A stretch of 64,000 nt of DNA from Chloroflexota bacterium (GTDB lineage Bacteria; Chloroflexota; UBA11872; VXOZ01), in contig OZ219802.1 in assembly GCA_964291655.2 (NCBI GenBank), positions 960,001 through 1,024,000 of the forward strand. Direction: 5' to 3'. Position numbers and translations under genes: made by a program. The notes below the pieces were generated by a model. That model saw nothing but the letters and a program-made list of their open reading frames with translations, was not told the origin of the DNA and made no database searches. Position 1 is the stretch's first letter; the number at the start of each line of letters is the position of its first letter. Shown in pieces: positions 1 through 64,000 of this stretch.

Positions 1-1686
1 CTTCTCGCCACGGGAAATGGCATCCAGGTCTTCTTCCATCCCCGCCGTAAACTCAGGTTTGATGATGTCGGGGAAGTGCTTGACCAACATGTCTCGCACC
101 ACTATCCCTAATTCTGTAGGCTTGAGGCTGCGTCGCTCGCGCTCAACGTAGGTGCGCTCCTGAATTACCGATAGGATAGGCGCGTACGTGCTCGGCCTGC
201 CGATGCCCTCCTCTTCCAGTGACCGAATGAGGCTTGCCTCGGTAAAGCGTGCGGGCGGCTGGGTGAAGTGCTGGTCCGGCCAAACCTTGCGCAGGTCTAC
301 TTCTTCGCCTTCTCCCAATGTGGGCAGCGACTTCTTCTCGTCATCTGCCTCCTCGTCTGCTCGGTAGATCCGATAGAAGCCGGGAAACTTCACTTTAGTA
401 GCAGACGCGCGGAAGCGATACGCCAGGCTTGTGCCATCCCGCTGCGGCACGATGTCTACCGATGTAGTCTGCAACAAGGCCGGGCGCATCTGGCTGGCAA
501 CGAACCGCTGCCAAATGAGCGTATAGAGCTTAAGCTGGTTTGCATCCAGAAACTCTCGCATTTGGTCCGGCGTCCGCATCGCGCTGGTGGGGCGGATTGC
601 TTCGTGGGCTTCCTGGGCATTCTTCACACGCGATGTATAGCGATTTGGTTCTTCGGGTACTTCATCCGCGCCGTATGTCTGATCGATGAACTGCCGCACC
701 TGTGCAATTGCCTCGCCGCTCACCTGCACGGAGTCCGTACGCATGTAGGTGATAAGGCCCACTTGGCCTTCCCCGCCAATCTCAATGCCCTCATACAGTT
801 GCTGGGCGAGACGCATAGTGCGCGCGGCGCCATAGCCCAGGCGGCCGGAGGCATCTTGCTGCAAGGTGCTCGTTGTGTACGGAGCGCTCGGCCGCCGCCG
901 CCGCTCACGTACCGAGATCTTCTGCACGGTCCAATCAGCGCTGTCCAATTCCGCGAGGATGCCCTGTGCCGTATCCGCATCGCTAATGTCGGGCTTCTTG
1001 CCGTGTACTTGCACGAGCTCGGCGTCGAACTCATCCTGCGTCTTTGAAGAAGTCAGCGCGCGCTTGTCGGGTCTTTTCGCGAGTGTGGCGTGTATCGACC
1101 AGTACTCTTGGGGATCGAACGCCTCGATCTCCCGTTCGCGGTCCACAATAAGGCGGAGCGCAACCGATTGCACCCTCCCCGCCGATAGACCCCGTTGGAC
1201 TTTGCGCCAGAGAAACGGGCTCATCTTGTAACCGACCAAGCGATCCAGCACCCGCCGCGCTTGCTGTGCATCCACAAGGTCCGCGTTGATTTCGCGCGGT
1301 TCCTCCAAAGCGTGCTGCACGGCATTCTTGGTAATCTCGTGGAAAACCACGCGCTTGGCGCTTAGGTCCTGGTTCTTCGTCTTGCGCTTGAGCGCCTCGA
1401 GCAGATGCCACGCTATCGCTTCACCTTCCCGGTCCGGGTCGGTGGCGAGCAAGATTTCACTTGCTTTCTTTGCCTGCTCCGTAAGCTTCTTGACCGTAGC
1501 GCTCTTGTCACGGGGCACCACGTAGGAGGGCGCAAAGTCGTTGTCGACTTCTACGCCAAGTTTGCTCTTGGGAAGGTCCCGGACGTGTCCCATTGACGAC
1601 TCGACCGCATAGTTGCGGCCGAGGAACTTCTTGATTGTGCGCGCCTTAGTCGGCGACTCCACGACGATGAGTTTCCGTTTTGCCAA
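1..1686 (-). CDS. topA: DNA topoisomerase I (type IA), 3' end outside window
   Basis: Manual minus-strand translation from TTG at 1686: (M)AKRKLIVVESPTKARTIKKFLGRNYAVESSMGHVRDLPK (TOPRIM), DPDREGEAIAWH, SAGRVQ, ITYMRTDS, GIGRPSTYAPI. SD-like AGGTGA upstream. Absent from the ORF track because it runs off the edge. Confidence 0.96.
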   Translation of the reverse strand, partial: MAKRKLIVVESPTKARTIKKFLGRNYAVESSMGHVRDLPKSKLGVEVDNDFAPSYVVPRDKSATVKKLTEQAKKASEILLATDPDREGEAIAWHLLEALKRKTKNQDLSAKRVVFHEITKNAVQHALEEPREINADLVDAQQARRVLDRLVGYKMSPFLWRKVQRGLSAGRVQSVALRLIVDREREIEAFDPQEYWSIHATLAKRPDKRALTSSKTQDEFDAELVQVHGKKPDISDADTAQGILAELDSADWTVQKISVRERRRRPSAPYTTSTLQQDASGRLGYGAARTMRLAQQLYEGIEIGGEGQVGLITYMRTDSVQVSGEAIAQVRQFIDQTYGADEVPEEPNRYTSRVKNAQEAHEAIRPTSAMRTPDQMREFLDANQLKLYTLIWQRFVASQMRPALLQTTSVDIVPQRDGTSLAYRFRASATKVKFPGFYRIYRADEEADDEKKSLPTLGEGEEVDLRKVWPDQHFTQPPARFTEASLIRSLEEEGIGRPSTYAPILSVIQERTYVERERRSLKPTELGIVVRDMLVKHFPDIIKPEFTAGMEEDLDAISRGEK

Positions 1687-1844
1687 TGTTTTCACCTATA
1701 TGATTTGCTGCGAGCACGCCTATATTACACTATGCGCTACGGCAAGAGAAAAGGAACTTTCCACACGAGGACCGGGAAACCGACCGCCGCCCATCCTGCC
1801 TCTCCACCCAAGTCGTACACTCTACAACAAGACCCTACGCGCTG

Positions 1845-3137
1845 TCACGCGGGGGAACTGCTGCCGTACGTACGCTCCCAAGCGTGCAGTTCAGCGACAT
1901 TCTGCCGAATCTTGCGCACGGCGTCAAGGATTTCATCCATCCGTCGCCGCGAACCCAAGAAGAGCGTGTGCGAGAAAGCGAGCGCTTCAGTTTCAGCAAT
2001 GCGCTCCGTTTCCGGACACATGACGCCGGCATAGTCCATCTCTCGCCCATACACCTGCTCATTGAATGGGAAATTTGTTCGTCCGCAGTTCATTTCGGTA
2101 AGCGCCGGGTTCTTGTAGAGCGGCGCAGTCTGGCCCGTGCTCGTTGGAACGCCTTCAGCCTTCAGCGCGGCCAGAATGGTGTCGCGTTGAATATCCTCGA
2201 ATTCCGCGCCCAAGAAACGCCAATGCCAGATATAGAAGCTCCATCGCGTCACTCGAGGATCCCAAACCAAACTATCCACGCCAGGAATCTCTGCCAATCC
2301 CCGTATCAGATAGCGGACGTTTTCTTCTCGCGTCGCTATCTGCTTTGGCAGACGCTCCAGGCCGACAAGCCCCAGCGCTCCGATCCATTCCGACATGCGC
2401 AAATTGGTGGCTGGCAAAGATTGCGCCGGTTTCGGGCGTCCCACAATGCCGTTCACGTGGTGAAAACCGTACAGCCGCGCGCGGAGATCGTCCCGGTCGG
2501 TAAGCACCATGCCGCCTTCACCTAAAGGCAACACCTTACTACCCTGAAAGCTGAAAGCCCCAGCGTCCTCGATCGCGCCCACGCCGCGGCCTCGCCACTG
2601 GCTGCCATGGGCATGGGCACAGTCGCCAACGAGCGCAATGCCATGTTTGTCTGCCAGTGAGCGCAACGCGTCCAAATCGGCCGGCATGCCCCCATTGTGG
2701 ACACACATGACCGCCCGTGTCTTGGGCGTAACGGCGGCGTCGCACTTGCCGGCATCGATGTTGTACGTGCCGGGTTCAATGTCCACGAAAACAGGCACCC
2801 CGCCAACAGCAATTACCGCCGTGGGCACAGTTATCCACGTGGCGGCCGGGATGATGACCTCATCGCCGGGCTCTACGCCTACCGCCTGCAACGCCAGTTC
2901 CATACCTATCGACCCCGTAGCGACCGCTACGCCGTGCCGCGCGTCTTGAAACGCAGCAAAGGCGTCTTCAAATCGCCACACCCACGATTCCGCGCCCTGC
3001 GACTTGGAGCGCGTCCATGCCCCGCTCTGCAAGACTTCCATCAGCGCCCGCTCGTCGCGGTCATCGTGTACCGGCCAGGCACTATCAAGCGGCACGTCAA
3101 CGATTGGCGTTCCACCGGTCAATGCAAGTTTTCCCAT
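1845..3137 (-). CDS. DegT/DnrJ/EryC1/StrS family PLP-dependent aminotransferase
   Basis: GDEVIIPAATW, VPVFVDIEP, DCAHAHG, FSFQGSK (PLP lysine), GEGG. Confidence 0.9.
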   Translation of the reverse strand: MGKLALTGGTPIVDVPLDSAWPVHDDRDERALMEVLQSGAWTRSKSQGAESWVWRFEDAFAAFQDARHGVAVATGSIGMELALQAVGVEPGDEVIIPAATWITVPTAVIAVGGVPVFVDIEPGTYNIDAGKCDAAVTPKTRAVMCVHNGGMPADLDALRSLADKHGIALVGDCAHAHGSQWRGRGVGAIEDAGAFSFQGSKVLPLGEGGMVLTDRDDLRARLYGFHHVNGIVGRPKPAQSLPATNLRMSEWIGALGLVGLERLPKQIATREENVRYLIRGLAEIPGVDSLVWDPRVTRWSFYIWHWRFLGAEFEDIQRDTILAALKAEGVPTSTGQTAPLYKNPALTEMNCGRTNFPFNEQVYGREMDYAGVMCPETERIAETEALAFSHTLFLGSRRRMDEILDAVRKIRQNVAELHAWERTYGSSSPA

Positions 3138-3297
3138 GTATGGGTCATCCTCTTGTGTTAATCAGGGCTGATGGTAGTTACGCACCTGGCAGGCTGGCCG
3201 TTCACCACACACATTCCGGTTGCGTCAGCATACCACTCGACGTAATGTGCGAACTCCTTGATTCTGACGAAGGACTCAATCCAAAAGCAAGTTTCGG

Positions 3298-4443
3298 CTA
3301 GTGTTCCGCAATATTCTCCTGCACCAAAACCCGAAATCCACCCAAACCATCGGGCCAGATGAGGTCGGTGATGGCGCGCTTGGCGCGCTGCGTCTCTGCC
3401 GTGGCGGGCCGGGCCGCCAGCGCCGTCAATTCCTCGCCAATGCCAAGTCTCATGAGGTACTCCGCTTGAGACTGCAAACTGACCGTACCCAGGCCGAATG
3501 CCTCACCATACTCCACAAGCGCGGAAAAGTTTACGTGGGCGGTGATGTCCTGGGAGCCGATGCGGTCATAGGGGTTCTTGCCAACACGATGGCGGTGGTA
3601 GCAGGCGAGTGTGCCGTCGACCCAGCGTGCGCTGCACAGTTCCTGCCACGTAGCGCCGTAGTCTATGGTGAGCACCGTGCCTTGGTTCAATACCTGTGCA
3701 ATGGTTTTCCACCGCGCCAAGGCCGCCAGGCAAATCTCGCCTTGCCAGCCTTCCGGCGGCCGGCCCAGTCGCTCCACGAAAGCTCCGAGTTCCGGGCAGG
3801 ACGGTGCGTCATACAATTCGCAGAGCCGACCTTCACGCACCGTCACGTAAAGTTCCTGCAGCGCACCGCCCTTAACTCGTACCCGGTGTACTGGCAGCGC
3901 GTCCAGGAACTCGTTGGATAGCACGATGCCGTATACTGGCGCCGAAGGGGCATGGCTTATGTCAATGGGTTGCGCGGCAACCGCGGCGAGCGCCTCTCGC
4001 TGTGCGATGTTCGGACCTGGACCACGGTCAACCAACTGGTAGCGTGTACTCTTCCAACACCGCGGAATCTCATTACGCAGCCCATTGAGAATATCCCACG
4101 CCAGGATACCCCGTCCCGCCCCCATCTCCACCACGTCAAAGTGCTGGGGTTCGCCAAGTTCTTGCCAGACCCGCGCCACGTGACGGGCAAGATATGCGCC
4201 AAAGACCGCGTGAAGCTGCGGGGACGTGTAGTAGTCATGCGGCGGGCCGGCGTGAAGCTCAGGCACAGGACTCCCATCGGAGCGTGAATGTCTGTCAGCG
4301 GGCTCTTCGCTCGCATCACAGTGACCTGGGGATGCAGTGTAGTAACCCACTCCCGGCGCATAGAGCGCGGTCTCCATATACTCCGCAAATGTTATCCTGC
4401 CCTTTTCCGCGATCGCCGCGCGCACCAGGTACTCTGCCGTCAT
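3298..4443 (-). CDS. SAM-dependent methyltransferase, MidA/NDUFAF7 family
   Basis: ITFAEYMETALYAPGVGYY, DYYTSP, VVEMGAGRG, SNEFLDALPV, IDYG, QDITAHVNF. Confidence 0.88.
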   Translation of the reverse strand: MTAEYLVRAAIAEKGRITFAEYMETALYAPGVGYYTASPGHCDASEEPADRHSRSDGSPVPELHAGPPHDYYTSPQLHAVFGAYLARHVARVWQELGEPQHFDVVEMGAGRGILAWDILNGLRNEIPRCWKSTRYQLVDRGPGPNIAQREALAAVAAQPIDISHAPSAPVYGIVLSNEFLDALPVHRVRVKGGALQELYVTVREGRLCELYDAPSCPELGAFVERLGRPPEGWQGEICLAALARWKTIAQVLNQGTVLTIDYGATWQELCSARWVDGTLACYHRHRVGKNPYDRIGSQDITAHVNFSALVEYGEAFGLGTVSLQSQAEYLMRLGIGEELTALAARPATAETQRAKRAITDLIWPDGLGGFRVLVQENIAEH

Positions 4444-4760
4444 AGTGCCGTACTTTCATCGGGGGAACTGCCTGTTGCTTGGCAGTGCTCTATACGAGTG
4501 TTGTCATTTCGCTGTGCAAGGGAAGCAAAGCGTCAGCAAGCTGTCTGCACGGTAAAGCGCTGATAAAGAAGGAAGTGAAACGAACAGCCGCCAGCAGACT
4601 TGGCTGCCAGGCCGCTCGTCTCTGTGCCGTACGCCTTAGCCTGCATCTCAATCCCGCCCATTGTCAACTCATGATGAAGGTGCACCTTGCCTCCTTTCTG
4701 TACAATAGAGAGCAATACGGCAGCGGACAACACGACGTGAGATCGAGGGAGGTTTGGGGA

Positions 4761-6521
4761 ATGGCGCTGCGAAGCCAAAAGCTACGAGACCTCAACCGCC
4801 AAGGCGATGCCCTGCGCATGGGCATGGACTGGACAGTTGACGATTTGGGCAAGCCGCAGGTGCTGGTGGAGAGTGTGACCGGCTGTTCCCACCCGTCCAG
4901 CGTGCATCTCGGCGACTTGGTCGAGCAAGCCAAGTTCGGCGTCTACACGCGCGGCGGCAAGCCCGCCGAGTTTTACTGCACCGACATCTGCGATGGCGTG
5001 GCCCAAGCCCACGCCGGCATGAGCTATAGCCTGCCTTCCCGGGACATCATCAGCTACATGACGGAGATCCACGCCCTGGCGCATCCCCATGACGCCATGG
5101 TGTGCATTTCCACTGCCGACAAGGCTGTGCCCGGCCACCTGATGGCCATGGCGCGCGTGAACCTCCCGGCTATCCACATTCCCGGCGGCACCCAGACTAA
5201 CGGCCCTTGCAATATGTCGTCTGAGCTCATGTACCCGCTCGGCATCATGCGCGACAAAGGGCAGATCACCGAGGAAGAGCTGATCGCCAAGCAGAAGCAC
5301 GCCTGTCCCACGCCCGGCGCGTGCCAGTTCATGGGCACTGCCAGCAGCAATCAAGTAATCGCTGAGGCGCTAGGCCTCGCATTGCCGGGCAGCGCGCTCA
5401 TACCGGCCGCGCTCCGCGAGCTCACCCGCATGGCCCGCGACGCCGGCGAGCAGGTGATGACATTGCTGGAAAAAAATATCCGGCCCCGCGACATTCTGAC
5501 GCCGGAGGCGTTCCATAACGCCCTCGTGCTCCACGCCGCCGTCGGAGGCTCAACCAACCTTCTCATCCACCTGCCTGCCATCGCCGCGGAGGTCGGTATC
5601 GAGATCCGTCCGCAGCAGTTTGACGAGATTGGCAGAAAAGTGCCGGTGCTGACCGACGTGAAGACCTACGGCACCCATCCGGTGGAATACATCTGGTACT
5701 GCGGCGGTGTGCCGGCTCTGATGAACGAGGTAAAGGAATTCCTGCACCTGGACTGCCTTACGGTGACTGGTAAGACCATCGGCGAGAACTTGGACGACCT
5801 GGCAGAGTCCGGCTGGTTCGAGGAGATCGCGGGATATCTGGACAACCACGGCGTCCGCAAGGAAGAAGTGCTCTATCCGATTGAGAAGCCCTACAAATCG
5901 GGCGGCACGATTGCCGTGCTTACCGGCAACCTGGCGCCGGAGGGAGCGGTGATGAAGCACGTCGCCGCCGACCCGCGCACGCACCAGATGACGGGACGCG
6001 CCGTGCCCTACGACCGCGAAGAGGATGCGATTGAAGGCGTCACAAACGACGAGATCAAACCCGGCGACGTGATGGTCATCCGGTACGAGGGGCTGCGTGC
6101 CTCCGGCATGCCGGAAATGTACTTCTGTACTACCGTCATCTCAGCGCGGCCCGATCTGGAAGCAAGCACCGCCATCATCACCGACGGCCGCTATTCCGGC
6201 GCCGCCAAAGGCCCGGCCATCGGCCACGTGATGCCGGAAGCCGCTCTGGGCGGCCCGCTTGCTCTCGTGGAAAAGGACGACCTTATCCAAATCGACGTGC
6301 CCGCGCGCTCGTTGGCAATTGTGGGCGTAAACGGTGAGCGGCGGTCGCCGGAGGAAATTGAGCAGATCCTTTCGGAGCGGCGCAGCCGCTGGCAGGCGCC
6401 CGCGCTTGCGCACGAGTCCGGCGTGCTTTCGCTCTATAGGCGCGAGCCCGTTACCTCCACAAACGGTTTGCCGGCAAGTGTCACCGCACGCCCACAGGCA
6501 GAATCAACCCCACGACCATGA
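4761..6521 (+). CDS. IlvD/Edd family dehydratase (dihydroxy-acid or sugar-acid dehydratase)
   Basis: [55 protein letters not shown] 4761 follows GGAGG. Confidence 0.9.
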
Positions 6522-7786
6522 GCGCGCGGTCGCCCTATCCACTGTATGCCGTTCTGACGTTGGCATTGCATGCCCAAGGTCTTGGGAGGTCGCTGGGCGC
6601 GATCTCACGACCCGGCACCGAGGATGTCTACGCGGCGATTGAGCGCGTGGGCTGGGTGCAGATCGACACGCTCCAGGTCGTCAACCGCGCGCACTACGTC
6701 ACACTTTGGAGCAGGCTGGGCAGCTACGACACCTCGCTTCTGGATAGACTCCTCTTCGACGACGGCAACACGTCTCCCGACAACAACCGCCGTCTGTTCG
6801 AGTACTGGGCGCACGCGGCCTGCATAATCCCCTTGACCCTCTACCCGTATTTGCTGCCGCGCATGCGCAGCTACCGGGAGGGCGATAACAAGCCGTACCG
6901 GAATTGGCTGGCCAATGCTGAGAAACAGCAATTTGTGAAGGATGTCTACGCAGCGGTGCGGGAACACGGGGGCTCCCGCGCGGCAGACTTTCGCACCGAC
7001 AAGCGCGCGCCGGGAACCTGGTGGAACTGGGACGATGCAAAGGTCTCACTGGAACATCTTTACAACATTGGCGAACTCGCAATCGCCAACCGCGTAAACT
7101 TCCAACGAATTTACGACGTTCGTGATCGTGTGCTGCCGTCCTGGGTCAATAGAGAAGAGCCAACCGAGGAAAAGGCGCTAAAGCACTTGCTGGAGATTTC
7201 CATGCGGGCATTTGGGGTCTGCACGCCGGAGCAAGTCGGAAACTACTTCAAGCTCAAGGCCAGCGAGGCTCGGCCCCTGGTGAGAGGGCTGATGGAAGAT
7301 GGCACGTTCGCCACTGTTCAGGCCCAGCTCGCAGATGGTGGAACGCACGATCTCCTCGTGCATCGCGAAAACCTGCCGCTGCTGGATGCCGCGGCAGATG
7401 GCTCCCTTCGCGTCCGCCGGACGACGTTTCTCAATCCCTTCGACAGTCTCTTCTGGGCCAGAGGCCGTGACCGCGCCATGTGGAATTTCCGTCAGAAGTT
7501 GGAGTGCTACGTGCCTGCGCCCGAGCGAAAGTGGGGATACTTTTGTCTGCCAATCTTGAACAAGAGACGCCTGGTCGGCCGCTTTGATCCAAAGCTGGAA
7601 CGAAAGACCGGACTGCTCCGGCTGAAGGCGCTTCACCTTGAATCCGGCGTGAAGCCGAGCGACCGCCTGGCAGCCTCCGTCGCCCGCGCCATGCGCGACT
7701 TCATGCGCTTTCACGACGCGACAGACCTTGTAATTGAAAACAGCGACCCCACGGAGTTTGGCACAAAACTCATGGCTGCCTTATAG
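6518..7786 (+). CDS. YcaQ/AlkZ-like winged-helix DNA glycosylase family protein
   Basis: VQIDTLQVVNRAHY (QxD motif), LFEYWAHAAC, NFQRIYD, FLNPFDSL, ECYVPAPERKWGYF. ATGA overlap with the upstream gene. Confidence 0.85.
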   Translation: MSARSPYPLYAVLTLALHAQGLGRSLGAISRPGTEDVYAAIERVGWVQIDTLQVVNRAHYVTLWSRLGSYDTSLLDRLLFDDGNTSPDNNRRLFEYWAHAACIIPLTLYPYLLPRMRSYREGDNKPYRNWLANAEKQQFVKDVYAAVREHGGSRAADFRTDKRAPGTWWNWDDAKVSLEHLYNIGELAIANRVNFQRIYDVRDRVLPSWVNREEPTEEKALKHLLEISMRAFGVCTPEQVGNYFKLKASEARPLVRGLMEDGTFATVQAQLADGGTHDLLVHRENLPLLDAAADGSLRVRRTTFLNPFDSLFWARGRDRAMWNFRQKLECYVPAPERKWGYFCLPILNKRRLVGRFDPKLERKTGLLRLKALHLESGVKPSDRLAASVARAMRDFMRFHDATDLVIENSDPTEFGTKLMAAL

Positions 7787-7860
7787 ACTACCGCTAGACT
7801 CTTAATTAGCCGGTGAGTTTTGTCCTGTGAGAAGCTCCAACCACCACGGGAGGCATTGCC

Positions 7861-8292
7861 ATGCAAACGGTCACGGTAAAGAGCCACGAACGGCTTCAGC
7901 ACGTCGTGGTCACCGATTCACACGCACTTGTCGCGGACGAGCCGCCGCCGGAGGGCGAGAATCTCGGTCCCAATCCCTATGAATTGCTGCTGGCCTCGCT
8001 CGGCACCTGAACGGCCATGACGCTGCGGCTGTATGCCGACAGGAAAGCGTGGGACTTGGATTCAGTGCGGGTGGAACTCAGCCACGAGCGAGTCCACGCC
8101 CGCGACTGCGCGGAGTGCGAGCAAGAAGGCAGTTCCAAAATCGACCTCATCCGGCGCTACATCGTCGTCTCCGGCGCAATTGACGAAGTCCAGGCCAAGC
8201 GGCTCCTGCAAATCTCCGAGCGCTGCCCGGTGCACCGCACGCTTGAGGGCGGCCCGACAATTCTCACTGAGCTCGATGTAGTGCCGGGCTAA
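7861..8292 (+). CDS. OsmC/Ohr-like peroxiredoxin-family protein, probable selenoprotein (UGA codon 50)
   Basis: GGGAGG SD then ATG 7861: MQTVTVKSHERLQHVVVTDSHALVADEPPPEGENLGPNPYELLLASLGT-TGA(8008-8010)-TAMTLRLYA...RCPVHRTL. The TGA occupies the conserved LGxCT cysteine. Downstream hairpin at 8020-8050. Confidence 0.85.
8020..8050 (+). promoter_or_regulatory. Candidate bacterial SECIS element for the OsmC-like gene
   Basis: ACGCT(8020-24)/AGCGT(8046-50) lower stem, CGGC(8026-29)/GCCG(8035-38) upper stem, loop TGTAT with G 21 nt after the UGA. Confidence 0.6.
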
Positions 8293-8395
8293 AAGTACTC
8301 TCATTGCGTAGGTCATCTAAGCCGGAGGAGAAGCCGAGAGTCGCAAGGTGGGAGACCGGCACTCGGCGGCAAGTGCGACTGGAGAGGATCGGATG

Positions 8396-8419
8396 GATTC
8401 CCGCTTTCGCGGGAATGAC
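8396..8419 (-). repeat. Palindromic repeat, GTCATTCC(C/G)GC..GC(G/C)GGAATC family
   Basis: GATTCCCGCTTTCGCGGGAATGAC. Related copies at 12601, 12706, 12835, 55668, 61026, 61129. Confidence 0.85.
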
Positions 8420-8462
8420 GAGTTTTTGCGGGATCGACATACAAGATGCTGTCCCACTCTGT

Positions 8463-8486
8463 GTAGCGCGGGGGCTTGTCCCCCGC
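8463..8486 (+). repeat. GTAG-type REP (GTAGCGCGGGGGCTTGTCCCCCGC)
   Basis: GTAG tetranucleotide plus GCGGGGG/CCCCCGC stem. Copies at 12648, 12777, 38996, 39078, 58978(-), 60269, 61184(-). Confidence 0.9.
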
Positions 8487-8713
8487 TCCGCTTACTGGAA
8501 AGAGAGCGTAGCGCGAGGACTTCCCTGCTCCGCACAGGATGCGCGTCGCCTGGAGAAAACTGATCCTGCGACCCACGCGGGGACAAGCTTTCGCGGAATT
8601 GACGGACAAGTTGCAGCCCTATTTCGTGGCAAGAAACCGCTTGGTTTATGGCGGGACGCCACAGCCAGAGAGTACAAGACTCCAGTGAGTCTCCTTTGAT
8701 GCGAAAAACGCAA

Positions 8714-10078
8714 TCAGTGAAGGCTATGCAATAGATCTAAAGCAGTCTCTTGCACACTCTCGCCTGCGACAGCGGTAAAGCGGCTCCAGCGGCCCATGTT
8801 CACCTCATAGCCGCCCTCCTCATAGGCTATCGGTGTGGGGAAATAGCCCTGGTAGCAGTTGGCGTACCCCACCACGAATGTGCGGCCAAAGGGCGACTGT
8901 TCTTTTATGTCTAGTCCAATTTGACAGAACAACTCGCCCGGCACGCCCACCCACGCGCTGTCCCCAATCGTCATTACTTGAATCTCGCCCACTTCTTGGC
9001 GCGCATCGTTGCGGGTGAGCATGTACTTCTCTCGCGCAAGGCGGTGCTTATTTGCCTCAGCACGTACTTCGGCAGCCGTCGCGCCGCTGCGCTGAAGGCG
9101 CTCCACCTGTTCGCTTGCGGCGGCGTATGCGCGTTCAGCCTCGCTGTTCGTGGGCAAGTCGGTGCGGTAGGACCAATGCACGTACGTTGAGGAAATCTGA
9201 ACACCACGTTCAACGGGCGGAACTTCCTCCGGCAACAATGAAGCCGCCACGCGCAGCACCTCGCCGGCAAGTTGCAGTCCAATCTCACGCGCGTCGCGCA
9301 CGTTGCGCCGCACCACCGGCGGATTGACGTCGCCGCACGCGCCTTGCGTGAACAGCGCGGTGACACTTGGCCCCAGGGCCGCCTCTACCGCGGCCATGGC
9401 AAAGCCGGGATAGTCCGCCGAAACGAGCGGCTGGCTCATGGCGCAGATGGGGTGTGCCGTGAAGTTGCAGAGCACCGCCAGCGGCGATCCGTCGGGACGC
9501 TGGGCGAGCAACACGCCCACCTCCGGGTCAATCGGGCCGCGGCGCACCAACTCGCCGGGCGCAGTTTGGTCCCAATTGCGGTACACGTTACCGTCGCTCC
9601 GTACCACGCGGCGGTTTTCTGATATCCCGTATATCTCACCGGAATGTACCTTTATGGCCGCCGGTTGGCGCTGCTGCCACGCGGCGATCGCTGCCCCCGC
9701 CAGATCATGTCCGAGCTTCTGCACCCACGGCCAACTCAAATCAAGGGTGGAGAGATCAATGGAAGCATGGCTGCTATGGGTATGGCTGGCGCTGAGCATC
9801 ACATTCTCACCCGAGATAGACGTATGTGTCGCCACCTGCTCCCGTACCCCGGCGGCAAACGCCGCCGGCGGAAATCCGATCATGTCGCAAGCAATAAGCG
9901 CAACCGTTCGCTCGCCATCGTCAATCACAAGCGCCTTGGCCCAGAGGTTGTCATTGACTCCCAAGAACGGGTCGTGGCGGTCCCAGTCGTAGCCAAGGTA
10001 CGGCACACCCACGTCGGGCGTTATGCAAACACGCGCAGTCCCCACCTGGAAGTATCCCTCGCGGTTATTCATCGGCAT
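8714..10078 (-). CDS. Neutral/alkaline non-lysosomal ceramidase N-terminal domain family hydrolase
   Basis: ITPDVG, DNLWAKALV, SASHTHS, NFTAHP, VSADYPG, QGACGDVNP, PGELF, GYAN, GGYE. Confidence 0.8.
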   Translation of the reverse strand: MPMNNREGYFQVGTARVCITPDVGVPYLGYDWDRHDPFLGVNDNLWAKALVIDDGERTVALIACDMIGFPPAAFAAGVREQVATHTSISGENVMLSASHTHSSHASIDLSTLDLSWPWVQKLGHDLAGAAIAAWQQRQPAAIKVHSGEIYGISENRRVVRSDGNVYRNWDQTAPGELVRRGPIDPEVGVLLAQRPDGSPLAVLCNFTAHPICAMSQPLVSADYPGFAMAAVEAALGPSVTALFTQGACGDVNPPVVRRNVRDAREIGLQLAGEVLRVAASLLPEEVPPVERGVQISSTYVHWSYRTDLPTNSEAERAYAAASEQVERLQRSGATAAEVRAEANKHRLAREKYMLTRNDARQEVGEIQVMTIGDSAWVGVPGELFCQIGLDIKEQSPFGRTFVVGYANCYQGYFPTPIAYEEGGYEVNMGRWSRFTAVAGESVQETALDLLHSLH

Positions 10079-10290
10079 GCTCACTTCACTTGTGTACTTT
10101 GCTCGGTCGTTTCGGAGAACTCTCATTGTGCAGGATACACACGACCCGCGGGGACTGTCGAAGGGCCCGCAGCGTGCTCACTACTCACACCACGCCTCGC
10201 CCCAAGAAAGCATATGCTCCCGCCACTCTCTTGTATAATCAGGAGAAACATGCGCCACGCAAGAAATTGAGCAGTCGGATGGAGGCACCC

Positions 10291-11064
10291 ATGCGAGATA
10301 TTCCGCACCTCTTTGACGCCAACGTGTTTCTCGGGCCGATATTTCTTCGGCACGACGAAACACCGGACGATGTCCCTCGGTTGCTGGCCGTGATGGATGA
10401 GAACAGCATCAGCCGTGCGCTCGTCACCCACGGCCTCGCCAAGTGGCAGCATCCCGCCGTAGGCAACCGGCTCGTCATCGAAGAGACCAAGGGGGTGGAC
10501 CGGCTCGTGCCGTGTTGGGTCGTCATGCCGTCCGTGGCCGGGGAGATGCCACCGGAGCGCGAGCAAATTGCACAATTGCTGGATTCCGGCGCGCGAGCAG
10601 CGCGACTCTGCACGGGCATAAATCGACTTACCCTGGAGCCATTTGAACTGGACTCGCTGCTCGAAGCCTTGGCCGAACGAAGGGTTTCGCTGTTCCTGGA
10701 TTCTAACATCCGTCATTGGAGTGAACCGCGTCCGTGGGCATTCATCGAATGGGCCGTTCGCACGTATCCCACGCTGCCGCTCGTTCTCTTGCGCGAGCCG
10801 CCGTCGAACTTTCGCACACTGTTTACACTTATGGATCGCTACGCCAACCTGTATATCGAGACGTCGTACATGCAGGGCCACGATGCCATCGCCCTCATAG
10901 CGAATCGCTGGGGTGCGGACAGGCTCGTCTTCGGCACCGGCATCCCCGTGTGGGACCCGGGCATGGCCATCACCGGGCTCACCTACGCCAGCTTTTCAGT
11001 TGAGGAACGCAATGCCGTAGCCGGCGGCAGCCTGCAGCGCTTGATCGATAATTGTGTCGTCTGA
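10291..11064 (+). CDS. Amidohydrolase_2-like TIM-barrel protein, metal ligands degenerate
   Basis: GGAGG SD. FDANVFLG replaces DxHxH; NLYIETS, GADRLVFGTGIP. Confidence 0.7.
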   Translation: MRDIPHLFDANVFLGPIFLRHDETPDDVPRLLAVMDENSISRALVTHGLAKWQHPAVGNRLVIEETKGVDRLVPCWVVMPSVAGEMPPEREQIAQLLDSGARAARLCTGINRLTLEPFELDSLLEALAERRVSLFLDSNIRHWSEPRPWAFIEWAVRTYPTLPLVLLREPPSNFRTLFTLMDRYANLYIETSYMQGHDAIALIANRWGADRLVFGTGIPVWDPGMAITGLTYASFSVEERNAVAGGSLQRLIDNCVV

Positions 11065-11089
11065 CCGTCATGCGCTTGGCTTCCGTCCA

Positions 11090-11115
11090 TCCTTCGACAA
11101 GCTCGGGACGAACGG
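11090..11115 (-). repeat. Palindromic repeat, CCTTCGACAAGCTCxGGACGAACGG type
   Basis: Intergenic sequence resembling a recurrent REP-like element. Single clear copy here, so recognition is from memory. Confidence 0.5.
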
Positions 11116-11203
11116 AGGCGCGAGTCACGGCTGAAACAAGGCCCTGGATTTGTACCACGAAACCATTGGTTTCCCAATTCAACAGCGAGAAGGACGTAGA
11201 GTA

Positions 11204-12028
11204 ATGGCACAGGCAACTTCAGCGGCGGAAAGCGCAGCAATGAGCATACGGGAGGCCGCCCTGCGCGGCGAACCGCTTACGGATACGTTCATCGTAAACA
11301 ACCACAGCCACCTCGGCTTGTACTATGGATTCGCCCAGCCCAATCCGGATGCCGATTCCCTTGTGCGGACGATGGACCGGGTGGGCATCGACCAGTCGTG
11401 CGTTTTTTCCAGCCTGGCGATTACGGCCGACATGCGCACGGGCAACGACCAAAACCTGGCGGCGGCTCGTCTACACCCTGACCGTATACTGGCGTACGCC
11501 GTGCCGGACCCAAATCTCGCCGGCCAGGTCCGCGAAGAAATGCAACGCTGCATCGACGCCGGAGCGCGCGGCATCAAGTTCCACACCGGGCTGCATGAGT
11601 ATCCCTTTGCCGGACCCGGCTACGTTCCCGCCTTTGAATTGGCGGACAGGCATCGGCTGCCATTGATCAGCCACGGCGTGGACTCACCCGACGTGCTGCA
11701 GCGCACCGCCCGGGCATATCCCAACGCCCACTTAATTGTGGCCCACGCCGGCGCGGGGCGTAAGCACCCGGCATTTGACCCAATCTATGATGTTGCGCTT
11801 GAGGAGCCAAATGTCTACCTGGATACTGCCGGTTCTGTTGCACCGTATGGGATTTTCGCGCAACTGGTAGCGCACGTAGGCGCCGGCAAGATACTCTACG
11901 GCGACGACTTTCCGTGGATGTGCCCCACGCACCAGATAGGCCGCATTCTCCTGGCGCCCATCACCGACGACGAGAAGAAGCAGATTCTCGGTGGCACGAT
12001 GCAGCGGCTGTTGGGCACGCGGCAGTGA
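11204..12028 (+). CDS. Amidohydrolase_2 family metal-dependent hydrolase
   Basis: NNHSHLG, GIKFH, ISHG, IVAHAG, NVYLDTAG, KILYGDDFPW. Confidence 0.85.
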   Translation: MAQATSAAESAAMSIREAALRGEPLTDTFIVNNHSHLGLYYGFAQPNPDADSLVRTMDRVGIDQSCVFSSLAITADMRTGNDQNLAAARLHPDRILAYAVPDPNLAGQVREEMQRCIDAGARGIKFHTGLHEYPFAGPGYVPAFELADRHRLPLISHGVDSPDVLQRTARAYPNAHLIVAHAGAGRKHPAFDPIYDVALEEPNVYLDTAGSVAPYGIFAQLVAHVGAGKILYGDDFPWMCPTHQIGRILLAPITDDEKKQILGGTMQRLLGTRQ

Positions 12029-12147
12029 CCGGACTGGCGGTTAGGATGCTCCATCGTGTCGTGGCCTTCTCCACAGCCCAAAGTAGAATCTCGGGTTCCT
12101 TGAAGTGCCCGTGCTCTTCCGATTCTTCAAAACTGCCGGCGCTCTAC

Positions 12148-12431
12148 TGTCATTGAGTAGGTGCTCTTCCGTCACGGTGCAGGCGCCCTTCTGCCATTGT
12201 GCAAGCGTTCTTCTGCCATTGTGCAGGCGCTCTCTTGTCACTGTGCGGGCGCTCCATTGTCACTGTGCAGACGCTCCTTTGTCACTGTGCAGACGCTCCT
12301 TTGTAGCTGTGCAGGCGCTCCTTTGTCATTGTGCAGGCGCTCTTCTGTCATTGTGCAGGCGCTCCTTTGTCATTGTGCAGGCGCTCCTTTGTCATTGTGC
12401 AGGCGCTCCTTTGTCACTTCGAGCGCCCTTC
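12148..12431 (+). repeat. 22-bp tandem repeat array (12 units plus one 20-bp unit)
   Basis: Consensus TGTCATTGTGCAGGCGCTCCTT, units every 22 bp from 12148 to 12390, no spacers. Confidence 0.95.
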
Positions 12432-12458
12432 TGTCATTTCGAGCGCAGCGAGAAATCT
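12432..12458 (+). repeat. Palindromic repeat TGTCATTTCGAGCGCAGCGAGAAATCT
   Basis: ATTTC..GAAAT stem. Related reverse copy AGATTCCTCGCCGCGCTCGGAATGAC near 61214-61239. Confidence 0.75.
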
Positions 12459-12600
12459 AGAATGGCTGCACAATGGAATATTGATTGGCGACAGCACTGC
12501 CGACACTTCGCCCTGCCCATGATCGAAATCAGGTTGCAAGACAGATACGCAGGGCACCCTTCCCCACATCGAATTGGGTCCCTGCGGTGCAATGAAGATG

Positions 12601-12858
12601 GATTCCCGCTTTCGCGGGAATGACGGATCGAGATGCTCCCTCTCCTTGTAGCGCGGGGGCTTGTCCCCCGCTCTTCACGGCTCATGATTGGCTGTTGCGT
12701 AGCTGGATTCCGGCGTTCGCCGGAATGACTGGTTGGACGCACTCTCGCCACCCAACAGTGCACACAGACCGCTTCAGTAGCGCGGGGGCTTGTCCCCCGC
12801 TCTTCACAGCTGGTGAGTGGCTGTTGCGTAGCCGGTTTCCGGCGTTCGCCGGGATGAC
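12601..12858. repeat. Composite REP cluster with an 82-bp direct repeat (BIME-like)
   Basis: 82-bp units 12648-12729 and 12777-12858, each a GTAG-REP plus linker plus GGAATGAC-type palindrome. Confidence 0.85.
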
Positions 12859-12950
12859 GACGCGTGTGCCGTTCGTTAGACTGGCATACATGCCGACCAC
12901 AGTCCGTGTGAGTCCACTTGCGAATAGACGCGCCTGCTGAGGAACCATCC

Positions 12951-13799
12951 ATGAAATACTTAATGCTCTCGAAGCCCCTAGAAAACCTCTCCTACCCCGA
13001 GCTTGCCGACACTGTGGCCGAACTTGGCATGGACGGCATAGACCTCACGGTGCGCTCACCCGGCCACGTCTTGCCGGAACAGGTGAAGACCGACCTGCCC
13101 AAGGCGGCGCAGGCCGTCCGCGAGCGGGGATTAGAGCTTGGCTGGCTAACTACGGCGATCGACAGCGCCCAGTCGCCCTATGCGGAAGACATAATTGCCG
13201 CGGCTGCCGACCTCGGCATCAACCAGTTCAAGCTGGGCTATCACCGCTACGCCGGTTTTGGCTCAATGGGCCGCCAGATCGCTGAGGTCCGGGAGCAGTT
13301 GCGCGGCATCGAGCGGCTCTGCCGGCAGTATGGTGTACAGGCCGGCATTCACGCGCACTATGGGCCCACGCTCTCTGCCACCACTCACGTAGTCTCGCTC
13401 CTGCTCGAAGGCTTCGACCCCGCCGCCATTTGCTACTATCCCGATCTCGGGCACATGGGAGTAGAAGGCAGTTTCGGCGGCTGGATTCACGGACTGGACC
13501 TGCTCGCAGACCGCATTGACATGCTGGCTCTGGAAAATGTGGCTCAGTTTCGCGCAGTAGACCCGGATACGGGTGCGGCGTCCTGGAGTACGAAGGTTGT
13601 GCCGTTCGACCAAGGCTTCATTCCCTTCCCCGAAGCCTTCCGGTACTTGAAGCACATCGGCTATACCGGCTACGCTTCGTTTCAGTCCGAGTATCGGGGC
13701 GCGAACAGCTTTAGAGACTTGAACCAAACCGAACTGCTCGCTCAAGTGAGCCAGGACCTGCGCTACACGAAACAGCTTGCTGACGCAGTGGGCCTATAG
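12951..13799 (+). CDS. Sugar phosphate isomerase/epimerase (xylose-isomerase-like TIM barrel)
   Basis: GMDGIDLTVRSPGHV, YPDLGHMGVEG, GYTGYASFQSEY. GAGGA SD. Confidence 0.8.
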   Translation: MKYLMLSKPLENLSYPELADTVAELGMDGIDLTVRSPGHVLPEQVKTDLPKAAQAVRERGLELGWLTTAIDSAQSPYAEDIIAAAADLGINQFKLGYHRYAGFGSMGRQIAEVREQLRGIERLCRQYGVQAGIHAHYGPTLSATTHVVSLLLEGFDPAAICYYPDLGHMGVEGSFGGWIHGLDLLADRIDMLALENVAQFRAVDPDTGAASWSTKVVPFDQGFIPFPEAFRYLKHIGYTGYASFQSEYRGANSFRDLNQTELLAQVSQDLRYTKQLADAVGL

Positions 13800-13978
13800 G
13801 CGAGACGGCGTCTCGGTAGAGACCGACCGCACATTTCGCGCTTTCTCTGCGTAGCCGCAATGCTACAATGTGCGGACAGGTGTTCTCTTGTGTAGACGTA
13901 GTCCTTTGAGCGCCGATTTGGTCGCATTGAGATTTTGATTTCGCAACTACGAGTGAGAGAAGCAGGGAGCAGGAACGC

Positions 13979-15388
13979 ATGGATCGCCCAAACATCATCC
14001 TGATCACGACTGACGAGCAGCGGTGGGATACGCTCGGCTGTTACGGCAACCAGAAGGTCAAGACGCCGACCCTGGATGCCCTGGCAGCAAAGGGAACGCT
14101 CTTTGCCAAAGCGTACAACCAGAACCCCGTGTGTATTCCGGCCCGCGCCTGCTTGCAGACCGGGCGCTACACCCGCCAGCACGGAGTTTCCTACATGGAG
14201 GCGGCCGTCGACAGCACGCCCGGCCTGCCGCCCTGGGAACGCACCTTCATGGAGGAGCTGCAGGACGCCGGGTACGTTACTGCCGCCTTTGGCAAGATAC
14301 ACATGATGCCGCCGAAAGGCTATAACGAAACGCAACTTACCGGCGGCAAGGGATCGCGTTGGACACAGTCGTACGGCTCGCCGCTGGGTCCCGGACCTTT
14401 GGGCCCCGTATACGCGCGGTGGCTCGACTCCGTGCATCCGGGCGGCTATGAACTCATCTATGAGCAACGCCGCGAACCCGAATATCGCAAATACATGACC
14501 GCCATCACCAATGTCCTGCCGCTGGAAGAGTATATCGACACGTGGATCACCGAGAACACCCGCGAGTTTGTCTCCCGCGACCACGATCAACCCTTTTTCG
14601 CTTGGTGCGGCATTTGCGGCCCGCACGGCCCGTTCGATCCGCCGCGACCGTATGACAGCATGTACCCATCCGATTTCGTGGACGTCTCACCCACGTACCT
14701 GGCGGATGATAGCGATAAGCCCAAGCATCTACAGAACGGGGGCGGCCGCTTTGCCAAAGAGCCGGATGACAGCCTGATCCGGCGCGTGACGGCCTTCTAC
14801 TGGGGGCTCTGCACGTACATTGACGACATGATGGAACGCCTGTTTCAGACGCTTGAAGAGTGCGGCAAGGCCGACAACACCCTCATCATCTTCACCAGCG
14901 ACCACGGCGACCACATGGGCGATTGGTCGCGCGGCGGCAAGGGGACGTTTTGGGAAGGCTCCGCGCGCGTGCCGTTTATCGTCGTGCCGCCAGCCGACAA
15001 GCCCCGCGTGCCCAACGTGGATGGCGTCATCGGCACCTTTCAGGTCGCGCCGACCATTCTCGACTATGCCGGCGTGGATATCCCGCGAGAGATGCAGGCC
15101 ACCAGCCTCAAGCCCGTGGTGGAAGGCGCTGAAGACTCGCCGGGCTTCGCGCTCTGCGAGTATGAGGACAACAACCAAGTCGTGCGCGGCAAGTCCATCA
15201 CCACGAACCGCTACAAGTACGCATTTTGGAATACCGAAGACGGGCAAGAGCTTTACGACATGGAGAACGACCCTCTGGAGTTGCACAATCTCGCCCGCGA
15301 TCCAGGATCGCAAGACCTCGTGCGCCAGCATAAGGAAATGCTTCTCCAGCACCTGCTCGATAGCGAGAAGCCGATACGCCGCTGGTAA
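13979..15388 (+). CDS. Sulfatase (formylglycine-dependent)
   Basis: RPNIILITTDEQR, TPTLDALA, CIPARA (CxPxR), GKIH, PHGPF, FTSDHGD, ELYDMENDPLE. Confidence 0.93.
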   Translation: MDRPNIILITTDEQRWDTLGCYGNQKVKTPTLDALAAKGTLFAKAYNQNPVCIPARACLQTGRYTRQHGVSYMEAAVDSTPGLPPWERTFMEELQDAGYVTAAFGKIHMMPPKGYNETQLTGGKGSRWTQSYGSPLGPGPLGPVYARWLDSVHPGGYELIYEQRREPEYRKYMTAITNVLPLEEYIDTWITENTREFVSRDHDQPFFAWCGICGPHGPFDPPRPYDSMYPSDFVDVSPTYLADDSDKPKHLQNGGGRFAKEPDDSLIRRVTAFYWGLCTYIDDMMERLFQTLEECGKADNTLIIFTSDHGDHMGDWSRGGKGTFWEGSARVPFIVVPPADKPRVPNVDGVIGTFQVAPTILDYAGVDIPREMQATSLKPVVEGAEDSPGFALCEYEDNNQVVRGKSITTNRYKYAFWNTEDGQELYDMENDPLELHNLARDPGSQDLVRQHKEMLLQHLLDSEKPIRRW

Positions 15389-15482
15389 GCGAGGGGTGCG
15401 CCAAGAATGAGGCGCCACTGCAAACGAAGTATCCAACCAGCCGCAATCGATGCCGCAGCGATCAAACTGAATACAGAATCTA

Positions 15483-15510
15483 AGAGGGGCGCACGATTGT
15501 GCGCCCCTCT
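15483..15510. terminator. Strong hairpin between convergent genes (terminator-like or REP-like)
   Basis: AGAGGGGCGCAC-GATT-GTGCGCCCCTCT, perfect 12-bp stem, no clear U tract. Confidence 0.55.
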
Positions 15511-15596
15511 CGCATTGCGGCTAGTGCCGAATGCTAGCTTCCACCCAGAAGAAAATCATCTCTCCCTGCGGAAAATGCTTCTGCCTTCTTAGGCAA

Positions 15597-16631
15597 TTAC
15601 TCCGCTGCCAGGGCAGCCTCGATCTTCTCAGCGGCGTCGGCGCTCACCCACTCGCGCCAAGAGTCACTATTCTGCAGCCACCACACGGCGACTTCAGCGT
15701 AGTCGGCGCCAGTCTCCGAGAAGTACGTCTCGGCTTGACGCTGGTTGCCAAAGTTCCAGTCCCACTTGCCGAGAAGTTCGATCACGTCCGGAGCGGATTC
15801 TTTGAGATCCGTGTTGACGGCAATCACAACCTCAGCCACGGGGTATGCGCAAGCATTACCGTCGGCCCAGCACTCTTCGTTAAAGGTCGGCTCTTCGAGA
15901 ACATAATAGCCGCCGAGTTCGGTCTCCATTTCAAAGGAGAACGTCGTCGGACCCCAGTAGTAGAACAGCACCGGCTCTTTCTTTAGGAAAGCCGCGCGGA
16001 TCTCGCTCTGCAGAGCGGCATCCGAGCCAGGATTGACCAGTTCAACCGCGTCGCTCAAACCATAGGCCACGACCTGATTGGCATTCACTTGCTCGCACGC
16101 CCAACCGGGAATGCACGAAAGCAAGCGTGCTTTGCCGTTCGAGTCCGGCGTCACGAAGATTTCCATGTGGTCCGCGAGGTCTTCCACTTTGCGCAAGTTG
16201 GGATTCTCATCCGCAACATACTGCGGAATGATGAACGCGGACTGCCAGTTGTCCTCCAGGCTCTTGCCCACAACTTCAACTGAGCCTTCCTCCAAAGCCA
16301 GTAGGAAGGGCTCTTCCTGGTTTGGCAGCCAAATTTCCATGGTGACGTTCACGTCACCGGCACGGAGCGCCACCAGCATGGGAACGGTATCGCCAAAGAC
16401 CGCGTCGGTCTCATAGCCATAGCCGTTCTCGATGATATAGCGTGCTACCGCGTTCTGGATCTGGGCGCTATCCCAGCTAAGGTCGGAAAAGACGATGGTG
16501 GGCTTTGCCATCATCTCCGCTTCCTCTTCTGCCGGCGTCACCACGGCGGTGCCGCAGGCAGCGAGCGTAAGCATAAAGGCGAGCATAAGCGCTAGCATGC
16601 CGCCGAGTGATTTCCAAGTTCGAGTTTTCAT
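15597..16631 (-). CDS. proX: Glycine betaine/proline ABC transporter substrate-binding lipoprotein
   Basis: Lipobox LAAC, SWDS, EIWLPN, CIPGWACE, FYYWGPT. Confidence 0.88.
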   Translation of the reverse strand: MKTRTWKSLGGMLALMLAFMLTLAACGTAVVTPAEEEAEMMAKPTIVFSDLSWDSAQIQNAVARYIIENGYGYETDAVFGDTVPMLVALRAGDVNVTMEIWLPNQEEPFLLALEEGSVEVVGKSLEDNWQSAFIIPQYVADENPNLRKVEDLADHMEIFVTPDSNGKARLLSCIPGWACEQVNANQVVAYGLSDAVELVNPGSDAALQSEIRAAFLKKEPVLFYYWGPTTFSFEMETELGGYYVLEEPTFNEECWADGNACAYPVAEVVIAVNTDLKESAPDVIELLGKWDWNFGNQRQAETYFSETGADYAEVAVWWLQNSDSWREWVSADAAEKIEAALAAE

Positions 16632-16728
16632 TACGTTGGGATCCTCCCCCTGTTTCTGTTAATCTCCATGGCATTACGATGCCAAAAGTCTCCAACCGCT
16701 ATCAATCGATAACCACCTCCGAAACGTC

Positions 16729-17730
16729 TTAAGTCCGTAATGCTTCTTGTCTACTCTTAGCCCACGCCTGGGTGATGCGGTCGATGATGATCGCCAAGAA
16801 GACGATACCCAGTCCGCCCAGCAGTGCCTGCCCCGGTTGCGCGCGCGAAAGCGCCCGCTGCACGTCTTCGCCCAGGCCGCCGGCGCCGACCAGCGAGGCA
16901 ATCACCATCATTGCCAGCGCCATCATCGTGGTCTGATTGATGCCAGCCATGATCGTCGGCAACGCCATTGGCAACTGCACCTTGAACAGCAGTTGCCGGT
17001 GGGTGGTGCCGAACGAGCGCGCGGCCTCGACCACCTGCGGGCTGACTTCCCGGATACCGAGACTAGTGAATCGGATCGTCGGCGGCGCCGCGTAGATAAT
17101 GGTGGCAAAGACAGCGGGCACGTTGCCAATTCCAAAAAACATAACAACCGGCACGAGATATACGAACGACGGCATAGTCTGCATGCCGTCGAGCAGCGGC
17201 TTCAAGACCGCGTCAAACGTGTTGCTGCGCGCGGCCAGCACTCCGAACGGAATACCCACAACGATAGAGAGAAAAACTGACACGACGATGAGCGCCATGG
17301 TCTCCATGGCACTGGCCCAAAGTCCGAACACGCCGGTCGTGAGCAAAGCAACCACCGCAAAGGCGGAAAACTTCCAGCCGACGGTGACCCAGGCAATCAG
17401 GGCCGCGCCAACCACAATCACCGGCCACGGCGTCCACAGAAATGCGGTCTCTATCCACAGCAAGAACCGCAGCACGGCATCCGCAACTAAATCGAACACC
17501 GGCCCCCAGGCAACGGTAATGTCATCCACCCAGTCATTGATCCGGTTACTGATGCCGCGGCTCCAGTCGAGCGGAAACTCGGTTCTGGGGCCCCACGCCA
17601 AGACCATCACGACAAAGAAGGCGAGAAAGCCGCCAACAATAAGCGCGGCCCGGGAGGGCCCCGCCGCGCCGTTCCGCGTCGCCTCACGAATCTCGACGGT
17701 CGTTTCTTTCAAACGCGTCATTACTGCCAT
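16729..17730 (-). CDS. proW: Glycine betaine/proline ABC transporter permease
   Basis: LDGMQTMPSFVYLVP, EAARSFG, LPTIMAGINQTTMMALAM, IIIDRITQ. Confidence 0.92.
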   Translation of the reverse strand: MAVMTRLKETTVEIREATRNGAAGPSRAALIVGGFLAFFVVMVLAWGPRTEFPLDWSRGISNRINDWVDDITVAWGPVFDLVADAVLRFLLWIETAFLWTPWPVIVVGAALIAWVTVGWKFSAFAVVALLTTGVFGLWASAMETMALIVVSVFLSIVVGIPFGVLAARSNTFDAVLKPLLDGMQTMPSFVYLVPVVMFFGIGNVPAVFATIIYAAPPTIRFTSLGIREVSPQVVEAARSFGTTHRQLLFKVQLPMALPTIMAGINQTTMMALAMMVIASLVGAGGLGEDVQRALSRAQPGQALLGGLGIVFLAIIIDRITQAWAKSRQEALRT

Positions 17731-17742
17731 ATCACACTCCGG

Positions 17743-18993
17743 CTACGCGCCGGCCTCCTGACGTTCTTCAGAAAAGACCGCCTCGGCGAGCACATCCCGC
17801 TCAATCATGCCAACCAGCCGCTCTTCGTCGTCTACTACTGGGATCTTCCCTTCCTGAGGCCACGCTACCGAGAGCGCATCCTCAATACACTGCCCTGCCA
17901 GCACCGGTTCGCAGCGACGGGAGACAGCATATTCGATGGTAGCGCTGCCGTTCCCGGCGGCATCGCGCGCTTCTTTCCGGCAGATTTCTCCCCGATAGCG
18001 GCCATCCTCTGCAATGACGAACGCGGCCTCGACACCGCCAGACTCCAACTGAGCAAGGGCGTCCCGTGCCGTCGTCGTGGGTTTCAAGAGGACTCCACAC
18101 CGTTCCATGACGTAACCGACGGTAACAATCGAAGACGTACGCACGTCGCGCGTGAAGTCGGCCACGTAGTCGTCAATCGGATTCGCCATGATCTCTTCAG
18201 GCGTGCCAATCTGAACGATGGCCCCGTCGCGCATAATGGCGATGCGGCTGCCCAGCTTGGTAGCCTCCGCCAGATCGTGGGTAATAAAGACGATGGTCTT
18301 GTGCAACTGCTCTTGCAGGCGGATAAGCTCATCCTGCATATCCCGCCGGATGAGAGGGTCCAGCGCACTGAAGGGCTCATCCATGAGCAGAATTTCGGGA
18401 TCGCAGGCCAGGGCCCGCGCAAGACCCACGCGCTGTTGCATGCCGCCGCTGAGAGCTGCAGCGTGGTACTCTTCCCAGCCATCCAGACCGACCACTCGCA
18501 GCAGTTCGGCCGCTCGCGCTCGCCGGTCTTCCCGCGGCACCCCTTGCACTTCCAAGCCCCAGGCGACGTTATCGATTACCGTGCGGTGGGGCAACAGGCC
18601 GAAGTACTGGAAAACCATGCCGGTCTTCTGCCGGCGCGCCTGCGTGAGTTCTTCATCGGTATAGCTGAGAATGTCCTCACCGTCGATGATGACTTCACCG
18701 ACGGTCGGCTCTATGAGACGTATGAGACAACGCACCAGCGTGGACTTGCCACTGCCGGAGAGTCCCATTACGACAAAGGTCTCGCCCTGATGGACGTCGA
18801 AGCTCACGTCGTGCAACGCCAGCACCGAGTCCAACTCGTCCTGGACTTCGTCCTTCGTCTTACCCTCGAGGGTCTCCCCCACGTCAGGTCCGTCGGCCGG
18901 TCCAAACACCTTCCACAGGCCACGCACGCTCACGCGCACTTCGCCGTTGGCCGAAGTCGGTAAATCCGGCAATTCTTCCGTTGCTTGGTTCAT
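17743..18993 (-). CDS. proV: Glycine betaine/proline ABC transporter ATP-binding protein with CBS domains
   Basis: GLSGSGKS, LSGGMQQRVGLARAL, LMDEPFSALDPLIR, FITHD. Confidence 0.93.
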   Translation of the reverse strand: MNQATEELPDLPTSANGEVRVSVRGLWKVFGPADGPDVGETLEGKTKDEVQDELDSVLALHDVSFDVHQGETFVVMGLSGSGKSTLVRCLIRLIEPTVGEVIIDGEDILSYTDEELTQARRQKTGMVFQYFGLLPHRTVIDNVAWGLEVQGVPREDRRARAAELLRVVGLDGWEEYHAAALSGGMQQRVGLARALACDPEILLMDEPFSALDPLIRRDMQDELIRLQEQLHKTIVFITHDLAEATKLGSRIAIMRDGAIVQIGTPEEIMANPIDDYVADFTRDVRTSSIVTVGYVMERCGVLLKPTTTARDALAQLESGGVEAAFVIAEDGRYRGEICRKEARDAAGNGSATIEYAVSRRCEPVLAGQCIEDALSVAWPQEGKIPVVDDEERLVGMIERDVLAEAVFSEERQEAGA

Positions 18994-19265
18994 GACTACT
19001 CTTCGACCTCCCTGAAGTTACCGGCAGCTCGTTGCCGCAGATCGAAGCACTGTAGCTTCAGGATCGCAACACCAACCCCGCAGTAGCCATAGTCAGGGTA
19101 CCAAGCTGGTATGCCCCTTGCAAGCGTTTTGCACTATTTCTAAGCCAGAAGCCTGTCTGGTCAATGCAATAGGACAACCCCTCTCATTGACCCGCGCGCA
19201 CGCAAAGAGTCATACTGAGGGAGACGGATCGGCACACGCAATAACGCACCAAGAGGAGTACATCC

Positions 19266-19502
19266 ATGGCCGAGAAGCAACGTCTCAGCATCGAATACTG
19301 CACCTCGTGAGGCTACCTCCCAAAAGCCGTCAGTTTGACGGAACAAGTGCTGGATAAGCACGAACAGAACATCGAGAGCCTGGAGCTCATCCCCTCCGGC
19401 GGCGGCGCCTTCGAAGTCACCCTGGACAACAACGTCATCTTCTCCAAACACCAGGAAGGCCGCTTCCCCGAGCACGACGAGGTGCTGAAACACCTAGGGT
19501 AG
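19266..19502 (+). CDS. SelW/SelT/Rdx family selenoprotein (CxxU)
   Basis: GAGGAG SD then MAEKQRLSIEYCTS-TGA(19308-10)-GYLPKAVSLTEQVL...LIPSGGGAFEVTLDNNVIFSKHQEGRFPEHDEVLKHLG. The Rdx motifs GxFEV and SK..GRFP follow the UGA. Confidence 0.92.
19327..19341 (+). promoter_or_regulatory. Candidate bacterial SECIS element for the Rdx gene
   Basis: CCGTCA-GTT-TGACGG hairpin, apical GU 23 nt after the UGA. Confidence 0.65.
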
Positions 19503-19575
19503 GTGTCTAGCAACATTGTCACTTTCCCGTCCGATATAAGTAATCCTGTTCACGTGCTTCAGCGTTAACGCAGAC

Positions 19576-19855
19576 AATGCCGGCTTCGTGTAAGCGAGGA
19601 CCGGCGTTGGGGGGTTAATGTCCGTGTCAAAAAGGACTTGCACCTCTTTGGCTTACTCTTCTTTGCTCGAGGGATTAACCCAACCGGGACAGTCAAGTCC
19701 CTTACCTGCGCTACAATGCATCATCGGCGGCTGTTACTTTGATAAACTGGCAATTGGTGGTTGCAATCACTAACCCACGTTGTTTCGTGCGAGCACCCAA
19801 CTCTTAAAATAAAACCGTTGCAGAATTGCCCTGACTTAGTAATTCGCTTCCGCCG
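19576..19855 (+). ncRNA. Candidate structured ncRNA or leader upstream of the reverse transcriptase
   Basis: Nested complementary segments CGGCGG/CCGCCG, TTACT/AGTAA, GGCAATT/AATTGCC with two internal hairpins, plus upstream stems. No ORF. Inferred from pairing only. Confidence 0.45.
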
Positions 19856-19913
19856 TACTTAGTTTCGGAGGGACGCAATTGTGGTAAGCAAAATTACATG
19901 AGGTGTTGCAACG

Positions 19914-21434
19914 ATGAGTGTTGACAAGGATTTCTTGCTAAATGCCTTATTGAAGCACAATTTCCTGCCAACTCAAAAGCGAGAGAAAGAGGAGATTCCA
20001 CAAATAATCACCTCAGGTGCATTCACAGAGTGTGTAGCAAGAAGACTTGCAGACTGCAAGGAGGCTCGAGCGGACCACCCTGGTTACGACACGGTCGAGT
20101 ACAGATTGACGCGATTCAACGGCGTGGCGCGGGTTTGCTCGATACCCCACCCTAAGGCCTATGCGACCCTTGCGTTGAGCATTGCCGAGAATTGGGAGCA
20201 ACTCAAGTACATATCAGAGAACACTGTCAGCAAGATTGTCCCAAGGAAACATGAAGATGGCAGGATCATCGTGATGGAGTACGAGAACCTGCCGAAAGCC
20301 CATCAAGCCTTAGAATACTCGTTTGGGCGCCACTTCATGGTGCGCACGGATATATCGAACTTCTTTCCCAGCATTTATTCGCACTCAATTCCTTGGGCGA
20401 CTGTAGGTAATGCCAAGGCAAAGAAAGCCATAGGAAAGAATTCCAAATGGTACAACAGTCTCGACCGCGCAATCCGAATGACTAAGAGAAGTGAAACAGG
20501 CGGTATTGCAATTGGCCCAGCTACTTCTAACATAATTGCCGAATCAATTCTCGCTCGCGTGGACTGTAAACTGGGAGATGAGTACACCTATACAAGATAC
20601 ATAGACGACTATACGGCATATTGCGAGAGCCACGAGAGAGCACAGGGCTTTGTACTATCACTTGCGGAAGAACTGAGCAAGTACAAACTAGCACTAAATA
20701 TTGGCAAGACGGAATTCATTCCGCTCCCACAAGCCACTGGTGAAAACTGGATTGTTGACCTAAAGAATGCTTTGCTAGATAGAGGCGATTTGTCCCCCGA
20801 AGGTGCGATCAACTACCTGGACTTCGCACTCCGTCTTTCGAGACAAACACCCGATGGTAGCGTATTGAAGTACAGTCTAAAGGCACTGCTTAGTACGGTT
20901 TTGGATTCAAGATTTGACGTAGATGGTGAAGTAGTGGACATTGTACTTCATTATGCTCTGAATCTATCGTTTCATCAGCCTGTCCTACTCCCACTGCTTG
21001 AAAGGCTTTTCGACGAAGCATTGTCGGTGGGGGGAGATTTTCGGCACAAAGATGAGCTCCAGGCCCTATTGTGTGAACATGTACGCCTACGCCACTCTGA
21101 TGCAATCTCTTGGATATTGTACTTTTCCGTCAAGTACGGAGTGCCAATACGAGATTGCTGTGCCTGTCGAATTGTGGAGCTTCAAGACTGCATACCAATG
21201 CTACTCCTAAGTCAATCTGGAGATGAGAGCCATGAGAATAGAGTTATCGAGTTCGCCAGGGGGTTAGAGAAGAGTAACCTATATGGGCTTGACCAACAGT
21301 GGCTGCTCCTGTATGAGTTGGTATTCGATGAAAGAATGGAAAACCCCTATCGGAAGAAAGATTCATGCGAAACAACCTTCGATATCATGAAGTCAGAGGG
21401 TGTGAGATTCATCAGGCCTCCGACCGTAACATAA
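19914..21434 (+). CDS. Reverse transcriptase, UG/Abi (defence-associated, Drt4-like) with helical C-terminal region
   Basis: IPHP, RTDISNFFPSIYSHSIPWA, GIAIGPATSNIIAE, YTRYIDDY, LNIGKT. No retron NAxxH/VTG motifs and no intron maturase or endonuclease domain. AT-richer than flanks. Subfamily is tentative. Confidence 0.88.
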   Translation: MSVDKDFLLNALLKHNFLPTQKREKEEIPQIITSGAFTECVARRLADCKEARADHPGYDTVEYRLTRFNGVARVCSIPHPKAYATLALSIAENWEQLKYISENTVSKIVPRKHEDGRIIVMEYENLPKAHQALEYSFGRHFMVRTDISNFFPSIYSHSIPWATVGNAKAKKAIGKNSKWYNSLDRAIRMTKRSETGGIAIGPATSNIIAESILARVDCKLGDEYTYTRYIDDYTAYCESHERAQGFVLSLAEELSKYKLALNIGKTEFIPLPQATGENWIVDLKNALLDRGDLSPEGAINYLDFALRLSRQTPDGSVLKYSLKALLSTVLDSRFDVDGEVVDIVLHYALNLSFHQPVLLPLLERLFDEALSVGGDFRHKDELQALLCEHVRLRHSDAISWILYFSVKYGVPIRDCCACRIVELQDCIPMLLLSQSGDESHENRVIEFARGLEKSNLYGLDQQWLLLYELVFDERMENPYRKKDSCETTFDIMKSEGVRFIRPPTVT

Positions 21435-21527
21435 CTACCATCACAGGATCCAAACCTAAACGCGTAGTATTGCGGTGTTCGGTGGATCTAGTCCGGAAGT
21501 CTTGTTCATATCGAGTGTGAGAAAGCA

Positions 21528-22091
21528 TTGAGTCTTTCCAACCCGCCTACAAAGACCCGGCGTCGCCGGTCGATTCGCCTGAAGGACTACGACTACGCGC
21601 AGGCAGGCGCGTACTTCGTCACCATCGTCGTCCAAAGGCGGACTTGCCTGTTCGGTGAGGTTGTGGATGCCAGCATGCGCCTGAACTAGACAGGCCAATT
21701 GGTGTCCGATGCCTGGCAGTGTCTTGGGACCCAATACCCTTACGTGGTATTGGACGAATATATTGTCATGCCGAACCATCTCCACGGCCTCATCATGATC
21801 ACTGACGAAACGCGTAGGGGCGGTTCGCGAACCGCCCCTACTTCGCCTGCGGTTAAACGCAAACCCTTGGGACGCCTCATTGGCGCGTTCAAGACCGTCA
21901 GCACGAAACGGGTCAATCTCGCGCATGGTCTTTCCGCCAGTCCCTTGTGGCAGCGGAATTACTTCGAACACGTGGTGCGCAGCGAAGATTCCATGACTAA
22001 GATCCGCCAGTACATCCACGATAACCCGGCGCGCTGGGAACTCGACCGGGAGAATCCTTTGGTAGCAGGCATGCAACCAAGACGTAGTTGA
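21528..22091 (+). pseudogene. REP-associated tyrosine transposase (RAYT, Y1 HUH) with in-frame TAG
   Basis: RRSIRLKDYDY, YFVTI, TAG at 21687-89, VMPNHLHG (HUH), LIGAFK, WQRNYFEHVVR, YIHDNP. Confidence 0.88.
21814..21841. repeat. Perfect 28-bp palindromic REP inside the RAYT coding sequence
   Basis: GTAGGGGCGGTTCGCGAACCGCCCCTAC, identical copy at 22117-22144. Confidence 0.95.
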
Positions 22092-22116
22092 CCGCATTGG
22101 GTGCGGCTGTATCCCG

Positions 22117-22385
22117 GTAGGGGCGGTTCGCGAACCGCCCCTACCTTTGCCAGCAAGCAAACGCATGCCTCTGGGTCGCCTCATTGGCGCATTCAAGACG
22201 GTAAGTAGGAAACGGGTGAATTGTGCCTAGGGGCTCTCCGGCAGTCCCCTTTGGCAGCGCAACTTCTTTGAGCACATCGTGCGCAGCGAAGATTCACTGA
22301 TGAAAATTCGTCAATAAAAAAACGATAACCCGGCGCGCTGGAGATTCGATCGGGAGTACCCATTGGCAGCGCCATAGGAACCAGG
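22117..22385 (+). pseudogene. Degenerate duplicate of REP plus RAYT 3' half
   Basis: After the second REP: KRMPLGRLIGAFKTVSRKRVNCA*GLSGSPLWQRNFFEHIVRSEDSLMKIRQ*KNDNPARW, paralogous to 21857-22040, with stops. Confidence 0.85.
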
Positions 22386-22480
22386 GGTTGTGACCGCCTC
22401 TGCGGAAGCCAACGCCTAACGGCGCGCCTGCTTGCCTGACTGTCCGGTGGCAGAGGTAACCTGTGTCGTCAGTCTACGTC

Positions 22481-22518
22481 TTGTACTTTTTCCTCTAACT
22501 AGTCTAGTATAGACTAGT
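22481..22518 (+). promoter_or_regulatory. Putative TA promoter with palindromic operator
   Basis: TTGTAC-18-TAGTAT overlapped by the perfect inverted repeat ACTAGTCTA-GTA-TAGACTAGT (22498-22518). Confidence 0.6.
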
Positions 22519-22561
22519 ACACAATTGGTGAGTGGCCTCTCAGTTCCAAAGGAGTCTGCAT

Positions 22562-22840
22562 GTGAAAGAACCGGCTACCCAGCGTGTTTGGACCGTGGCG
22601 GAGGCCAAGGCGCGGCTTTCTGAAATCCTGCGGCTCGCGGAATCCGAAGGGCCGCAGCGTATCGGCGCCAGGAAAGCCTTCATCATAGTGCCGGCCCGGG
22701 TCTGGGCCGAGAAGGAATCGCAGCGCAAACCGCTCGGTCGCTGGCTGATCGAGAATACGCCGCGTGGGGCTGAGCTTGCAATTCCCAGCCGCCGCGAGCG
22801 TGGACGCACAATCCCGTTTGTCAACGAAGCAGACGAATGA
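22562..22840 (+). CDS. Phd/YefM-type antitoxin
   Basis: WTVAEAKARLSEILRLAESEGPQRI. GTG start after AAGGAG. ATGA overlap with the toxin. Confidence 0.8.
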   Translation: MKEPATQRVWTVAEAKARLSEILRLAESEGPQRIGARKAFIIVPARVWAEKESQRKPLGRWLIENTPRGAELAIPSRRERGRTIPFVNEADE

Positions 22841-23256
22841 GCGGCTACCTCCTGGACACAAACGTGGTCTCGGAGTTAGCAAGGCGGATTCCACACCCGG
22901 CCGTTATTCGTTTCCTGGACACGCAGGATGACCTTTGGCTATCGGCTATCGTCCTGGGAGAGCTTTCGTTGGGCGTTCACCTTCTCCCACATGGCCGCCG
23001 TCGCGATAGCTTGAGCGACTGGTTGTCACAATTTATAGCGGACTTCGACCAGCGTGTATTGCCCATCGACCGGTGGGAAGCCGAGCGAGCCGCTGCGTTC
23101 CAGGCACACGCGCGCCGAGAAGGTAGAGTGTTGCAACTGGCCGACGCGCTCATCGCGGGAACGGCAGTGACGAACGATCTGACGATAGCAACGCGGAACG
23201 TCAGGGATTTCGATGGCCTGGACGTTGCCGTTATCAATCCCTGGGATGTCCCATGA
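22837..23256 (+). CDS. vapC: PIN-domain VapC toxin
   Basis: YLLDTNVVSE, LGEL, DALIAGTA, ATRNVRDF, INPW. Confidence 0.92.
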   Translation: MSGYLLDTNVVSELARRIPHPAVIRFLDTQDDLWLSAIVLGELSLGVHLLPHGRRRDSLSDWLSQFIADFDQRVLPIDRWEAERAAAFQAHARREGRVLQLADALIAGTAVTNDLTIATRNVRDFDGLDVAVINPWDVP

Positions 23257-23486
23257 CTGCTTTCACCACAGCCGCTTTAAGACTGGCGTTGGCCTCCCCC
23301 TATTCCTGACTTCTGCTGGGTCGAGTGAGACCGTCGATCCTCTTCCCCTTCCGTTCAGGACACGCCACACCGTCACGCCGGTACGTGTGGGAATCTTCCC
23401 ATAGCCCTATAGTTGCGCACGTCAACCCGCTATGAATGATTAAATGCAGAAAGGCAAGAAAACCCGATAAACACCCCAAAATTCCC

Positions 23487-23540
23487 TTGACACCCCTATA
23501 TGTTGTTTCCTATAATTTCCTCTACACCAAGATATACCTT
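23487..23540 (+). promoter_or_regulatory. Sigma70 promoter of nrdJ with tandem NrdR-box-like sites
   Basis: TTGACA(23487-92)-18-TATAAT(23511-16). CCCCTATATGTTGTTT (23493-508) and CACCAAGATATACCTT (23525-540), 32 bp apart, resemble the acaCwAtATaTwGtg consensus. Confidence 0.75.
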
Positions 23541-23651
23541 CGTCGTGCCATTCAAATGGCACCGCTGCAACCACAAGGTTTCCTTGGATCCCTTAAAAAA
23601 CCTCCACTGCGCGAACCACGCGCTGCCGCATCCAGCGAGGAGAATCCAGCC

Positions 23652-26078
23652 ATGGCAGTCATTCACACCAACGGCAGAAGCACCAACGGTCAACCAATGG
23701 CCGAGCCCGAATCCGGCACCATGCTGGAAGGCATCCGGCAGAAGGTCTTTGCCGACAGATATACCTTAAAGGATGAGACCGGCGCTGCCTTGGAGCACTA
23801 TCCGGAGCAGATGTGGCAGCGGGTAGCACGCGGCATTGCCGCCGTGGAAGAAGAGCAGAACCGCGCTGCGTGGGAAGAGAAATTCTACCGGGCGTTGCAG
23901 GACTTCAAATTCGTTCCCGGCGGCCGCATCCTGGCCGGCGCAGGCACGGGCCACGAGGTCACTTTCTACAATTGCTATGTGATCCCCTCGCCGCAGGACA
24001 GCCGCGGCGGCATTCTGGAAAACCTGAGCGTGATGACGGAGATCATGGCGCGCGGCGGCGGCGTGGGCATAAATCTTTCCAGCCTGAGACCACGTGGTTC
24101 TTACATTCGCTCTGTGAACGGCACCGCCAGCGGGCCGTGCTCGTGGGGCGAACTCTACTCGGTGGCCACCGGCGACGTCATCCAGCAGGGCGGTTCGCGC
24201 CGCGGCGCGCTCATGCTCATGTTGGACGACTGGCATCCGGACATCGAGGAGTTCATCACGGTCAAGACCGACCTCTCCCGCATCAACCACGCCAACCTCT
24301 CCATCTGCGCTTCCGACTCCTTTATGGAAGCGGTCAAAGCGGACGGCAACTGGGACCTGGTCTTCCCGGACACGACCGATCCGGAATACGACGAAATCTG
24401 GAACGGCGACCTGGCCGCTTGGCGCGCCCTGGGAAAGGGCGTCACTGTGCACCGCACCGTGAAGGCGCGCGAGGTCTGGGCCAAGATCTGCGAAGCCGCG
24501 TGGCGCTCGGCAGAGCCCGGCCTGGTCTTCATGGAGCGTTACCAGAAGCGCTCCAACACCTGGTACTTCGAGCAGATTCGCTGCGTGAACCCTTGCGGCG
24601 AACAGGGCTTGCCCGAATGGGGCGTGTGCAATCTCGGGGCGATAAACCTCTCCGCGTTTGTGCAAGACGGCGTGATGGACTACGAATTGCTGGCCGAGAC
24701 GTCAAAGATCGCCATCCGCTTTCTCGATAACGTGATCGACGCCACGCCGTACTTCATAGAGGACAATAAACGCCAACAACGCGACGGCACGCGGCGGACG
24801 GGCCTGGGCACTATGGGGCTCGCCGACGCGCTCATCAAGATGAAGGTGCGCTACGGCAGCGAAGAGTCTATGCCCGTTGTCGAACGCATCTACCGCACCA
24901 TCCGCGACGCTTCCTACAGCGCGTCAGTCGATATTGCCAAGGAGAAGGGACCGTTCCCGGATTTCGAGTCCGATAGATATTTGCAGGGCTCATTCATTCA
25001 GCAACTACCCGCTGCCCTGCAGAATGAGATAGCAGCGCACGGTGTCCGCAACGGCGTGTTGCTTACGCAGGCGCCCACCGGCACGACGTCCCTGCTCTCG
25101 GGCGTGTCAAGCGGCATTGAGCCTGTGTTTGACTTTGCCATGAAACGCGTCGACCGCACCGGCGAGCACATTCTCTACCACCCGCTCTTCAAAGAGTGGA
25201 AAGACGCCCACGACGGCGAGCCCGTGCCGGATTACTTCGCCTCCAGCAACGACCTGCGTCCGGAGGAACACGTGCGTGTGCAGGCGGTCATCCAGGAATA
25301 TACCGACTCTAGCATTTCGAAAACCGTCAACGCGCCGAATTCCTATGAAGTAGCCGACGTCGAAGAGCTCTATACCCTGGCCTACGATCTGGGCTGCAAG
25401 GGTATAACCTTCTTCCGCGACGGCTCGCGCACTCCCGTACTCTCCCGCGTGGAGGAGAAGAAGGAAGAGGACGTTAAGGATGCCAACAAAGCTGCTGACA
25501 GCAATCAGGCAAGCAGCGCGGCGGTACCGATAGAGATGCACCCGCGCAAACGCCCGGCAGTGGTCGAAGGCGTGACCGTGAAGAAACTCACGGCCCGCGG
25601 CGAACTCTACGTGACCATAAACGCCGTCGGCGAAGGCGAGGACCGCCGTCCTATCGAGATATTCCTTACTCTCGGCAAAGCCGGCACGGCCGATCAAGCG
25701 TACCTGGAAGCGCTGGCGCGCTCGATCACGCTCGGTCTGCGGAGCGGCGTGCCGATCAAGGAGCACTACAAGCACCTGCGCGGCATTGGCTCATTGGACG
25801 TGATGGGAATCGGCCCCAACCGCGTGCTCTCGGTACCCGATGCCATCGCACAGGTGATCGCCGAGATCTACGAGATTCCTACCGGTACCAACGGCATGAA
25901 CGGCGCGGCGGCCACTGAAGAAGAATCCGTCGTGCAACTCGGCTTGGCCGGCGCCCAGGCTGCAAACCCGACTCGCGAAGCGCGGCATGGCGAGATTTGC
26001 CCTGACTGCGGCGCGGCCGGTGTGGTCTACGAAGAAGGCTGCGAGAAATGCCTCGTCTGCGGGTACTCACGCTGCTAG
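23652..26078 (+). CDS. nrdJ: Class II (adenosylcobalamin-dependent) ribonucleotide reductase
   Basis: PGGRIL, FYNCYV, QGGSRRGA, NPCGEQ, CNLG, APTGT, SISKTVN, TSCPD-like region, C-terminal CPDCG..EEGCEKCLVCGYSRC. No beta-subunit gene nearby. Confidence 0.92.
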   Translation: MAVIHTNGRSTNGQPMAEPESGTMLEGIRQKVFADRYTLKDETGAALEHYPEQMWQRVARGIAAVEEEQNRAAWEEKFYRALQDFKFVPGGRILAGAGTGHEVTFYNCYVIPSPQDSRGGILENLSVMTEIMARGGGVGINLSSLRPRGSYIRSVNGTASGPCSWGELYSVATGDVIQQGGSRRGALMLMLDDWHPDIEEFITVKTDLSRINHANLSICASDSFMEAVKADGNWDLVFPDTTDPEYDEIWNGDLAAWRALGKGVTVHRTVKAREVWAKICEAAWRSAEPGLVFMERYQKRSNTWYFEQIRCVNPCGEQGLPEWGVCNLGAINLSAFVQDGVMDYELLAETSKIAIRFLDNVIDATPYFIEDNKRQQRDGTRRTGLGTMGLADALIKMKVRYGSEESMPVVERIYRTIRDASYSASVDIAKEKGPFPDFESDRYLQGSFIQQLPAALQNEIAAHGVRNGVLLTQAPTGTTSLLSGVSSGIEPVFDFAMKRVDRTGEHILYHPLFKEWKDAHDGEPVPDYFASSNDLRPEEHVRVQAVIQEYTDSSISKTVNAPNSYEVADVEELYTLAYDLGCKGITFFRDGSRTPVLSRVEEKKEEDVKDANKAADSNQASSAAVPIEMHPRKRPAVVEGVTVKKLTARGELYVTINAVGEGEDRRPIEIFLTLGKAGTADQAYLEALARSITLGLRSGVPIKEHYKHLRGIGSLDVMGIGPNRVLSVPDAIAQVIAEIYEIPTGTNGMNGAAATEEESVVQLGLAGAQAANPTREARHGEICPDCGAAGVVYEEGCEKCLVCGYSRC

Positions 26079-26617
26079 CAACGCAATCTCCAATTCTTTC
26101 CTCCAGCACCGGAACCACAATGAATTTCGGATCCGCAAGTGCAGAGTGAACAGGCTTCCAGGAATAGAGGAGGTGGTTACAAGCAAATTAGATCGAGGCG
26201 CTCGCACATGTAGGCGCAACATTGAGCGGTCAAACTGACGGCCTGGCGAATGAGCAAACGCGAGAGATCGGCTCTAGGCGTGCTAACCTGACTCACACAA
26301 GCCACCTGTCAGTCTAAGACTTTCGCACGTGTTCTCCCTTGAGAGCTCGACCTACCACACGTCTCCCTCACACCTCACTTCGACTACCTTCCCACAACCT
26401 TTCAAGTGCTGCGAAACGGCGCGCCACATCCCAACGGGCAGGACTCAAACAAGAGCGTACCCGTCGGTAGAGCGCCAAGTCGAGCCCGAAACACGCAGAG
26501 GACTGCTGCGCATCACTCACCCATGAGCATCGGTAGTGTGCGCCTCGAAGTGCTTCCTGCCAGGTGCGTCTGCCCATAGTTTCCTAGGTTCTCACGACGA
26601 TGGAAGGAGTAGCCTTG

Positions 26618-27043
26618 ATGGGCGCTATACGAAAGCTGTTTGCGATTTTCTTGATCGGCATCGCGCTCATCGTGGCAGTGCATTTTATCTTCAATTCCTT
26701 CTATCGAGAGGCTCTCGATACGGTCGATGTGTGGGGCATCTTGGACTGGCCGATTGCCGTCGCAATCGTGGTTGCGTTGGTCGTACACATGCAACGGAAA
26801 CTCGCTCTGGACCGGGAGTCGGCGCAGGCCGTAGATCGCAAATACGTGGAAGTCAACGTGGCGACGTACGCAACATTCTTCCTGGCCCTTTGGTTCTTCT
26901 CAAATTGGTTCAACTTTCTAAATTTCGGAACGGAAGGCGAGTCGACCGCAAATCTGGTTGTTTGGGCGATCGTTGACGCATTGGTCGTCTTGGTCTTGGG
27001 CGCAACCGGTCTCAGTCTCTGGCGCGAAGGCGATGCCAGCTAG
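26618..27043 (+). CDS. Hypothetical 4-TM membrane protein
   Basis: AAGGAG SD, four hydrophobic segments. Confidence 0.7.
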   Translation: MGAIRKLFAIFLIGIALIVAVHFIFNSFYREALDTVDVWGILDWPIAVAIVVALVVHMQRKLALDRESAQAVDRKYVEVNVATYATFFLALWFFSNWFNFLNFGTEGESTANLVVWAIVDALVVLVLGATGLSLWREGDAS

Positions 27044-27322
27044 GCCGCAAGAGAGCGAGCGGGGCTCACGCCGCCTTCCGGCAACTGTCCGCAAGTGCCA
27101 ATGCATTCCAGTGTACGTCTGGAGAGAAGCAAGAAAGCATATCACCTAAACTGTTCCCTTCTCACGTTAGCAGCGCGTCTCAGCCCCTGCTTTCAAGCCT
27201 TCGGCAGCGGTAGAGGCGCGTTGCGCTTTAAGCCGCGCCTTCCACCCGGAAGTAAGATTGGGAAGCCGCGGCCATCGAGGGGAAAAGAGTGATACCAACT
27301 TTGACAAGCGCTCGATGCGGGG

Positions 27323-28093
27323 TTACGAGGAAATGGCTAATTCCGCCAACGCTGCCGAAAGCGCGATATAGATTGAAAAGCCGGTATAGCCGAGCGTCGC
27401 AGTATACGTAGATTCAGTGCGTACACGTACCGCTGTCAAGAAAATGCCCATAGCCAATAAGGCCACCGCCGGCTGCCAATAGACGCCCTGCGCTGCGAGC
27501 TGCGGCAGGGCAAAGAAGACCGCGCAGAGCAGCCCACCTACCCACATGCCCAAACGGTCCACCAGAATCGGATAGCAGAACCCAAAGACGAACAGTCCGA
27601 CCAAGAGTGCAGTCAACGGCACGCTCACCGCATAGAGGAGAAGATCAAGACGAGAGAGAAAACCGGCAGTTGGTTCGAGCAACGGCAGTGGATAACCGGT
27701 CCTGCCAAGTGCGGCCCGCAACAGAAACGCCAGCAAGACGCCGAGAAGCACGACTACCGCAAGCACCCACACTGGATTCAATCGGGTAAACGCAAGTGCC
27801 TGCAACGGCGCCCCCTGGTAGCGGCTCGTTACCATACGGAACGCAAGACCGGCAGCGATTAGAATTGGAATAAGCAACGCCGCGGCCACAAGCGCGCCGG
27901 GGGCAAACAATGTGGCACGCACATTCTGCAAGCTCGCCGCGCCAATAAAGCGCAGCGGCGATAGTGCCGTGTAAAAGTCAAGCAGCACGCGGCTCAAGTG
28001 CGCCAAGACGAACCAAATCAACCAAACTGTTACCACTGAGCGCAAACCCCAGGGTAGCTTCTCAGTGTCGAATTGCTGCACTCCTGCCTTCAC
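27323..28093 (-). CDS. CPBP/CAAX (Abi) family-like membrane protein lacking catalytic residues
   Basis: Multi-TM. CPBP-like spacing, but LVGLFVFG replaces EExxFRG, FALPQ replaces FxxxH and GYTGFS replaces HxxxN. GTG start after AAGGAG. Confidence 0.55.
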   Translation of the reverse strand: MKAGVQQFDTEKLPWGLRSVVTVWLIWFVLAHLSRVLLDFYTALSPLRFIGAASLQNVRATLFAPGALVAAALLIPILIAAGLAFRMVTSRYQGAPLQALAFTRLNPVWVLAVVVLLGVLLAFLLRAALGRTGYPLPLLEPTAGFLSRLDLLLYAVSVPLTALLVGLFVFGFCYPILVDRLGMWVGGLLCAVFFALPQLAAQGVYWQPAVALLAMGIFLTAVRVRTESTYTATLGYTGFSIYIALSAALAELAISS

Positions 28094-28261
28094 TACGTGC
28101 TCCTTTTCACTTTGTGCCCGTTTTCCAAGGTCTTGCCCGCACCAGCGACGTTCGCCCCCGATCCGTGTCGATACGCCGTACCGGGAACGGGGCAGGCTCG
28201 GCACGAACAGAAGGGCCGGCACTCGGCACGAACGGTCTTCACGGCCACTGCCAACACCCTC

Positions 28262-30265
28262 TTACACACCGCGAATACGGCGCTCGATCGTCGTCTGAAT
28301 CATACGCGGCAGCCGCGCCACGTCAGGCACTACCACCGTCTGCAAACAGCGTAGAAAACGGTCGTCCGCCTGAATCACATAGGACTCGTTCAGCGCATTG
28401 CCGGGAACCCCGATGCCGAATACGATTATACCCAACGCGTCCCCCGAACCAACCATACCGTTGCGCCGCTCTACCTGGAACAAGACGTCCCGCAACTTGC
28501 GCCGATTGGATGAGATTCCATCGGTCAAGACCAGTATGGTCTTGAATCCTTTCTGCTGCTGCATGTCCTGCACTGCTTGGCGCAGTGCTCCGGCGTCATC
28601 CGTCTTCTTGTGGGGCTGCTCATACATTGTGCGAAAGACGTTGCTCAGGTCCTTTGGCGTATAGGTGCGCTCGTTGGCGACTACTTGCGTCGCGTAAACG
28701 CATTCGTCAAAGGTGCGCAAACGCCAGACCTCCTCGGAAAACGCCATCATCTGGAATGGAATTCGTAACCGCTCATGGATTTCGGCAAATATAACAGCGG
28801 CATCTACGGTGTGGTCAAACTTGCGGGTAGAGTAGCCCTTGGCAACCATGCTGCCGCTAACGTCAATGAGGATAGTGGCGGCAAAGTCCTTTTGGTGGTC
28901 GGCGCGAGGGGCGCGCACGCCCTTGAGAAAGGCCTGCTCCGGGGCAACGACCAGGCGTTCGATGTGGTCGGAATCGATATCACCGCTATCCCCGCCGCGA
29001 CGGCGGCGGGGGCGCCGCCCCGGTTCCAGGGAGCCAAAACGGCGGCGCATCATGATTTCCCGGAGTCCCTTCCGCCCGGCCTCGCCGTTGAGTGAGCGCA
29101 AGATTGCCGCCTCTAGACGCCTTACCGCCGCACGGTAGTCAAAGTTCTCGTAGTCCGTCTTTGGCGCGGCCGGCCGCTCGCCCAGGCCTTGCACAAGCGT
29201 ACGTGGCAACGGATTGAGTCCGCCAGGGCGCGCTTTGAACATGCTGGGGTCGATCAATCGCGGAGGTCCCTGCGGTTGCTGCCGCTGCCGCGCAGATGTG
29301 TCGCCGTCTTGGCGGAGTTCAGCCTGCTCGTTTGGGCTGCTCTCTATTTTCGCGGGGCCGCCGTCCTCACCGGACACCGCAACCGGTTCTGAGTCAGACG
29401 GGGTACGTGATCGATCCTGAAGTTCGCTCTCATCGGGCTGTCTTTCCGTAGACTCCCCATCGTCGCTACTCGCCTCGATGTTCAATTCTCCAAGACCCTC
29501 GGCGCCATCTTCCTCGACGCCGGCCTCTTCCTCCGGGAAAGGTCGTTCCTGTTCCGGCCGATCCTGCGAGAGTCGCGCGTCCTCTTCCACCAAGTCATGC
29601 AGAATTGGGAGCATCCGCCGCGCCAGGACGTCCAGCATCTGCGGGAGAGAGTCCCTGCGCAGCGCATCCCGTACACCGGGCCACAGCACGTCGACGTACC
29701 GGTTCGCCGTACTTCCTATGCCCATGGGGCGCACGCCCTCCGGCCACTCCTCCTGGAGCCAGCGCTCCAGCAGGCCTTGCTGCACCTGTTCCCTGAGGGG
29801 TGTACTGCGTCGCCTGGCGGAAGACCAGTGTGGATTGTCGGCATAGAGCGCCCGCAAGAAGCGTGCCGAGCCGGGATGCCGTTCCAGATGCATGCGATTG
29901 ACCCGCAACTCGTTCACAAAGCGCGCGAACGGCATCACGGCAGTAAATGCCAGCGGCGCGATGCGCGCGAAGCTCTGCAGCGCCCGCTCGCCCATCACGC
30001 CGGTGTGTTGCGCTTCACCCATCTGTTGGCAAATTGCGCCGACAATGCTCGTCCCGGCCCACGTATTCAGCACACGAGTCGGAAACGTCAGGGTATGCCC
30101 CCGCGCAATGTACGCCCAATCGCTGCCGGCAACGACATTCAGGCGCGAATCACGGAGAATGAGACGCGCCAGCGCCACGACCTCACCCTGCGTATAGCGC
30201 GTTTCGCGTATACGCGCCTCAGCCAGTGCCGCAGAGGTTGCTGTGCCTGTGGACGCCGTACTCAT
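28262..30265 (-). CDS. VWA-domain protein with acidic linker (CobT/NorD-like AAA partner)
   Basis: MIDAS ILIDVSGSM, KTDD, VLTDG. Long E/D-rich linker. ATGA overlap with the AAA gene. Confidence 0.8.
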   Translation of the reverse strand: MSTASTGTATSAALAEARIRETRYTQGEVVALARLILRDSRLNVVAGSDWAYIARGHTLTFPTRVLNTWAGTSIVGAICQQMGEAQHTGVMGERALQSFARIAPLAFTAVMPFARFVNELRVNRMHLERHPGSARFLRALYADNPHWSSARRRSTPLREQVQQGLLERWLQEEWPEGVRPMGIGSTANRYVDVLWPGVRDALRRDSLPQMLDVLARRMLPILHDLVEEDARLSQDRPEQERPFPEEEAGVEEDGAEGLGELNIEASSDDGESTERQPDESELQDRSRTPSDSEPVAVSGEDGGPAKIESSPNEQAELRQDGDTSARQRQQPQGPPRLIDPSMFKARPGGLNPLPRTLVQGLGERPAAPKTDYENFDYRAAVRRLEAAILRSLNGEAGRKGLREIMMRRRFGSLEPGRRPRRRRGGDSGDIDSDHIERLVVAPEQAFLKGVRAPRADHQKDFAATILIDVSGSMVAKGYSTRKFDHTVDAAVIFAEIHERLRIPFQMMAFSEEVWRLRTFDECVYATQVVANERTYTPKDLSNVFRTMYEQPHKKTDDAGALRQAVQDMQQQKGFKTILVLTDGISSNRRKLRDVLFQVERRNGMVGSGDALGIIVFGIGVPGNALNESYVIQADDRFLRCLQTVVVPDVARLPRMIQTTIERRIRGV

Positions 30266-32790
30266 TCAATCGTCACACTAAACTGCAGGAGAAGGGCTTC
30301 AAGAACACGCCGGGCCGCGGGGGTAGCTGCTGAGAGCACGCCCTCCTGAAATCGCTCCACCAGGACACTGGCATCGTCTGCGTTCCGCACCACTGCCACG
30401 AGTTCCGCCGTGCTCCAATTGCCCGCCGCGGCGACGGCGGCAATCAACTCTGGCGAAACGGCATCCTGCCAGATTGCTTCCTGTTCCAGGTCCGCGGGCA
30501 CCGCGCCTGCCGCCCAGCGCCGGCATTGACCGACAAAGTCAACGACTGCACGGAGAGTTGGATCCGGCAAACCGCGTCCAACACTGCGGAGAACGGCAAG
30601 CTCTTCGCCGGGAGAGGGATACGACAGTTCCAATATTGCCCCAAAGCGGTTCTCCACCCCTTCATTGAGCGGCTTCACCCCCGGTCCTTCAGGTTGTCCG
30701 GTCGCTACCAGCCGAAAGCCCGGGTGCGCCGTCACTGTGCGGCCGTCCGGCAACGTGAGGCGCCGGCCCTTGTCGAAGAGACTATTCAGCAGGGAATGTA
30801 CGTCCGAATACGCGAGATTGTAGTCATTCACCAACACGAGATAGCCCTTGATCACCGCTTCGAGAAAGGCTTGCACCGTCCATTGCGTCTCTCCCGTGCG
30901 CAAGCGGCGACTGACGAGAAGATCGTGCTTCGAAGTCTCCCCCGTAAACGTGAGCTCTACAAGCGGCAACTGGCGCTGCCGTGCCAACGTGCGGACCAAT
31001 GCCGACTTTCCGCTGCCCGGCGGACCCTTGATGTAAACCGGACGGTCCAGCACGAGCGCTGCCTCGAGCAGGCGCAGCGCGGACCAGCTTGACCGTGTGA
31101 CACACGGGAGCACCACGTCACCGGCAGGAATGTTGCCGATTGGTCTGGGCACCGTGATGCCGTACTGAGCTCTCAATGCCGTCTCGAGCTCCTCCAAACG
31201 CGCCACATCCGTAATCTCTAACCCACTCGCGTCCCACGCCCGCAAGCGTAATCCCAGTGCCATCGGACTCCCCGCCCAGGTGTAGAGCGGTTCCTGCAGT
31301 TGCAGTTGGGTACCGTCCGGCAGCGTGCACTGATAGCGGACGAGCGCCGGTTGCCTTCCTGATGAGTCGGTCTCCAGCGGCTGGTAGACCTCGTTCTCCA
31401 GCCCACCGGTCCGGCTCACGGTCTCCTCTCCCAGAGCCAAAGGCAGGTGCGCCTGTGCAACACTCCCCAGCGCCACCACACTTTGCTCCGGCACCGTGAT
31501 CTCAGGCAGCAGCACGCCGCTCACCCGGCGATGCGTCCTCGCCGGCCACGTGACCGCGCGTAGCACCTTCGCCACAATCTCACCGGCCTCGACTCGCGCC
31601 TCCGGCGGCGCCAGAGTCAGGATGGCGTCCATGGCAACAGCAGCCAGAGAAAACCCCGTGAGGCTACACACGCTGAGCCAGTGTACCAACGATCGGGTAG
31701 ACACCCGATCGCGCATAATGCCGCCGATTTCCGGATGGCTGCGCAACTCTGCCGCCACTGCTGCCACAGCCGTACATGCCTCCATGGGCGGCATAGCCTC
31801 GACCCGCTCAAGCACCGGTACGCGCCGCAACTCGTGAAAGACCGCCTCTGCTTCTTCTTCCGGGGGCAGGAAGTCCATTGCCACGTTGCCTGTGCCGTGG
31901 CCGAAGCGCCGCTCCCAGGTGACGCCAATCTCCAGCGTGCCGGTATAGTTTGGATTTGCGGTGGCAATGACGCCGAATTGCGGGTGTACCGGCACGGTTA
32001 CATTGCCCCACTCGCTGCCCGAAAGCACCACCTGGCGCGCGTCCAGTGCCTGTGTAAATACGCTCAACAGGTCTTGGGGGATAATGTTCACTTCATTGAG
32101 CAGCAGCTTCTTGCCGGTGAGCATGGCATCAACCGCCGGACCCAGCACCGTCGCCGTGCTATGCGCCAGGCTGCCGTCCGGCGTCACAACTTCCACGGAC
32201 TGATAGAAGTCGCTGAGGGCGGTATCGCCACTGAACGTGATCTCCACGCACGGTTCGCCTGCCAAGAAGCAAAAGGTCTTGGCCAGGGTCGTCTTGCCGC
32301 AACCGGTGGGTCCGGTAAGCAGGATTGATGAGTTTGCGGCGTTGCCGCGCATCACGTGCGCCATCTGACGCAGTGTTGCCGTCATGCGCGGCGTACAGTG
32401 ACGAAATACCTCGTGCTCCCGGGGAATTGCGCCGCCAAAGGTGCGCGCGCCGTCCCAGCCGTCAAACTGGCTGGGAATCTCGCAGTGTGTCGTGGCTTCA
32501 TTACGTTCCAATGCCAGAGATTGCGGCGGCTGCCTGCGCGGATACCACTCTTTGCCAAGGACAAACGCGCCCTCGTAAAGCAAGACGCCACCGCCAAAAT
32601 CGCGAAGCAATGCGCCACGTTCACCGTCTCTGCCGGCATCGCGTTGCACCGGGCGAACCGCAGGATGCAACTCCTCCTCGTCACGGTTGCCCAAGAGCCC
32701 GCTCAGAATGTTCCGCATGCGATTGCTTCTCTCTTTCGTGAGTTCGCGTCGATGTGACGCAAACTCGTCGCCCAGCCTGACTCTCGCCAT
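30262..32790 (-). CDS. AAA+ ATPase with two MoxR/CbbQ-like modules
   Basis: Walker A GPTGCGKT and GPPGSGKS, HPQFGVIATANP and HPGFRLVATGQP, ERRF and ENRF arginine fingers. Start uncertain. Confidence 0.82.
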   Translation of the reverse strand: MARVRLGDEFASHRRELTKERSNRMRNILSGLLGNRDEEELHPAVRPVQRDAGRDGERGALLRDFGGGVLLYEGAFVLGKEWYPRRQPPQSLALERNEATTHCEIPSQFDGWDGARTFGGAIPREHEVFRHCTPRMTATLRQMAHVMRGNAANSSILLTGPTGCGKTTLAKTFCFLAGEPCVEITFSGDTALSDFYQSVEVVTPDGSLAHSTATVLGPAVDAMLTGKKLLLNEVNIIPQDLLSVFTQALDARQVVLSGSEWGNVTVPVHPQFGVIATANPNYTGTLEIGVTWERRFGHGTGNVAMDFLPPEEEAEAVFHELRRVPVLERVEAMPPMEACTAVAAVAAELRSHPEIGGIMRDRVSTRSLVHWLSVCSLTGFSLAAVAMDAILTLAPPEARVEAGEIVAKVLRAVTWPARTHRRVSGVLLPEITVPEQSVVALGSVAQAHLPLALGEETVSRTGGLENEVYQPLETDSSGRQPALVRYQCTLPDGTQLQLQEPLYTWAGSPMALGLRLRAWDASGLEITDVARLEELETALRAQYGITVPRPIGNIPAGDVVLPCVTRSSWSALRLLEAALVLDRPVYIKGPPGSGKSALVRTLARQRQLPLVELTFTGETSKHDLLVSRRLRTGETQWTVQAFLEAVIKGYLVLVNDYNLAYSDVHSLLNSLFDKGRRLTLPDGRTVTAHPGFRLVATGQPEGPGVKPLNEGVENRFGAILELSYPSPGEELAVLRSVGRGLPDPTLRAVVDFVGQCRRWAAGAVPADLEQEAIWQDAVSPELIAAVAAAGNWSTAELVAVVRNADDASVLVERFQEGVLSAATPAARRVLEALLLQFSVTIE

Positions 32791-33071
32791 GGCCGCCGCC
32801 TGCGACCGCTCTCATTCCCGCGGCACAGCCATGCCAAGAGCAAAGTCTTCCTACACATTATAGCGTTACCGTAGCGGTGCCCGTGGCAGCGACCCGCGGG
32901 ACTGGCGGCATTGGCTCTTCGCAACGCAATCTCGCGGCGCAGGTTTCTTGAATGTAGTAACCACTGCCGGATAAGGCGCCGAGTCCCATCGGAGACAGTT
33001 GCTTTGGTATAATGATGGCAATTCATCTCCTCGACTTCTCCCTCCGCTCACACTCACGAAGGGTTTTACCA

Positions 33072-33908
33072 ATGCAACTTGGCGCTCACGTGCGCACCGC
33101 AGGCGGCATCGCCACCTCAATTGCACGCGCAAGAGATCTGGGGTGCGAAAGCCTGCAGATCTTCAGCTCGAATCCCCGCGGCTGGCAACGCGCTCTACCC
33201 AAGGACGAGCACATAACCGCCTTCAACGCGGCTCAAGAGGAATCGCCGCTGCCCGCTCTCTTTCATACGCAATACCTCATTAATTCCGGTTCGCCGAAGC
33301 CGCAAGTCTACGATATGTCCGTAATGACACTGAAGTTCCAGCTCCAAACGGGCGACCTGCTCAATGCCGCAGGGGTAGTCACCCATGTGGGCAGCCATAT
33401 GGGCGACGGTCTGGATCAAGCGTTGCCTCGGATCGAGGCTGCGATTGGCGCGGCACTGGCAGCCTCCGATACCGTACCGCTCTTGCTGGAAAACAGCGCC
33501 GGGTCCGGGGGGAACATCGGCTCAAGCTTTAAGGAACTGGGTGCGATTCTTCGTGCTTGCGATAATCACGAGCGCATCAAGCTCTGTGTAGATACGGCCC
33601 ATGCGTTTGCGTCCGGCTACCACGTGGAAACTGCCGAGGGCTTCGACGCCATGCTCGCGGAGATCGATGAGGAATTCGGATTGGACCGGCTTGCCGCTTT
33701 TCACCTCAACGACTCCAAAGTGCCGTTCGACTCCCATAGGGACCGCCACGAGAACATTGGTGAAGGCCACATCGGACTGGAGGCATTCCGGTACATAGTC
33801 AATCATAAGGCGCTTGCCGGCATTCCGGCTGTGCTGGAAGTGCCGGGATTCGACGACAAGGGCCCTGATCAGGCCAATATGGACATTGTGCGGGGGCTGC
33901 AAGCATGA
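33072..33908 (+). CDS. nfo: Endonuclease IV
   Basis: LGAHV, QIFSSNPRGW, HTQYLIN, LLENSAG, DTAHAFASG, HLNDSK, DRHENIGEG. Confidence 0.95.
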   Translation: MQLGAHVRTAGGIATSIARARDLGCESLQIFSSNPRGWQRALPKDEHITAFNAAQEESPLPALFHTQYLINSGSPKPQVYDMSVMTLKFQLQTGDLLNAAGVVTHVGSHMGDGLDQALPRIEAAIGAALAASDTVPLLLENSAGSGGNIGSSFKELGAILRACDNHERIKLCVDTAHAFASGYHVETAEGFDAMLAEIDEEFGLDRLAAFHLNDSKVPFDSHRDRHENIGEGHIGLEAFRYIVNHKALAGIPAVLEVPGFDDKGPDQANMDIVRGLQA

Positions 33909-34723
33909 GCCCGAAACGCGACTACCGGCTCATAGCCATCGATCTGGACGGCACCCTCATCGACGATCGACTCACAATATCGCCGCGGGTAAAGCAGGCA
34001 CTTGCCGCCGCCCAGGCCCAGGGAATCACGGTCACGCTCGCCAGCGGACGTATGTTCAGGGCAATGGTTCCCTTTGCCCAGGAGCTCAATATCCAAGCGC
34101 CGCTCGTCTGCTACCAAGGGGGGTTGGTGCGGCATCCCGTTACGGAGGAGACGATCTTCCATCTGCCGGTCCCGGCAGCGCTGGCTCAGGAGGTTGTCAC
34201 TCTGGCGCGCACGAGCGGCATTCAAGTAAACGCCTTCATCGATGATCGTCTCCACGTGGAAAGCCTCTCGCCGGAAGCTGAGGTCTACATGCGGATTGCG
34301 CAGGTAGAGGCCACCGAGGTGCCGGATCTCCTGGACTTCCTGAATGACAATCCTTCAACAAAGCTTGTGCTCGTGAATCTCGACGAAGACAAGACGAATA
34401 GCTTGGTCGAAGCAATGACTGCGCACTTTGGCAGCCGGTTGGGCATAACAAAGTCCCACCGCTACTATACCGAGGCAATTCATGCGGACGTTTCCAAAGG
34501 CCGCGCCCTCAAGCAACTTGCCGGCGTCATGGGTCTCTCGCTGGACCAAGTAGTAGGGATCGGCGACAATCTCAACGACCTGAGTCTGGTGGAGACTGCC
34601 GGGTTCGGCGTGGCGATGGGAAATGGCGATCCCCGCGTCAAGGCCGCAGCGGACTTTGTCACCACCACCTACGAAGAGGACGGCGTCGCCGTAGCTATCG
34701 AGAAGCACGTGCTCCACGCCTGA
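33905..34723 (+). CDS. Cof-type HAD-IIB hydrolase
   Basis: IAIDLDGTL, LASGR, VSKG, IGDNLNDL, AMGNG, EDGVA. Confidence 0.92.
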   Translation: MSPKRDYRLIAIDLDGTLIDDRLTISPRVKQALAAAQAQGITVTLASGRMFRAMVPFAQELNIQAPLVCYQGGLVRHPVTEETIFHLPVPAALAQEVVTLARTSGIQVNAFIDDRLHVESLSPEAEVYMRIAQVEATEVPDLLDFLNDNPSTKLVLVNLDEDKTNSLVEAMTAHFGSRLGITKSHRYYTEAIHADVSKGRALKQLAGVMGLSLDQVVGIGDNLNDLSLVETAGFGVAMGNGDPRVKAAADFVTTTYEEDGVAVAIEKHVLHA

Positions 34724-34890
34724 AAAGCCAGGGCGGCCTTGGTAGCATCAGCTTGATTGGATATTCCCGCGTTGGTCTTGCACACTCTCAAATTACTCAC
34801 GGTCGCAGTGAACTGCGACCGCATCGGAATTGGCGCCAAATCCCTCTCGTAGGTGGCGTCTATGTCGCCTGGGCCCGCTAGCGAGAAGAC

Positions 34891-34924
34891 TCCCTTTCCC
34901 TGGGGAGAGGCTCGGGGTGAGGGG
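34891..34924 (-). repeat. CCCCTCACCC..CCTCTCCC-n-GGGA(G)AGGG hairpin repeat
   Basis: Same family as copies near 37527, 47460, 53711, 53837, 55598, 55842, 55962. Confidence 0.75.
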
Positions 34925-34989
34925 CAAGCGCAGCAATCCGGCCCGTTTTCAACTGAACGACGACGATATCCACAGGAATTCTTCGAGAC

Positions 34990-35619
34990 ATGCAAGAGAG
35001 AATAGTCTGCGCTTCCGATCCCGCCGCAATCCAGCGCGCCGCGACGACAATCCGCAGTGGCGGCATCGTCGCCTATCCCACCGATACGGTGTATGGTCTT
35101 GGGGCCAACGTCTTTCTGCCGCAAGCGCTTGACAAGGTCATGGAGGCAAAACGGCGGCCCGACGAAAAGTCCCTGCCGGTCCTGATCGGGGACCAAGCAC
35201 ACCTTGGAGAACTCGTGACAAGCATTCCACAAGACGCGAGGCGGCTCATGGAGGTTTTCTGGCCGGGAGCGCTCACCATCGTTTTGACGAAGCAACCGCA
35301 TCTCTCGCCGCTCTTAGGGGAAGCGACGCTTGCCGTGCGCCAGCCGAATCATGCTGCGGTGCTTGCATTGCTCGCAGCGGCGGGATGTCCGCTCACAGGC
35401 ACCAGCGCCAACCGGAGCGGCTGGCCGCCTGCAACCACCGCTGAAGATGCGCAAGAGCAACTGGGTGAGGGGGTAGACCTGATTCTCGACGGCGGACCTG
35501 CCACCGGCAACACGCCATCTACCGTGCTTGACTGCACGGTGCAGCCCGCTCGCATACTCCGGGAGGGCGCGGTCACGCGGAGCGCGCTCGCCGCTGTTCT
35601 AGGAGACCTTGCGCCTTAG
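34990..35619 (+). CDS. tsaC: L-threonylcarbamoyladenylate synthase (YrdC/Sua5 short form)
   Basis: VAYPTDTVYGL, KRRP, FWPGALT, TSANRSG, PSTVLD, LREGAV. Confidence 0.93.
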   Translation: MQERIVCASDPAAIQRAATTIRSGGIVAYPTDTVYGLGANVFLPQALDKVMEAKRRPDEKSLPVLIGDQAHLGELVTSIPQDARRLMEVFWPGALTIVLTKQPHLSPLLGEATLAVRQPNHAAVLALLAAAGCPLTGTSANRSGWPPATTAEDAQEQLGEGVDLILDGGPATGNTPSTVLDCTVQPARILREGAVTRSALAAVLGDLAP

Positions 35620-36094
35620 CCCAAATCCCGGCTTCGTTCGCAAAGCTCAAGGTTCCCGCCACCTGACCGAGCGGCACCCAAGTTACGGCGCTTACTTCCG
35701 GACTCTCGTCGCTCGTCTTCCCGCCGACGTATTCCATCAGATAGAAGAGCGCAGTCTTGGCAATCTGACGGCCCCGCACTCGAAAACCATAGCGAATCGT
35801 GCCGACGCGCTCCAATATTCGCGCGTCCACGCCGGTCTCCTCCTTCACTTCTCGCAGCGCCGCGTCGCTTGACGTCTCACCGTGCTCCAAGTGGCCTTTT
35901 GGGAATATCCAGCCATCGTGCGCGCTGCTCTGGGTTACCAGCACCACCACCTGCCCGTCATCCTCTCGGAACACGATGCCGCCTGCAGAGTGTTCTTTCT
36001 GCATGCGCTTCGTCCGCTTCCGACTGCGGTGCGGTTGTTTCGGCCCGTCGGCACCTTGCTTTATGCGGTTTCGATTCATGGCTTTTGCAGTCAC
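35573..36094 (-). CDS. NUDIX hydrolase
   Basis: SAGGIV, WIFPKGHLEHGETSSDAALREVKEETG (Nudix box). Start uncertain. 47-bp tail-to-tail overlap with tsaC. Confidence 0.88.
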   Translation of the reverse strand: MTAKAMNRNRIKQGADGPKQPHRSRKRTKRMQKEHSAGGIVFREDDGQVVVLVTQSSAHDGWIFPKGHLEHGETSSDAALREVKEETGVDARILERVGTIRYGFRVRGRQIAKTALFYLMEYVGGKTSDESPEVSAVTWVPLGQVAGTLSFANEAGIWAKAQGLLEQRRARSA

Positions 36095-36212
36095 CTGCTC
36101 CAGGTAACTATACTTGATGTATGTGCTCAGGCAGCTGAGCGATTCATTTTCCGTATACTTGTGAAATTTGGAAATAGCATACCACGTTCCCTTGGCAGGT
36201 GGAGGAATAACG

Positions 36213-37484
36213 ATGAGTGTAACGATCGATCTCCTAGCTGAGAAGCTCGTTCAGGCGCGTCTCGCATCACGCGCTATCGCGCAGCTTTCGACCAATACCA
36301 AGAATACGGTGCTCCAGGCAGTGGCTGACGCCATTGAAAGTGAGACGGAGCACCTTGTTAGCGAAAACAGCAGTGACGTTACCGCCGCAACCGCATCGGG
36401 AGTAGACGCCTACTCGATAGACCGTCTTACGCTTACACCGAAAGTCCTGGCAGGTATTGCCAGCGACGTGCGCAACGTAGCCGCTCTGGAAGACCCGGTG
36501 GGTGCGGTCACCGATATGCGCACGGTCGAGAGCGGGATTACCGTTGGGCGGATACGCGTGCCGTTCGGCGTCGTCGGCGCCATCTACGAATCGCGGCCGA
36601 ACGTAACGGTAGACATCGCCTGTCTCTGCTTTAAGTCCGGTAATGCCGTCGTGCTGCGCGGCGGATCCGAGGCCATTTCCTCTAACGTCGCTTTGGCTCG
36701 CGTAATCCATGACGCCGGCGTCGCTGCCGGAGCGCCCATGCATTGGGTGCAACTCATCGAAGACACCGACCGCGCCCACGTGCACAGCTTGCTGCAAGCA
36801 AAGGGCGACATCGACTTGGTGATACCCCGCGGGGGCGCCGGTCTCATCAATTTCGTCGTCGAGAATGCAACGGTGCCGGTGATCGAAACCGGAGCAGGTG
36901 TCTGCCACACGTACGTGGACGAACACGCCGACCTGGAGAAGGCACGGCGAATTGTGGTGAACGCCAAGACCCGTCGCTACTCGATTTGCAACACTCTTGA
37001 CACGCTGCTCGTCCATGCGGCTATTGCGCCGCAGTTTCTCCCCGCCGTCTATCCCGACCTGGCTGCGGCCGGCGTGGAGATTCACGGCTGCCCACGTACG
37101 CAAGCAATCCTTGGAGAGTCGCCGCACGTGCTGCCGGCCATCGACGAAGACTGGGGCAAGGAGTTCCTGGCGCTTACGATGGCAGTCAAGGTGGTCGATG
37201 ATTTCGATGCCGCCATGGACCACCTCCACACCTACACGTCCAGCCATTCCGAAGCGATCGTCACGCAAGACTATACCGCGGGACAGCGTTTCATGCGCGT
37301 GATGGATGCCGCCGCCGTCTACTGGAACGCCTCAACACAGTTCACCGACGGGGCGCAATTCGGTCTCGGTGCCGAAGTGGGCATCAGCACGCAAAAGCTC
37401 CACGCTCGCGGCCCTATGGCGCTGGAAGAAATGACCACGTATAAGTGGCTCGTCTACGGAGACGGAGCCATTCGGCCTCTCTAG
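36213..37484 (+). CDS. proA: Gamma-glutamyl phosphate reductase
   Basis: IYESRPNVT, KSGNAVVLRGG, IPRGG, GAGVCH, NASTQFTDG, GISTQKLHARGP. Confidence 0.96.
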   Translation: MSVTIDLLAEKLVQARLASRAIAQLSTNTKNTVLQAVADAIESETEHLVSENSSDVTAATASGVDAYSIDRLTLTPKVLAGIASDVRNVAALEDPVGAVTDMRTVESGITVGRIRVPFGVVGAIYESRPNVTVDIACLCFKSGNAVVLRGGSEAISSNVALARVIHDAGVAAGAPMHWVQLIEDTDRAHVHSLLQAKGDIDLVIPRGGAGLINFVVENATVPVIETGAGVCHTYVDEHADLEKARRIVVNAKTRRYSICNTLDTLLVHAAIAPQFLPAVYPDLAAAGVEIHGCPRTQAILGESPHVLPAIDEDWGKEFLALTMAVKVVDDFDAAMDHLHTYTSSHSEAIVTQDYTAGQRFMRVMDAAAVYWNASTQFTDGAQFGLGAEVGISTQKLHARGPMALEEMTTYKWLVYGDGAIRPL

Positions 37485-37548
37485 CGAGCGGGAAGACTGT
37501 CGGGAGTTCTGGTGCCGGGATTCATCCCCTCACCCCAACCCTCTCCCC

Positions 37549-38813
37549 TGTATAGACCGGGTACATGGGTTACACATGTTCGGGCACATAGGTTACACCT
37601 TAAGGCATGGAGATTCTTACAGATGGAGGAGCGCCATGCCTTGGAAGGAGAGTACGGTTGTGTCTGAACGCAAGGAGTTCATTGCACTGGCACTGATGGA
37701 AGGGGCCAACATCAGCGAGCTGTGTCGCCGTCTGGAGATCAGTCGCAAGACGGCGTACAAGACGCTGGAGCGGTATGCGAAAGCTGGCGAAGACGGTTTG
37801 CACGACCGGTCGCGGCGGCCGCACACGTGTCCGCACCGCACGCGCCCGGCGCTGGAGGAGCGCATCATCGCCTTGCGCCTGGCGCATCCGAAGAAAGGCG
37901 CACACGTGCTGCGCCGGATGCTGCAGGACCAGGGGGTCACCGACGTGCCGGCCAAGAGCACCATCAATGCCATTCTCAAACGCCATGGGCTCATCGATCC
38001 AGCCCAGAGCGCCAAGCACACGCCCCATGTGCGCTTCGAACGACCCCAGCCCAACGAGCTGTGGCAGATGGACTTCAAGGGACATTTCGTCATGCAGCAG
38101 AACCGCTGTCATCCTCTCACCCTCCTAGACGATCACTCCCGCTTCAACCTCGGGTTACAGGCCTGTGCCAACGAGCGGGGAGAGACGGTCCAAGACCGCC
38201 TCACCGCTGTCTTTCGCCGCTACGGCTTGCCCCAGGCCATGCTCATGGACAACGGCTCTCCCTGGGGTAACGACAGTGCCCAGCCCTTCACGCCCCTCAC
38301 CGTCTGGCTCATGCAGCTGGGCATCAACGTCCTGCACAGCCGACCCTACCATCCCCAGACACTCGGCAAGCTGGAACGCTTCCACCGCTCCCTCAAGAGC
38401 GAACTGCTGGCAGGGACCACCTTTACCGACCTGGACCATTGCCAGCGCGCCTTTGACACCTGGCGCCACTTCTACAACTTGGAACGCCCACACCATGCCC
38501 TCGATCTCGACACTCCCATTACCAGATACACGCCTAGTCCTCGCCCTTTCCCAGAGACCTTGCCTGCCCTCGCCTACGCTCCCGACGACCGCGTACGCAG
38601 CGTCGATGTCTCCGGCCGCATCTCCTTCCAAGGCAGACGGCTCCGTGTGGGCAGGGCCTTCACGCACAAGCAAGTCGCCCTGCGACCCACCCGAACGGAC
38701 GGTGTCTGGGACGTGTACTTCTCGATCCAAAGAGTAAAAACCATAGACCTCAGAGCACAAAATGTGTAACCTATCTACCCGAACATCTGTTACCTATGTC
38801 CCCGGTCTGTACA
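37549..38813 (+). mobile_element. IS481-family insertion sequence
   Basis: TGT...ACA ends, about 50-bp imperfect IRs (TGTATAGACCGGGTACAT / TGTACAGACCGGGGACAT), 6-bp target duplication CTCCCC (37543-48 and 38814-19). Confidence 0.93.
37636..38769 (+). CDS. IS481 family transposase
   Basis: MPWKE, HTH ISRKTAYK, PNELWQMDFKG, DDHSRF, DNGSPW, PQTLGKLERFH. Confidence 0.95.
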   Translation: MPWKESTVVSERKEFIALALMEGANISELCRRLEISRKTAYKTLERYAKAGEDGLHDRSRRPHTCPHRTRPALEERIIALRLAHPKKGAHVLRRMLQDQGVTDVPAKSTINAILKRHGLIDPAQSAKHTPHVRFERPQPNELWQMDFKGHFVMQQNRCHPLTLLDDHSRFNLGLQACANERGETVQDRLTAVFRRYGLPQAMLMDNGSPWGNDSAQPFTPLTVWLMQLGINVLHSRPYHPQTLGKLERFHRSLKSELLAGTTFTDLDHCQRAFDTWRHFYNLERPHHALDLDTPITRYTPSPRPFPETLPALAYAPDDRVRSVDVSGRISFQGRRLRVGRAFTHKQVALRPTRTDGVWDVYFSIQRVKTIDLRAQNV

Positions 38814-38823
38814 CTCCCCAGGG

Positions 38824-38920
38824 AGAGGGAGTCTCCGGCCTGTCGGCGTGGGCTCTCCCCAGCAAGAGGGAGCCTTCGGCCTGTCGGCGTGGGTTCTCCA
38901 CAGCGAGAGGGAGCCTCTCC
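38824..38920 (+). repeat. 41-bp tandem repeat (2 units plus partial)
   Basis: AGAGGGAG..CGGCCTGTCGGCGTGGG.TCTCC.CAGC at 38824 and 38865, partial at 38906. Confidence 0.8.
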
Positions 38921-38995
38921 GTCTGCCAGGTACAGGTGTACAAGGTCGCCCAGGAAGTGGGAACCGGCTAGGTGCGCGCTTTTCACTGCCAACCT

Positions 38996-39159
38996 GTAGC
39001 GCGGAGGCTTGTCCTCCGCTCCTTGCCTCCCGATCCGCCGCACGAGGACACGCAACTCGACCATTGCTTGCCATCCCGTAGCGCGGGTGCTTGTCCCCCG
39101 CTCTTCGCCTCCCCATCTGCATCACGTGGTCACGCAACTCTACCCTTGCCTGCCATGCC
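38996..39159 (+). repeat. 82-bp tandem units each headed by a GTAG-REP
   Basis: Units start at 38996 and 39078. The first has a compensatory stem, GCGGAGG/CCTCCGC. Confidence 0.8.
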
Positions 39160-39223
39160 GCAGTGTCGGGGGTTTTCCCTCACTGCTCGGCACGCATGAC
39201 TTTCGCCAAATTGAGCAAAGTGC

Positions 39224-39634
39224 TTAGTTACTCGGCTCAGGCGTTTTCACCACGGTGGGACCCGCCGGAGTAGGTGTAGGCTCCTGGCTTGGTGGTGCCG
39301 GAATCTTCAACTCCTGGCCGATGGAGAGAGGATAGGGGTCTTGTAGGTTGTTCGCTGCGGCGATCTGTTGCCACGTAACGCCTGGAAACTTGTCGGCAAT
39401 TGTGCTCAAAGTGTCCCCGGACACTACCGTATAGACAGAGTCTTCAGACGGTTGTGCCGTCGCTCCCGCCACAGGTGTCGGACTTGGTCGAATAATGGTA
39501 ATTGTCGGAGTCGGCGTGGGGGGTACTTCCTCGCCGTCCTCATCTCCCATGAATGGGATGCAGCCGGCTGCCAGCACGACCAGGGCGACGCCCAGCACCA
39601 TAGATTGCGCAATCGAACGACTATCCTGCTTCAT
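39224..39634 (-). CDS. LysM-domain lipoprotein
   Basis: Lipobox AAGC, P/T-rich linker, YTVVSGDTLSTIA..IAAANNL..LSIGQELKIP. Confidence 0.88.
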   Translation of the reverse strand: MKQDSRSIAQSMVLGVALVVLAAGCIPFMGDEDGEEVPPTPTPTITIIRPSPTPVAGATAQPSEDSVYTVVSGDTLSTIADKFPGVTWQQIAAANNLQDPYPLSIGQELKIPAPPSQEPTPTPAGPTVVKTPEPSN

Positions 39635-40054
39635 GCTGACCCTCTCTGCTTCGTTACAGTTCGCAATGCCGCTCGTCTTCAGCCTTCGCTAGAATTCATT
39701 TACGAACCCCGACGTACTCAAGAGCTATCCCAGGAAACGACAAGGGATAACGCTGCACTGAACTACGTGAAACCCATGGAAACATAGGAGACGGAGGCAA
39801 TAAGGAGATACGAGGGGCTCTATCAGGAACGCTCCAGAGTCCTTGCTACATCGGCTTGGCCGCTCACTACGAGTGCGAATCGAGCTATCCAACGGGATTG
39901 CCAACTCCTCGGCGTTCAATGTTAATGTAGTACACACATAAAGCTCCTGACAAGTTTCTCGAGGAGCTGCACAGGTCGTCGTGTGCGTCGTGGGCGGCCA
40001 TCGAGATTGGGTCGAGCTAAATTCATTGAGCCGTTCCCACCCCTGAACGGTGTC

Positions 40055-40783
40055 TCACCCTGTTAGCAAATCGCCCGGCAGGTGCTCTACACGGTTTTGG
40101 TAGCGAATCACCGTCTCATTCTCTGTGAATTCCAGACTCGTCATGCCTGTATTGTAGTGATTGAAGTAGCATTCCCCCTGTTGCTGGCTGCCCATGAGAG
40201 CATGCAATAAGCCATTGGCCGCCGTGCCGTGGGTGATGATGGCAATGTGCTCATCCGTACTCTTTGCCATCGAGCGCAGCTCCTCCGCCACACGTGCCAG
40301 GCGTGGTAAATACTCTGCCTCTCCTTCCGGCGGACGGTTCCACCAACCGTCAGCGGCAAAGTCCGGCGGGATGACATAGCCAGGAAACTGCTCACCCACC
40401 TCTGCACGGGTAAGCCCCGCATGTCCGCGCGGGCCACGCCCGTTGCTTTCGTCATATCGTATGCCGCCCGACTCGTGCAGATCCAGCCAAATCTCCGGGT
40501 GAAGGCCGAGAGCGGCCGCCACCGGTTGCGTCGTTTGCAGCGCCCGCCGCATGGGACTACACAATAGCCGCGCGATGGCATAACCCGAACGATCGCCGTG
40601 CTGTGGCTGCTGGCCCGCTATCAACCTACTCTGCAAGTGCTCGCCAAGCAGCGCAGCCTGTCTCCGGCCCACGTCCGAAATGGCGGGGTCAGTCAGGTAA
40701 CACCGTTCGGCCGGAGGCATACTCGCAAGCCGAACGCCCCGGCGGTAGGTCACGTGGGCGTGGCGGATGATGTACAGTCTCAC
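40055..40783 (-). CDS. Histidine phosphatase family protein
   Basis: LYIIRHA, SPMRRALQT, LHE, IITHG, NTG. Confidence 0.85.
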   Translation of the reverse strand: MRLYIIRHAHVTYRRGVRLASMPPAERCYLTDPAISDVGRRQAALLGEHLQSRLIAGQQPQHGDRSGYAIARLLCSPMRRALQTTQPVAAALGLHPEIWLDLHESGGIRYDESNGRGPRGHAGLTRAEVGEQFPGYVIPPDFAADGWWNRPPEGEAEYLPRLARVAEELRSMAKSTDEHIAIITHGTAANGLLHALMGSQQQGECYFNHYNTGMTSLEFTENETVIRYQNRVEHLPGDLLTG

Positions 40784-40936
40784 GCTCGTCCTCCGTCCAA
40801 TCTCCGTGTCGATTCATGCCGCGCTCGATGCCCGAGATTCTCATCCCGCTCGATACGTGCCTCCGACTTTGCGCCCGTAGCGCAGCGCATCAACGTCTGC
40901 TGCATTAGTCCTGTCGCTCCGCAATTCCCCAGGGCG

Positions 40937-41518
40937 TTAGCCGCCTTCCTCCGGTCGAAAGTTCAGATGCACCTTGCTCTCAGTGGGTTTGTCTTGGTCC
41001 TGGTACTTGCTGCCGAGTCCGGGTGAACCGTAGGGCCGGTCTACGGGAGTAGTCATCGTAAGAAACGAAATCTGCCCAATGAACATGCCCGGATAGAGCG
41101 GGATCGGGAGTTTTGCCACATTCGAGAGTTCCAGGGTTATCGTGCCGGAAAATCCCGGGTCGATGTATCCCGCCGTCGAGTGGATGATGAGACCGAGGCG
41201 CCCCAGCGAACTCTTACCTTCCAGGCGGCCCACCAAGTCTTCGGGCAGCCCCACGCGTTCAAGGGTAGTGCCGAGAGCAAATTCTCCCGGATGCAGCACG
41301 AACGGCTCGTCCTCCGCTACCTCGACACTCTGCGTGAGATCAGGCTGCGGCGCGCTCACGTCAATGTGCGTATAGCGGCTGTGCTCGAAAACGCGAAAGT
41401 GCCTGCCCAGCCGCACGTCCACGCTGGAGGGCTGCACGTGCTCCGCCGCGAACGGCTCGATGCACAAACGTCCCTGAGCTATAAGTTCTGAAATTGTTCG
41501 GTCGCTAAGAACAGACAT
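40937..41518 (-). CDS. dcd: dCTP deaminase
   Basis: VQPSSVDVRL, LHPGEFAL, EGKSSLGRLG, TAGYIDPGF, ITLELSN, SKYQ. Confidence 0.96.
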   Translation of the reverse strand: MSVLSDRTISELIAQGRLCIEPFAAEHVQPSSVDVRLGRHFRVFEHSRYTHIDVSAPQPDLTQSVEVAEDEPFVLHPGEFALGTTLERVGLPEDLVGRLEGKSSLGRLGLIIHSTAGYIDPGFSGTITLELSNVAKLPIPLYPGMFIGQISFLTMTTPVDRPYGSPGLGSKYQDQDKPTESKVHLNFRPEEGG

Positions 41519-41756
41519 GAGTTGCCACGCGCCATCCTCGCCGCGAATTGTCTACGTGCCACTGGTCAGTATAGTGCAGACGGAAGAAGGCCGCGCCTTT
41601 CACGTGCCCTTCGCGGGACCACACACGTTCTCATGCAGTTGACGCTGGACCAGTCAAGGCACAGAGTGCTAACTGTCCCAGTTTCGTGCTATCCTATCGT
41701 GTAAGATTACTCCAATTCCACGTCAATTCCAAGAATACGCGAAAGGAAACTGCGGT

Positions 41757-43091
41757 ATGCAAGTCAAGTCGAAGCTGGCGTTACTTGGTGGCCCTAAGTC
41801 GGTGCAAAGCGATCCCGGTGACATTTTCAATTGGCCCATCGTGACCCCGGAGCACGAAGAAGCCGTCTTGGAAGTGCTGCGGCGGGGCGGCATGTCCGGG
41901 ACGGACGTTACCCGGCAATTTGAGAGTGAATACGCCGAGTGGATTGGCACAACGTATGCGCTCGGCGCGAACACGGGCACTGAGGCGCTGCGCGCGGCAA
42001 TGTACGGTTGCGGCGTGGGCGTAGGCGACGAGTTGATCTCGCCCAGCGTGACGTATTGGGCGTCGTGTCTGCAGGCGCTTTCGCTGGGCGCAAGCGTCGT
42101 CTTTGCCGACATCGACCCGGATACACTCTGCATTGACCCCAACGACATCGAGCACCGCATCTCCGATCGCACCAAGGCCATCGTGGCGGTTCATTACTGC
42201 GGGCATCCCGCCGACATGGACCCCATCATGGAGATCGCGCGCAAGCACAACCTCAAGGTCATCGAGGACGTTTCCCACGCCCACGGCGGGCTCTATAAGG
42301 GCCGCACGTTGGGCACGATCGGCGACGCTGCCGGCATGTCGCTCATGAGCGGTAAGTCATTTGCCACCGGCGAAGCGGGCATCATGACTACCAACAACCG
42401 CGAAATCTATGACCGCGCCGTGGCCTTCGGGCATTATGACCTGTACTCCGAAGAGAACATCGAGACTGACTACCTGAAGCCCTATGCCGGTCTGCCCCTC
42501 GGCGGGTATAAGTACCGCGTCAACCAGTTGAGTTCCGCCATGGGCAGGGTGACGCTGAAGTACTACGACGGCTACATCGCGGAAATCCAGCAAGCCATGA
42601 ACTATTTCTGGGACCTCTTGGAAGGCGTGCCCGGCATTGCGCCGCACCGTCCCGCCACAGATTCCAACAGCACCATGGGCGGCTGGTACGCGGCCCGCGG
42701 CCTCTATCGTCCCGAAGAGGTTGGCGGTCTTTCGATTTCGCGCTTCGCGCAGGCCGTCTCAGCCGAGGGCGCGCGCTGCAGTCCAGGCACCAACAAGCCC
42801 CTGCACCCGCATCCGCTCTTCCACGAGGCCGACGTCTACGGTCACGGCAAGCCCACCGCCATTGCCAACGCGAGTCGGGACGTGCGCCAACCGCTGGGCA
42901 GTCTGCCGGTCAGCGAAGGAATTAGCGCGCGGACCTACAGCATCCCGTGGTTCAAGAAGTTCCGACCGCAGATCATAGAAGAATATGCTAGCGCCTACCG
43001 CAAAGCCGCCGAGAACTACGAAGAGTTGTTGGAAGACGATGAAGGCGGCGGGGAAGACATTGGCACGTGGCGGTTTTTCACTCCGTCGTAA
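41757..43091 (+). CDS. DegT/DnrJ/EryC1/StrS family aminotransferase
   Basis: GDELISPS, VFADIDP, IEDVSHAHG, SLMSGKS, GEAG. Confidence 0.9.
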   Translation: MQVKSKLALLGGPKSVQSDPGDIFNWPIVTPEHEEAVLEVLRRGGMSGTDVTRQFESEYAEWIGTTYALGANTGTEALRAAMYGCGVGVGDELISPSVTYWASCLQALSLGASVVFADIDPDTLCIDPNDIEHRISDRTKAIVAVHYCGHPADMDPIMEIARKHNLKVIEDVSHAHGGLYKGRTLGTIGDAAGMSLMSGKSFATGEAGIMTTNNREIYDRAVAFGHYDLYSEENIETDYLKPYAGLPLGGYKYRVNQLSSAMGRVTLKYYDGYIAEIQQAMNYFWDLLEGVPGIAPHRPATDSNSTMGGWYAARGLYRPEEVGGLSISRFAQAVSAEGARCSPGTNKPLHPHPLFHEADVYGHGKPTAIANASRDVRQPLGSLPVSEGISARTYSIPWFKKFRPQIIEEYASAYRKAAENYEELLEDDEGGGEDIGTWRFFTPS

Positions 43092-43217
43092 GAGTTACAC
43101 CTCTGTGAATGTCGCGTAGCTGCCAAAAGACACCTCAAACTAGGAATCCTGCGATCCACGAGGGTCATTTTCCTCGCTCGTAGTGATTTCACTGGTTGAG
43201 CAACTGAATGAGCATCG

Positions 43218-43250
43218 TGCGCCTGTTGTACAAACGTATGACAGGCGCAT
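43218..43250 (+). terminator. Hairpin downstream of the aminotransferase (putative terminator)
   Basis: GTGCGCCTGTTGTAC-AAAC-GTATGACAGGCGCAT followed by TTT. Confidence 0.5.
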
Positions 43251-43553
43251 TTACATTCTGTGGCATCTTTCGTCTATTTAGAAATCCGCTAGGCGAGAAA
43301 CCTTGCGCCTAGCTTGTTGATTCGTATCCCCATGCGCAACTCCTCCCGGGAACGGTGCAGTCTGCCTCTAGATTCACGTCGTCTCCTGCAACAGCCCGGT
43401 CGCACCATGCGCGAGCAACCGCCCCAAATCCGGGATCACATCAACAAACATGCCTGCAAACCAGCGGTTTTTCGCACCAAACACTCTTTTGGCTTTCCGG
43501 CCTTTTGGCTTACACTGTCATTAAGAGGATAGTGTGGAACGCAGAGAGAGGTA

Positions 43554-43781
43554 ATGGCTATGGATCAATTAGGGATCGTCCTTCTTGTTGGTGTCCTTAT
43601 CATCAGCGCCTGGCTCATTATTCCCCGCATCTTTCCTCATCCGCAGATGAACTGCACTCGGTGTGAAGGCAGCGGCGCGGTAGACGAGAAGTGGCCTAAC
43701 CCCGACGAACCGAGCGGTTGGCACGAACTCAAGGGTCCCTGTCCCAAGTGCGAGGGCAAGGGCAAAGTACGGGCAGCCTAG
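43554..43781 (+). CDS. Small membrane-anchored protein with DnaJ-type CxxCxGxG zinc finger
   Basis: N-terminal TM, CTRCEGSG and CPKCEGKG, GAGAGG SD. Confidence 0.75.
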   Translation: MAMDQLGIVLLVGVLIISAWLIIPRIFPHPQMNCTRCEGSGAVDEKWPNPDEPSGWHELKGPCPKCEGKGKVRAA

Positions 43782-43905
43782 CGTGCGCTTTGGGCCTATG
43801 GGAGCGCCTTGGCATGTCATGCCGAAGAGACTCTGGCACTAGCTGGCGCGATGCAAGCGCCCACCCGGAAACTGCGGCCGCTCACGGCGCCTGGAAAGGC
43901 CACAC

Positions 43906-44859
43906 GTGCTCCTCATACCCATTGACGCCGCACCCGAAGACGAGCGGCAACGGCAGCCCATCGTCACCGTCACGCTGGTGGCGATCAATATCGCAGTCTT
44001 CGTCGCCGCACATAGCTTTGGCTGGAGCGCTCGCGAATACGGCTTGCAACCCGCCGGACTGTGGGCAGGTGAATTAGACCAGCTCCGCAACCTCTTGCTC
44101 GCCGCCTTCCTCCATTTCGGTTTGCTCCACATAGCCGGCAACATGCTGTTTCTCTGGGTCTTTGGCGCAAACGTGGAAGACGAGATGGGACATCTGGGGT
44201 TTGCCGTCTTCTACCTGGTATGCGGACTGGGCGCGGGCATCATCGAGTCTGCCCTCTTTGCCAACGACACCATACCGCGCATTGGCGCCAGCGGCGCTAT
44301 TGCCGGCGTGCTGGGGGCGTATCTTGTCCTCTTTCCGCTGTCACCCATTGGCATTTTGCCAATTCATATCCTCGGCATCTGGATGCTGGGCCGTCTCACC
44401 GGTCATGCTGAGGACCGACCGCCGACCTTCGACGTCTCGGCTCTGATCGTCATTGGCGTCTGGTTGGTGCTCCAGATAATAGGTTCGGTAGGTTCAGCGG
44501 TAGGACAGGAAGGCGGGATAGCCTACACCGCGCATCTTGGTGGGTTTGCCGTTGGCTTTGCGATTGTGCAAGTGTTGCGGCGCGGCTTTGGCTTTGCGCC
44601 CGATGCGGACGACAGCGAACCCGCCATCGTGAGGCAGTCGGGAAGTCAACTCTTAGTGGCGAGGCGTCCGCTACCCGCCGGACATACGCTCAAACCTGAG
44701 GACATAGAACCATATACGTGGCGCCACTCCTTTCCCGATGGCTACTTCAAACCTGAAGAAGCCGCAAGCCTGTACGGAAGGCGGCTACTACGGAACCGCT
44801 ATCGGTACCATGCCATTCTTGAAGATGACTTGGAGTCTATGGATCCCGTTCCCTCGTAG
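43906..44859 (+). CDS. Rhomboid intramembrane serine protease with C-terminal SAF-like domain
   Basis: FLHFGLLHIAGNMLFLWVFG, IGASGAIAG, AHLGGF. C-terminal LVARRPLPAGHTLKPEDI. Confidence 0.88.
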   Translation: MLLIPIDAAPEDERQRQPIVTVTLVAINIAVFVAAHSFGWSAREYGLQPAGLWAGELDQLRNLLLAAFLHFGLLHIAGNMLFLWVFGANVEDEMGHLGFAVFYLVCGLGAGIIESALFANDTIPRIGASGAIAGVLGAYLVLFPLSPIGILPIHILGIWMLGRLTGHAEDRPPTFDVSALIVIGVWLVLQIIGSVGSAVGQEGGIAYTAHLGGFAVGFAIVQVLRRGFGFAPDADDSEPAIVRQSGSQLLVARRPLPAGHTLKPEDIEPYTWRHSFPDGYFKPEEAASLYGRRLLRNRYRYHAILEDDLESMDPVPS

Positions 44860-45002
44860 TGACTGCGTGAGGCCGTCCTAAACGCTGTTTGGTCAAGCCT
44901 TTGATGTGCGTCACTTGGCCCAAACTCAATCTGTTTGCTGCAGGGCTTCCGCTACGTCTATGTAGCCCCTGGGTCGCAACATCGATTTCTTGAGTCTAGC
45001 AC

Positions 45003-45626
45003 TTACATCTTCTGCAGGATATTCGCCTTGAGCGTCTCGTATTCAGCCTCAGATATTAGCTCCTTGTCGAACATCTCTTTGGCTTTTGCCAGCTTCTCTA
45101 CCGGGTCTTCTGCCACACGCTCATGGACAACGTCGCCACCCTCAGGCATCGTTATTTGCGTGCCGCCGGCACGGGCGCGCTCCTCTTCCATCAGTCTTAC
45201 GCGCCGGCGCTCACGCCATTCCTGCTCCTTCTGTTGGCAAATTGTATAGAGGGCCCGAGCTTGGTCTTTTACGAGGTTGCTTGTCCGATACGTTTCCCCT
45301 TTGGTCAGCGTACACTCTAGAGCAGAAGAGAGCATGTTTTGATTTATCTTCACGTTCGCAACGTCTTCCCAGAGGAAGTCATGGAAATCGAATCCCCTAA
45401 ACCGGTGTCGCCGGAAAATGATCATGCGATTGTTTGTTGCCGCTACTGCGTCATACTTCTGGCCCAGTACGGTCCAAGCCTGGTAGGCGATGTACAAAAT
45501 GTTTTCATTCGCTGTGAGGACGGACCTGACCTCTTCGGCAATCGGACGCAGCACGTCTAGTTTCTGGCTTTCGTCAATTCGCTCGATGCCTAGCTCCTGG
45601 CGTGCACCTTCGCCGGAGTCTACCAT
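45003..45626 (-). CDS. PH-like domain protein with C-terminal SHOCT domain
   Basis: VLTANENILYIA, ATNNRMII, DPVEKLAKAKEMFDKELISEAEYETLKANIL. Confidence 0.75.
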   Translation of the reverse strand: MVDSGEGARQELGIERIDESQKLDVLRPIAEEVRSVLTANENILYIAYQAWTVLGQKYDAVAATNNRMIIFRRHRFRGFDFHDFLWEDVANVKINQNMLSSALECTLTKGETYRTSNLVKDQARALYTICQQKEQEWRERRRVRLMEEERARAGGTQITMPEGGDVVHERVAEDPVEKLAKAKEMFDKELISEAEYETLKANILQKM

Positions 45627-45660
45627 GACAATCTCTCCTTCCATGGGGACGTGCAGGGAC

Positions 45661-46107
45661 CTACTTTGGCGGCAGTCTGACGATCGCGAACCAAAAGTCC
45701 TCCAAAGACTGCACCACCGTCGCAAACTGCTCCAAGCCGACCGGCTTGGTTATGTAGCAATTCGCGTGTAGTTGGTAGCTCTTCAATATGTCTTCATCCT
45801 GTGAAGACGTGGTGAGCACCGCCACGGGAATTGTCTTGAGATCGGAATCTTCTTTGATGTCTGCCAGCACCTCGCGCCCATCTTTGCGGGGCATGTTGAG
45901 ATCGAGCAAGATGAGGTCCGGCCGGGGCACGGCAGCATAGGCGCCTTCCTTGCGCAAGAAGGCGAGCGCTTCAACCCCGTCGCCTACCACGTGCAGGTTG
46001 GTACGAATCTTGCTGCCGAGGAGAGTTTCCTCGGTGAGAAGCACGTCGCCCGGATCATCCTCGACGAGGAGGACCTCAACCGGCTTCGCCGCCTGTTCGC
46101 TCGCCAT
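45661..46107 (-). CDS. Single-domain response regulator (Rcp1-like)
   Basis: [40 protein letters not shown]. Confidence 0.92.
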
Positions 46108-46113
46108 TCGCTC

Positions 46114-47409
46114 TTACTCCGTAACTTGTGGCAGGCTAAAGTAGAATGTAGCGCCGCAGCCTTCCTGGGATTCGACCCAGATGCGGCCGCCGTGTCGCTC
46201 GACGATCTTCTTGCACACGGATAGTCCGATACCCGTGCCCCCATACTCTTCCCGCGTGTGCAGCCGCTGGAAGATAACGAAGATGCGCTCGGCGTATTCC
46301 GGGGCAATGCCGATGCCGTTATCGCGTACGGAGAAGACCCATTCGTCGCTCTCATTTGCCGCTGCAATGTGGACCTGCGGTGCTGCTTCTCCACGGTACT
46401 TGATGGCATTGCCAACCAGATTCTGGAATAGGCGCCCGAGTTGCGCCATGTCACCGTTTACGGTTGGCAGCGGGTCGTGGGTAACGCGCGCGTTACCTTC
46501 CGTGACGGCCACGTCCAGGTTGGCCAGGGCTTCCTGGAGAGCATTGTTCAAGTCCACCGGCGCAAACTCTTTGCCGCGCGTGGTTACACGCGAATAGAGC
46601 AAGAGGTCATTGACCAGCGCCTGCATGCGCATTGCGCCATCCACAATGTAATGGAGGTAGACGTTCGCCTTCTCGTCCAACTGCTCGGCGTAACGCGATT
46701 CCAGCAGATTGCAGAAACTGGCGATCTTGCGCAGCGGCTCTTGGAGATCGTGGGAAGCCACATAGGCGAATTGCTCCAGCTCCTGGTTCGAGCGGCGCAA
46801 CTCCGTCACGGCTTGCTCAAGAGCTTGCTGGGCCGCTTCCAGCTTCTCAAATGCGAACGCATTGGCGATCGTTCCGGCGATCTGCGCGCCGATTCTCTCC
46901 GCCTGTGCCAGGTGATTCTCATCGTATGCGTACGGGCGCAACGAGCGGATATTCAAGGCGCCGACAAACACCCCTCGCGCAATGAGGGGCACGGCGATCC
47001 GGGTTTGAAAGTCGCCGCCAAGGTCCCGCGCCGGTTGCTGTCCCGCCTCTTCCTCTTCAGCCGGCGTTCTAAAGAGTATGCCGCGGCGCTCACGTTCCAG
47101 AATGTCACTTATGCCGCCCGGCACTATTTCGTGCACCACGTCGCGTTCCCAGCCCGGAATATCACCGCCCGCCGCATACACCGCACGCACCGTATGCGCT
47201 TCCATATCCACAGCCGAGATTGAGAGGCGATCAAATGGGATGAGCAGTGACACCTGATGGGCAAACTGCTCGTAGATCTCGTCGATATTGAGGGTTGAAC
47301 TGATGATGCGGCTAATCTCTGCGAGAACCGCAAATTCGGTGGCTTGTTGCCCCTGCTGCTCAAGCGAGACGACACCCTGGCTCCGGTCCTGTCGTGACGC
47401 CTCACTCAT
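46114..47409 (-). CDS. GAF-domain sensor histidine kinase (Cph1-type kinase core)
   Basis: GAF region, FAYVASHDLQEPLR, QNLVGNAIKY, DNGIGI, GTGIGL. Start uncertain. Confidence 0.9.
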   Translation of the reverse strand: MSEASRQDRSQGVVSLEQQGQQATEFAVLAEISRIISSTLNIDEIYEQFAHQVSLLIPFDRLSISAVDMEAHTVRAVYAAGGDIPGWERDVVHEIVPGGISDILERERRGILFRTPAEEEEAGQQPARDLGGDFQTRIAVPLIARGVFVGALNIRSLRPYAYDENHLAQAERIGAQIAGTIANAFAFEKLEAAQQALEQAVTELRRSNQELEQFAYVASHDLQEPLRKIASFCNLLESRYAEQLDEKANVYLHYIVDGAMRMQALVNDLLLYSRVTTRGKEFAPVDLNNALQEALANLDVAVTEGNARVTHDPLPTVNGDMAQLGRLFQNLVGNAIKYRGEAAPQVHIAAANESDEWVFSVRDNGIGIAPEYAERIFVIFQRLHTREEYGGTGIGLSVCKKIVERHGGRIWVESQEGCGATFYFSLPQVTE

Positions 47410-47707
47410 CTGCTGCCCCCGGGAGACCTTGGCACAACCCATGCCTTCGGCGCAAAGTCCCCCTCTCCCTGGAAAGAGGTCCAAGGTGAGGAGAATTCTT
47501 CACCGTACTTGCCCAGCTCCTCGTGCCCCTCAGAATTGCGCCAAGGTCTTCTGGGGTATTTGCCGCTACTGTAAAGCCCACCGGTACGGAGTAGAGTCCC
47601 CAAATTTCATCTCTTCTGCCACGCTATTGGCGTGAGTATGCTAGAGTGGTACATGCATTCACGAGACAAGTTTACCACACCAATCAATCAGGGGAGCCGA
47701 CGACGGT

Positions 47708-48109
47708 ATGAACACGAATATCTTCGAAATCCTCCTCGTGGAAGACGATAGCGGCGACGCTGAACTGCTCTACGAACTGCTTGAGCAGGTGCCGAATATG
47801 CAGTTCGATGTTACGCACGTGACGCGACTCGCTGAGGCTAGCGAGCAGACGGAACTAGAGCCGTATGACGTCATCCTGCTCGACCTGGCGCTGCCGGATA
47901 GCCAGGGTATGGATACCATTCGCACGATGGTGAATGCCGCTCCCACTATTCCCATCGTCGTGTTGACAGGCAATAACGACGAAGAGACCGGCCTCGCAGC
48001 ACTAAGGAATGGCGCGCAGGACTACCTCGTAAAGGGTCAGGTGGACAGTGGCGCGGTCACGCGAGCTATGCGATTTGCAATTCAGCGGCACAATGAGCCA
48101 AGCTCATAG
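47708..48109 (+). CDS. Single-domain response regulator
   Basis: LLVEDD, DVILLDLALPD, VVLTG, GAQDYLVK. Confidence 0.9.
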   Translation: MNTNIFEILLVEDDSGDAELLYELLEQVPNMQFDVTHVTRLAEASEQTELEPYDVILLDLALPDSQGMDTIRTMVNAAPTIPIVVLTGNNDEETGLAALRNGAQDYLVKGQVDSGAVTRAMRFAIQRHNEPSS

Positions 48110-48178
48110 AGTAGGCAACGCGCAGACGGTCGGAGCGCCTGCGCCTATTCCACGGACGGCATTCGTCACCGCAGCAAC

Positions 48179-48805
48179 TTAGAGTTGCTTCTCTTCCATA
48201 ATCTTAACGACGATCCTCACGGCCGCATCACTATCGGTACGAGCCGCATTTATGACAAAGTCATAGAGTGATGGATCGTCCCAATCCACATTGAACATGC
48301 GGCGAATGTAACTGCGGCGTTCGTTATCAGAGCGCCGGACTTCCTCCTCGGCCCTGCCGAGATTCATGCCAATCGTCCTGGCTTGATAGCGGGCGCGGTC
48401 GTCCGCTGGGGCCACCAGGCGCAGCTTGAGCACGCCGCGCAAGTCACCGAGAATGATGCCCGCCCCGCGTCCGACGATGATGGCGTCGTCACGCCGGGCA
48501 ATCTCGCGGACCACCGAGCGCAAGGCTGTCCGGACAATCTCAGGCCGCACGCCACCCTCATCGCGCCGCTTGGACAGTTGGCGCCGCACGGGTCCTCCCG
48601 TGATCCGGGACAGGACGCTTTGTATTGCGCTGGGCTCTAGCCGTTCGTCGTATGCCCTCACCACGCCGGTGTGCACTTCCAGCTCTTCCGCGACCTGCTG
48701 GATGAGCCGGTCATCATACAGCGGGTAGCCAAGTGTATTCGTCAGTTTGTCCGTAAAATCGGCTTCACCGGTGCCAAGTTGTCGTGAGACGGTGATAATT
48801 GCCAT
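48179..48805 (-). CDS. Cytidylate kinase-like family protein
   Basis: IITVSRQLGTG, IIVGRGA, DNERRSY, DPSLYDFVIN. Confidence 0.85.
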   Translation of the reverse strand: MAIITVSRQLGTGEADFTDKLTNTLGYPLYDDRLIQQVAEELEVHTGVVRAYDERLEPSAIQSVLSRITGGPVRRQLSKRRDEGGVRPEIVRTALRSVVREIARRDDAIIVGRGAGIILGDLRGVLKLRLVAPADDRARYQARTIGMNLGRAEEEVRRSDNERRSYIRRMFNVDWDDPSLYDFVINAARTDSDAAVRIVVKIMEEKQL

Positions 48806-48814
48806 AGAAACCTC

Positions 48815-49615
48815 CTAATCGACCACGTATCCCACTGCGGCGAGGGTGTCTTCCAAGAAGCGACGCGCGCGTACGGCCTGGTGATTCACCTCATCTAGGG
48901 CTTCGCCACTCAGGCACTCGACGACGCATGGGCCGGCAAAGCCCGCGTCTTTGAGCGCGGTGAACACGGCGGGAAAGTCAACCAAGCCGTCGCCCGGCGT
49001 GACCATTACGTCGCCCTGCTGGCCGCCCACCTCATCCTTGATACACATACCGCCCACGATTGGGGCAATCTCGCGAATGTGTGCCAGCGGATCCTCACCG
49101 GCGTAGTAGAGTAAGTTACCCGCGTCGTAGCAGATCTTGAAGTTCTGGTGATTTACCTTCTTCCACGATTCGATAGTGTCTCGTGTCGTATTGCTCAATC
49201 CGCCATGAGGCTTGAGCATGAGCGTAATGCCTTTGTGCAACGCATACTCAGCGCTCTCCCGCATGACGGCGTAGTACGTGTCGTACTGCGCCGGATCGGA
49301 CGCGCCGCCGGTCATCACGTGGCGAAAGCCGAGTTGCTCCACGTAGTCAAGCTCTTGATTTAGCGCCGCCACTCCCTCTTCCACACTCGTCAAGGGATAC
49401 GTCGCCATCATGATTGCAAATTTAAGGCCGGCATTCTTGACCGTGCGCTCGACTGCGGCCACTTCTTCCGGAGTCGATTCGTAGTCGATGAGGCGAGTCG
49501 GCCCCATGCTCATCGGGCCAAAATACTTGAAACCGGCGGCGCTCATCCCCGCGGCGGCGACCTCAATACCATATTCCCGCCACGGACGGGTAAAACATCC
49601 AAGCTGAATCTCCAT
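48815..49615 (-). CDS. Sugar phosphate isomerase/epimerase (TIM barrel)
   Basis: KPHGG, CYDAGN, IKD, PGDGLVDF, GFAGPCVVE. Start chosen from the AGGAG SD. Confidence 0.8.
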   Translation of the reverse strand: MEIQLGCFTRPWREYGIEVAAAGMSAAGFKYFGPMSMGPTRLIDYESTPEEVAAVERTVKNAGLKFAIMMATYPLTSVEEGVAALNQELDYVEQLGFRHVMTGGASDPAQYDTYYAVMRESAEYALHKGITLMLKPHGGLSNTTRDTIESWKKVNHQNFKICYDAGNLLYYAGEDPLAHIREIAPIVGGMCIKDEVGGQQGDVMVTPGDGLVDFPAVFTALKDAGFAGPCVVECLSGEALDEVNHQAVRARRFLEDTLAAVGYVVD

Positions 49616-49681
49616 ATCCGGCATCTCTCCTCGCTGCGCTAGCTTCTTTACGTCACCCTCTTGTGCACATGCTTCGTCCAA

Positions 49682-50857
49682 CTACGATTCCGACGGCATT
49701 GTGCCGGCAGGCCGTTTCGCGCTGGGCCGAAAGTCCGGCACTGTCAACAACTTCGAATTCTGTTCAATCGACTCTGCGGCCAATATTGCCGGCGCCGCAG
49801 TGTCCATTGCCCGATACAGGTCAAATTCCAGCGGCCTCGTGCCCAAGACGGCATCACGAAACGCCGCGTGCACGTAGTAGTCAGCGTCGCCGTGGCCGCT
49901 GCCTCGCGCTTCTCTAGGGGCATCCGTGCGTTGAAACTGCCAGTCCACTTCCGCCAAATCGTGCATTTGGGCCTTTGCAAGCCACATCTTCGGTCGCTCC
50001 CGGGCCGACCGCCGCCATTCCACTGACCCCTGCGTCCCCATGATCTGGTACCAATGGTAATCACGCGGCGGTTGCGGCTGCGCGAAGCTCGCAGCCAACC
50101 GCAAAATCGCATCCTTTTCAGTCTTCATCAAGCAGACCTGCATGTCCGGTTGGGGAATTACGGGGTGGGCGTAGCTTGGAGCCTGCGTACTCATGCCCGT
50201 AACAGATACTACCCGATCGTCAAGCACGTACAACAGCGGGCTCAATTCGTGCGGCAGATAGTGGATGGAGGGCATGAGCGCACTCCACGTGGGCTCCGCC
50301 TCGGGGTGATCGGAAACTTCCGTGGGTCCGTAGAACGTGCCGGTCTCCTTTTCCCAAAAGAACTGAGAGACGTAATAGTGGAAGTACTGTCCTTCGACAA
50401 AGGTAACCCTACCGAGTTGGCCTTCCGCCACCATATCGTGCCACGCTTGCATTACTCCCATGTAGCGAGTTTGCTCCGCCAACTGGTAGACCTTGCCGGA
50501 GCGCTCAGCGGCCACGACAATGCGCCAGCAGTCCTCGATATAGTGCGCCGCCGGCACTTCCGCGTTGACGTGCTTGCCGGCCTCAAGGGCCTGCGCCGCC
50601 AATGCCCCTTGCCGCGGGCTGCGCACGGTCAATGCAATGGCTTCCACGTTGGAATCGGCGAGGATATCTTCGAATTGGGCGTAGGTGGCCACACCGTCAC
50701 TATTCTCAAGCGCAGCCAGGGCCCGCTCATGTGTGGCAGTGATGGGATCACAGAGCGCGACAATGCGATAGCCCGGTACGCGTTGCAGCAGGCGCATCCA
50801 GCTGAGCCCACGGCCACCAAGCCCCGCTACACCTATCCGAATCTCTTCCATTACCAC
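49682..50857 (-). CDS. Gfo/Idh/MocA family oxidoreductase
   Basis: IGVAGLGGRG, VALCD, AGKHVNAEVP, GHGDADY. Confidence 0.88.
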   Translation of the reverse strand: MVMEEIRIGVAGLGGRGLSWMRLLQRVPGYRIVALCDPITATHERALAALENSDGVATYAQFEDILADSNVEAIALTVRSPRQGALAAQALEAGKHVNAEVPAAHYIEDCWRIVVAAERSGKVYQLAEQTRYMGVMQAWHDMVAEGQLGRVTFVEGQYFHYYVSQFFWEKETGTFYGPTEVSDHPEAEPTWSALMPSIHYLPHELSPLLYVLDDRVVSVTGMSTQAPSYAHPVIPQPDMQVCLMKTEKDAILRLAASFAQPQPPRDYHWYQIMGTQGSVEWRRSARERPKMWLAKAQMHDLAEVDWQFQRTDAPREARGSGHGDADYYVHAAFRDAVLGTRPLEFDLYRAMDTAAPAILAAESIEQNSKLLTVPDFRPSAKRPAGTMPSES

Positions 50858-51004
50858 GTCCTTGTTTCGTATAACACCATTGGCTCTCGACTTGCAGCAT
50901 CATGACACAGCGGCCGCGCCAAGCCGGTGACACCCCGGCCGTTCGCGCGGTCTTCTTCCATCAGACGGCAAGTCCCACGCAGGCAAGACGGTGAGCTCTG
51001 ATTG

Positions 51005-51823
51005 TTAGCCTTCTGCACCCACCGCCGCATCATTGCGCAATGGCTGCGCCGCTGCCAGAAACTCATCCGAAGTTATTGTTCCCGCGATGTCTCGCAACTC
51101 GTAATCGTGAATAGCAGTATTTGTGCAGAGCAAACCGTCGATCGTGTCGCTCGTTTCGATACCGGTCGTGCAGTCGCGCAGGAGGATGAGGCCGTACCCG
51201 CGCTCGCGCATGGCCAACATTCCGTAGTCCCGATGGGGCACACAGAGATTGGTGGCAAAACCAACGTAGAAGAGATAGAGAATCTTGCGGTGCGTGCAAA
51301 GCCGGTGGAGCTGATGGCCGTTGGCGATGACAAAGTCATCCGGTTGCGGAAAGACCGATGCATCGATGTACCGGTCCTGGTTGATCTGCTCGATCTCTGC
51401 GGCCCACGTGTCCGTACGATCCGCGCGCAGGTGCGCCCACTCCCCCCTGCGCTTGGCAAAGTCCTCAGGCGGCCAGGCCGGCGCGGGACTCGCTTGCGGT
51501 GAGAGTTCACTGTCGCCGGCATAGCGCAGCCACTGGGGTAACTTGTGTGCCACACTGGGCGACGGCGCATGAATCACCGTTACGCCAATGTCACGGCAGG
51601 CGTCAAGCACCGGACGAATGCGCTCTCGGCAAATCTGCCCTGTCCGCTCCACGTGACTCGCCGTAATGTGAATGTCCCAGCAGTCTACTAAGACAATGCC
51701 GGCCTGCTCCGGTGGGACTGTCAGACCAGCAGAACGGTAGCCAAAGTTTTCTTCACGAAAAGGGAGGCCTGGCGCGGTGGGTTCGTGGACGACATGCCGC
51801 GTCGAAATCGCGAGTGATGCCAA
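51005..51823 (-). CDS. Isochorismatase-like cysteine hydrolase
   Basis: VLVDCWD, VIHAPS, YVGFATNLCV, LLRDCT. Start uncertain. Confidence 0.72.
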   Translation of the reverse strand: MASLAISTRHVVHEPTAPGLPFREENFGYRSAGLTVPPEQAGIVLVDCWDIHITASHVERTGQICRERIRPVLDACRDIGVTVIHAPSPSVAHKLPQWLRYAGDSELSPQASPAPAWPPEDFAKRRGEWAHLRADRTDTWAAEIEQINQDRYIDASVFPQPDDFVIANGHQLHRLCTHRKILYLFYVGFATNLCVPHRDYGMLAMRERGYGLILLRDCTTGIETSDTIDGLLCTNTAIHDYELRDIAGTITSDEFLAAAQPLRNDAAVGAEG

Positions 51824-52222
51824 AGCGCAATCTCCTTCATCATACTGGCGACCTCTGCTCAGTTTCAGCGCGAGGCGGCGACCGCCCACACCTACAAAGA
51901 CTATGGTGCAGCCACCGCCTCGTTGTCAAGAAATAGCCGCGGCTAACGGGGTATTCTGCTCCCTCTCTACACGTGTTCCGACATAGCGTACCCCGTATCT
52001 GTCTCCTGCCGCTGAACACCCCGATCGACTGGAGCGCAACGGCTTCCACATCTCCCTGCTCTATCCACCCTTGTTGTTACTTGGGTATAATACAAGCAGT
52101 GCAACCCCGGTCGTGTCTCGTTTCATTTCTCCTTCCCTAGCCAATTCACGAGTCCGGTACGTTCAATCCCCAATCGCCGCACCCAAGGGCGCTAACCTCG
52201 CCATCAGAGAAGGCGCACGTAC

Positions 52223-53620
52223 ATGAGTCCCCTCCCAGTGGCATCCATTGACTCTGCCCAGACCACCCAGGACTTCGAGTTGCTGGCGTTGCATCGCTGC
52301 ATTCACCAATCCAATCGCAACTTTCGGCTGGGACTGGGACAGGGACAAGAACTCATCAAGCTCGGTCTAACGAATCGACCCGCGGCGGCAATGACCTACC
52401 GCCTCACGCACCGCATCACCGTAAACCCAGGTATGCTCGCGCCGGATGGGATCGTTACGGGCGCGCTCGCCGCCGACACGACTTCCGGAACGTTCTTGGA
52501 ACAACGACGCGCGGGCATTCTCTACAGACTTACCGATGCGAACCTCTTCGGCCTACGCCGGGAAGTGGCCCGGCTCGAACGCTGGCAAAAGCACCTCGTG
52601 GTGCCAATTCCCCAGGATACCGGCGCAGATGCGTTTGGGCGCTACCTTGACAATCTTGTCCGCGAATTCCAGCCCAGCGCAATCATCATCGGCAATGAGG
52701 AAAACCTGCACGACATTCATGTCGAAGGCCAGAACAGAATTCAGTGGTACGTGGACCGTTTCGTGACGGGCCATCGCGCAGTAAAGAGAGCCGATCCTCT
52801 GGTGAGCGTCCACATGTACGGCGAGGCGTACCACACGCTGCAGGACAATCGCCCATTCCTCCAAGGCGTACTTGGCATCCTTCAAAAGCGCAGCATCTTG
52901 CCGGATGCGCTATTGGTGCACTTTTACGATCACGCCAATCTCCTCCAACCATGGCTTGATGAGATTAGCGCGGCGACAGCGCATGCAATCCAGCAGCGGC
53001 TGCCAATTATCGTTGGCGAACTCGGCCACTATGGCGACGTGGTTGGCGGCGGAAACATCGTGCGCCGGGACGCGGAACGTGAACAGCGGCTTACACCGGA
53101 CGATCAGTCTCGCGCCGTAGCCCAACTCCTCACCGCCGCCACTGCCAGCATCGCCAAGCAAGCCTTCTATTTTGGCGCTATTGACACAATTAGCACCGGC
53201 GGCTACGAAAGCAGGAAGGGCTTGACGGTGTACAACGATAGCATCGGCAACATGACCCCACGACCGGCCTTGACGGTTTTCCGCTTTGTGACTGACCTGC
53301 TCGCCGGCGCCAGCGCGTCATTGAGCAGCACCCCGGAGCATGGCCTTTCGGTCGCGCACTTTGTGCGCCCTCCGCTCACGCCCGATGAAGAACGTGACCT
53401 GGAAGGCTGGTTCGTATGGTCGAATGACCAGCGCGGCCGGCCGCGGGAATTCACGTTGCCACCGGGATTCGTCGGATATGACGTCTATGGCAGAATGCAA
53501 TACGCTGCTCGGGACGAACCGCAAGTGGTGAGCTTGCACGAATCTCTCAACCCACACATCGGCGGCGAGACTTTCATATTCTTCCGTCTCACCGGAAACA
53601 CAGCGTTTTCACTGCCGTAG
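52223..53620 (+). CDS. Hypothetical protein, possible clan GH-A glycoside hydrolase fold
   Basis: IIGNEEN (acid/base-like), VHFY, IIVGELG (nucleophile-like). Confidence 0.5.
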   Translation: MSPLPVASIDSAQTTQDFELLALHRCIHQSNRNFRLGLGQGQELIKLGLTNRPAAAMTYRLTHRITVNPGMLAPDGIVTGALAADTTSGTFLEQRRAGILYRLTDANLFGLRREVARLERWQKHLVVPIPQDTGADAFGRYLDNLVREFQPSAIIIGNEENLHDIHVEGQNRIQWYVDRFVTGHRAVKRADPLVSVHMYGEAYHTLQDNRPFLQGVLGILQKRSILPDALLVHFYDHANLLQPWLDEISAATAHAIQQRLPIIVGELGHYGDVVGGGNIVRRDAEREQRLTPDDQSRAVAQLLTAATASIAKQAFYFGAIDTISTGGYESRKGLTVYNDSIGNMTPRPALTVFRFVTDLLAGASASLSSTPEHGLSVAHFVRPPLTPDEERDLEGWFVWSNDQRGRPREFTLPPGFVGYDVYGRMQYAARDEPQVVSLHESLNPHIGGETFIFFRLTGNTAFSLP

Positions 53621-53861
53621 GAGACCCCTGCGTTAGATGGGTCCTGAGGAAAGTGTATTATCCCCTCTCCCTGGGGAGACCATTGCGAAACCTAAGGGGA
53701 AACGAGAGCGTCCCCTCTCCCTCGACGGGAGAGGGCTAGGTTGAGGGTGAATCTCCAGAAAGCTATCCACATGCACCGAATCTGCCCTGATACATCTTGA
53801 CACTTCACTGCGTAAAGGGCCATTGTATAAAAAGACCCCCTCATCCCAACCCTCTCCCCCA

Positions 53862-55505
53862 GAGGGTGTCTCAAAAATAGATCTACTGGATATATACTGG
53901 TGTGAAGAGAAGCAAGGTGAGGTGGTGGGATAGTTTGTAGAGAGGTAGTGACGATGCCGTTGAGACCGTTTAGTCGTGAACAGGCCTGGCTGTTGCCGCC
54001 GACGCTGGACGAACTGATCCCGGACGACCATCCTGTCAGGTTTGCGGCAGCGTTCGTGGACAGCCTCGATGCTGCGGCCTGGGAGGCGATGGAGATTGAC
54101 CTGCAAGGCGATCCGCGTGGCGCCGGGGCCTACCATCCGCGCGCGCTGCTGGGCGTATGGGTCTACGGCTTCATGACCGGCGTGCGCTCGAGCCGCAAGC
54201 TGGAGGCAGCCTGCCGGGATCAGGTACCGTACCTGTGGCTGGTGGGGATGCAGCAGCCGGACCACAACACGCTGTGGCGCTTCTACAAGGCGCACCGCGA
54301 CCGGATGCGGATGCTGCTCAAGCGCACGGTGCGCACGGCGGTGCGAGCCGGCCTGGTGGAGTTGGCAATCCAGGCGGTGGACGGCACCAGGATCGCGGCC
54401 AACGCCGGGACGCGGCATACCCACGACGCGCAGGGGCTGCAGCGGCTGTTGTCCCGCACCGAGCAAGCGATCGCGGACCTGGAGGCGCAGAACGCCACGG
54501 GGGGCGACGCGCCGCCAGCGACTTTGCCGCAGGAACTTGCCGATGCCCAGGCCCTGCGGCGGCGGGTGGACGACGCGCTCGCCCGCGTCGCGGCTGAGGA
54601 CGGGCCGCGCTACACGAACCTGACTGATGCGGACGCGGCCCTGCTCAAGACTGGCATGGGTGGCTTCATCACCGGCTACAACGCCCAGGCGCTGGTCTCC
54701 CCTCTTGCGTCCCCGGACGAGGGCGCAGGGGGGAGGTTGATCACAGCCGTGGACGTGAGCGCCAGTGCCGACGACCATCCCCACCTGGCGCCGCTGATCG
54801 AGGCGGCGCAGGAGAACATCGACGCCGCGCGGGACGTGGTGACCGTTGCGGACGCCGGCTACCATTCGGGGGCCAACCTCGCCACGTGCCACGCCGGCGG
54901 CCACACGGTATTGATGCCCACGACCCACGAGCGCAGACGCCGCAACCCCTACCATAAAGACCACTTCACCTACCGTCCAGAGACCGACACCTACCTGTGT
55001 CCCCAGCAAAAGGTGCTCACCTACACGCACCGCTTGACCCACAGCAACGGCTACCGGGTCAAGCGGTACCAAGCCAACGGCCGGGACTGCAGAACCTGTC
55101 CGGCCTTCGGCGTCTGCACCTCCTCCCAGAGGGGCCGCTCCATAAAGATCAGCGCCTACGAGCCAATACTGCAACGGCACAGGCAGTTGATGGCCACCGC
55201 GCCTGCCAAGCAGGTGTACCGCCGCCGGAGTACCATCGTCGAGCCGGTCTTTGGCCTGCTCAAGGAGTGGCACAGTGCCAGGCGCTTCCTGCTCAGAGGC
55301 CGCAGCCACGTGACGTCCGAATGGCACCTGCTGGCCACCGCGTTCAATCTCAAGAGCCTCCACGCCCTGTGGCGGTCTGGGTGTAGTCCAGCGTCGCCCC
55401 GGGGACGAGTCTCTCACTGGCACCGTCTTGTTCATACCACCCGCCATCTGTCTGTCCTTCTCACCCCATTCACCGTGCCCCGCACCAAAATATTGAGACA
55501 GCCTC
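53862..55505 (+). mobile_element. IS1182-family insertion sequence
   Basis: IRs GAGGGTGTCTCAAAA / TATTGAGACAGCCTC, 4-bp target duplication CCCA (53858-61 and 55506-09). Confidence 0.9.
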
Positions 55506-55588
55506 CCCAGGAGAGGGAGTGCCCCTGCTTGAATGTGGGGCTATGCAAAAGTCTCCTGGGGGGACCTTTGCACAACTCAAGCCGGTAA
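53954..55588 (+). CDS. IS1182 family transposase
   Basis: LLPPTLDELIPDDHP, YHPRALL, SSRKLE, PDHNTL, AVDGTRI, ADAGY, YRRRSTIVEPVFG. Confidence 0.93.
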   Translation: MPLRPFSREQAWLLPPTLDELIPDDHPVRFAAAFVDSLDAAAWEAMEIDLQGDPRGAGAYHPRALLGVWVYGFMTGVRSSRKLEAACRDQVPYLWLVGMQQPDHNTLWRFYKAHRDRMRMLLKRTVRTAVRAGLVELAIQAVDGTRIAANAGTRHTHDAQGLQRLLSRTEQAIADLEAQNATGGDAPPATLPQELADAQALRRRVDDALARVAAEDGPRYTNLTDADAALLKTGMGGFITGYNAQALVSPLASPDEGAGGRLITAVDVSASADDHPHLAPLIEAAQENIDAARDVVTVADAGYHSGANLATCHAGGHTVLMPTTHERRRRNPYHKDHFTYRPETDTYLCPQQKVLTYTHRLTHSNGYRVKRYQANGRDCRTCPAFGVCTSSQRGRSIKISAYEPILQRHRQLMATAPAKQVYRRRSTIVEPVFGLLKEWHSARRFLLRGRSHVTSEWHLLATAFNLKSLHALWRSGCSPASPRGRVSHWHRLVHTTRHLSVLLTPFTVPRTKILRQPPQERECPCLNVGLCKSLLGGPLHNSSR

Positions 55589-55597
55589 GAGAGAAGA

Positions 55598-55983
55598 TCC
55601 CCTCACTCCCGTATCAAGTTCGGGGCAGGCTCTAACCCTCTCCCTCAGGAGAACTTTGCGTAACTCCGTCATTCCGGCTTGCGCCGGAATCCAGAGCGCC
55701 TTTACACCTAAAGATAGCATAATGTCAAGTCATTTCACCCTCAGCCCCGAATCGTGTCCCTTCGCTGTATCGAGTACAGGGCAGGCTCCAGCCGTCTCCC
55801 GTCCAGGAGACCTTTGCATAGCCCTTACCGAGGCGAGGATGTCCCCTCTCCCGGCGGGAGAGGGTTAGGGTGAGGGGGAATCCCCGCAATCCGGGCTATT
55901 TTCACCGAAAGTACACACATTCGTGTAAGTGTTAGAGGTCTAAAGGACAGGATAGGCGGTATCCCCTCACCCCAGAGAGAGGG
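55598..55983. repeat. Cluster of palindromic repeats
   Basis: CCCTCAC..CCCTCTCCC units at about 55598, 55842(-) and 55962, plus GTCATTCCGGCTTGCGCCGGAATC at 55668-55691. Confidence 0.75.
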
Positions 55984-56199
55984 TGCAATTCTAGCGCCGT
56001 TGGCCGAGGTTACGCAAAGGTCTTCGTCGAGAGAGAGGGAACTTTCTCGCTGCGGCAAGGGTTATGCAATGGTCTCCATAGGCGGGCAGACGCCGGGTGT
56101 TCGTTCAATCGATAAGCGTTGCCCGCTTCTCGTACGGCGCGTTGACCGGCCGCGAGCGCAGGCTGCTTGACGGTTAGGGCCCATGAGCGCACTTGCAAC

Positions 56200-58761
56200 T
56201 TAGTCTTGCGCTTTTTTCTTCAGTTCGTAGAGCGTACTGATCGCTTCCAACGGGGTCATGGCGTCCACGTCAAGATCTTGCAGCTCCGTAATCACCGGAT
56301 GAGGGCCGCTGAAGAGTGGCAGTTGATCGGCGCCATTCGATCCGGTCAAGGCTGGTGCTTCACCCCGCAAGTGCCGCTCTTCCAGTTCGTGCAGCACCTG
56401 CTCCGCGCGCCTCAGCACCGGGCGGGGCAGTCCGGCAAGCTTGGCAACATTAACGCCATACGAACGGTCGGCGCCACCGGGTACCACTTTGTGCAGAAAG
56501 ACCACATTGCCTTGCTCTTCCAATACGTCCACGCGGGAGTTCCTTACGCGTGGCAGCGTACCCTCCAATTCAGCCAACTCGTGAAAGTGGGTGGCAAACA
56601 GGGTCTTGGAGTTGAGGCCGGAGTGATTGTGCAAGTACTCCAGCACGGCGCGGGCGATTGCCAGTCCATCGTACGTGCTGGTGCCGCGCCCTACCTCGTC
56701 GAAGACCACCAGTGATCGCGGCGTTGCGTGAGTGAGGATATAGCTCGTCTCCGTCATTTCTACCATGAACGTGCTGGCGCCGGCGGCAATTTCGTCCTGC
56801 GCGCCCACGCGCGTGAAGATGCGGTCCACGATGCCGACGTGCGCCGACCGGGCAGCTACAAAACTGCCAATCTGCGCCATGAGAACGGTGAGGGCAACCT
56901 GTCGCAGGTACGTAGACTTCCCCGCCATGTTCGGGCCGGTGAGCACAATGATTTGCTGCTCCGCATCCAGCCGCACGTCGTTGGGGATAATGGGAGCTCC
57001 TCCCAGTGTCGCCTCCACTACAGGATGGCGCCCCTCGACAATCTCGATACAGTCACCTTCATCCAACACCGGACGCACATAGTTGCGGCGCGCAGCCACC
57101 CTGGCAAACGCGGCAAAGACATCGAGCTCAGCGAGGGCGTACGCCAACCGCCGCAACCGACGCTCCTCCGCGGCTACGCTCTTCACGATGCCGGCAAATA
57201 TCTGCTGCTCGAGTACGCTCTGCTCTTCTTCCGCGTTGAGCATGAGGGACTCGGCATCCTGTAATTCCGTGGTGCTATACCGCTCGCCGGTTGTCAGGGT
57301 CTGCTTGCGCATATACCGCTCCGGTACGTTGGGCAGTGCGCCTTTGCTCACTTCAAGGTAATAGCCATAGACCTTGTTGTGGCCAACCTTAAGGGACTTG
57401 ATGCCGGTGGCGTGCCGCTCCTTTGCTTCGAGATTCGCGATGAAGGCCCGCGCCTCCTGTGTACGCCGCACCAACTCATCCAGCTCTTTGCTATACCCTG
57501 ACTTGATCGGTGGTTGTCCCGGCTCCGTTGCAATAGAAGTAGCAATTAATGCCGCCACTTCCGGCGCCGGATCGACGGTAGCCGCGCGGGCTTGGATCGG
57601 AGGGTCCGAAGATGCGTTCAACAAGCCCTCTATGTCCGCTGCAACTTCCAGCGAGCGGCCCAAGCGTGCCAGATCCTGCGGTGTTGCCAGGCCCTGCAAA
57701 GCGCGATGGGCAAGCCGCTCGACGTCGGCGAGTTTCCCCAGTTTTTCCCGCAACCGCTCCAACAAGACATGGTCCCGTGTCAATGTCTCGACAATCGCCA
57801 AACGCCCCTCGATAGCAGGCACATCCACCAGGGGCTGGGTAAGCCATTGGCGGAGCAGGCGACCGCCGATTGCCGAGCGCGTTTCATCTAGGACACCGAG
57901 CAGCGAGCCTTCTTCCTGTTGCGTGCGGTTATTGCGCAAAATCTCCAGGTTACGCAGCGTGGCGGGATCCAGACCCATAAAGGAATCGAGGGAGTACGTG
58001 CGCAGGCCGTCCAGACCGCCCAGGAATGACTTTTGCGTTTCCTCCAGATACGCCAGGAGCCCACCGGCGGCGCGGGTCGCCAATGGCAGGTCGGCGCAGC
58101 CAAAGCCGTCAAGCGCGGCAACTGCAAGTACCCGCAGCAAGGTGCTTGTCGCTTCCTGCAAGTCGAAGTGCCATGCTGCATACGAGGTGAGCGCCGTGGA
58201 GGGCAGCTGCAGAGTCTTGCCTTCGGGAAACACACACTCTGCCGGCTGCAGCCGTCCCAATTCAGCGGCAAGGACAGCATCGGTGTCTTCCCGGATCTCG
58301 GTGGCGGCGAACTCCCCCGTGCTGACGTCAGCGTACGCCAGTCCCACGCCCCTCTTATCGTGTACGACGGCGGCCACGTAGGTATTCTGCTTGGCCGCAA
58401 GCAAGTCCGGGTCTACAATCGTGCCCGGTGTGGCGACTCGCACCACCGCTCGCTCCACCAGACCGTGTCCGGGCTCAGAGACCTGTTCGCAAATCGCAAC
58501 GCGGTGTCCCGCCGCGAGCAGTCGTCCCAGGTATGTTTCCGCGGCATGTGCGGGCACACCGCACATCGGCATCTTCTGACCCTTACCGAATTCGCGTGCG
58601 GTGAGGACAATCTGCAAGGTCTCAGAGGCAACCTTGGCATCATCCCCAAAAAGCTCATAGAAGTCGCCGAGGCGAAAGAAGAGGAGCGCATCCGGGTAGT
58701 TCTGCTTGATGCGGTAGTACTGCTCTTGTACAGGCGTCATGCTCCGGGAGGACTTAGGCAT
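56200..58761 (-). CDS. mutS: DNA mismatch repair protein MutS
   Basis: TPVQEQY, FRLGDFYELF, MCGVP, GRHPVVE, TGPNMAGKST, STFMVEM, DEVGRGTSTYDG, SYG. Start uncertain. Confidence 0.97.
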   Translation of the reverse strand: MPKSSRSMTPVQEQYYRIKQNYPDALLFFRLGDFYELFGDDAKVASETLQIVLTAREFGKGQKMPMCGVPAHAAETYLGRLLAAGHRVAICEQVSEPGHGLVERAVVRVATPGTIVDPDLLAAKQNTYVAAVVHDKRGVGLAYADVSTGEFAATEIREDTDAVLAAELGRLQPAECVFPEGKTLQLPSTALTSYAAWHFDLQEATSTLLRVLAVAALDGFGCADLPLATRAAGGLLAYLEETQKSFLGGLDGLRTYSLDSFMGLDPATLRNLEILRNNRTQQEEGSLLGVLDETRSAIGGRLLRQWLTQPLVDVPAIEGRLAIVETLTRDHVLLERLREKLGKLADVERLAHRALQGLATPQDLARLGRSLEVAADIEGLLNASSDPPIQARAATVDPAPEVAALIATSIATEPGQPPIKSGYSKELDELVRRTQEARAFIANLEAKERHATGIKSLKVGHNKVYGYYLEVSKGALPNVPERYMRKQTLTTGERYSTTELQDAESLMLNAEEEQSVLEQQIFAGIVKSVAAEERRLRRLAYALAELDVFAAFARVAARRNYVRPVLDEGDCIEIVEGRHPVVEATLGGAPIIPNDVRLDAEQQIIVLTGPNMAGKSTYLRQVALTVLMAQIGSFVAARSAHVGIVDRIFTRVGAQDEIAAGASTFMVEMTETSYILTHATPRSLVVFDEVGRGTSTYDGLAIARAVLEYLHNHSGLNSKTLFATHFHELAELEGTLPRVRNSRVDVLEEQGNVVFLHKVVPGGADRSYGVNVAKLAGLPRPVLRRAEQVLHELEERHLRGEAPALTGSNGADQLPLFSGPHPVITELQDLDVDAMTPLEAISTLYELKKKAQD

Positions 58762-59124
58762 TGGCGTACTGTTCTTAGGAGACAGGCTTCTCGCTATGTC
58801 ACGACCGCTTGGAAGAAGACGGCTCTGATTCATTCTAAACTGTTGGGACATGTAGGTGTTCAGGTGAAGCGCTACACTCCCCGGTAGCGCAGGTTCGCAC
58901 GAGAGACGTGCAAACTTGCGCCCACCTGCCAACGAGGCAATCCGATTGATTGCGCTTTGCTGCCCTTGCACCAAGATGCGGGGGACAAGCCCCCGCGCTA
59001 CGGCTCTATAAATCGGGGTCGAGCCTATGGTGGCAAGGGAACACAAATGAGTCGAGGTACTAAGTCGCGGTGCAGTCTCTTTGCAAGCGGTGAAAGGGAT
59101 GCTTTCCGCTTGGACTGACTTGGC

Positions 59125-60195
59125 TCATGCGTCGGGCGACGCCGGTTCGTCCTGGAGAATCGCCGGCCAGCGATTGACGAACGTGAGCAGCAAGGTCGTG
59201 AGATTGGTGAGAGAGTCAAGGTGTACCAATTCAAAGCCGTGCGTGTTTTCGCACGGGAAGGCCAACGCCGCAATGCGGCCGATTGCCGCTACCTTGCGGG
59301 CTATGGAAGCATTGGTGCCATAGGATTCCAAGGCAGCGTGTTGCACATCTAGTTCGAGTTCCTTGGCCAGAGAGGCAAAGCGCCGCAGGATGCCCTCATC
59401 GTATACGTTGTAGGCGTCTTTATACACCAAGACCGGCGCGCCGCCGGCTTCCAGGCCGTATTCGTCAGCCACCGGGGCAATCTCTAACGCAATGTACGTA
59501 TCTCCCGGCAAGGTACGCGCCGCAAACGGACCGCCGCCGCCGGCGTTTTCTTCCGTGCTAGAGAAGACCAGGTACACGTCTTGCGGCGGCGGACTGCCCG
59601 CAAGCAGTGTGGCGAGAGAAAGGAGAATTGCCACGGCGCCCTTGTCGTCCAGAGCATACGTGCCCACGAAGTCGCCAATGCGTACCGGGTGCTTGCGCTC
59701 GCGCGAGACGACCGCCTTACAGCCGGGATGCACCCCCTGCTCCAAGAGTTCGTCCTTGCTGAGTTTCGCATCCAGGTGGCAATCCGACCATTTGAGCTGC
59801 CGGCCCCCACCTGAGCGCACGGCCTGAATCGGGCTCTCTTCCGTCACGTGCATGGCGCCAAAGCAAAGTACAGCGGGTACCGTGCCGGCGTCCCCCAGAA
59901 TGTCCATGGGGCCCTCACCGTACTTCCAGGGATACGTGCCGCCCAGGGTAGCTACCCGTATCTTGCCGTCGTCTTCAATGCGCTTGATGATCAGGCCAAG
60001 TTCATCTTTATGGGCGTCCAGGATCAACGGGCAGTCGCTGGCCGCGCCCGCAATCTTGGCAATTACGTTATTGGCAGAATCTTGCCAAACGTCGCATGGC
60101 AGAGGATCAAGATGTCTGCGGAGTACAGCGTCTATCTCCCGTTCGTTGCCTACGGGAGAATGGGCTGTCGTCAGTTCTGCGATGAGGTCGAACAT
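59125..60195 (-). CDS. M42 family metallopeptidase
   Basis: SPVGNE, AHKDELG, ALDDKG, FSSTEE, ENTHGFE. Confidence 0.85.
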   Translation of the reverse strand: MFDLIAELTTAHSPVGNEREIDAVLRRHLDPLPCDVWQDSANNVIAKIAGAASDCPLILDAHKDELGLIIKRIEDDGKIRVATLGGTYPWKYGEGPMDILGDAGTVPAVLCFGAMHVTEESPIQAVRSGGGRQLKWSDCHLDAKLSKDELLEQGVHPGCKAVVSRERKHPVRIGDFVGTYALDDKGAVAILLSLATLLAGSPPPQDVYLVFSSTEENAGGGGPFAARTLPGDTYIALEIAPVADEYGLEAGGAPVLVYKDAYNVYDEGILRRFASLAKELELDVQHAALESYGTNASIARKVAAIGRIAALAFPCENTHGFELVHLDSLTNLTTLLLTFVNRWPAILQDEPASPDA

Positions 60196-60355
60196 CAGAC
60201 GTTTCGTCCGTTCTGCGCTACTTTGCCGTGACGTTGGGGCTCGTCCCCCGCCTCTTCCCTACCATGCCGTAGCGCGGGGGCTTGTCCCCCGCCTCTTGGC
60301 GCAACATCATGCCCATACTTGATTCGAGGGCAAACACCATCTCAAGGCAAGGCAC

Positions 60356-60979
60356 TTAGAAGAGTGGCAGTTTTACCGTAATGAAGCGGCGGTGGATGCT
60401 ACCCAGCGCGTGCACGGGGATTCGGTTCTCTGTTCTATCATTCGTTAGCGTGTCGACCACCTTCAAGCTCTGGAGCTTGTGCGTAAACGGGTCCACGCGC
60501 ATCTCATCCCAGTGTCCTACCTTGGCGTAGACATCCCGCACAAACGTGTTTCCATCGAGCTCGGCGTCGGGTACGAATGTATCAGGCAATGCGGCGGCTT
60601 CCGTATCCAGGCTGCCGTCGGCGCGGGTTCGCAGCACCAGCGGGATGCCCGCAATAGAGTCGACGTCGGGATACGCTTCCAAGGATTGGGACAAATCAGC
60701 ATGCGTAAGCGCAAGAGTTATCGCTTTGCCGGAAACGCCGCGTATGAGTGACAGCGGGACCTGCACGCGCACAATGCCTTCGGCAGACGTGGAGGGGGTG
60801 GTTGCCCGCCCCTCCCGCACGGCTTCTATCTCCACCGCCGCCGGCACGATAAGAGCTTGATCGAGGAATAACACGATCGCCTTTACGGTACGCGAAAGTG
60901 GATCGATTGTGATGCCACCGAGCGTGCCAACCGCTTCTCCACCCTCAGCAGAGATCGGTGCGCCGAGCGGTAGATCCAT
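60356..60979 (-). CDS. Hypothetical protein, PRC-barrel-like
   Basis: LGAPISAEGGEAVGTLGGITIDP and a second KVGHWDEMRVDP repeat. Confidence 0.55.
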   Translation of the reverse strand: MDLPLGAPISAEGGEAVGTLGGITIDPLSRTVKAIVLFLDQALIVPAAVEIEAVREGRATTPSTSAEGIVRVQVPLSLIRGVSGKAITLALTHADLSQSLEAYPDVDSIAGIPLVLRTRADGSLDTEAAALPDTFVPDAELDGNTFVRDVYAKVGHWDEMRVDPFTHKLQSLKVVDTLTNDRTENRIPVHALGSIHRRFITVKLPLF

Positions 60980-61025
60980 CAGTCTTCTCCCGTATTTCCG
61001 GCAGTTGCCGCAAGCCGCCAAGTCC

Positions 61026-61239
61026 GTCATTCCGGCGAAAGCCGGAATCTATCTTTGCCACTAGGTTGTTTTGATTGTTTCAACAACCGGTTCGTCATTG
61101 ATCTGAAAACAGGCAACAACCCCGGCCCGTCATTCCCGTGAAAGCGGGAAGCCATCCACTCCGTACGGCGCAGGCTGTCTCAAGCGGGGGGACAAGCCCT
61201 CGCGCTACGCTATAGATTCCTCGCCGCGCTCGGAATGAC
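61026..61239. repeat. Cluster of mixed palindromic repeats
   Basis: Copies at 61026-49, 61129-52, 61184-208 (GTAG-REP, minus strand) and 61214-39. Confidence 0.8.
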
Positions 61240-61370
61240 CTGAATTGTCAACACTTCCTAGCCACACGTCAGATTGAAGCCATTGTAGCGGAATCGGTCC
61301 TGGCTGGCTACCGCTACCCAACTCTAGTGAAACCGGCTGGATTCCCAGGTACGTGCACACGCGCTAAGCG

Positions 61371-61784
61371 TTAGCTCGGCACAGTCAGGATCATGCTGAC
61401 GACAAACCCCACTAACAGTCCCCACCAGCGCCAGTCCGGCGGTTGCCAACTTCCCTCGCTGCGAGTTTCGGTCCATGCAAACGCGGCAAAGTGCGATAGA
61501 CCCATCAGCAAGAGCGCAAGCCACGCCCACCAATAGCCGTCGCGGATGCCCCAATAAGCCAGCCCCCACCACGCCACGCCCATGATGAAGACGTGCAAAG
61601 CAATGTGACGCGAAAACGCGCCCACTTCCGGTACGTCGCTTGCACCCAGCCGGGGCGCCAGACGCTTTCCATAGGGTCCGAAGCCGAGCAACGTCGCTAC
61701 GGTTAGCGCGAAGTGAATGAGCGCTCCCAGCAGGAGAAGGAGCCAGCCGGCGCTAAAGAGACTTAGGTCAAATGACATCTCCAA
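61371..61784 (-). CDS. Hypothetical membrane protein
   Basis: Four hydrophobic, Trp-rich segments. Confidence 0.6.
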   Translation of the reverse strand: MEMSFDLSLFSAGWLLLLLGALIHFALTVATLLGFGPYGKRLAPRLGASDVPEVGAFSRHIALHVFIMGVAWWGLAYWGIRDGYWWAWLALLLMGLSHFAAFAWTETRSEGSWQPPDWRWWGLLVGFVVSMILTVPS

Positions 61785-61955
61785 GAACCCTACATTGTGC
61801 CTTCAATGTGAACGTCACCAGCTATGCCATCAGCAGTTTCCGGAATTTGGCGACGTCGAGTCCGTGATTGAGTATGCGTGACTTCTTGACTTCTGTATGG
61901 CGACTGCTGTCCTCCAAGACTCTCTCACGCATTTCGTCTCCCGCCGACCGCGGTG

Positions 61956-63155
61956 TCAGGATAGGGCGCGCCGCTCGCGCTGGTTCCGGGTTTCCGGTAC
62001 AAACCACGCCAGGTTACTTGCCGCCAGTGCGCCAACGCCCGCCAGGACAATGGCGGCAAGGCCGAGACCGGTAAGGTCCGCCACGGCGCCCACAACGAGC
62101 GGTCCACCGGTATTCCCACCGTCGCCAATTAGCCGCCACATGCCGAGGAATTCACCCATGGCATCGCGCGGCGCAAGATCGCTCCCCAGGGTCATCATTG
62201 TGCCGGAGCCGAGGCCGTTGCCTAAGCCCATGATAGCAGCCGCCGCGAGCAATCCGCCGTACCCTCCGGCCAAGGGCACCATGGCCATGCCCACGCCCAG
62301 GATTATCATAGAAGGAACCGATGCCCACTTGCGCCCCATGCGGTCCTGCAAAAACCCGGCGATGCCAAAGAGGGACATGTCGATCGCAGCGGACACGGTG
62401 ATAATGACGCCGACCGCAGTTGGGTCCAGCCCCAGTACCGTGGCGCCGTAGAGAGGCACGATGATATCGCGTCCGGCGCGGATCATCTGTGCGAGGACTT
62501 GGGCGCTTCCCGCCGACAGCAAGTCACGGCGGTATGTCCCCACGATTTGCGCCATGGTGCGCCAGTGGGGGCGGCGGTGCGCAGCTTCGACCGGCTTACG
62601 CGACTCCGGCACGTACAGGAGCGTGATTACGAAGGCCACTCCGGTCAAAGCCGCCGCCAGCAAGAATGGCGTTTGCAATCCAAGATTCGCTCCCACGAAT
62701 CCGCCAATTGCCGGGCTCGCAAACACGCCGATACGGCTCACACCGCCAAACGCCGAAAGGGCCCGACCCCGCACTTCTACCGGGATGACTTCTGAGATGA
62801 AGGCCATGCGGGAGAGCATCCACATAGCCGCACCGCCCCCGGCGATTAACCGCAGTAGCACAAGCACTTGGAAGTTCTCGATGAGACCCATGAGCGCCAG
62901 GCAAATACATGCCACTCCCACACCCAGCAACATCACCTTGCGGCTCCCCAGGCGTTCCAGCATGACGCCCGACGGGAGATCCATGGCCAGCGTGCCTATG
63001 CCGCGGGCCGCTACCGCCAGGCTTACCAAGCTGAACGACACACCAAAGGTCGTGGCATACAAAGGCAAGGTTGGGATCAAGAGTCCCTGTGTAAATGCCA
63101 GCAGAAAGCTGGGCACGTACACCGGCAGCATGAGCGCAAGGACACGGCGACTCAT
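61956..63155 (-). CDS. MFS transporter
   Basis: About 12 TM segments, GVMLERLGSRK and GFLQDRMGRK (motif A), RGRALS. Confidence 0.9.
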   Translation of the reverse strand: MSRRVLALMLPVYVPSFLLAFTQGLLIPTLPLYATTFGVSFSLVSLAVAARGIGTLAMDLPSGVMLERLGSRKVMLLGVGVACICLALMGLIENFQVLVLLRLIAGGGAAMWMLSRMAFISEVIPVEVRGRALSAFGGVSRIGVFASPAIGGFVGANLGLQTPFLLAAALTGVAFVITLLYVPESRKPVEAAHRRPHWRTMAQIVGTYRRDLLSAGSAQVLAQMIRAGRDIIVPLYGATVLGLDPTAVGVIITVSAAIDMSLFGIAGFLQDRMGRKWASVPSMIILGVGMAMVPLAGGYGGLLAAAAIMGLGNGLGSGTMMTLGSDLAPRDAMGEFLGMWRLIGDGGNTGGPLVVGAVADLTGLGLAAIVLAGVGALAASNLAWFVPETRNQRERRALS

Positions 63156-63480
63156 GAGTGGCAATAAGAAGGAATCGCCGCGACAAGGTGGCAGCAACTA
63201 CCTTTAACGAGTACAAGAGCAGGCAGAAGTCGGTCTATGCTACCGGCCCTGCCTGCCGCACTCAAGACGTGCGATGGGAGGGGGCCTACAGAAGAGTTCG
63301 TCAGCATCGCTCAGCAAGGGGCTCGTCGCTATCGCCACACAACGCACCGGCGCACTTACTATAGCACATGCCTCCCTGCCAGCAGCCTGCATTGCCTCGT
63401 TATGTCTTAGGTATCCGCACGTCATGGCAGCGAGGCAACTGCCCGGGTTAAGCACGCGCGCATCTATTGACTTAGCGAGC

Positions 63481-63509
63481 TTGCATAGATACGAGCAGTC
63501 TCGTATACT
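63481..63509 (+). promoter_or_regulatory. Putative sigma70 promoter
   Basis: TTGCAT-17-TATACT about 145 bp upstream of the zinc-ribbon gene. Confidence 0.55.
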
Positions 63510-63655
63510 TGGGCAATCATTTCATGTCATGCGTATGGTGTGATTGCTTGAGAGATGAGCGAAAGTGGTGCTGCAAATGCAGTTGACCGTTACCACACGA
63601 TTTGGCCTGAAGCGAGACGAAGCGCGGTGAGACCCAACGCAAGGAGAAGATCACA

Positions 63656-63934
63656 GTGTCACCCGAGGATCGCACGATAGTTTGCGCGGAGTGCAGCCAG
63701 TCGTTCGTGTTTACTGCTGGCGAACAGGAATTCTATCAAGAAAAAGGCCTCATGCACGAACCGCGCCGCTGTCAGGATTGCCGCAACTCACGGCGTCGGG
63801 AACGCCAAGGTGAGCGTCAGATGCATGAAGGAGTGTGCGCAGAGTGCGGTACCGTCGCACGCGTGCCTTTTGTGCCGAGAGACGACCGACCCATCTACTG
63901 CAGCGACTGTTTCACAAACCGCCGCGACAATTAG
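63656..63934 (+). CDS. Double zinc-ribbon protein (zf-trcl plus CxxC-x17-CxxC)
   Basis: DRTIVCAECSQSFVFTAGEQEFY..PRRCQDCR, CAECG..VPFVP..PIYCSDCF. AAGGAG SD, GTG start. Confidence 0.88.
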   Translation: MSPEDRTIVCAECSQSFVFTAGEQEFYQEKGLMHEPRRCQDCRNSRRRERQGERQMHEGVCAECGTVARVPFVPRDDRPIYCSDCFTNRRDN

Positions 63935-64000
63935 CAGAACCTGGGGTTTCGTCGGCTGTATGCGAAGAGTTGGATCACTGACACTGTGATTCCTTAGCCA

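What the first reader, a model, noticed from the sequence alone, without database searches (positions are those of the whole stretch)
19503..21434. DRT/UG-type reverse transcriptase preceded by a gene-free, highly pairable 410-bp leader: candidate RT-ncRNA defence system
Seen: a stand-alone 506-aa RT (YIDD) lacking retron and intron hallmarks, AT-richer than its neighbours. Directly upstream is a closed 131-nt domain in which CGGCGG(19725-30) pairs CCGCCG(19850-55), TTACT(19734-38) pairs AGTAA(19838-42) and GGCAATT(19749-55) pairs AATTGCC(19824-30). It encloses the hairpins TGGTGGT-TGCA-ATCACTA and CACG-TTGTTT-CGTG, and a TACAAT -10-like box (19712-17) sits just before its 5' end. Known: DRT2, DRT3, DRT9 and DRT10 use an adjacent ncRNA as template, whereas DRT4 (UG15) was described as a single gene. 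Inference: the protein looks Drt4-like to me, so a cognate ncRNA would be an undescribed arrangement. Alternatively it belongs to a different UG clade.
Basis: partly seen in the sequence, partly recalled or inferred. Interest (0 to 1): 0.85.

Follow-up and report, generated by a model that had tools for sequence, protein, structure and literature searches.

The report
Ordinary single-gene DRT4 defence gene
This is a standard one-gene DRT4 anti-phage reverse transcriptase that one strain acquired on a small piece of foreign DNA, and the stretch in front of it shows no sign of being a partner RNA.

Summary
The ORF at 19914-21434 is a genuine Drt4 (UG15, class 1 UG/Abi). It scores 522.9 bits against the NCBIfam equivalog (cut-off 450), 6.8e-169 against PADLOC Drt4, and 3.5e-105 against solved UG15 structures. 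The priming Tyr, the polymerase Asp residues and the RNase His/Asp are all conserved. It lies on a strain-specific, AT-richer insertion of about 1.9 kb (~19610-21527). None of the 16 other genomes of the genus has it.

- The 131-nt domain has z -1.67, and 11 of 200 shuffles fold as well.
- The island-specific 304-nt leader has z +0.23.
- The z of -2.88 for the whole 411 nt comes from the first ~108 nt. These belong to the upstream gene's 3' end, including a hairpin kept across the genus.

No relative shares the leader. Searches by blastn, nhmmer, tblastx and a covariance model over 162 homologous loci found nothing. Of 56 relatives at 39% identity or more, 32 have an upstream ORF ending within 50 nt of the RT start, often hsdS.

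Published work shows DRT4 to be protein-primed and template-independent. The ncRNA idea is not supported.

The parts
19579..19605 (+). Hairpin at the 3' end of the upstream Rdx/SelW-like gene (GCCGGCTTCG / CGAGG-A-CCGGC). It is core genome, not part of the RT cassette, and it marks the left edge of the insertion.
   Evidence: It is in the MFE. Hairpins with different but pairing letters sit at the same position after the same gene in L010, L012 and L018.
19610..21527 (+). Strain-specific, AT-richer insertion carrying the leader, drt4 and a 93-nt 3' flank.
   Evidence: In G008 the two flanks (98% and 92% identical) lie 204 bp apart. The edges were refined by eye and by MAFFT. GC is given. No Drt4-level match was found in the 16 other genomes of the genus; one, G014, has a distant RT hit (31% identity over residues 131-267, E 2e-11).
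19610..19913 (+). Island-specific non-coding leader.
   Evidence: Fold z +0.23; domain z -1.67. No Rfam match. No relative in 162 loci, in plasmids, in phages or elsewhere in the own genome.
19901..19906 (+). GAGGTG, a Shine-Dalgarno-like site 7 nt before the ATG.
   Evidence: Read. In the 304-nt MFE it pairs with CACCTC at 19641-19646, but that pair is absent from the centroid.
19914..21434 (+). drt4 (UG15), 506 aa. Residues: priming Y123; polymerase D146, Y229-I-D231-D232; RNase H157 and D184; DNA-contact S316, K319, Y320. The helical-repeat C-terminal domain is present, but there is no counterpart of the E. coli CTD (residues 508-540).
   Evidence: Residue roles come from passages.
21435..21527 (+). 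3' flank of the insertion, running up to the truncated start of the RAYT pseudogene.
   Evidence: No match in the relatives' loci.

Best explanation
This is a canonical single-gene DRT4 (UG15, class 1 UG/Abi) anti-phage system. It arrived by horizontal transfer as a cassette of about 1.9 kb, inserted between the 3' hairpin of an Rdx/SelW-like selenoprotein gene and a REP-associated transposase (RAYT) pseudogene.

Inferred from the family: the protein forms a hexamer and primes on its own Tyr123. It makes purine-rich single-stranded DNA without any template. When phage SSB-like proteins or raised dNTP levels are sensed through that DNA, it switches on its His157/Asp184 RNase and aborts the infection.

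The ~300 nt in front of the gene are ordinary cassette DNA carrying the promoter, 5' UTR and ribosome-binding site. They are not a template or scaffold RNA.

Shown here: family membership, conserved residues, the limits of the insertion, the lack of excess structure, and the lack of any conserved upstream element in relatives. Inferred: the activity, the hexamer, the trigger and the position of the promoter.
For: Family membership:
- NCBIfam Drt4 equivalog 522.9 bits, cut-off 450.
- PADLOC Drt4 6.8e-169.
- Solved UG15 chains 3.5e-105 over residues 4-500.

Residues: Y123, D146, H157, D184 and D232 are invariant, and D231 is kept in at least 90%, in the 42-sequence alignment A1. They align with Ec Y125, D149, H160, D192, D241 and D240 (roles).

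Insertion: G008 has both flanks 204 bp apart. No Drt4-level match was found in the 16 other genus genomes; one distant RT hit is in G014.

Leader:
- z +0.23; domain z -1.67, 11 of 200 shuffles as good.
- Rfam gave only two chance-level hits at E >= 0.48.
- The single-sequence CM found only itself in 82 + 80 loci.
- blastn, nhmmer and tblastx found nothing outside the coding start.

Upstream space in relatives:
- Of 155 loci with usable upstream sequence, 54 have an ORF of 90 aa or more ending within 50 nt of the RT start.
- Among the 56 loci at 39% identity or more, the split is 32 at <=50 nt, 7 at 51-150, 11 at 151-300, 2 at >300, and 4 with no ORF found.
- 9 of 9 such upstream ORFs tested are hsdS (Pfam Methylase_S). 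Seven overlap the RT start by 1-7 nt; L019 ends 28 nt before it.

Literature (passages only):
- DRT4 'does not require ncRNA'; purified protein plus dNTPs makes protein-linked random ssDNA (PMC12783706).
- Two 2026 preprints agree.
- A recoded UG15 ORF still defends (PMC9226505).
Against: - No relative closer than 59% protein identity could be fetched with its flanks. The 71%-identical P0002 and the 72%-identical partial P0112 lie on contigs I could not reach, so a very young, lineage-private RNA cannot be tested by covariation.
- A single-sequence covariance model has little power at this distance.
- No RNA data exist for this strain, so the transcript's start and any processing are unknown.
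- The published E. coli constructs kept 'native promoter sequences', so an upstream requirement was not separately deleted in the passages I read.
The domain begins 8 nt after a -10-like box.
- This protein lacks the E. coli CTD that is needed there for trigger recognition, so some part of its activation may differ.
Confidence: 0.86

Rival explanations
1. The leader is a lineage-private cis-regulatory 5' UTR. It would hold drt4 translation or mRNA stability down, for example by pairing CACCUC (19641-46) with the Shine-Dalgarno GAGGUG (19901-06), because constitutive ssDNA synthesis is costly. It would not be a template.
For: The 304-nt MFE pairs the two hexamers. The leader is long compared with relatives: only 2 of 56 loci at 39% identity or more have more than 300 nt upstream. 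It travelled with the gene on the insertion.
Against: That pairing is absent from the centroid, and the whole leader folds no better than shuffles (z +0.23). There is no conservation to test it against. Six complementary bases 255 nt apart are easily chance.
Confidence: 0.09
2. The 131-nt domain (19725-19855) is a cognate ncRNA that the RT uses as template or scaffold, as in DRT2, DRT9 and DRT10. This would be an undescribed DRT4 arrangement, and it is the reader's reading.
For: The nested helices exist and are in the MFE. A -10-like TACAAT sits just upstream. Mestre et al. raise the possibility of ncRNAs in further UG groups (PMC9226505, passage).
Against: - Domain z is -1.67 with 11 of 200 shuffles as good.
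- No homologue was found beside 162 relatives.
- 32 of 56 close relatives have 50 nt or less upstream, often overlapping hsdS.
- The protein keeps the priming Tyr and the helical-repeat domain of template-independent class 1 enzymes.
- Purified DRT4 polymerises without RNA (passages).
- No -35 partner was found.
Confidence: 0.02
3. The gene is an inactive relic: a horizontally acquired RT decaying beside a transposase pseudogene, with the leader as junk.
For: The neighbouring RAYT is broken. No promoter-like site was found. There are no expression data (one search listed no RNA holder).
Against: The frame is open over the full length, with every catalytic, priming and RNase residue intact, a good GAGGTG ribosome site, and a score over the equivalog cut-off.
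Confidence: 0.03

Closest known systems
DRT4 / UG15 of E. coli 21-C8-A (class 1 UG/Abi RT; solved structures such as 21ou, 9vdo, 9ltm)
   Same: It aligns end to end (query 4-500 with chain 6-503, E 3.5e-105). The YxDD motif, priming Tyr, second polymerase Asp, RNase His/Asp and DNA-contact Ser/Lys/Tyr are the same. It is a stand-alone gene with no conserved RNA partner.
   Different: The sequences are distant (about 356 bits in the alignment). It lacks the 33-aa C-terminal subdomain (Ec 508-540) that binds the phage SSB gp44. Among its 41 closest relatives, only 1 extends 20 aa or more past its end. It sits on a lone insertion among housekeeping genes, not in a type I R-M operon as many relatives do.
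DRT6 / UG12, UG30, AbiK, Abi-P2 (other class 1 UG/Abi enzymes)
   Same: RT palm plus a helical-repeat C-terminal domain, and protein-primed, template-independent synthesis (passages).
   Different: They score far lower: Drt6 286 bits, UG30 182 and AbiK 131, against Drt4 561. The priming residue lies elsewhere in AbiK and Abi-P2 (passage).
Class 2 RT-ncRNA systems (DRT2/UG2, DRT9/UG28, DRT10)
   Same: Only the superficial layout: an RT gene preceded by a few hundred non-coding bases.
   Different: Those groups have a constant upstream intergenic region with conserved structure and a highly expressed RNA (PMC9226505, passages). Here relatives have no constant upstream region and no shared structure. 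The protein also carries the class 1 helical-repeat domain. Drt2 scores 18 bits against a cut-off of 390.

Membership tests
Drt4 / UG15 | Score over the curated equivalog cut-off of the family model | tested here: met
   NF041749 scores 522.9 bits against a cut-off of 450, covering model positions 3-489 of 489. The best PADLOC model is Drt4 at 6.8e-169.
Drt4 / UG15 | RT palm with YxDD and the second catalytic Asp (Ec D149, D240, D241) | tested here: met
   D146 and Y229-I-D231-D232. D146 and D232 are invariant and D231 is in at least 90% of A1.
Drt4 / UG15 | Priming tyrosine in the palm (Ec Y125) | tested here: met
   Y123 aligns with Ec Y125 and is invariant in 42 sequences. Its role comes from the passage.
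Drt4 / UG15 | RNase His/Asp pair (Ec H160, D192) | tested here: met
   H157 and D184 align and are invariant in A1. Their role comes from the passage.
Drt4 / UG15 | C-terminal helical-repeat domain in place of the thumb | tested here: met
   By sequence only: the alignment to the solved chains runs through residues 280-500. No structure was predicted here.
Drt4 / UG15 | Flexible C-terminal subdomain (Ec 508-540) required for gp44-dependent activation | tested here: not met
   The protein ends 6 residues after the last aligned position. Only 1 of its 41 nearest relatives extends 20 aa or more further. This appears to be a feature of the E. coli branch, not of the family model.
Drt4 / UG15 | Single gene, no RNA or protein partner | tested here: met
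   No conserved upstream element was found. The neighbours are a selenoprotein gene and a broken transposase gene that are also adjacent to each other in G008, which lacks the RT.
Drt4 / UG15 | Hexamer, template-independent protein-linked ssDNA synthesis, phage defence | not testable with these tools
   Needs purified protein and plaque assays.
Class 2 RT-ncRNA systems (DRT2, DRT9, DRT10) | Constant non-coding region next to the RT, with conserved or covarying structure across relatives | tested here: not met
   32 of 56 relatives at 39% identity or more have 50 nt or less upstream. The CM and sequence searches found nothing.
Class 2 RT-ncRNA systems (DRT2, DRT9, DRT10) | RT without an added domain, scoring to the class 2 models | tested here: not met
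   Drt2 18 bits (cut-off 390) and Drt3a 34.7 bits (cut-off 200). The protein has the class 1 C-terminal domain.
Class 2 RT-ncRNA systems (DRT2, DRT9, DRT10) | Abundant discrete RNA from the non-coding region | not testable with these tools
   No RNA run was listed for this sequence.

The most novel reading that the evidence does not exclude
This CTD-less branch of DRT4 has picked up a private structured leader RNA (19725-19855). The RNA would act with the enzyme in cis or in trans, for instance as a translational brake or as a decoy or substrate for its RNase, replacing a control step that the E. coli enzyme carries out through its C-terminal subdomain.
Probability: 0.04. Interest if true: 0.6.

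Novelty: new member of a known kind. Interest (0 to 1): 0.1.

Why it matters
It matters little beyond annotation. The locus adds a distant, CTD-less DRT4 from a lineage where none of the other 16 sampled genomes of the genus has one. It also shows the gene moving as a minimal 1.9-kb cassette.

The useful outcome is negative: DRT4 remains a single-gene, template-independent system. A foldable-looking stretch upstream of a defence RT is not evidence of a partner RNA unless it exceeds shuffles and recurs in relatives.

The frequent placement of drt4 immediately after hsdS in relatives is a small point of interest for how such genes are carried and expressed.

Tried and rejected
- The search for related loci with the single protein in genome contigs gave no relative. 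The alignment A1 then gave 80 loci, and 80 more from metagenomes.
- Rfam at E <= 10 over 18900-22500 gave only two chance-level hits: a Streptomyces sRNA at E 0.48 and a human lncRNA at E 6.3.
- In the own genome, the leader has no second copy. The best other match is 33 nt at E 0.0023.
- Plasmid and phage collections gave no match to the 1.9-kb insertion in distant mode.
- Terminal repeats of the insertion: only a 17-nt, 76% inverted pair, taken as chance.
- A coding remnant of a donor hsdS in the leader: none by tblastx or six-frame reading.
- Conserved upstream elements within sub-branches of the family: all-against-all blastn of 71 intergenic stretches of 150 nt or more gave matches only between close kin. 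None involved the window. I did not test those for structure.
- Expression: no RNA holder was listed. Laying two runs showed only contigs identical to the window. X1 spans the whole stretch and may be the source. X5 gives three 151-nt pieces at depth 2-3. Neither says anything about expression or about relatives.
- Supplements were not opened. Supplementary Data 1 and Supplementary Fig. 6 of PMC12783706 (the extent of the 'native promoter', and the conservation across 174 DRT4 systems) could bear on the upstream question.
- In print: searches 'DRT4' + 'reverse transcriptase' (22 papers) and 'UG15' + 'ncRNA' (5 papers). In the passages I read of four of them, none assigns an RNA partner to DRT4.
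Full report
**What is there.**
The ORF at 19914-21434 (+) encodes 506 aa. Its only Pfam family is RVT_1. PADLOC's best model is Drt4 (6.8e-169, 561 bits), well ahead of Drt6 (286 bits), UG30 (182) and AbiK (131). It passes NCBI's Drt4 equivalog model, with 522.9 bits against a cut-off of 450. Against solved structures it aligns over residues 4-500 with the E. coli UG15/DRT4 chains at E 3.5e-105.

**Residues.**
I read residue roles from passages of PMC12783706 and of the preprint 10.64898/2026.10.21.760695, and mapped them with the alignment.

| E. coli residue | Role | Residue here |
|---|---|---|
| Y125 | priming | Y123 |
| D149, D240, D241 | polymerase | D146, D231, D232 (within Y229-I-D-D) |
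| H160, D192 | RNase | H157, D184 |
| S333, K336, Y337 | DNA contacts | S316, K319, Y320 |

These were checked. Y123, D146, H157, D184 and D232 are invariant across the 42 aligned relatives, and D231 is kept in at least 90%.

One difference stands out. The protein stops 6 residues after the last aligned position, whereas the E. coli chain has 37 more. That tail includes the 508-540 subdomain shown to bind the phage SSB gp44. Only 1 of the 41 nearest relatives extends 20 aa or more beyond the query's end, so this whole branch lacks that tail.

**Where it sits.**
The window is G000:C2:960001-1024000. None of the 16 other genomes of the genus has a Drt4-level match; one has a distant RT hit at 31% identity over about 140 residues. 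In the closest genome, G008, the left flank (98% identical) and the right flank (92%) lie 204 bp apart. By BLAST, window 19496-21549 is therefore specific to this strain.

Reading the two sequences side by side, with a MAFFT alignment of nine genus genomes, moves the left edge inward. After the upstream gene's stop codon there are about 75 diverged bases and then a hairpin (19579-19605). G008 has a hairpin at the same place with some different, still pairing letters, and L012 and L018 have hairpins of other sequence at that position. This is the 3' end of the neighbouring gene. The insertion proper is about 19610-21527.

GC is 0.46-0.52 across the RT and 0.55-0.63 on both sides. The neighbours are housekeeping genes: a sulfatase, a glycine-betaine ABC transporter, an Rdx/SelW-like gene, a Y1-transposase remnant, a PIN-domain gene and a ribonucleotide reductase. 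This is not a defence island.

**The leader as a structure.**
The two inner hairpins are replaced by other pairs.

| Stretch | Result |
|---|---|
| 19503-19913, whole 411 nt | z -2.88 |
| 131-nt domain, plus strand | z -1.67; 11 of 200 shuffles as good |
| 131-nt domain, minus strand | z +0.22 |
| 19610-19913, plus strand | z +0.23; 61 of 100 shuffles as good |
| 19610-19913, minus strand | z +0.77 |

The excess stability of the whole stretch therefore comes from the ~108 nt that belong to the upstream gene, including its long hairpin. Rfam gave nothing meaningful. The promoter scan found no sigma-70-like site in 19250-21750. TACAAT at 19712-17 is thus an isolated hexamer, although this organism's promoters may not follow that consensus. 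GAGGTG lies 7 nt before the ATG.

**The leader in relatives.**
I gathered 2 + 80 + 80 homologous loci, at 28-59% protein identity.

- blastn and nhmmer of the leader against 500 nt upstream of 80 of them gave only short matches at E >= 0.18, apart from hits that lie on the first coding bases.
- tblastx and blastn against the whole loci gave nothing.
- A covariance model of the domain found only itself, in 82 loci plus the window and in the 80 metagenome loci. It was built from a single sequence, so its power is low.

The spacing result is more telling. Of 155 loci with usable upstream sequence, 54 have an ORF of 90 aa or more ending within 50 nt of the RT start. Among the 56 loci at 39% identity or more, the split is 32 at <=50 nt, 7 at 51-150, 11 at 151-300, 2 at >300, and 4 with no ORF found. 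These ORFs are mechanical calls.

Nine ORFs that abut the RT (seven overlap its start by 1-7 nt, one ends at it, one ends 28 nt before) were tested, and all nine are type I specificity subunits (Pfam Methylase_S; coordinates). Eleven further metagenome loci show the same C-terminal hsdS-like motif by eye (not Pfam-tested). In much of the family, then, drt4 is translationally coupled to hsdS with no room for an upstream RNA. UG2 and UG28 are the opposite case: a constant upstream region and a conserved structure were what revealed their RNAs (PMC9226505, passages).

**What the family is known to do.**
All of this comes from passages only, not whole papers.

- PMC12783706 states that DRT4 needs no ncRNA or partner, and that purified enzyme plus dNTPs makes protein-linked ssDNA of random sequence primed on Y125. 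The inactive mutant still forms the hexamer and loses its nucleic acid.
- Two October 2026 preprints describe a dimer-of-trimers hexamer, purine-rich template-independent synthesis, activation by phage SSB-like proteins and by raised dNTPs, and an RNase as effector.
- Mestre et al. note that their UG15 ORF was recoded and still defended. This rules out an RNA element inside the ORF for that homologue.
- A caveat: those constructs kept 'native promoter sequences', and I could not see the supplements that define them.

**Verdict.**
The protein identification is right. The proposed RT-ncRNA arrangement is not supported.

The most likely account (0.86) is a plain single-gene DRT4 cassette whose ~300-nt leader carries the promoter, 5' UTR and ribosome site. 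A private cis-regulatory role for the leader remains possible (0.09). The MFE pairs CACCUC at 19641-46 with the Shine-Dalgarno hexamer, but this rests on one six-base complement. A template or scaffold RNA is very unlikely (0.02).

What cannot be excluded with these tools is a very young, lineage-private RNA. The only relatives close enough for covariation (71-72% identity) lie on contigs I could not fetch, and no RNA data were listed.

Noticed in passing
window 19266-19502 (+): An Rdx/SelW-like gene with an in-frame TGA at 19308-19310, giving a C-T-S-U motif. Read with U it makes a 78-aa protein that matches Pfam Rdx at 1.1e-22. The TGA is kept in G008. The genome has a selB over the curated cut-off, 356.8 bits against 242. 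A small hairpin, CCGTCA-GTT-TGACGG at 19327-19341, follows the TGA and could be the insertion signal.
   Followed up: partly
window 21528-22091 (+); L010:1481-2041: A REP-associated Y1 transposase (RAYT) that looks broken here. It has TTG where G008 has the ATG, and an in-frame TAG at 21687-21689 splits it into 53- and 130-aa pieces; the second piece matches Pfam Y1_Tnp. G008 has an intact 186-aa copy. The drt4 insertion replaced the DNA just upstream of its start.
   Followed up: partly
window ~21810-21842 and ~22112-22147: A GC-rich palindrome of about 30 nt (REP-like), present in many copies on both strands in all 17 genomes of the genus. One copy lies inside the RAYT reading frame, both here and in G008, where it encodes RRGGSRTAPT.
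   Followed up: no
L019, L022, L025, L027, L028, L029, L043, L047, L049 (upstream of the RT); by eye also L107, L111, L118, L121, L135, L141, L142, L143 and others: In many relatives drt4 follows hsdS of a type I restriction-modification system directly, often overlapping it by 4 nt. In L019, L022 and L043 the same open frame also carries an N-terminal nucleotidyltransferase domain (Polbeta / NTP_transf_2) ahead of the Methylase_S domain. I did not check whether these are true fusions.
   Followed up: partly
P0001 C-terminus (window ~21414-21434) and alignment A1: This branch of DRT4 lacks the C-terminal subdomain (E. coli 508-540) reported as essential for SSB-triggered activation. Only 1 of the 41 nearest relatives extends 20 aa or more past the query's end. 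Trigger recognition may differ in this branch.
   Followed up: partly
window 19579-19605 (+): A hairpin after the Rdx gene, kept at the same position across the genus with different pairing letters (G008, L012, L018). It has no U-tract after it. It is probably a terminator or a stabilising 3' stem-loop.
   Followed up: partly
window 22837-23256 (+): A PIN-domain gene (Pfam PIN, 1.7e-14). It may be the toxin of a VapBC-type pair; the small ORF just upstream was not examined.
   Followed up: no
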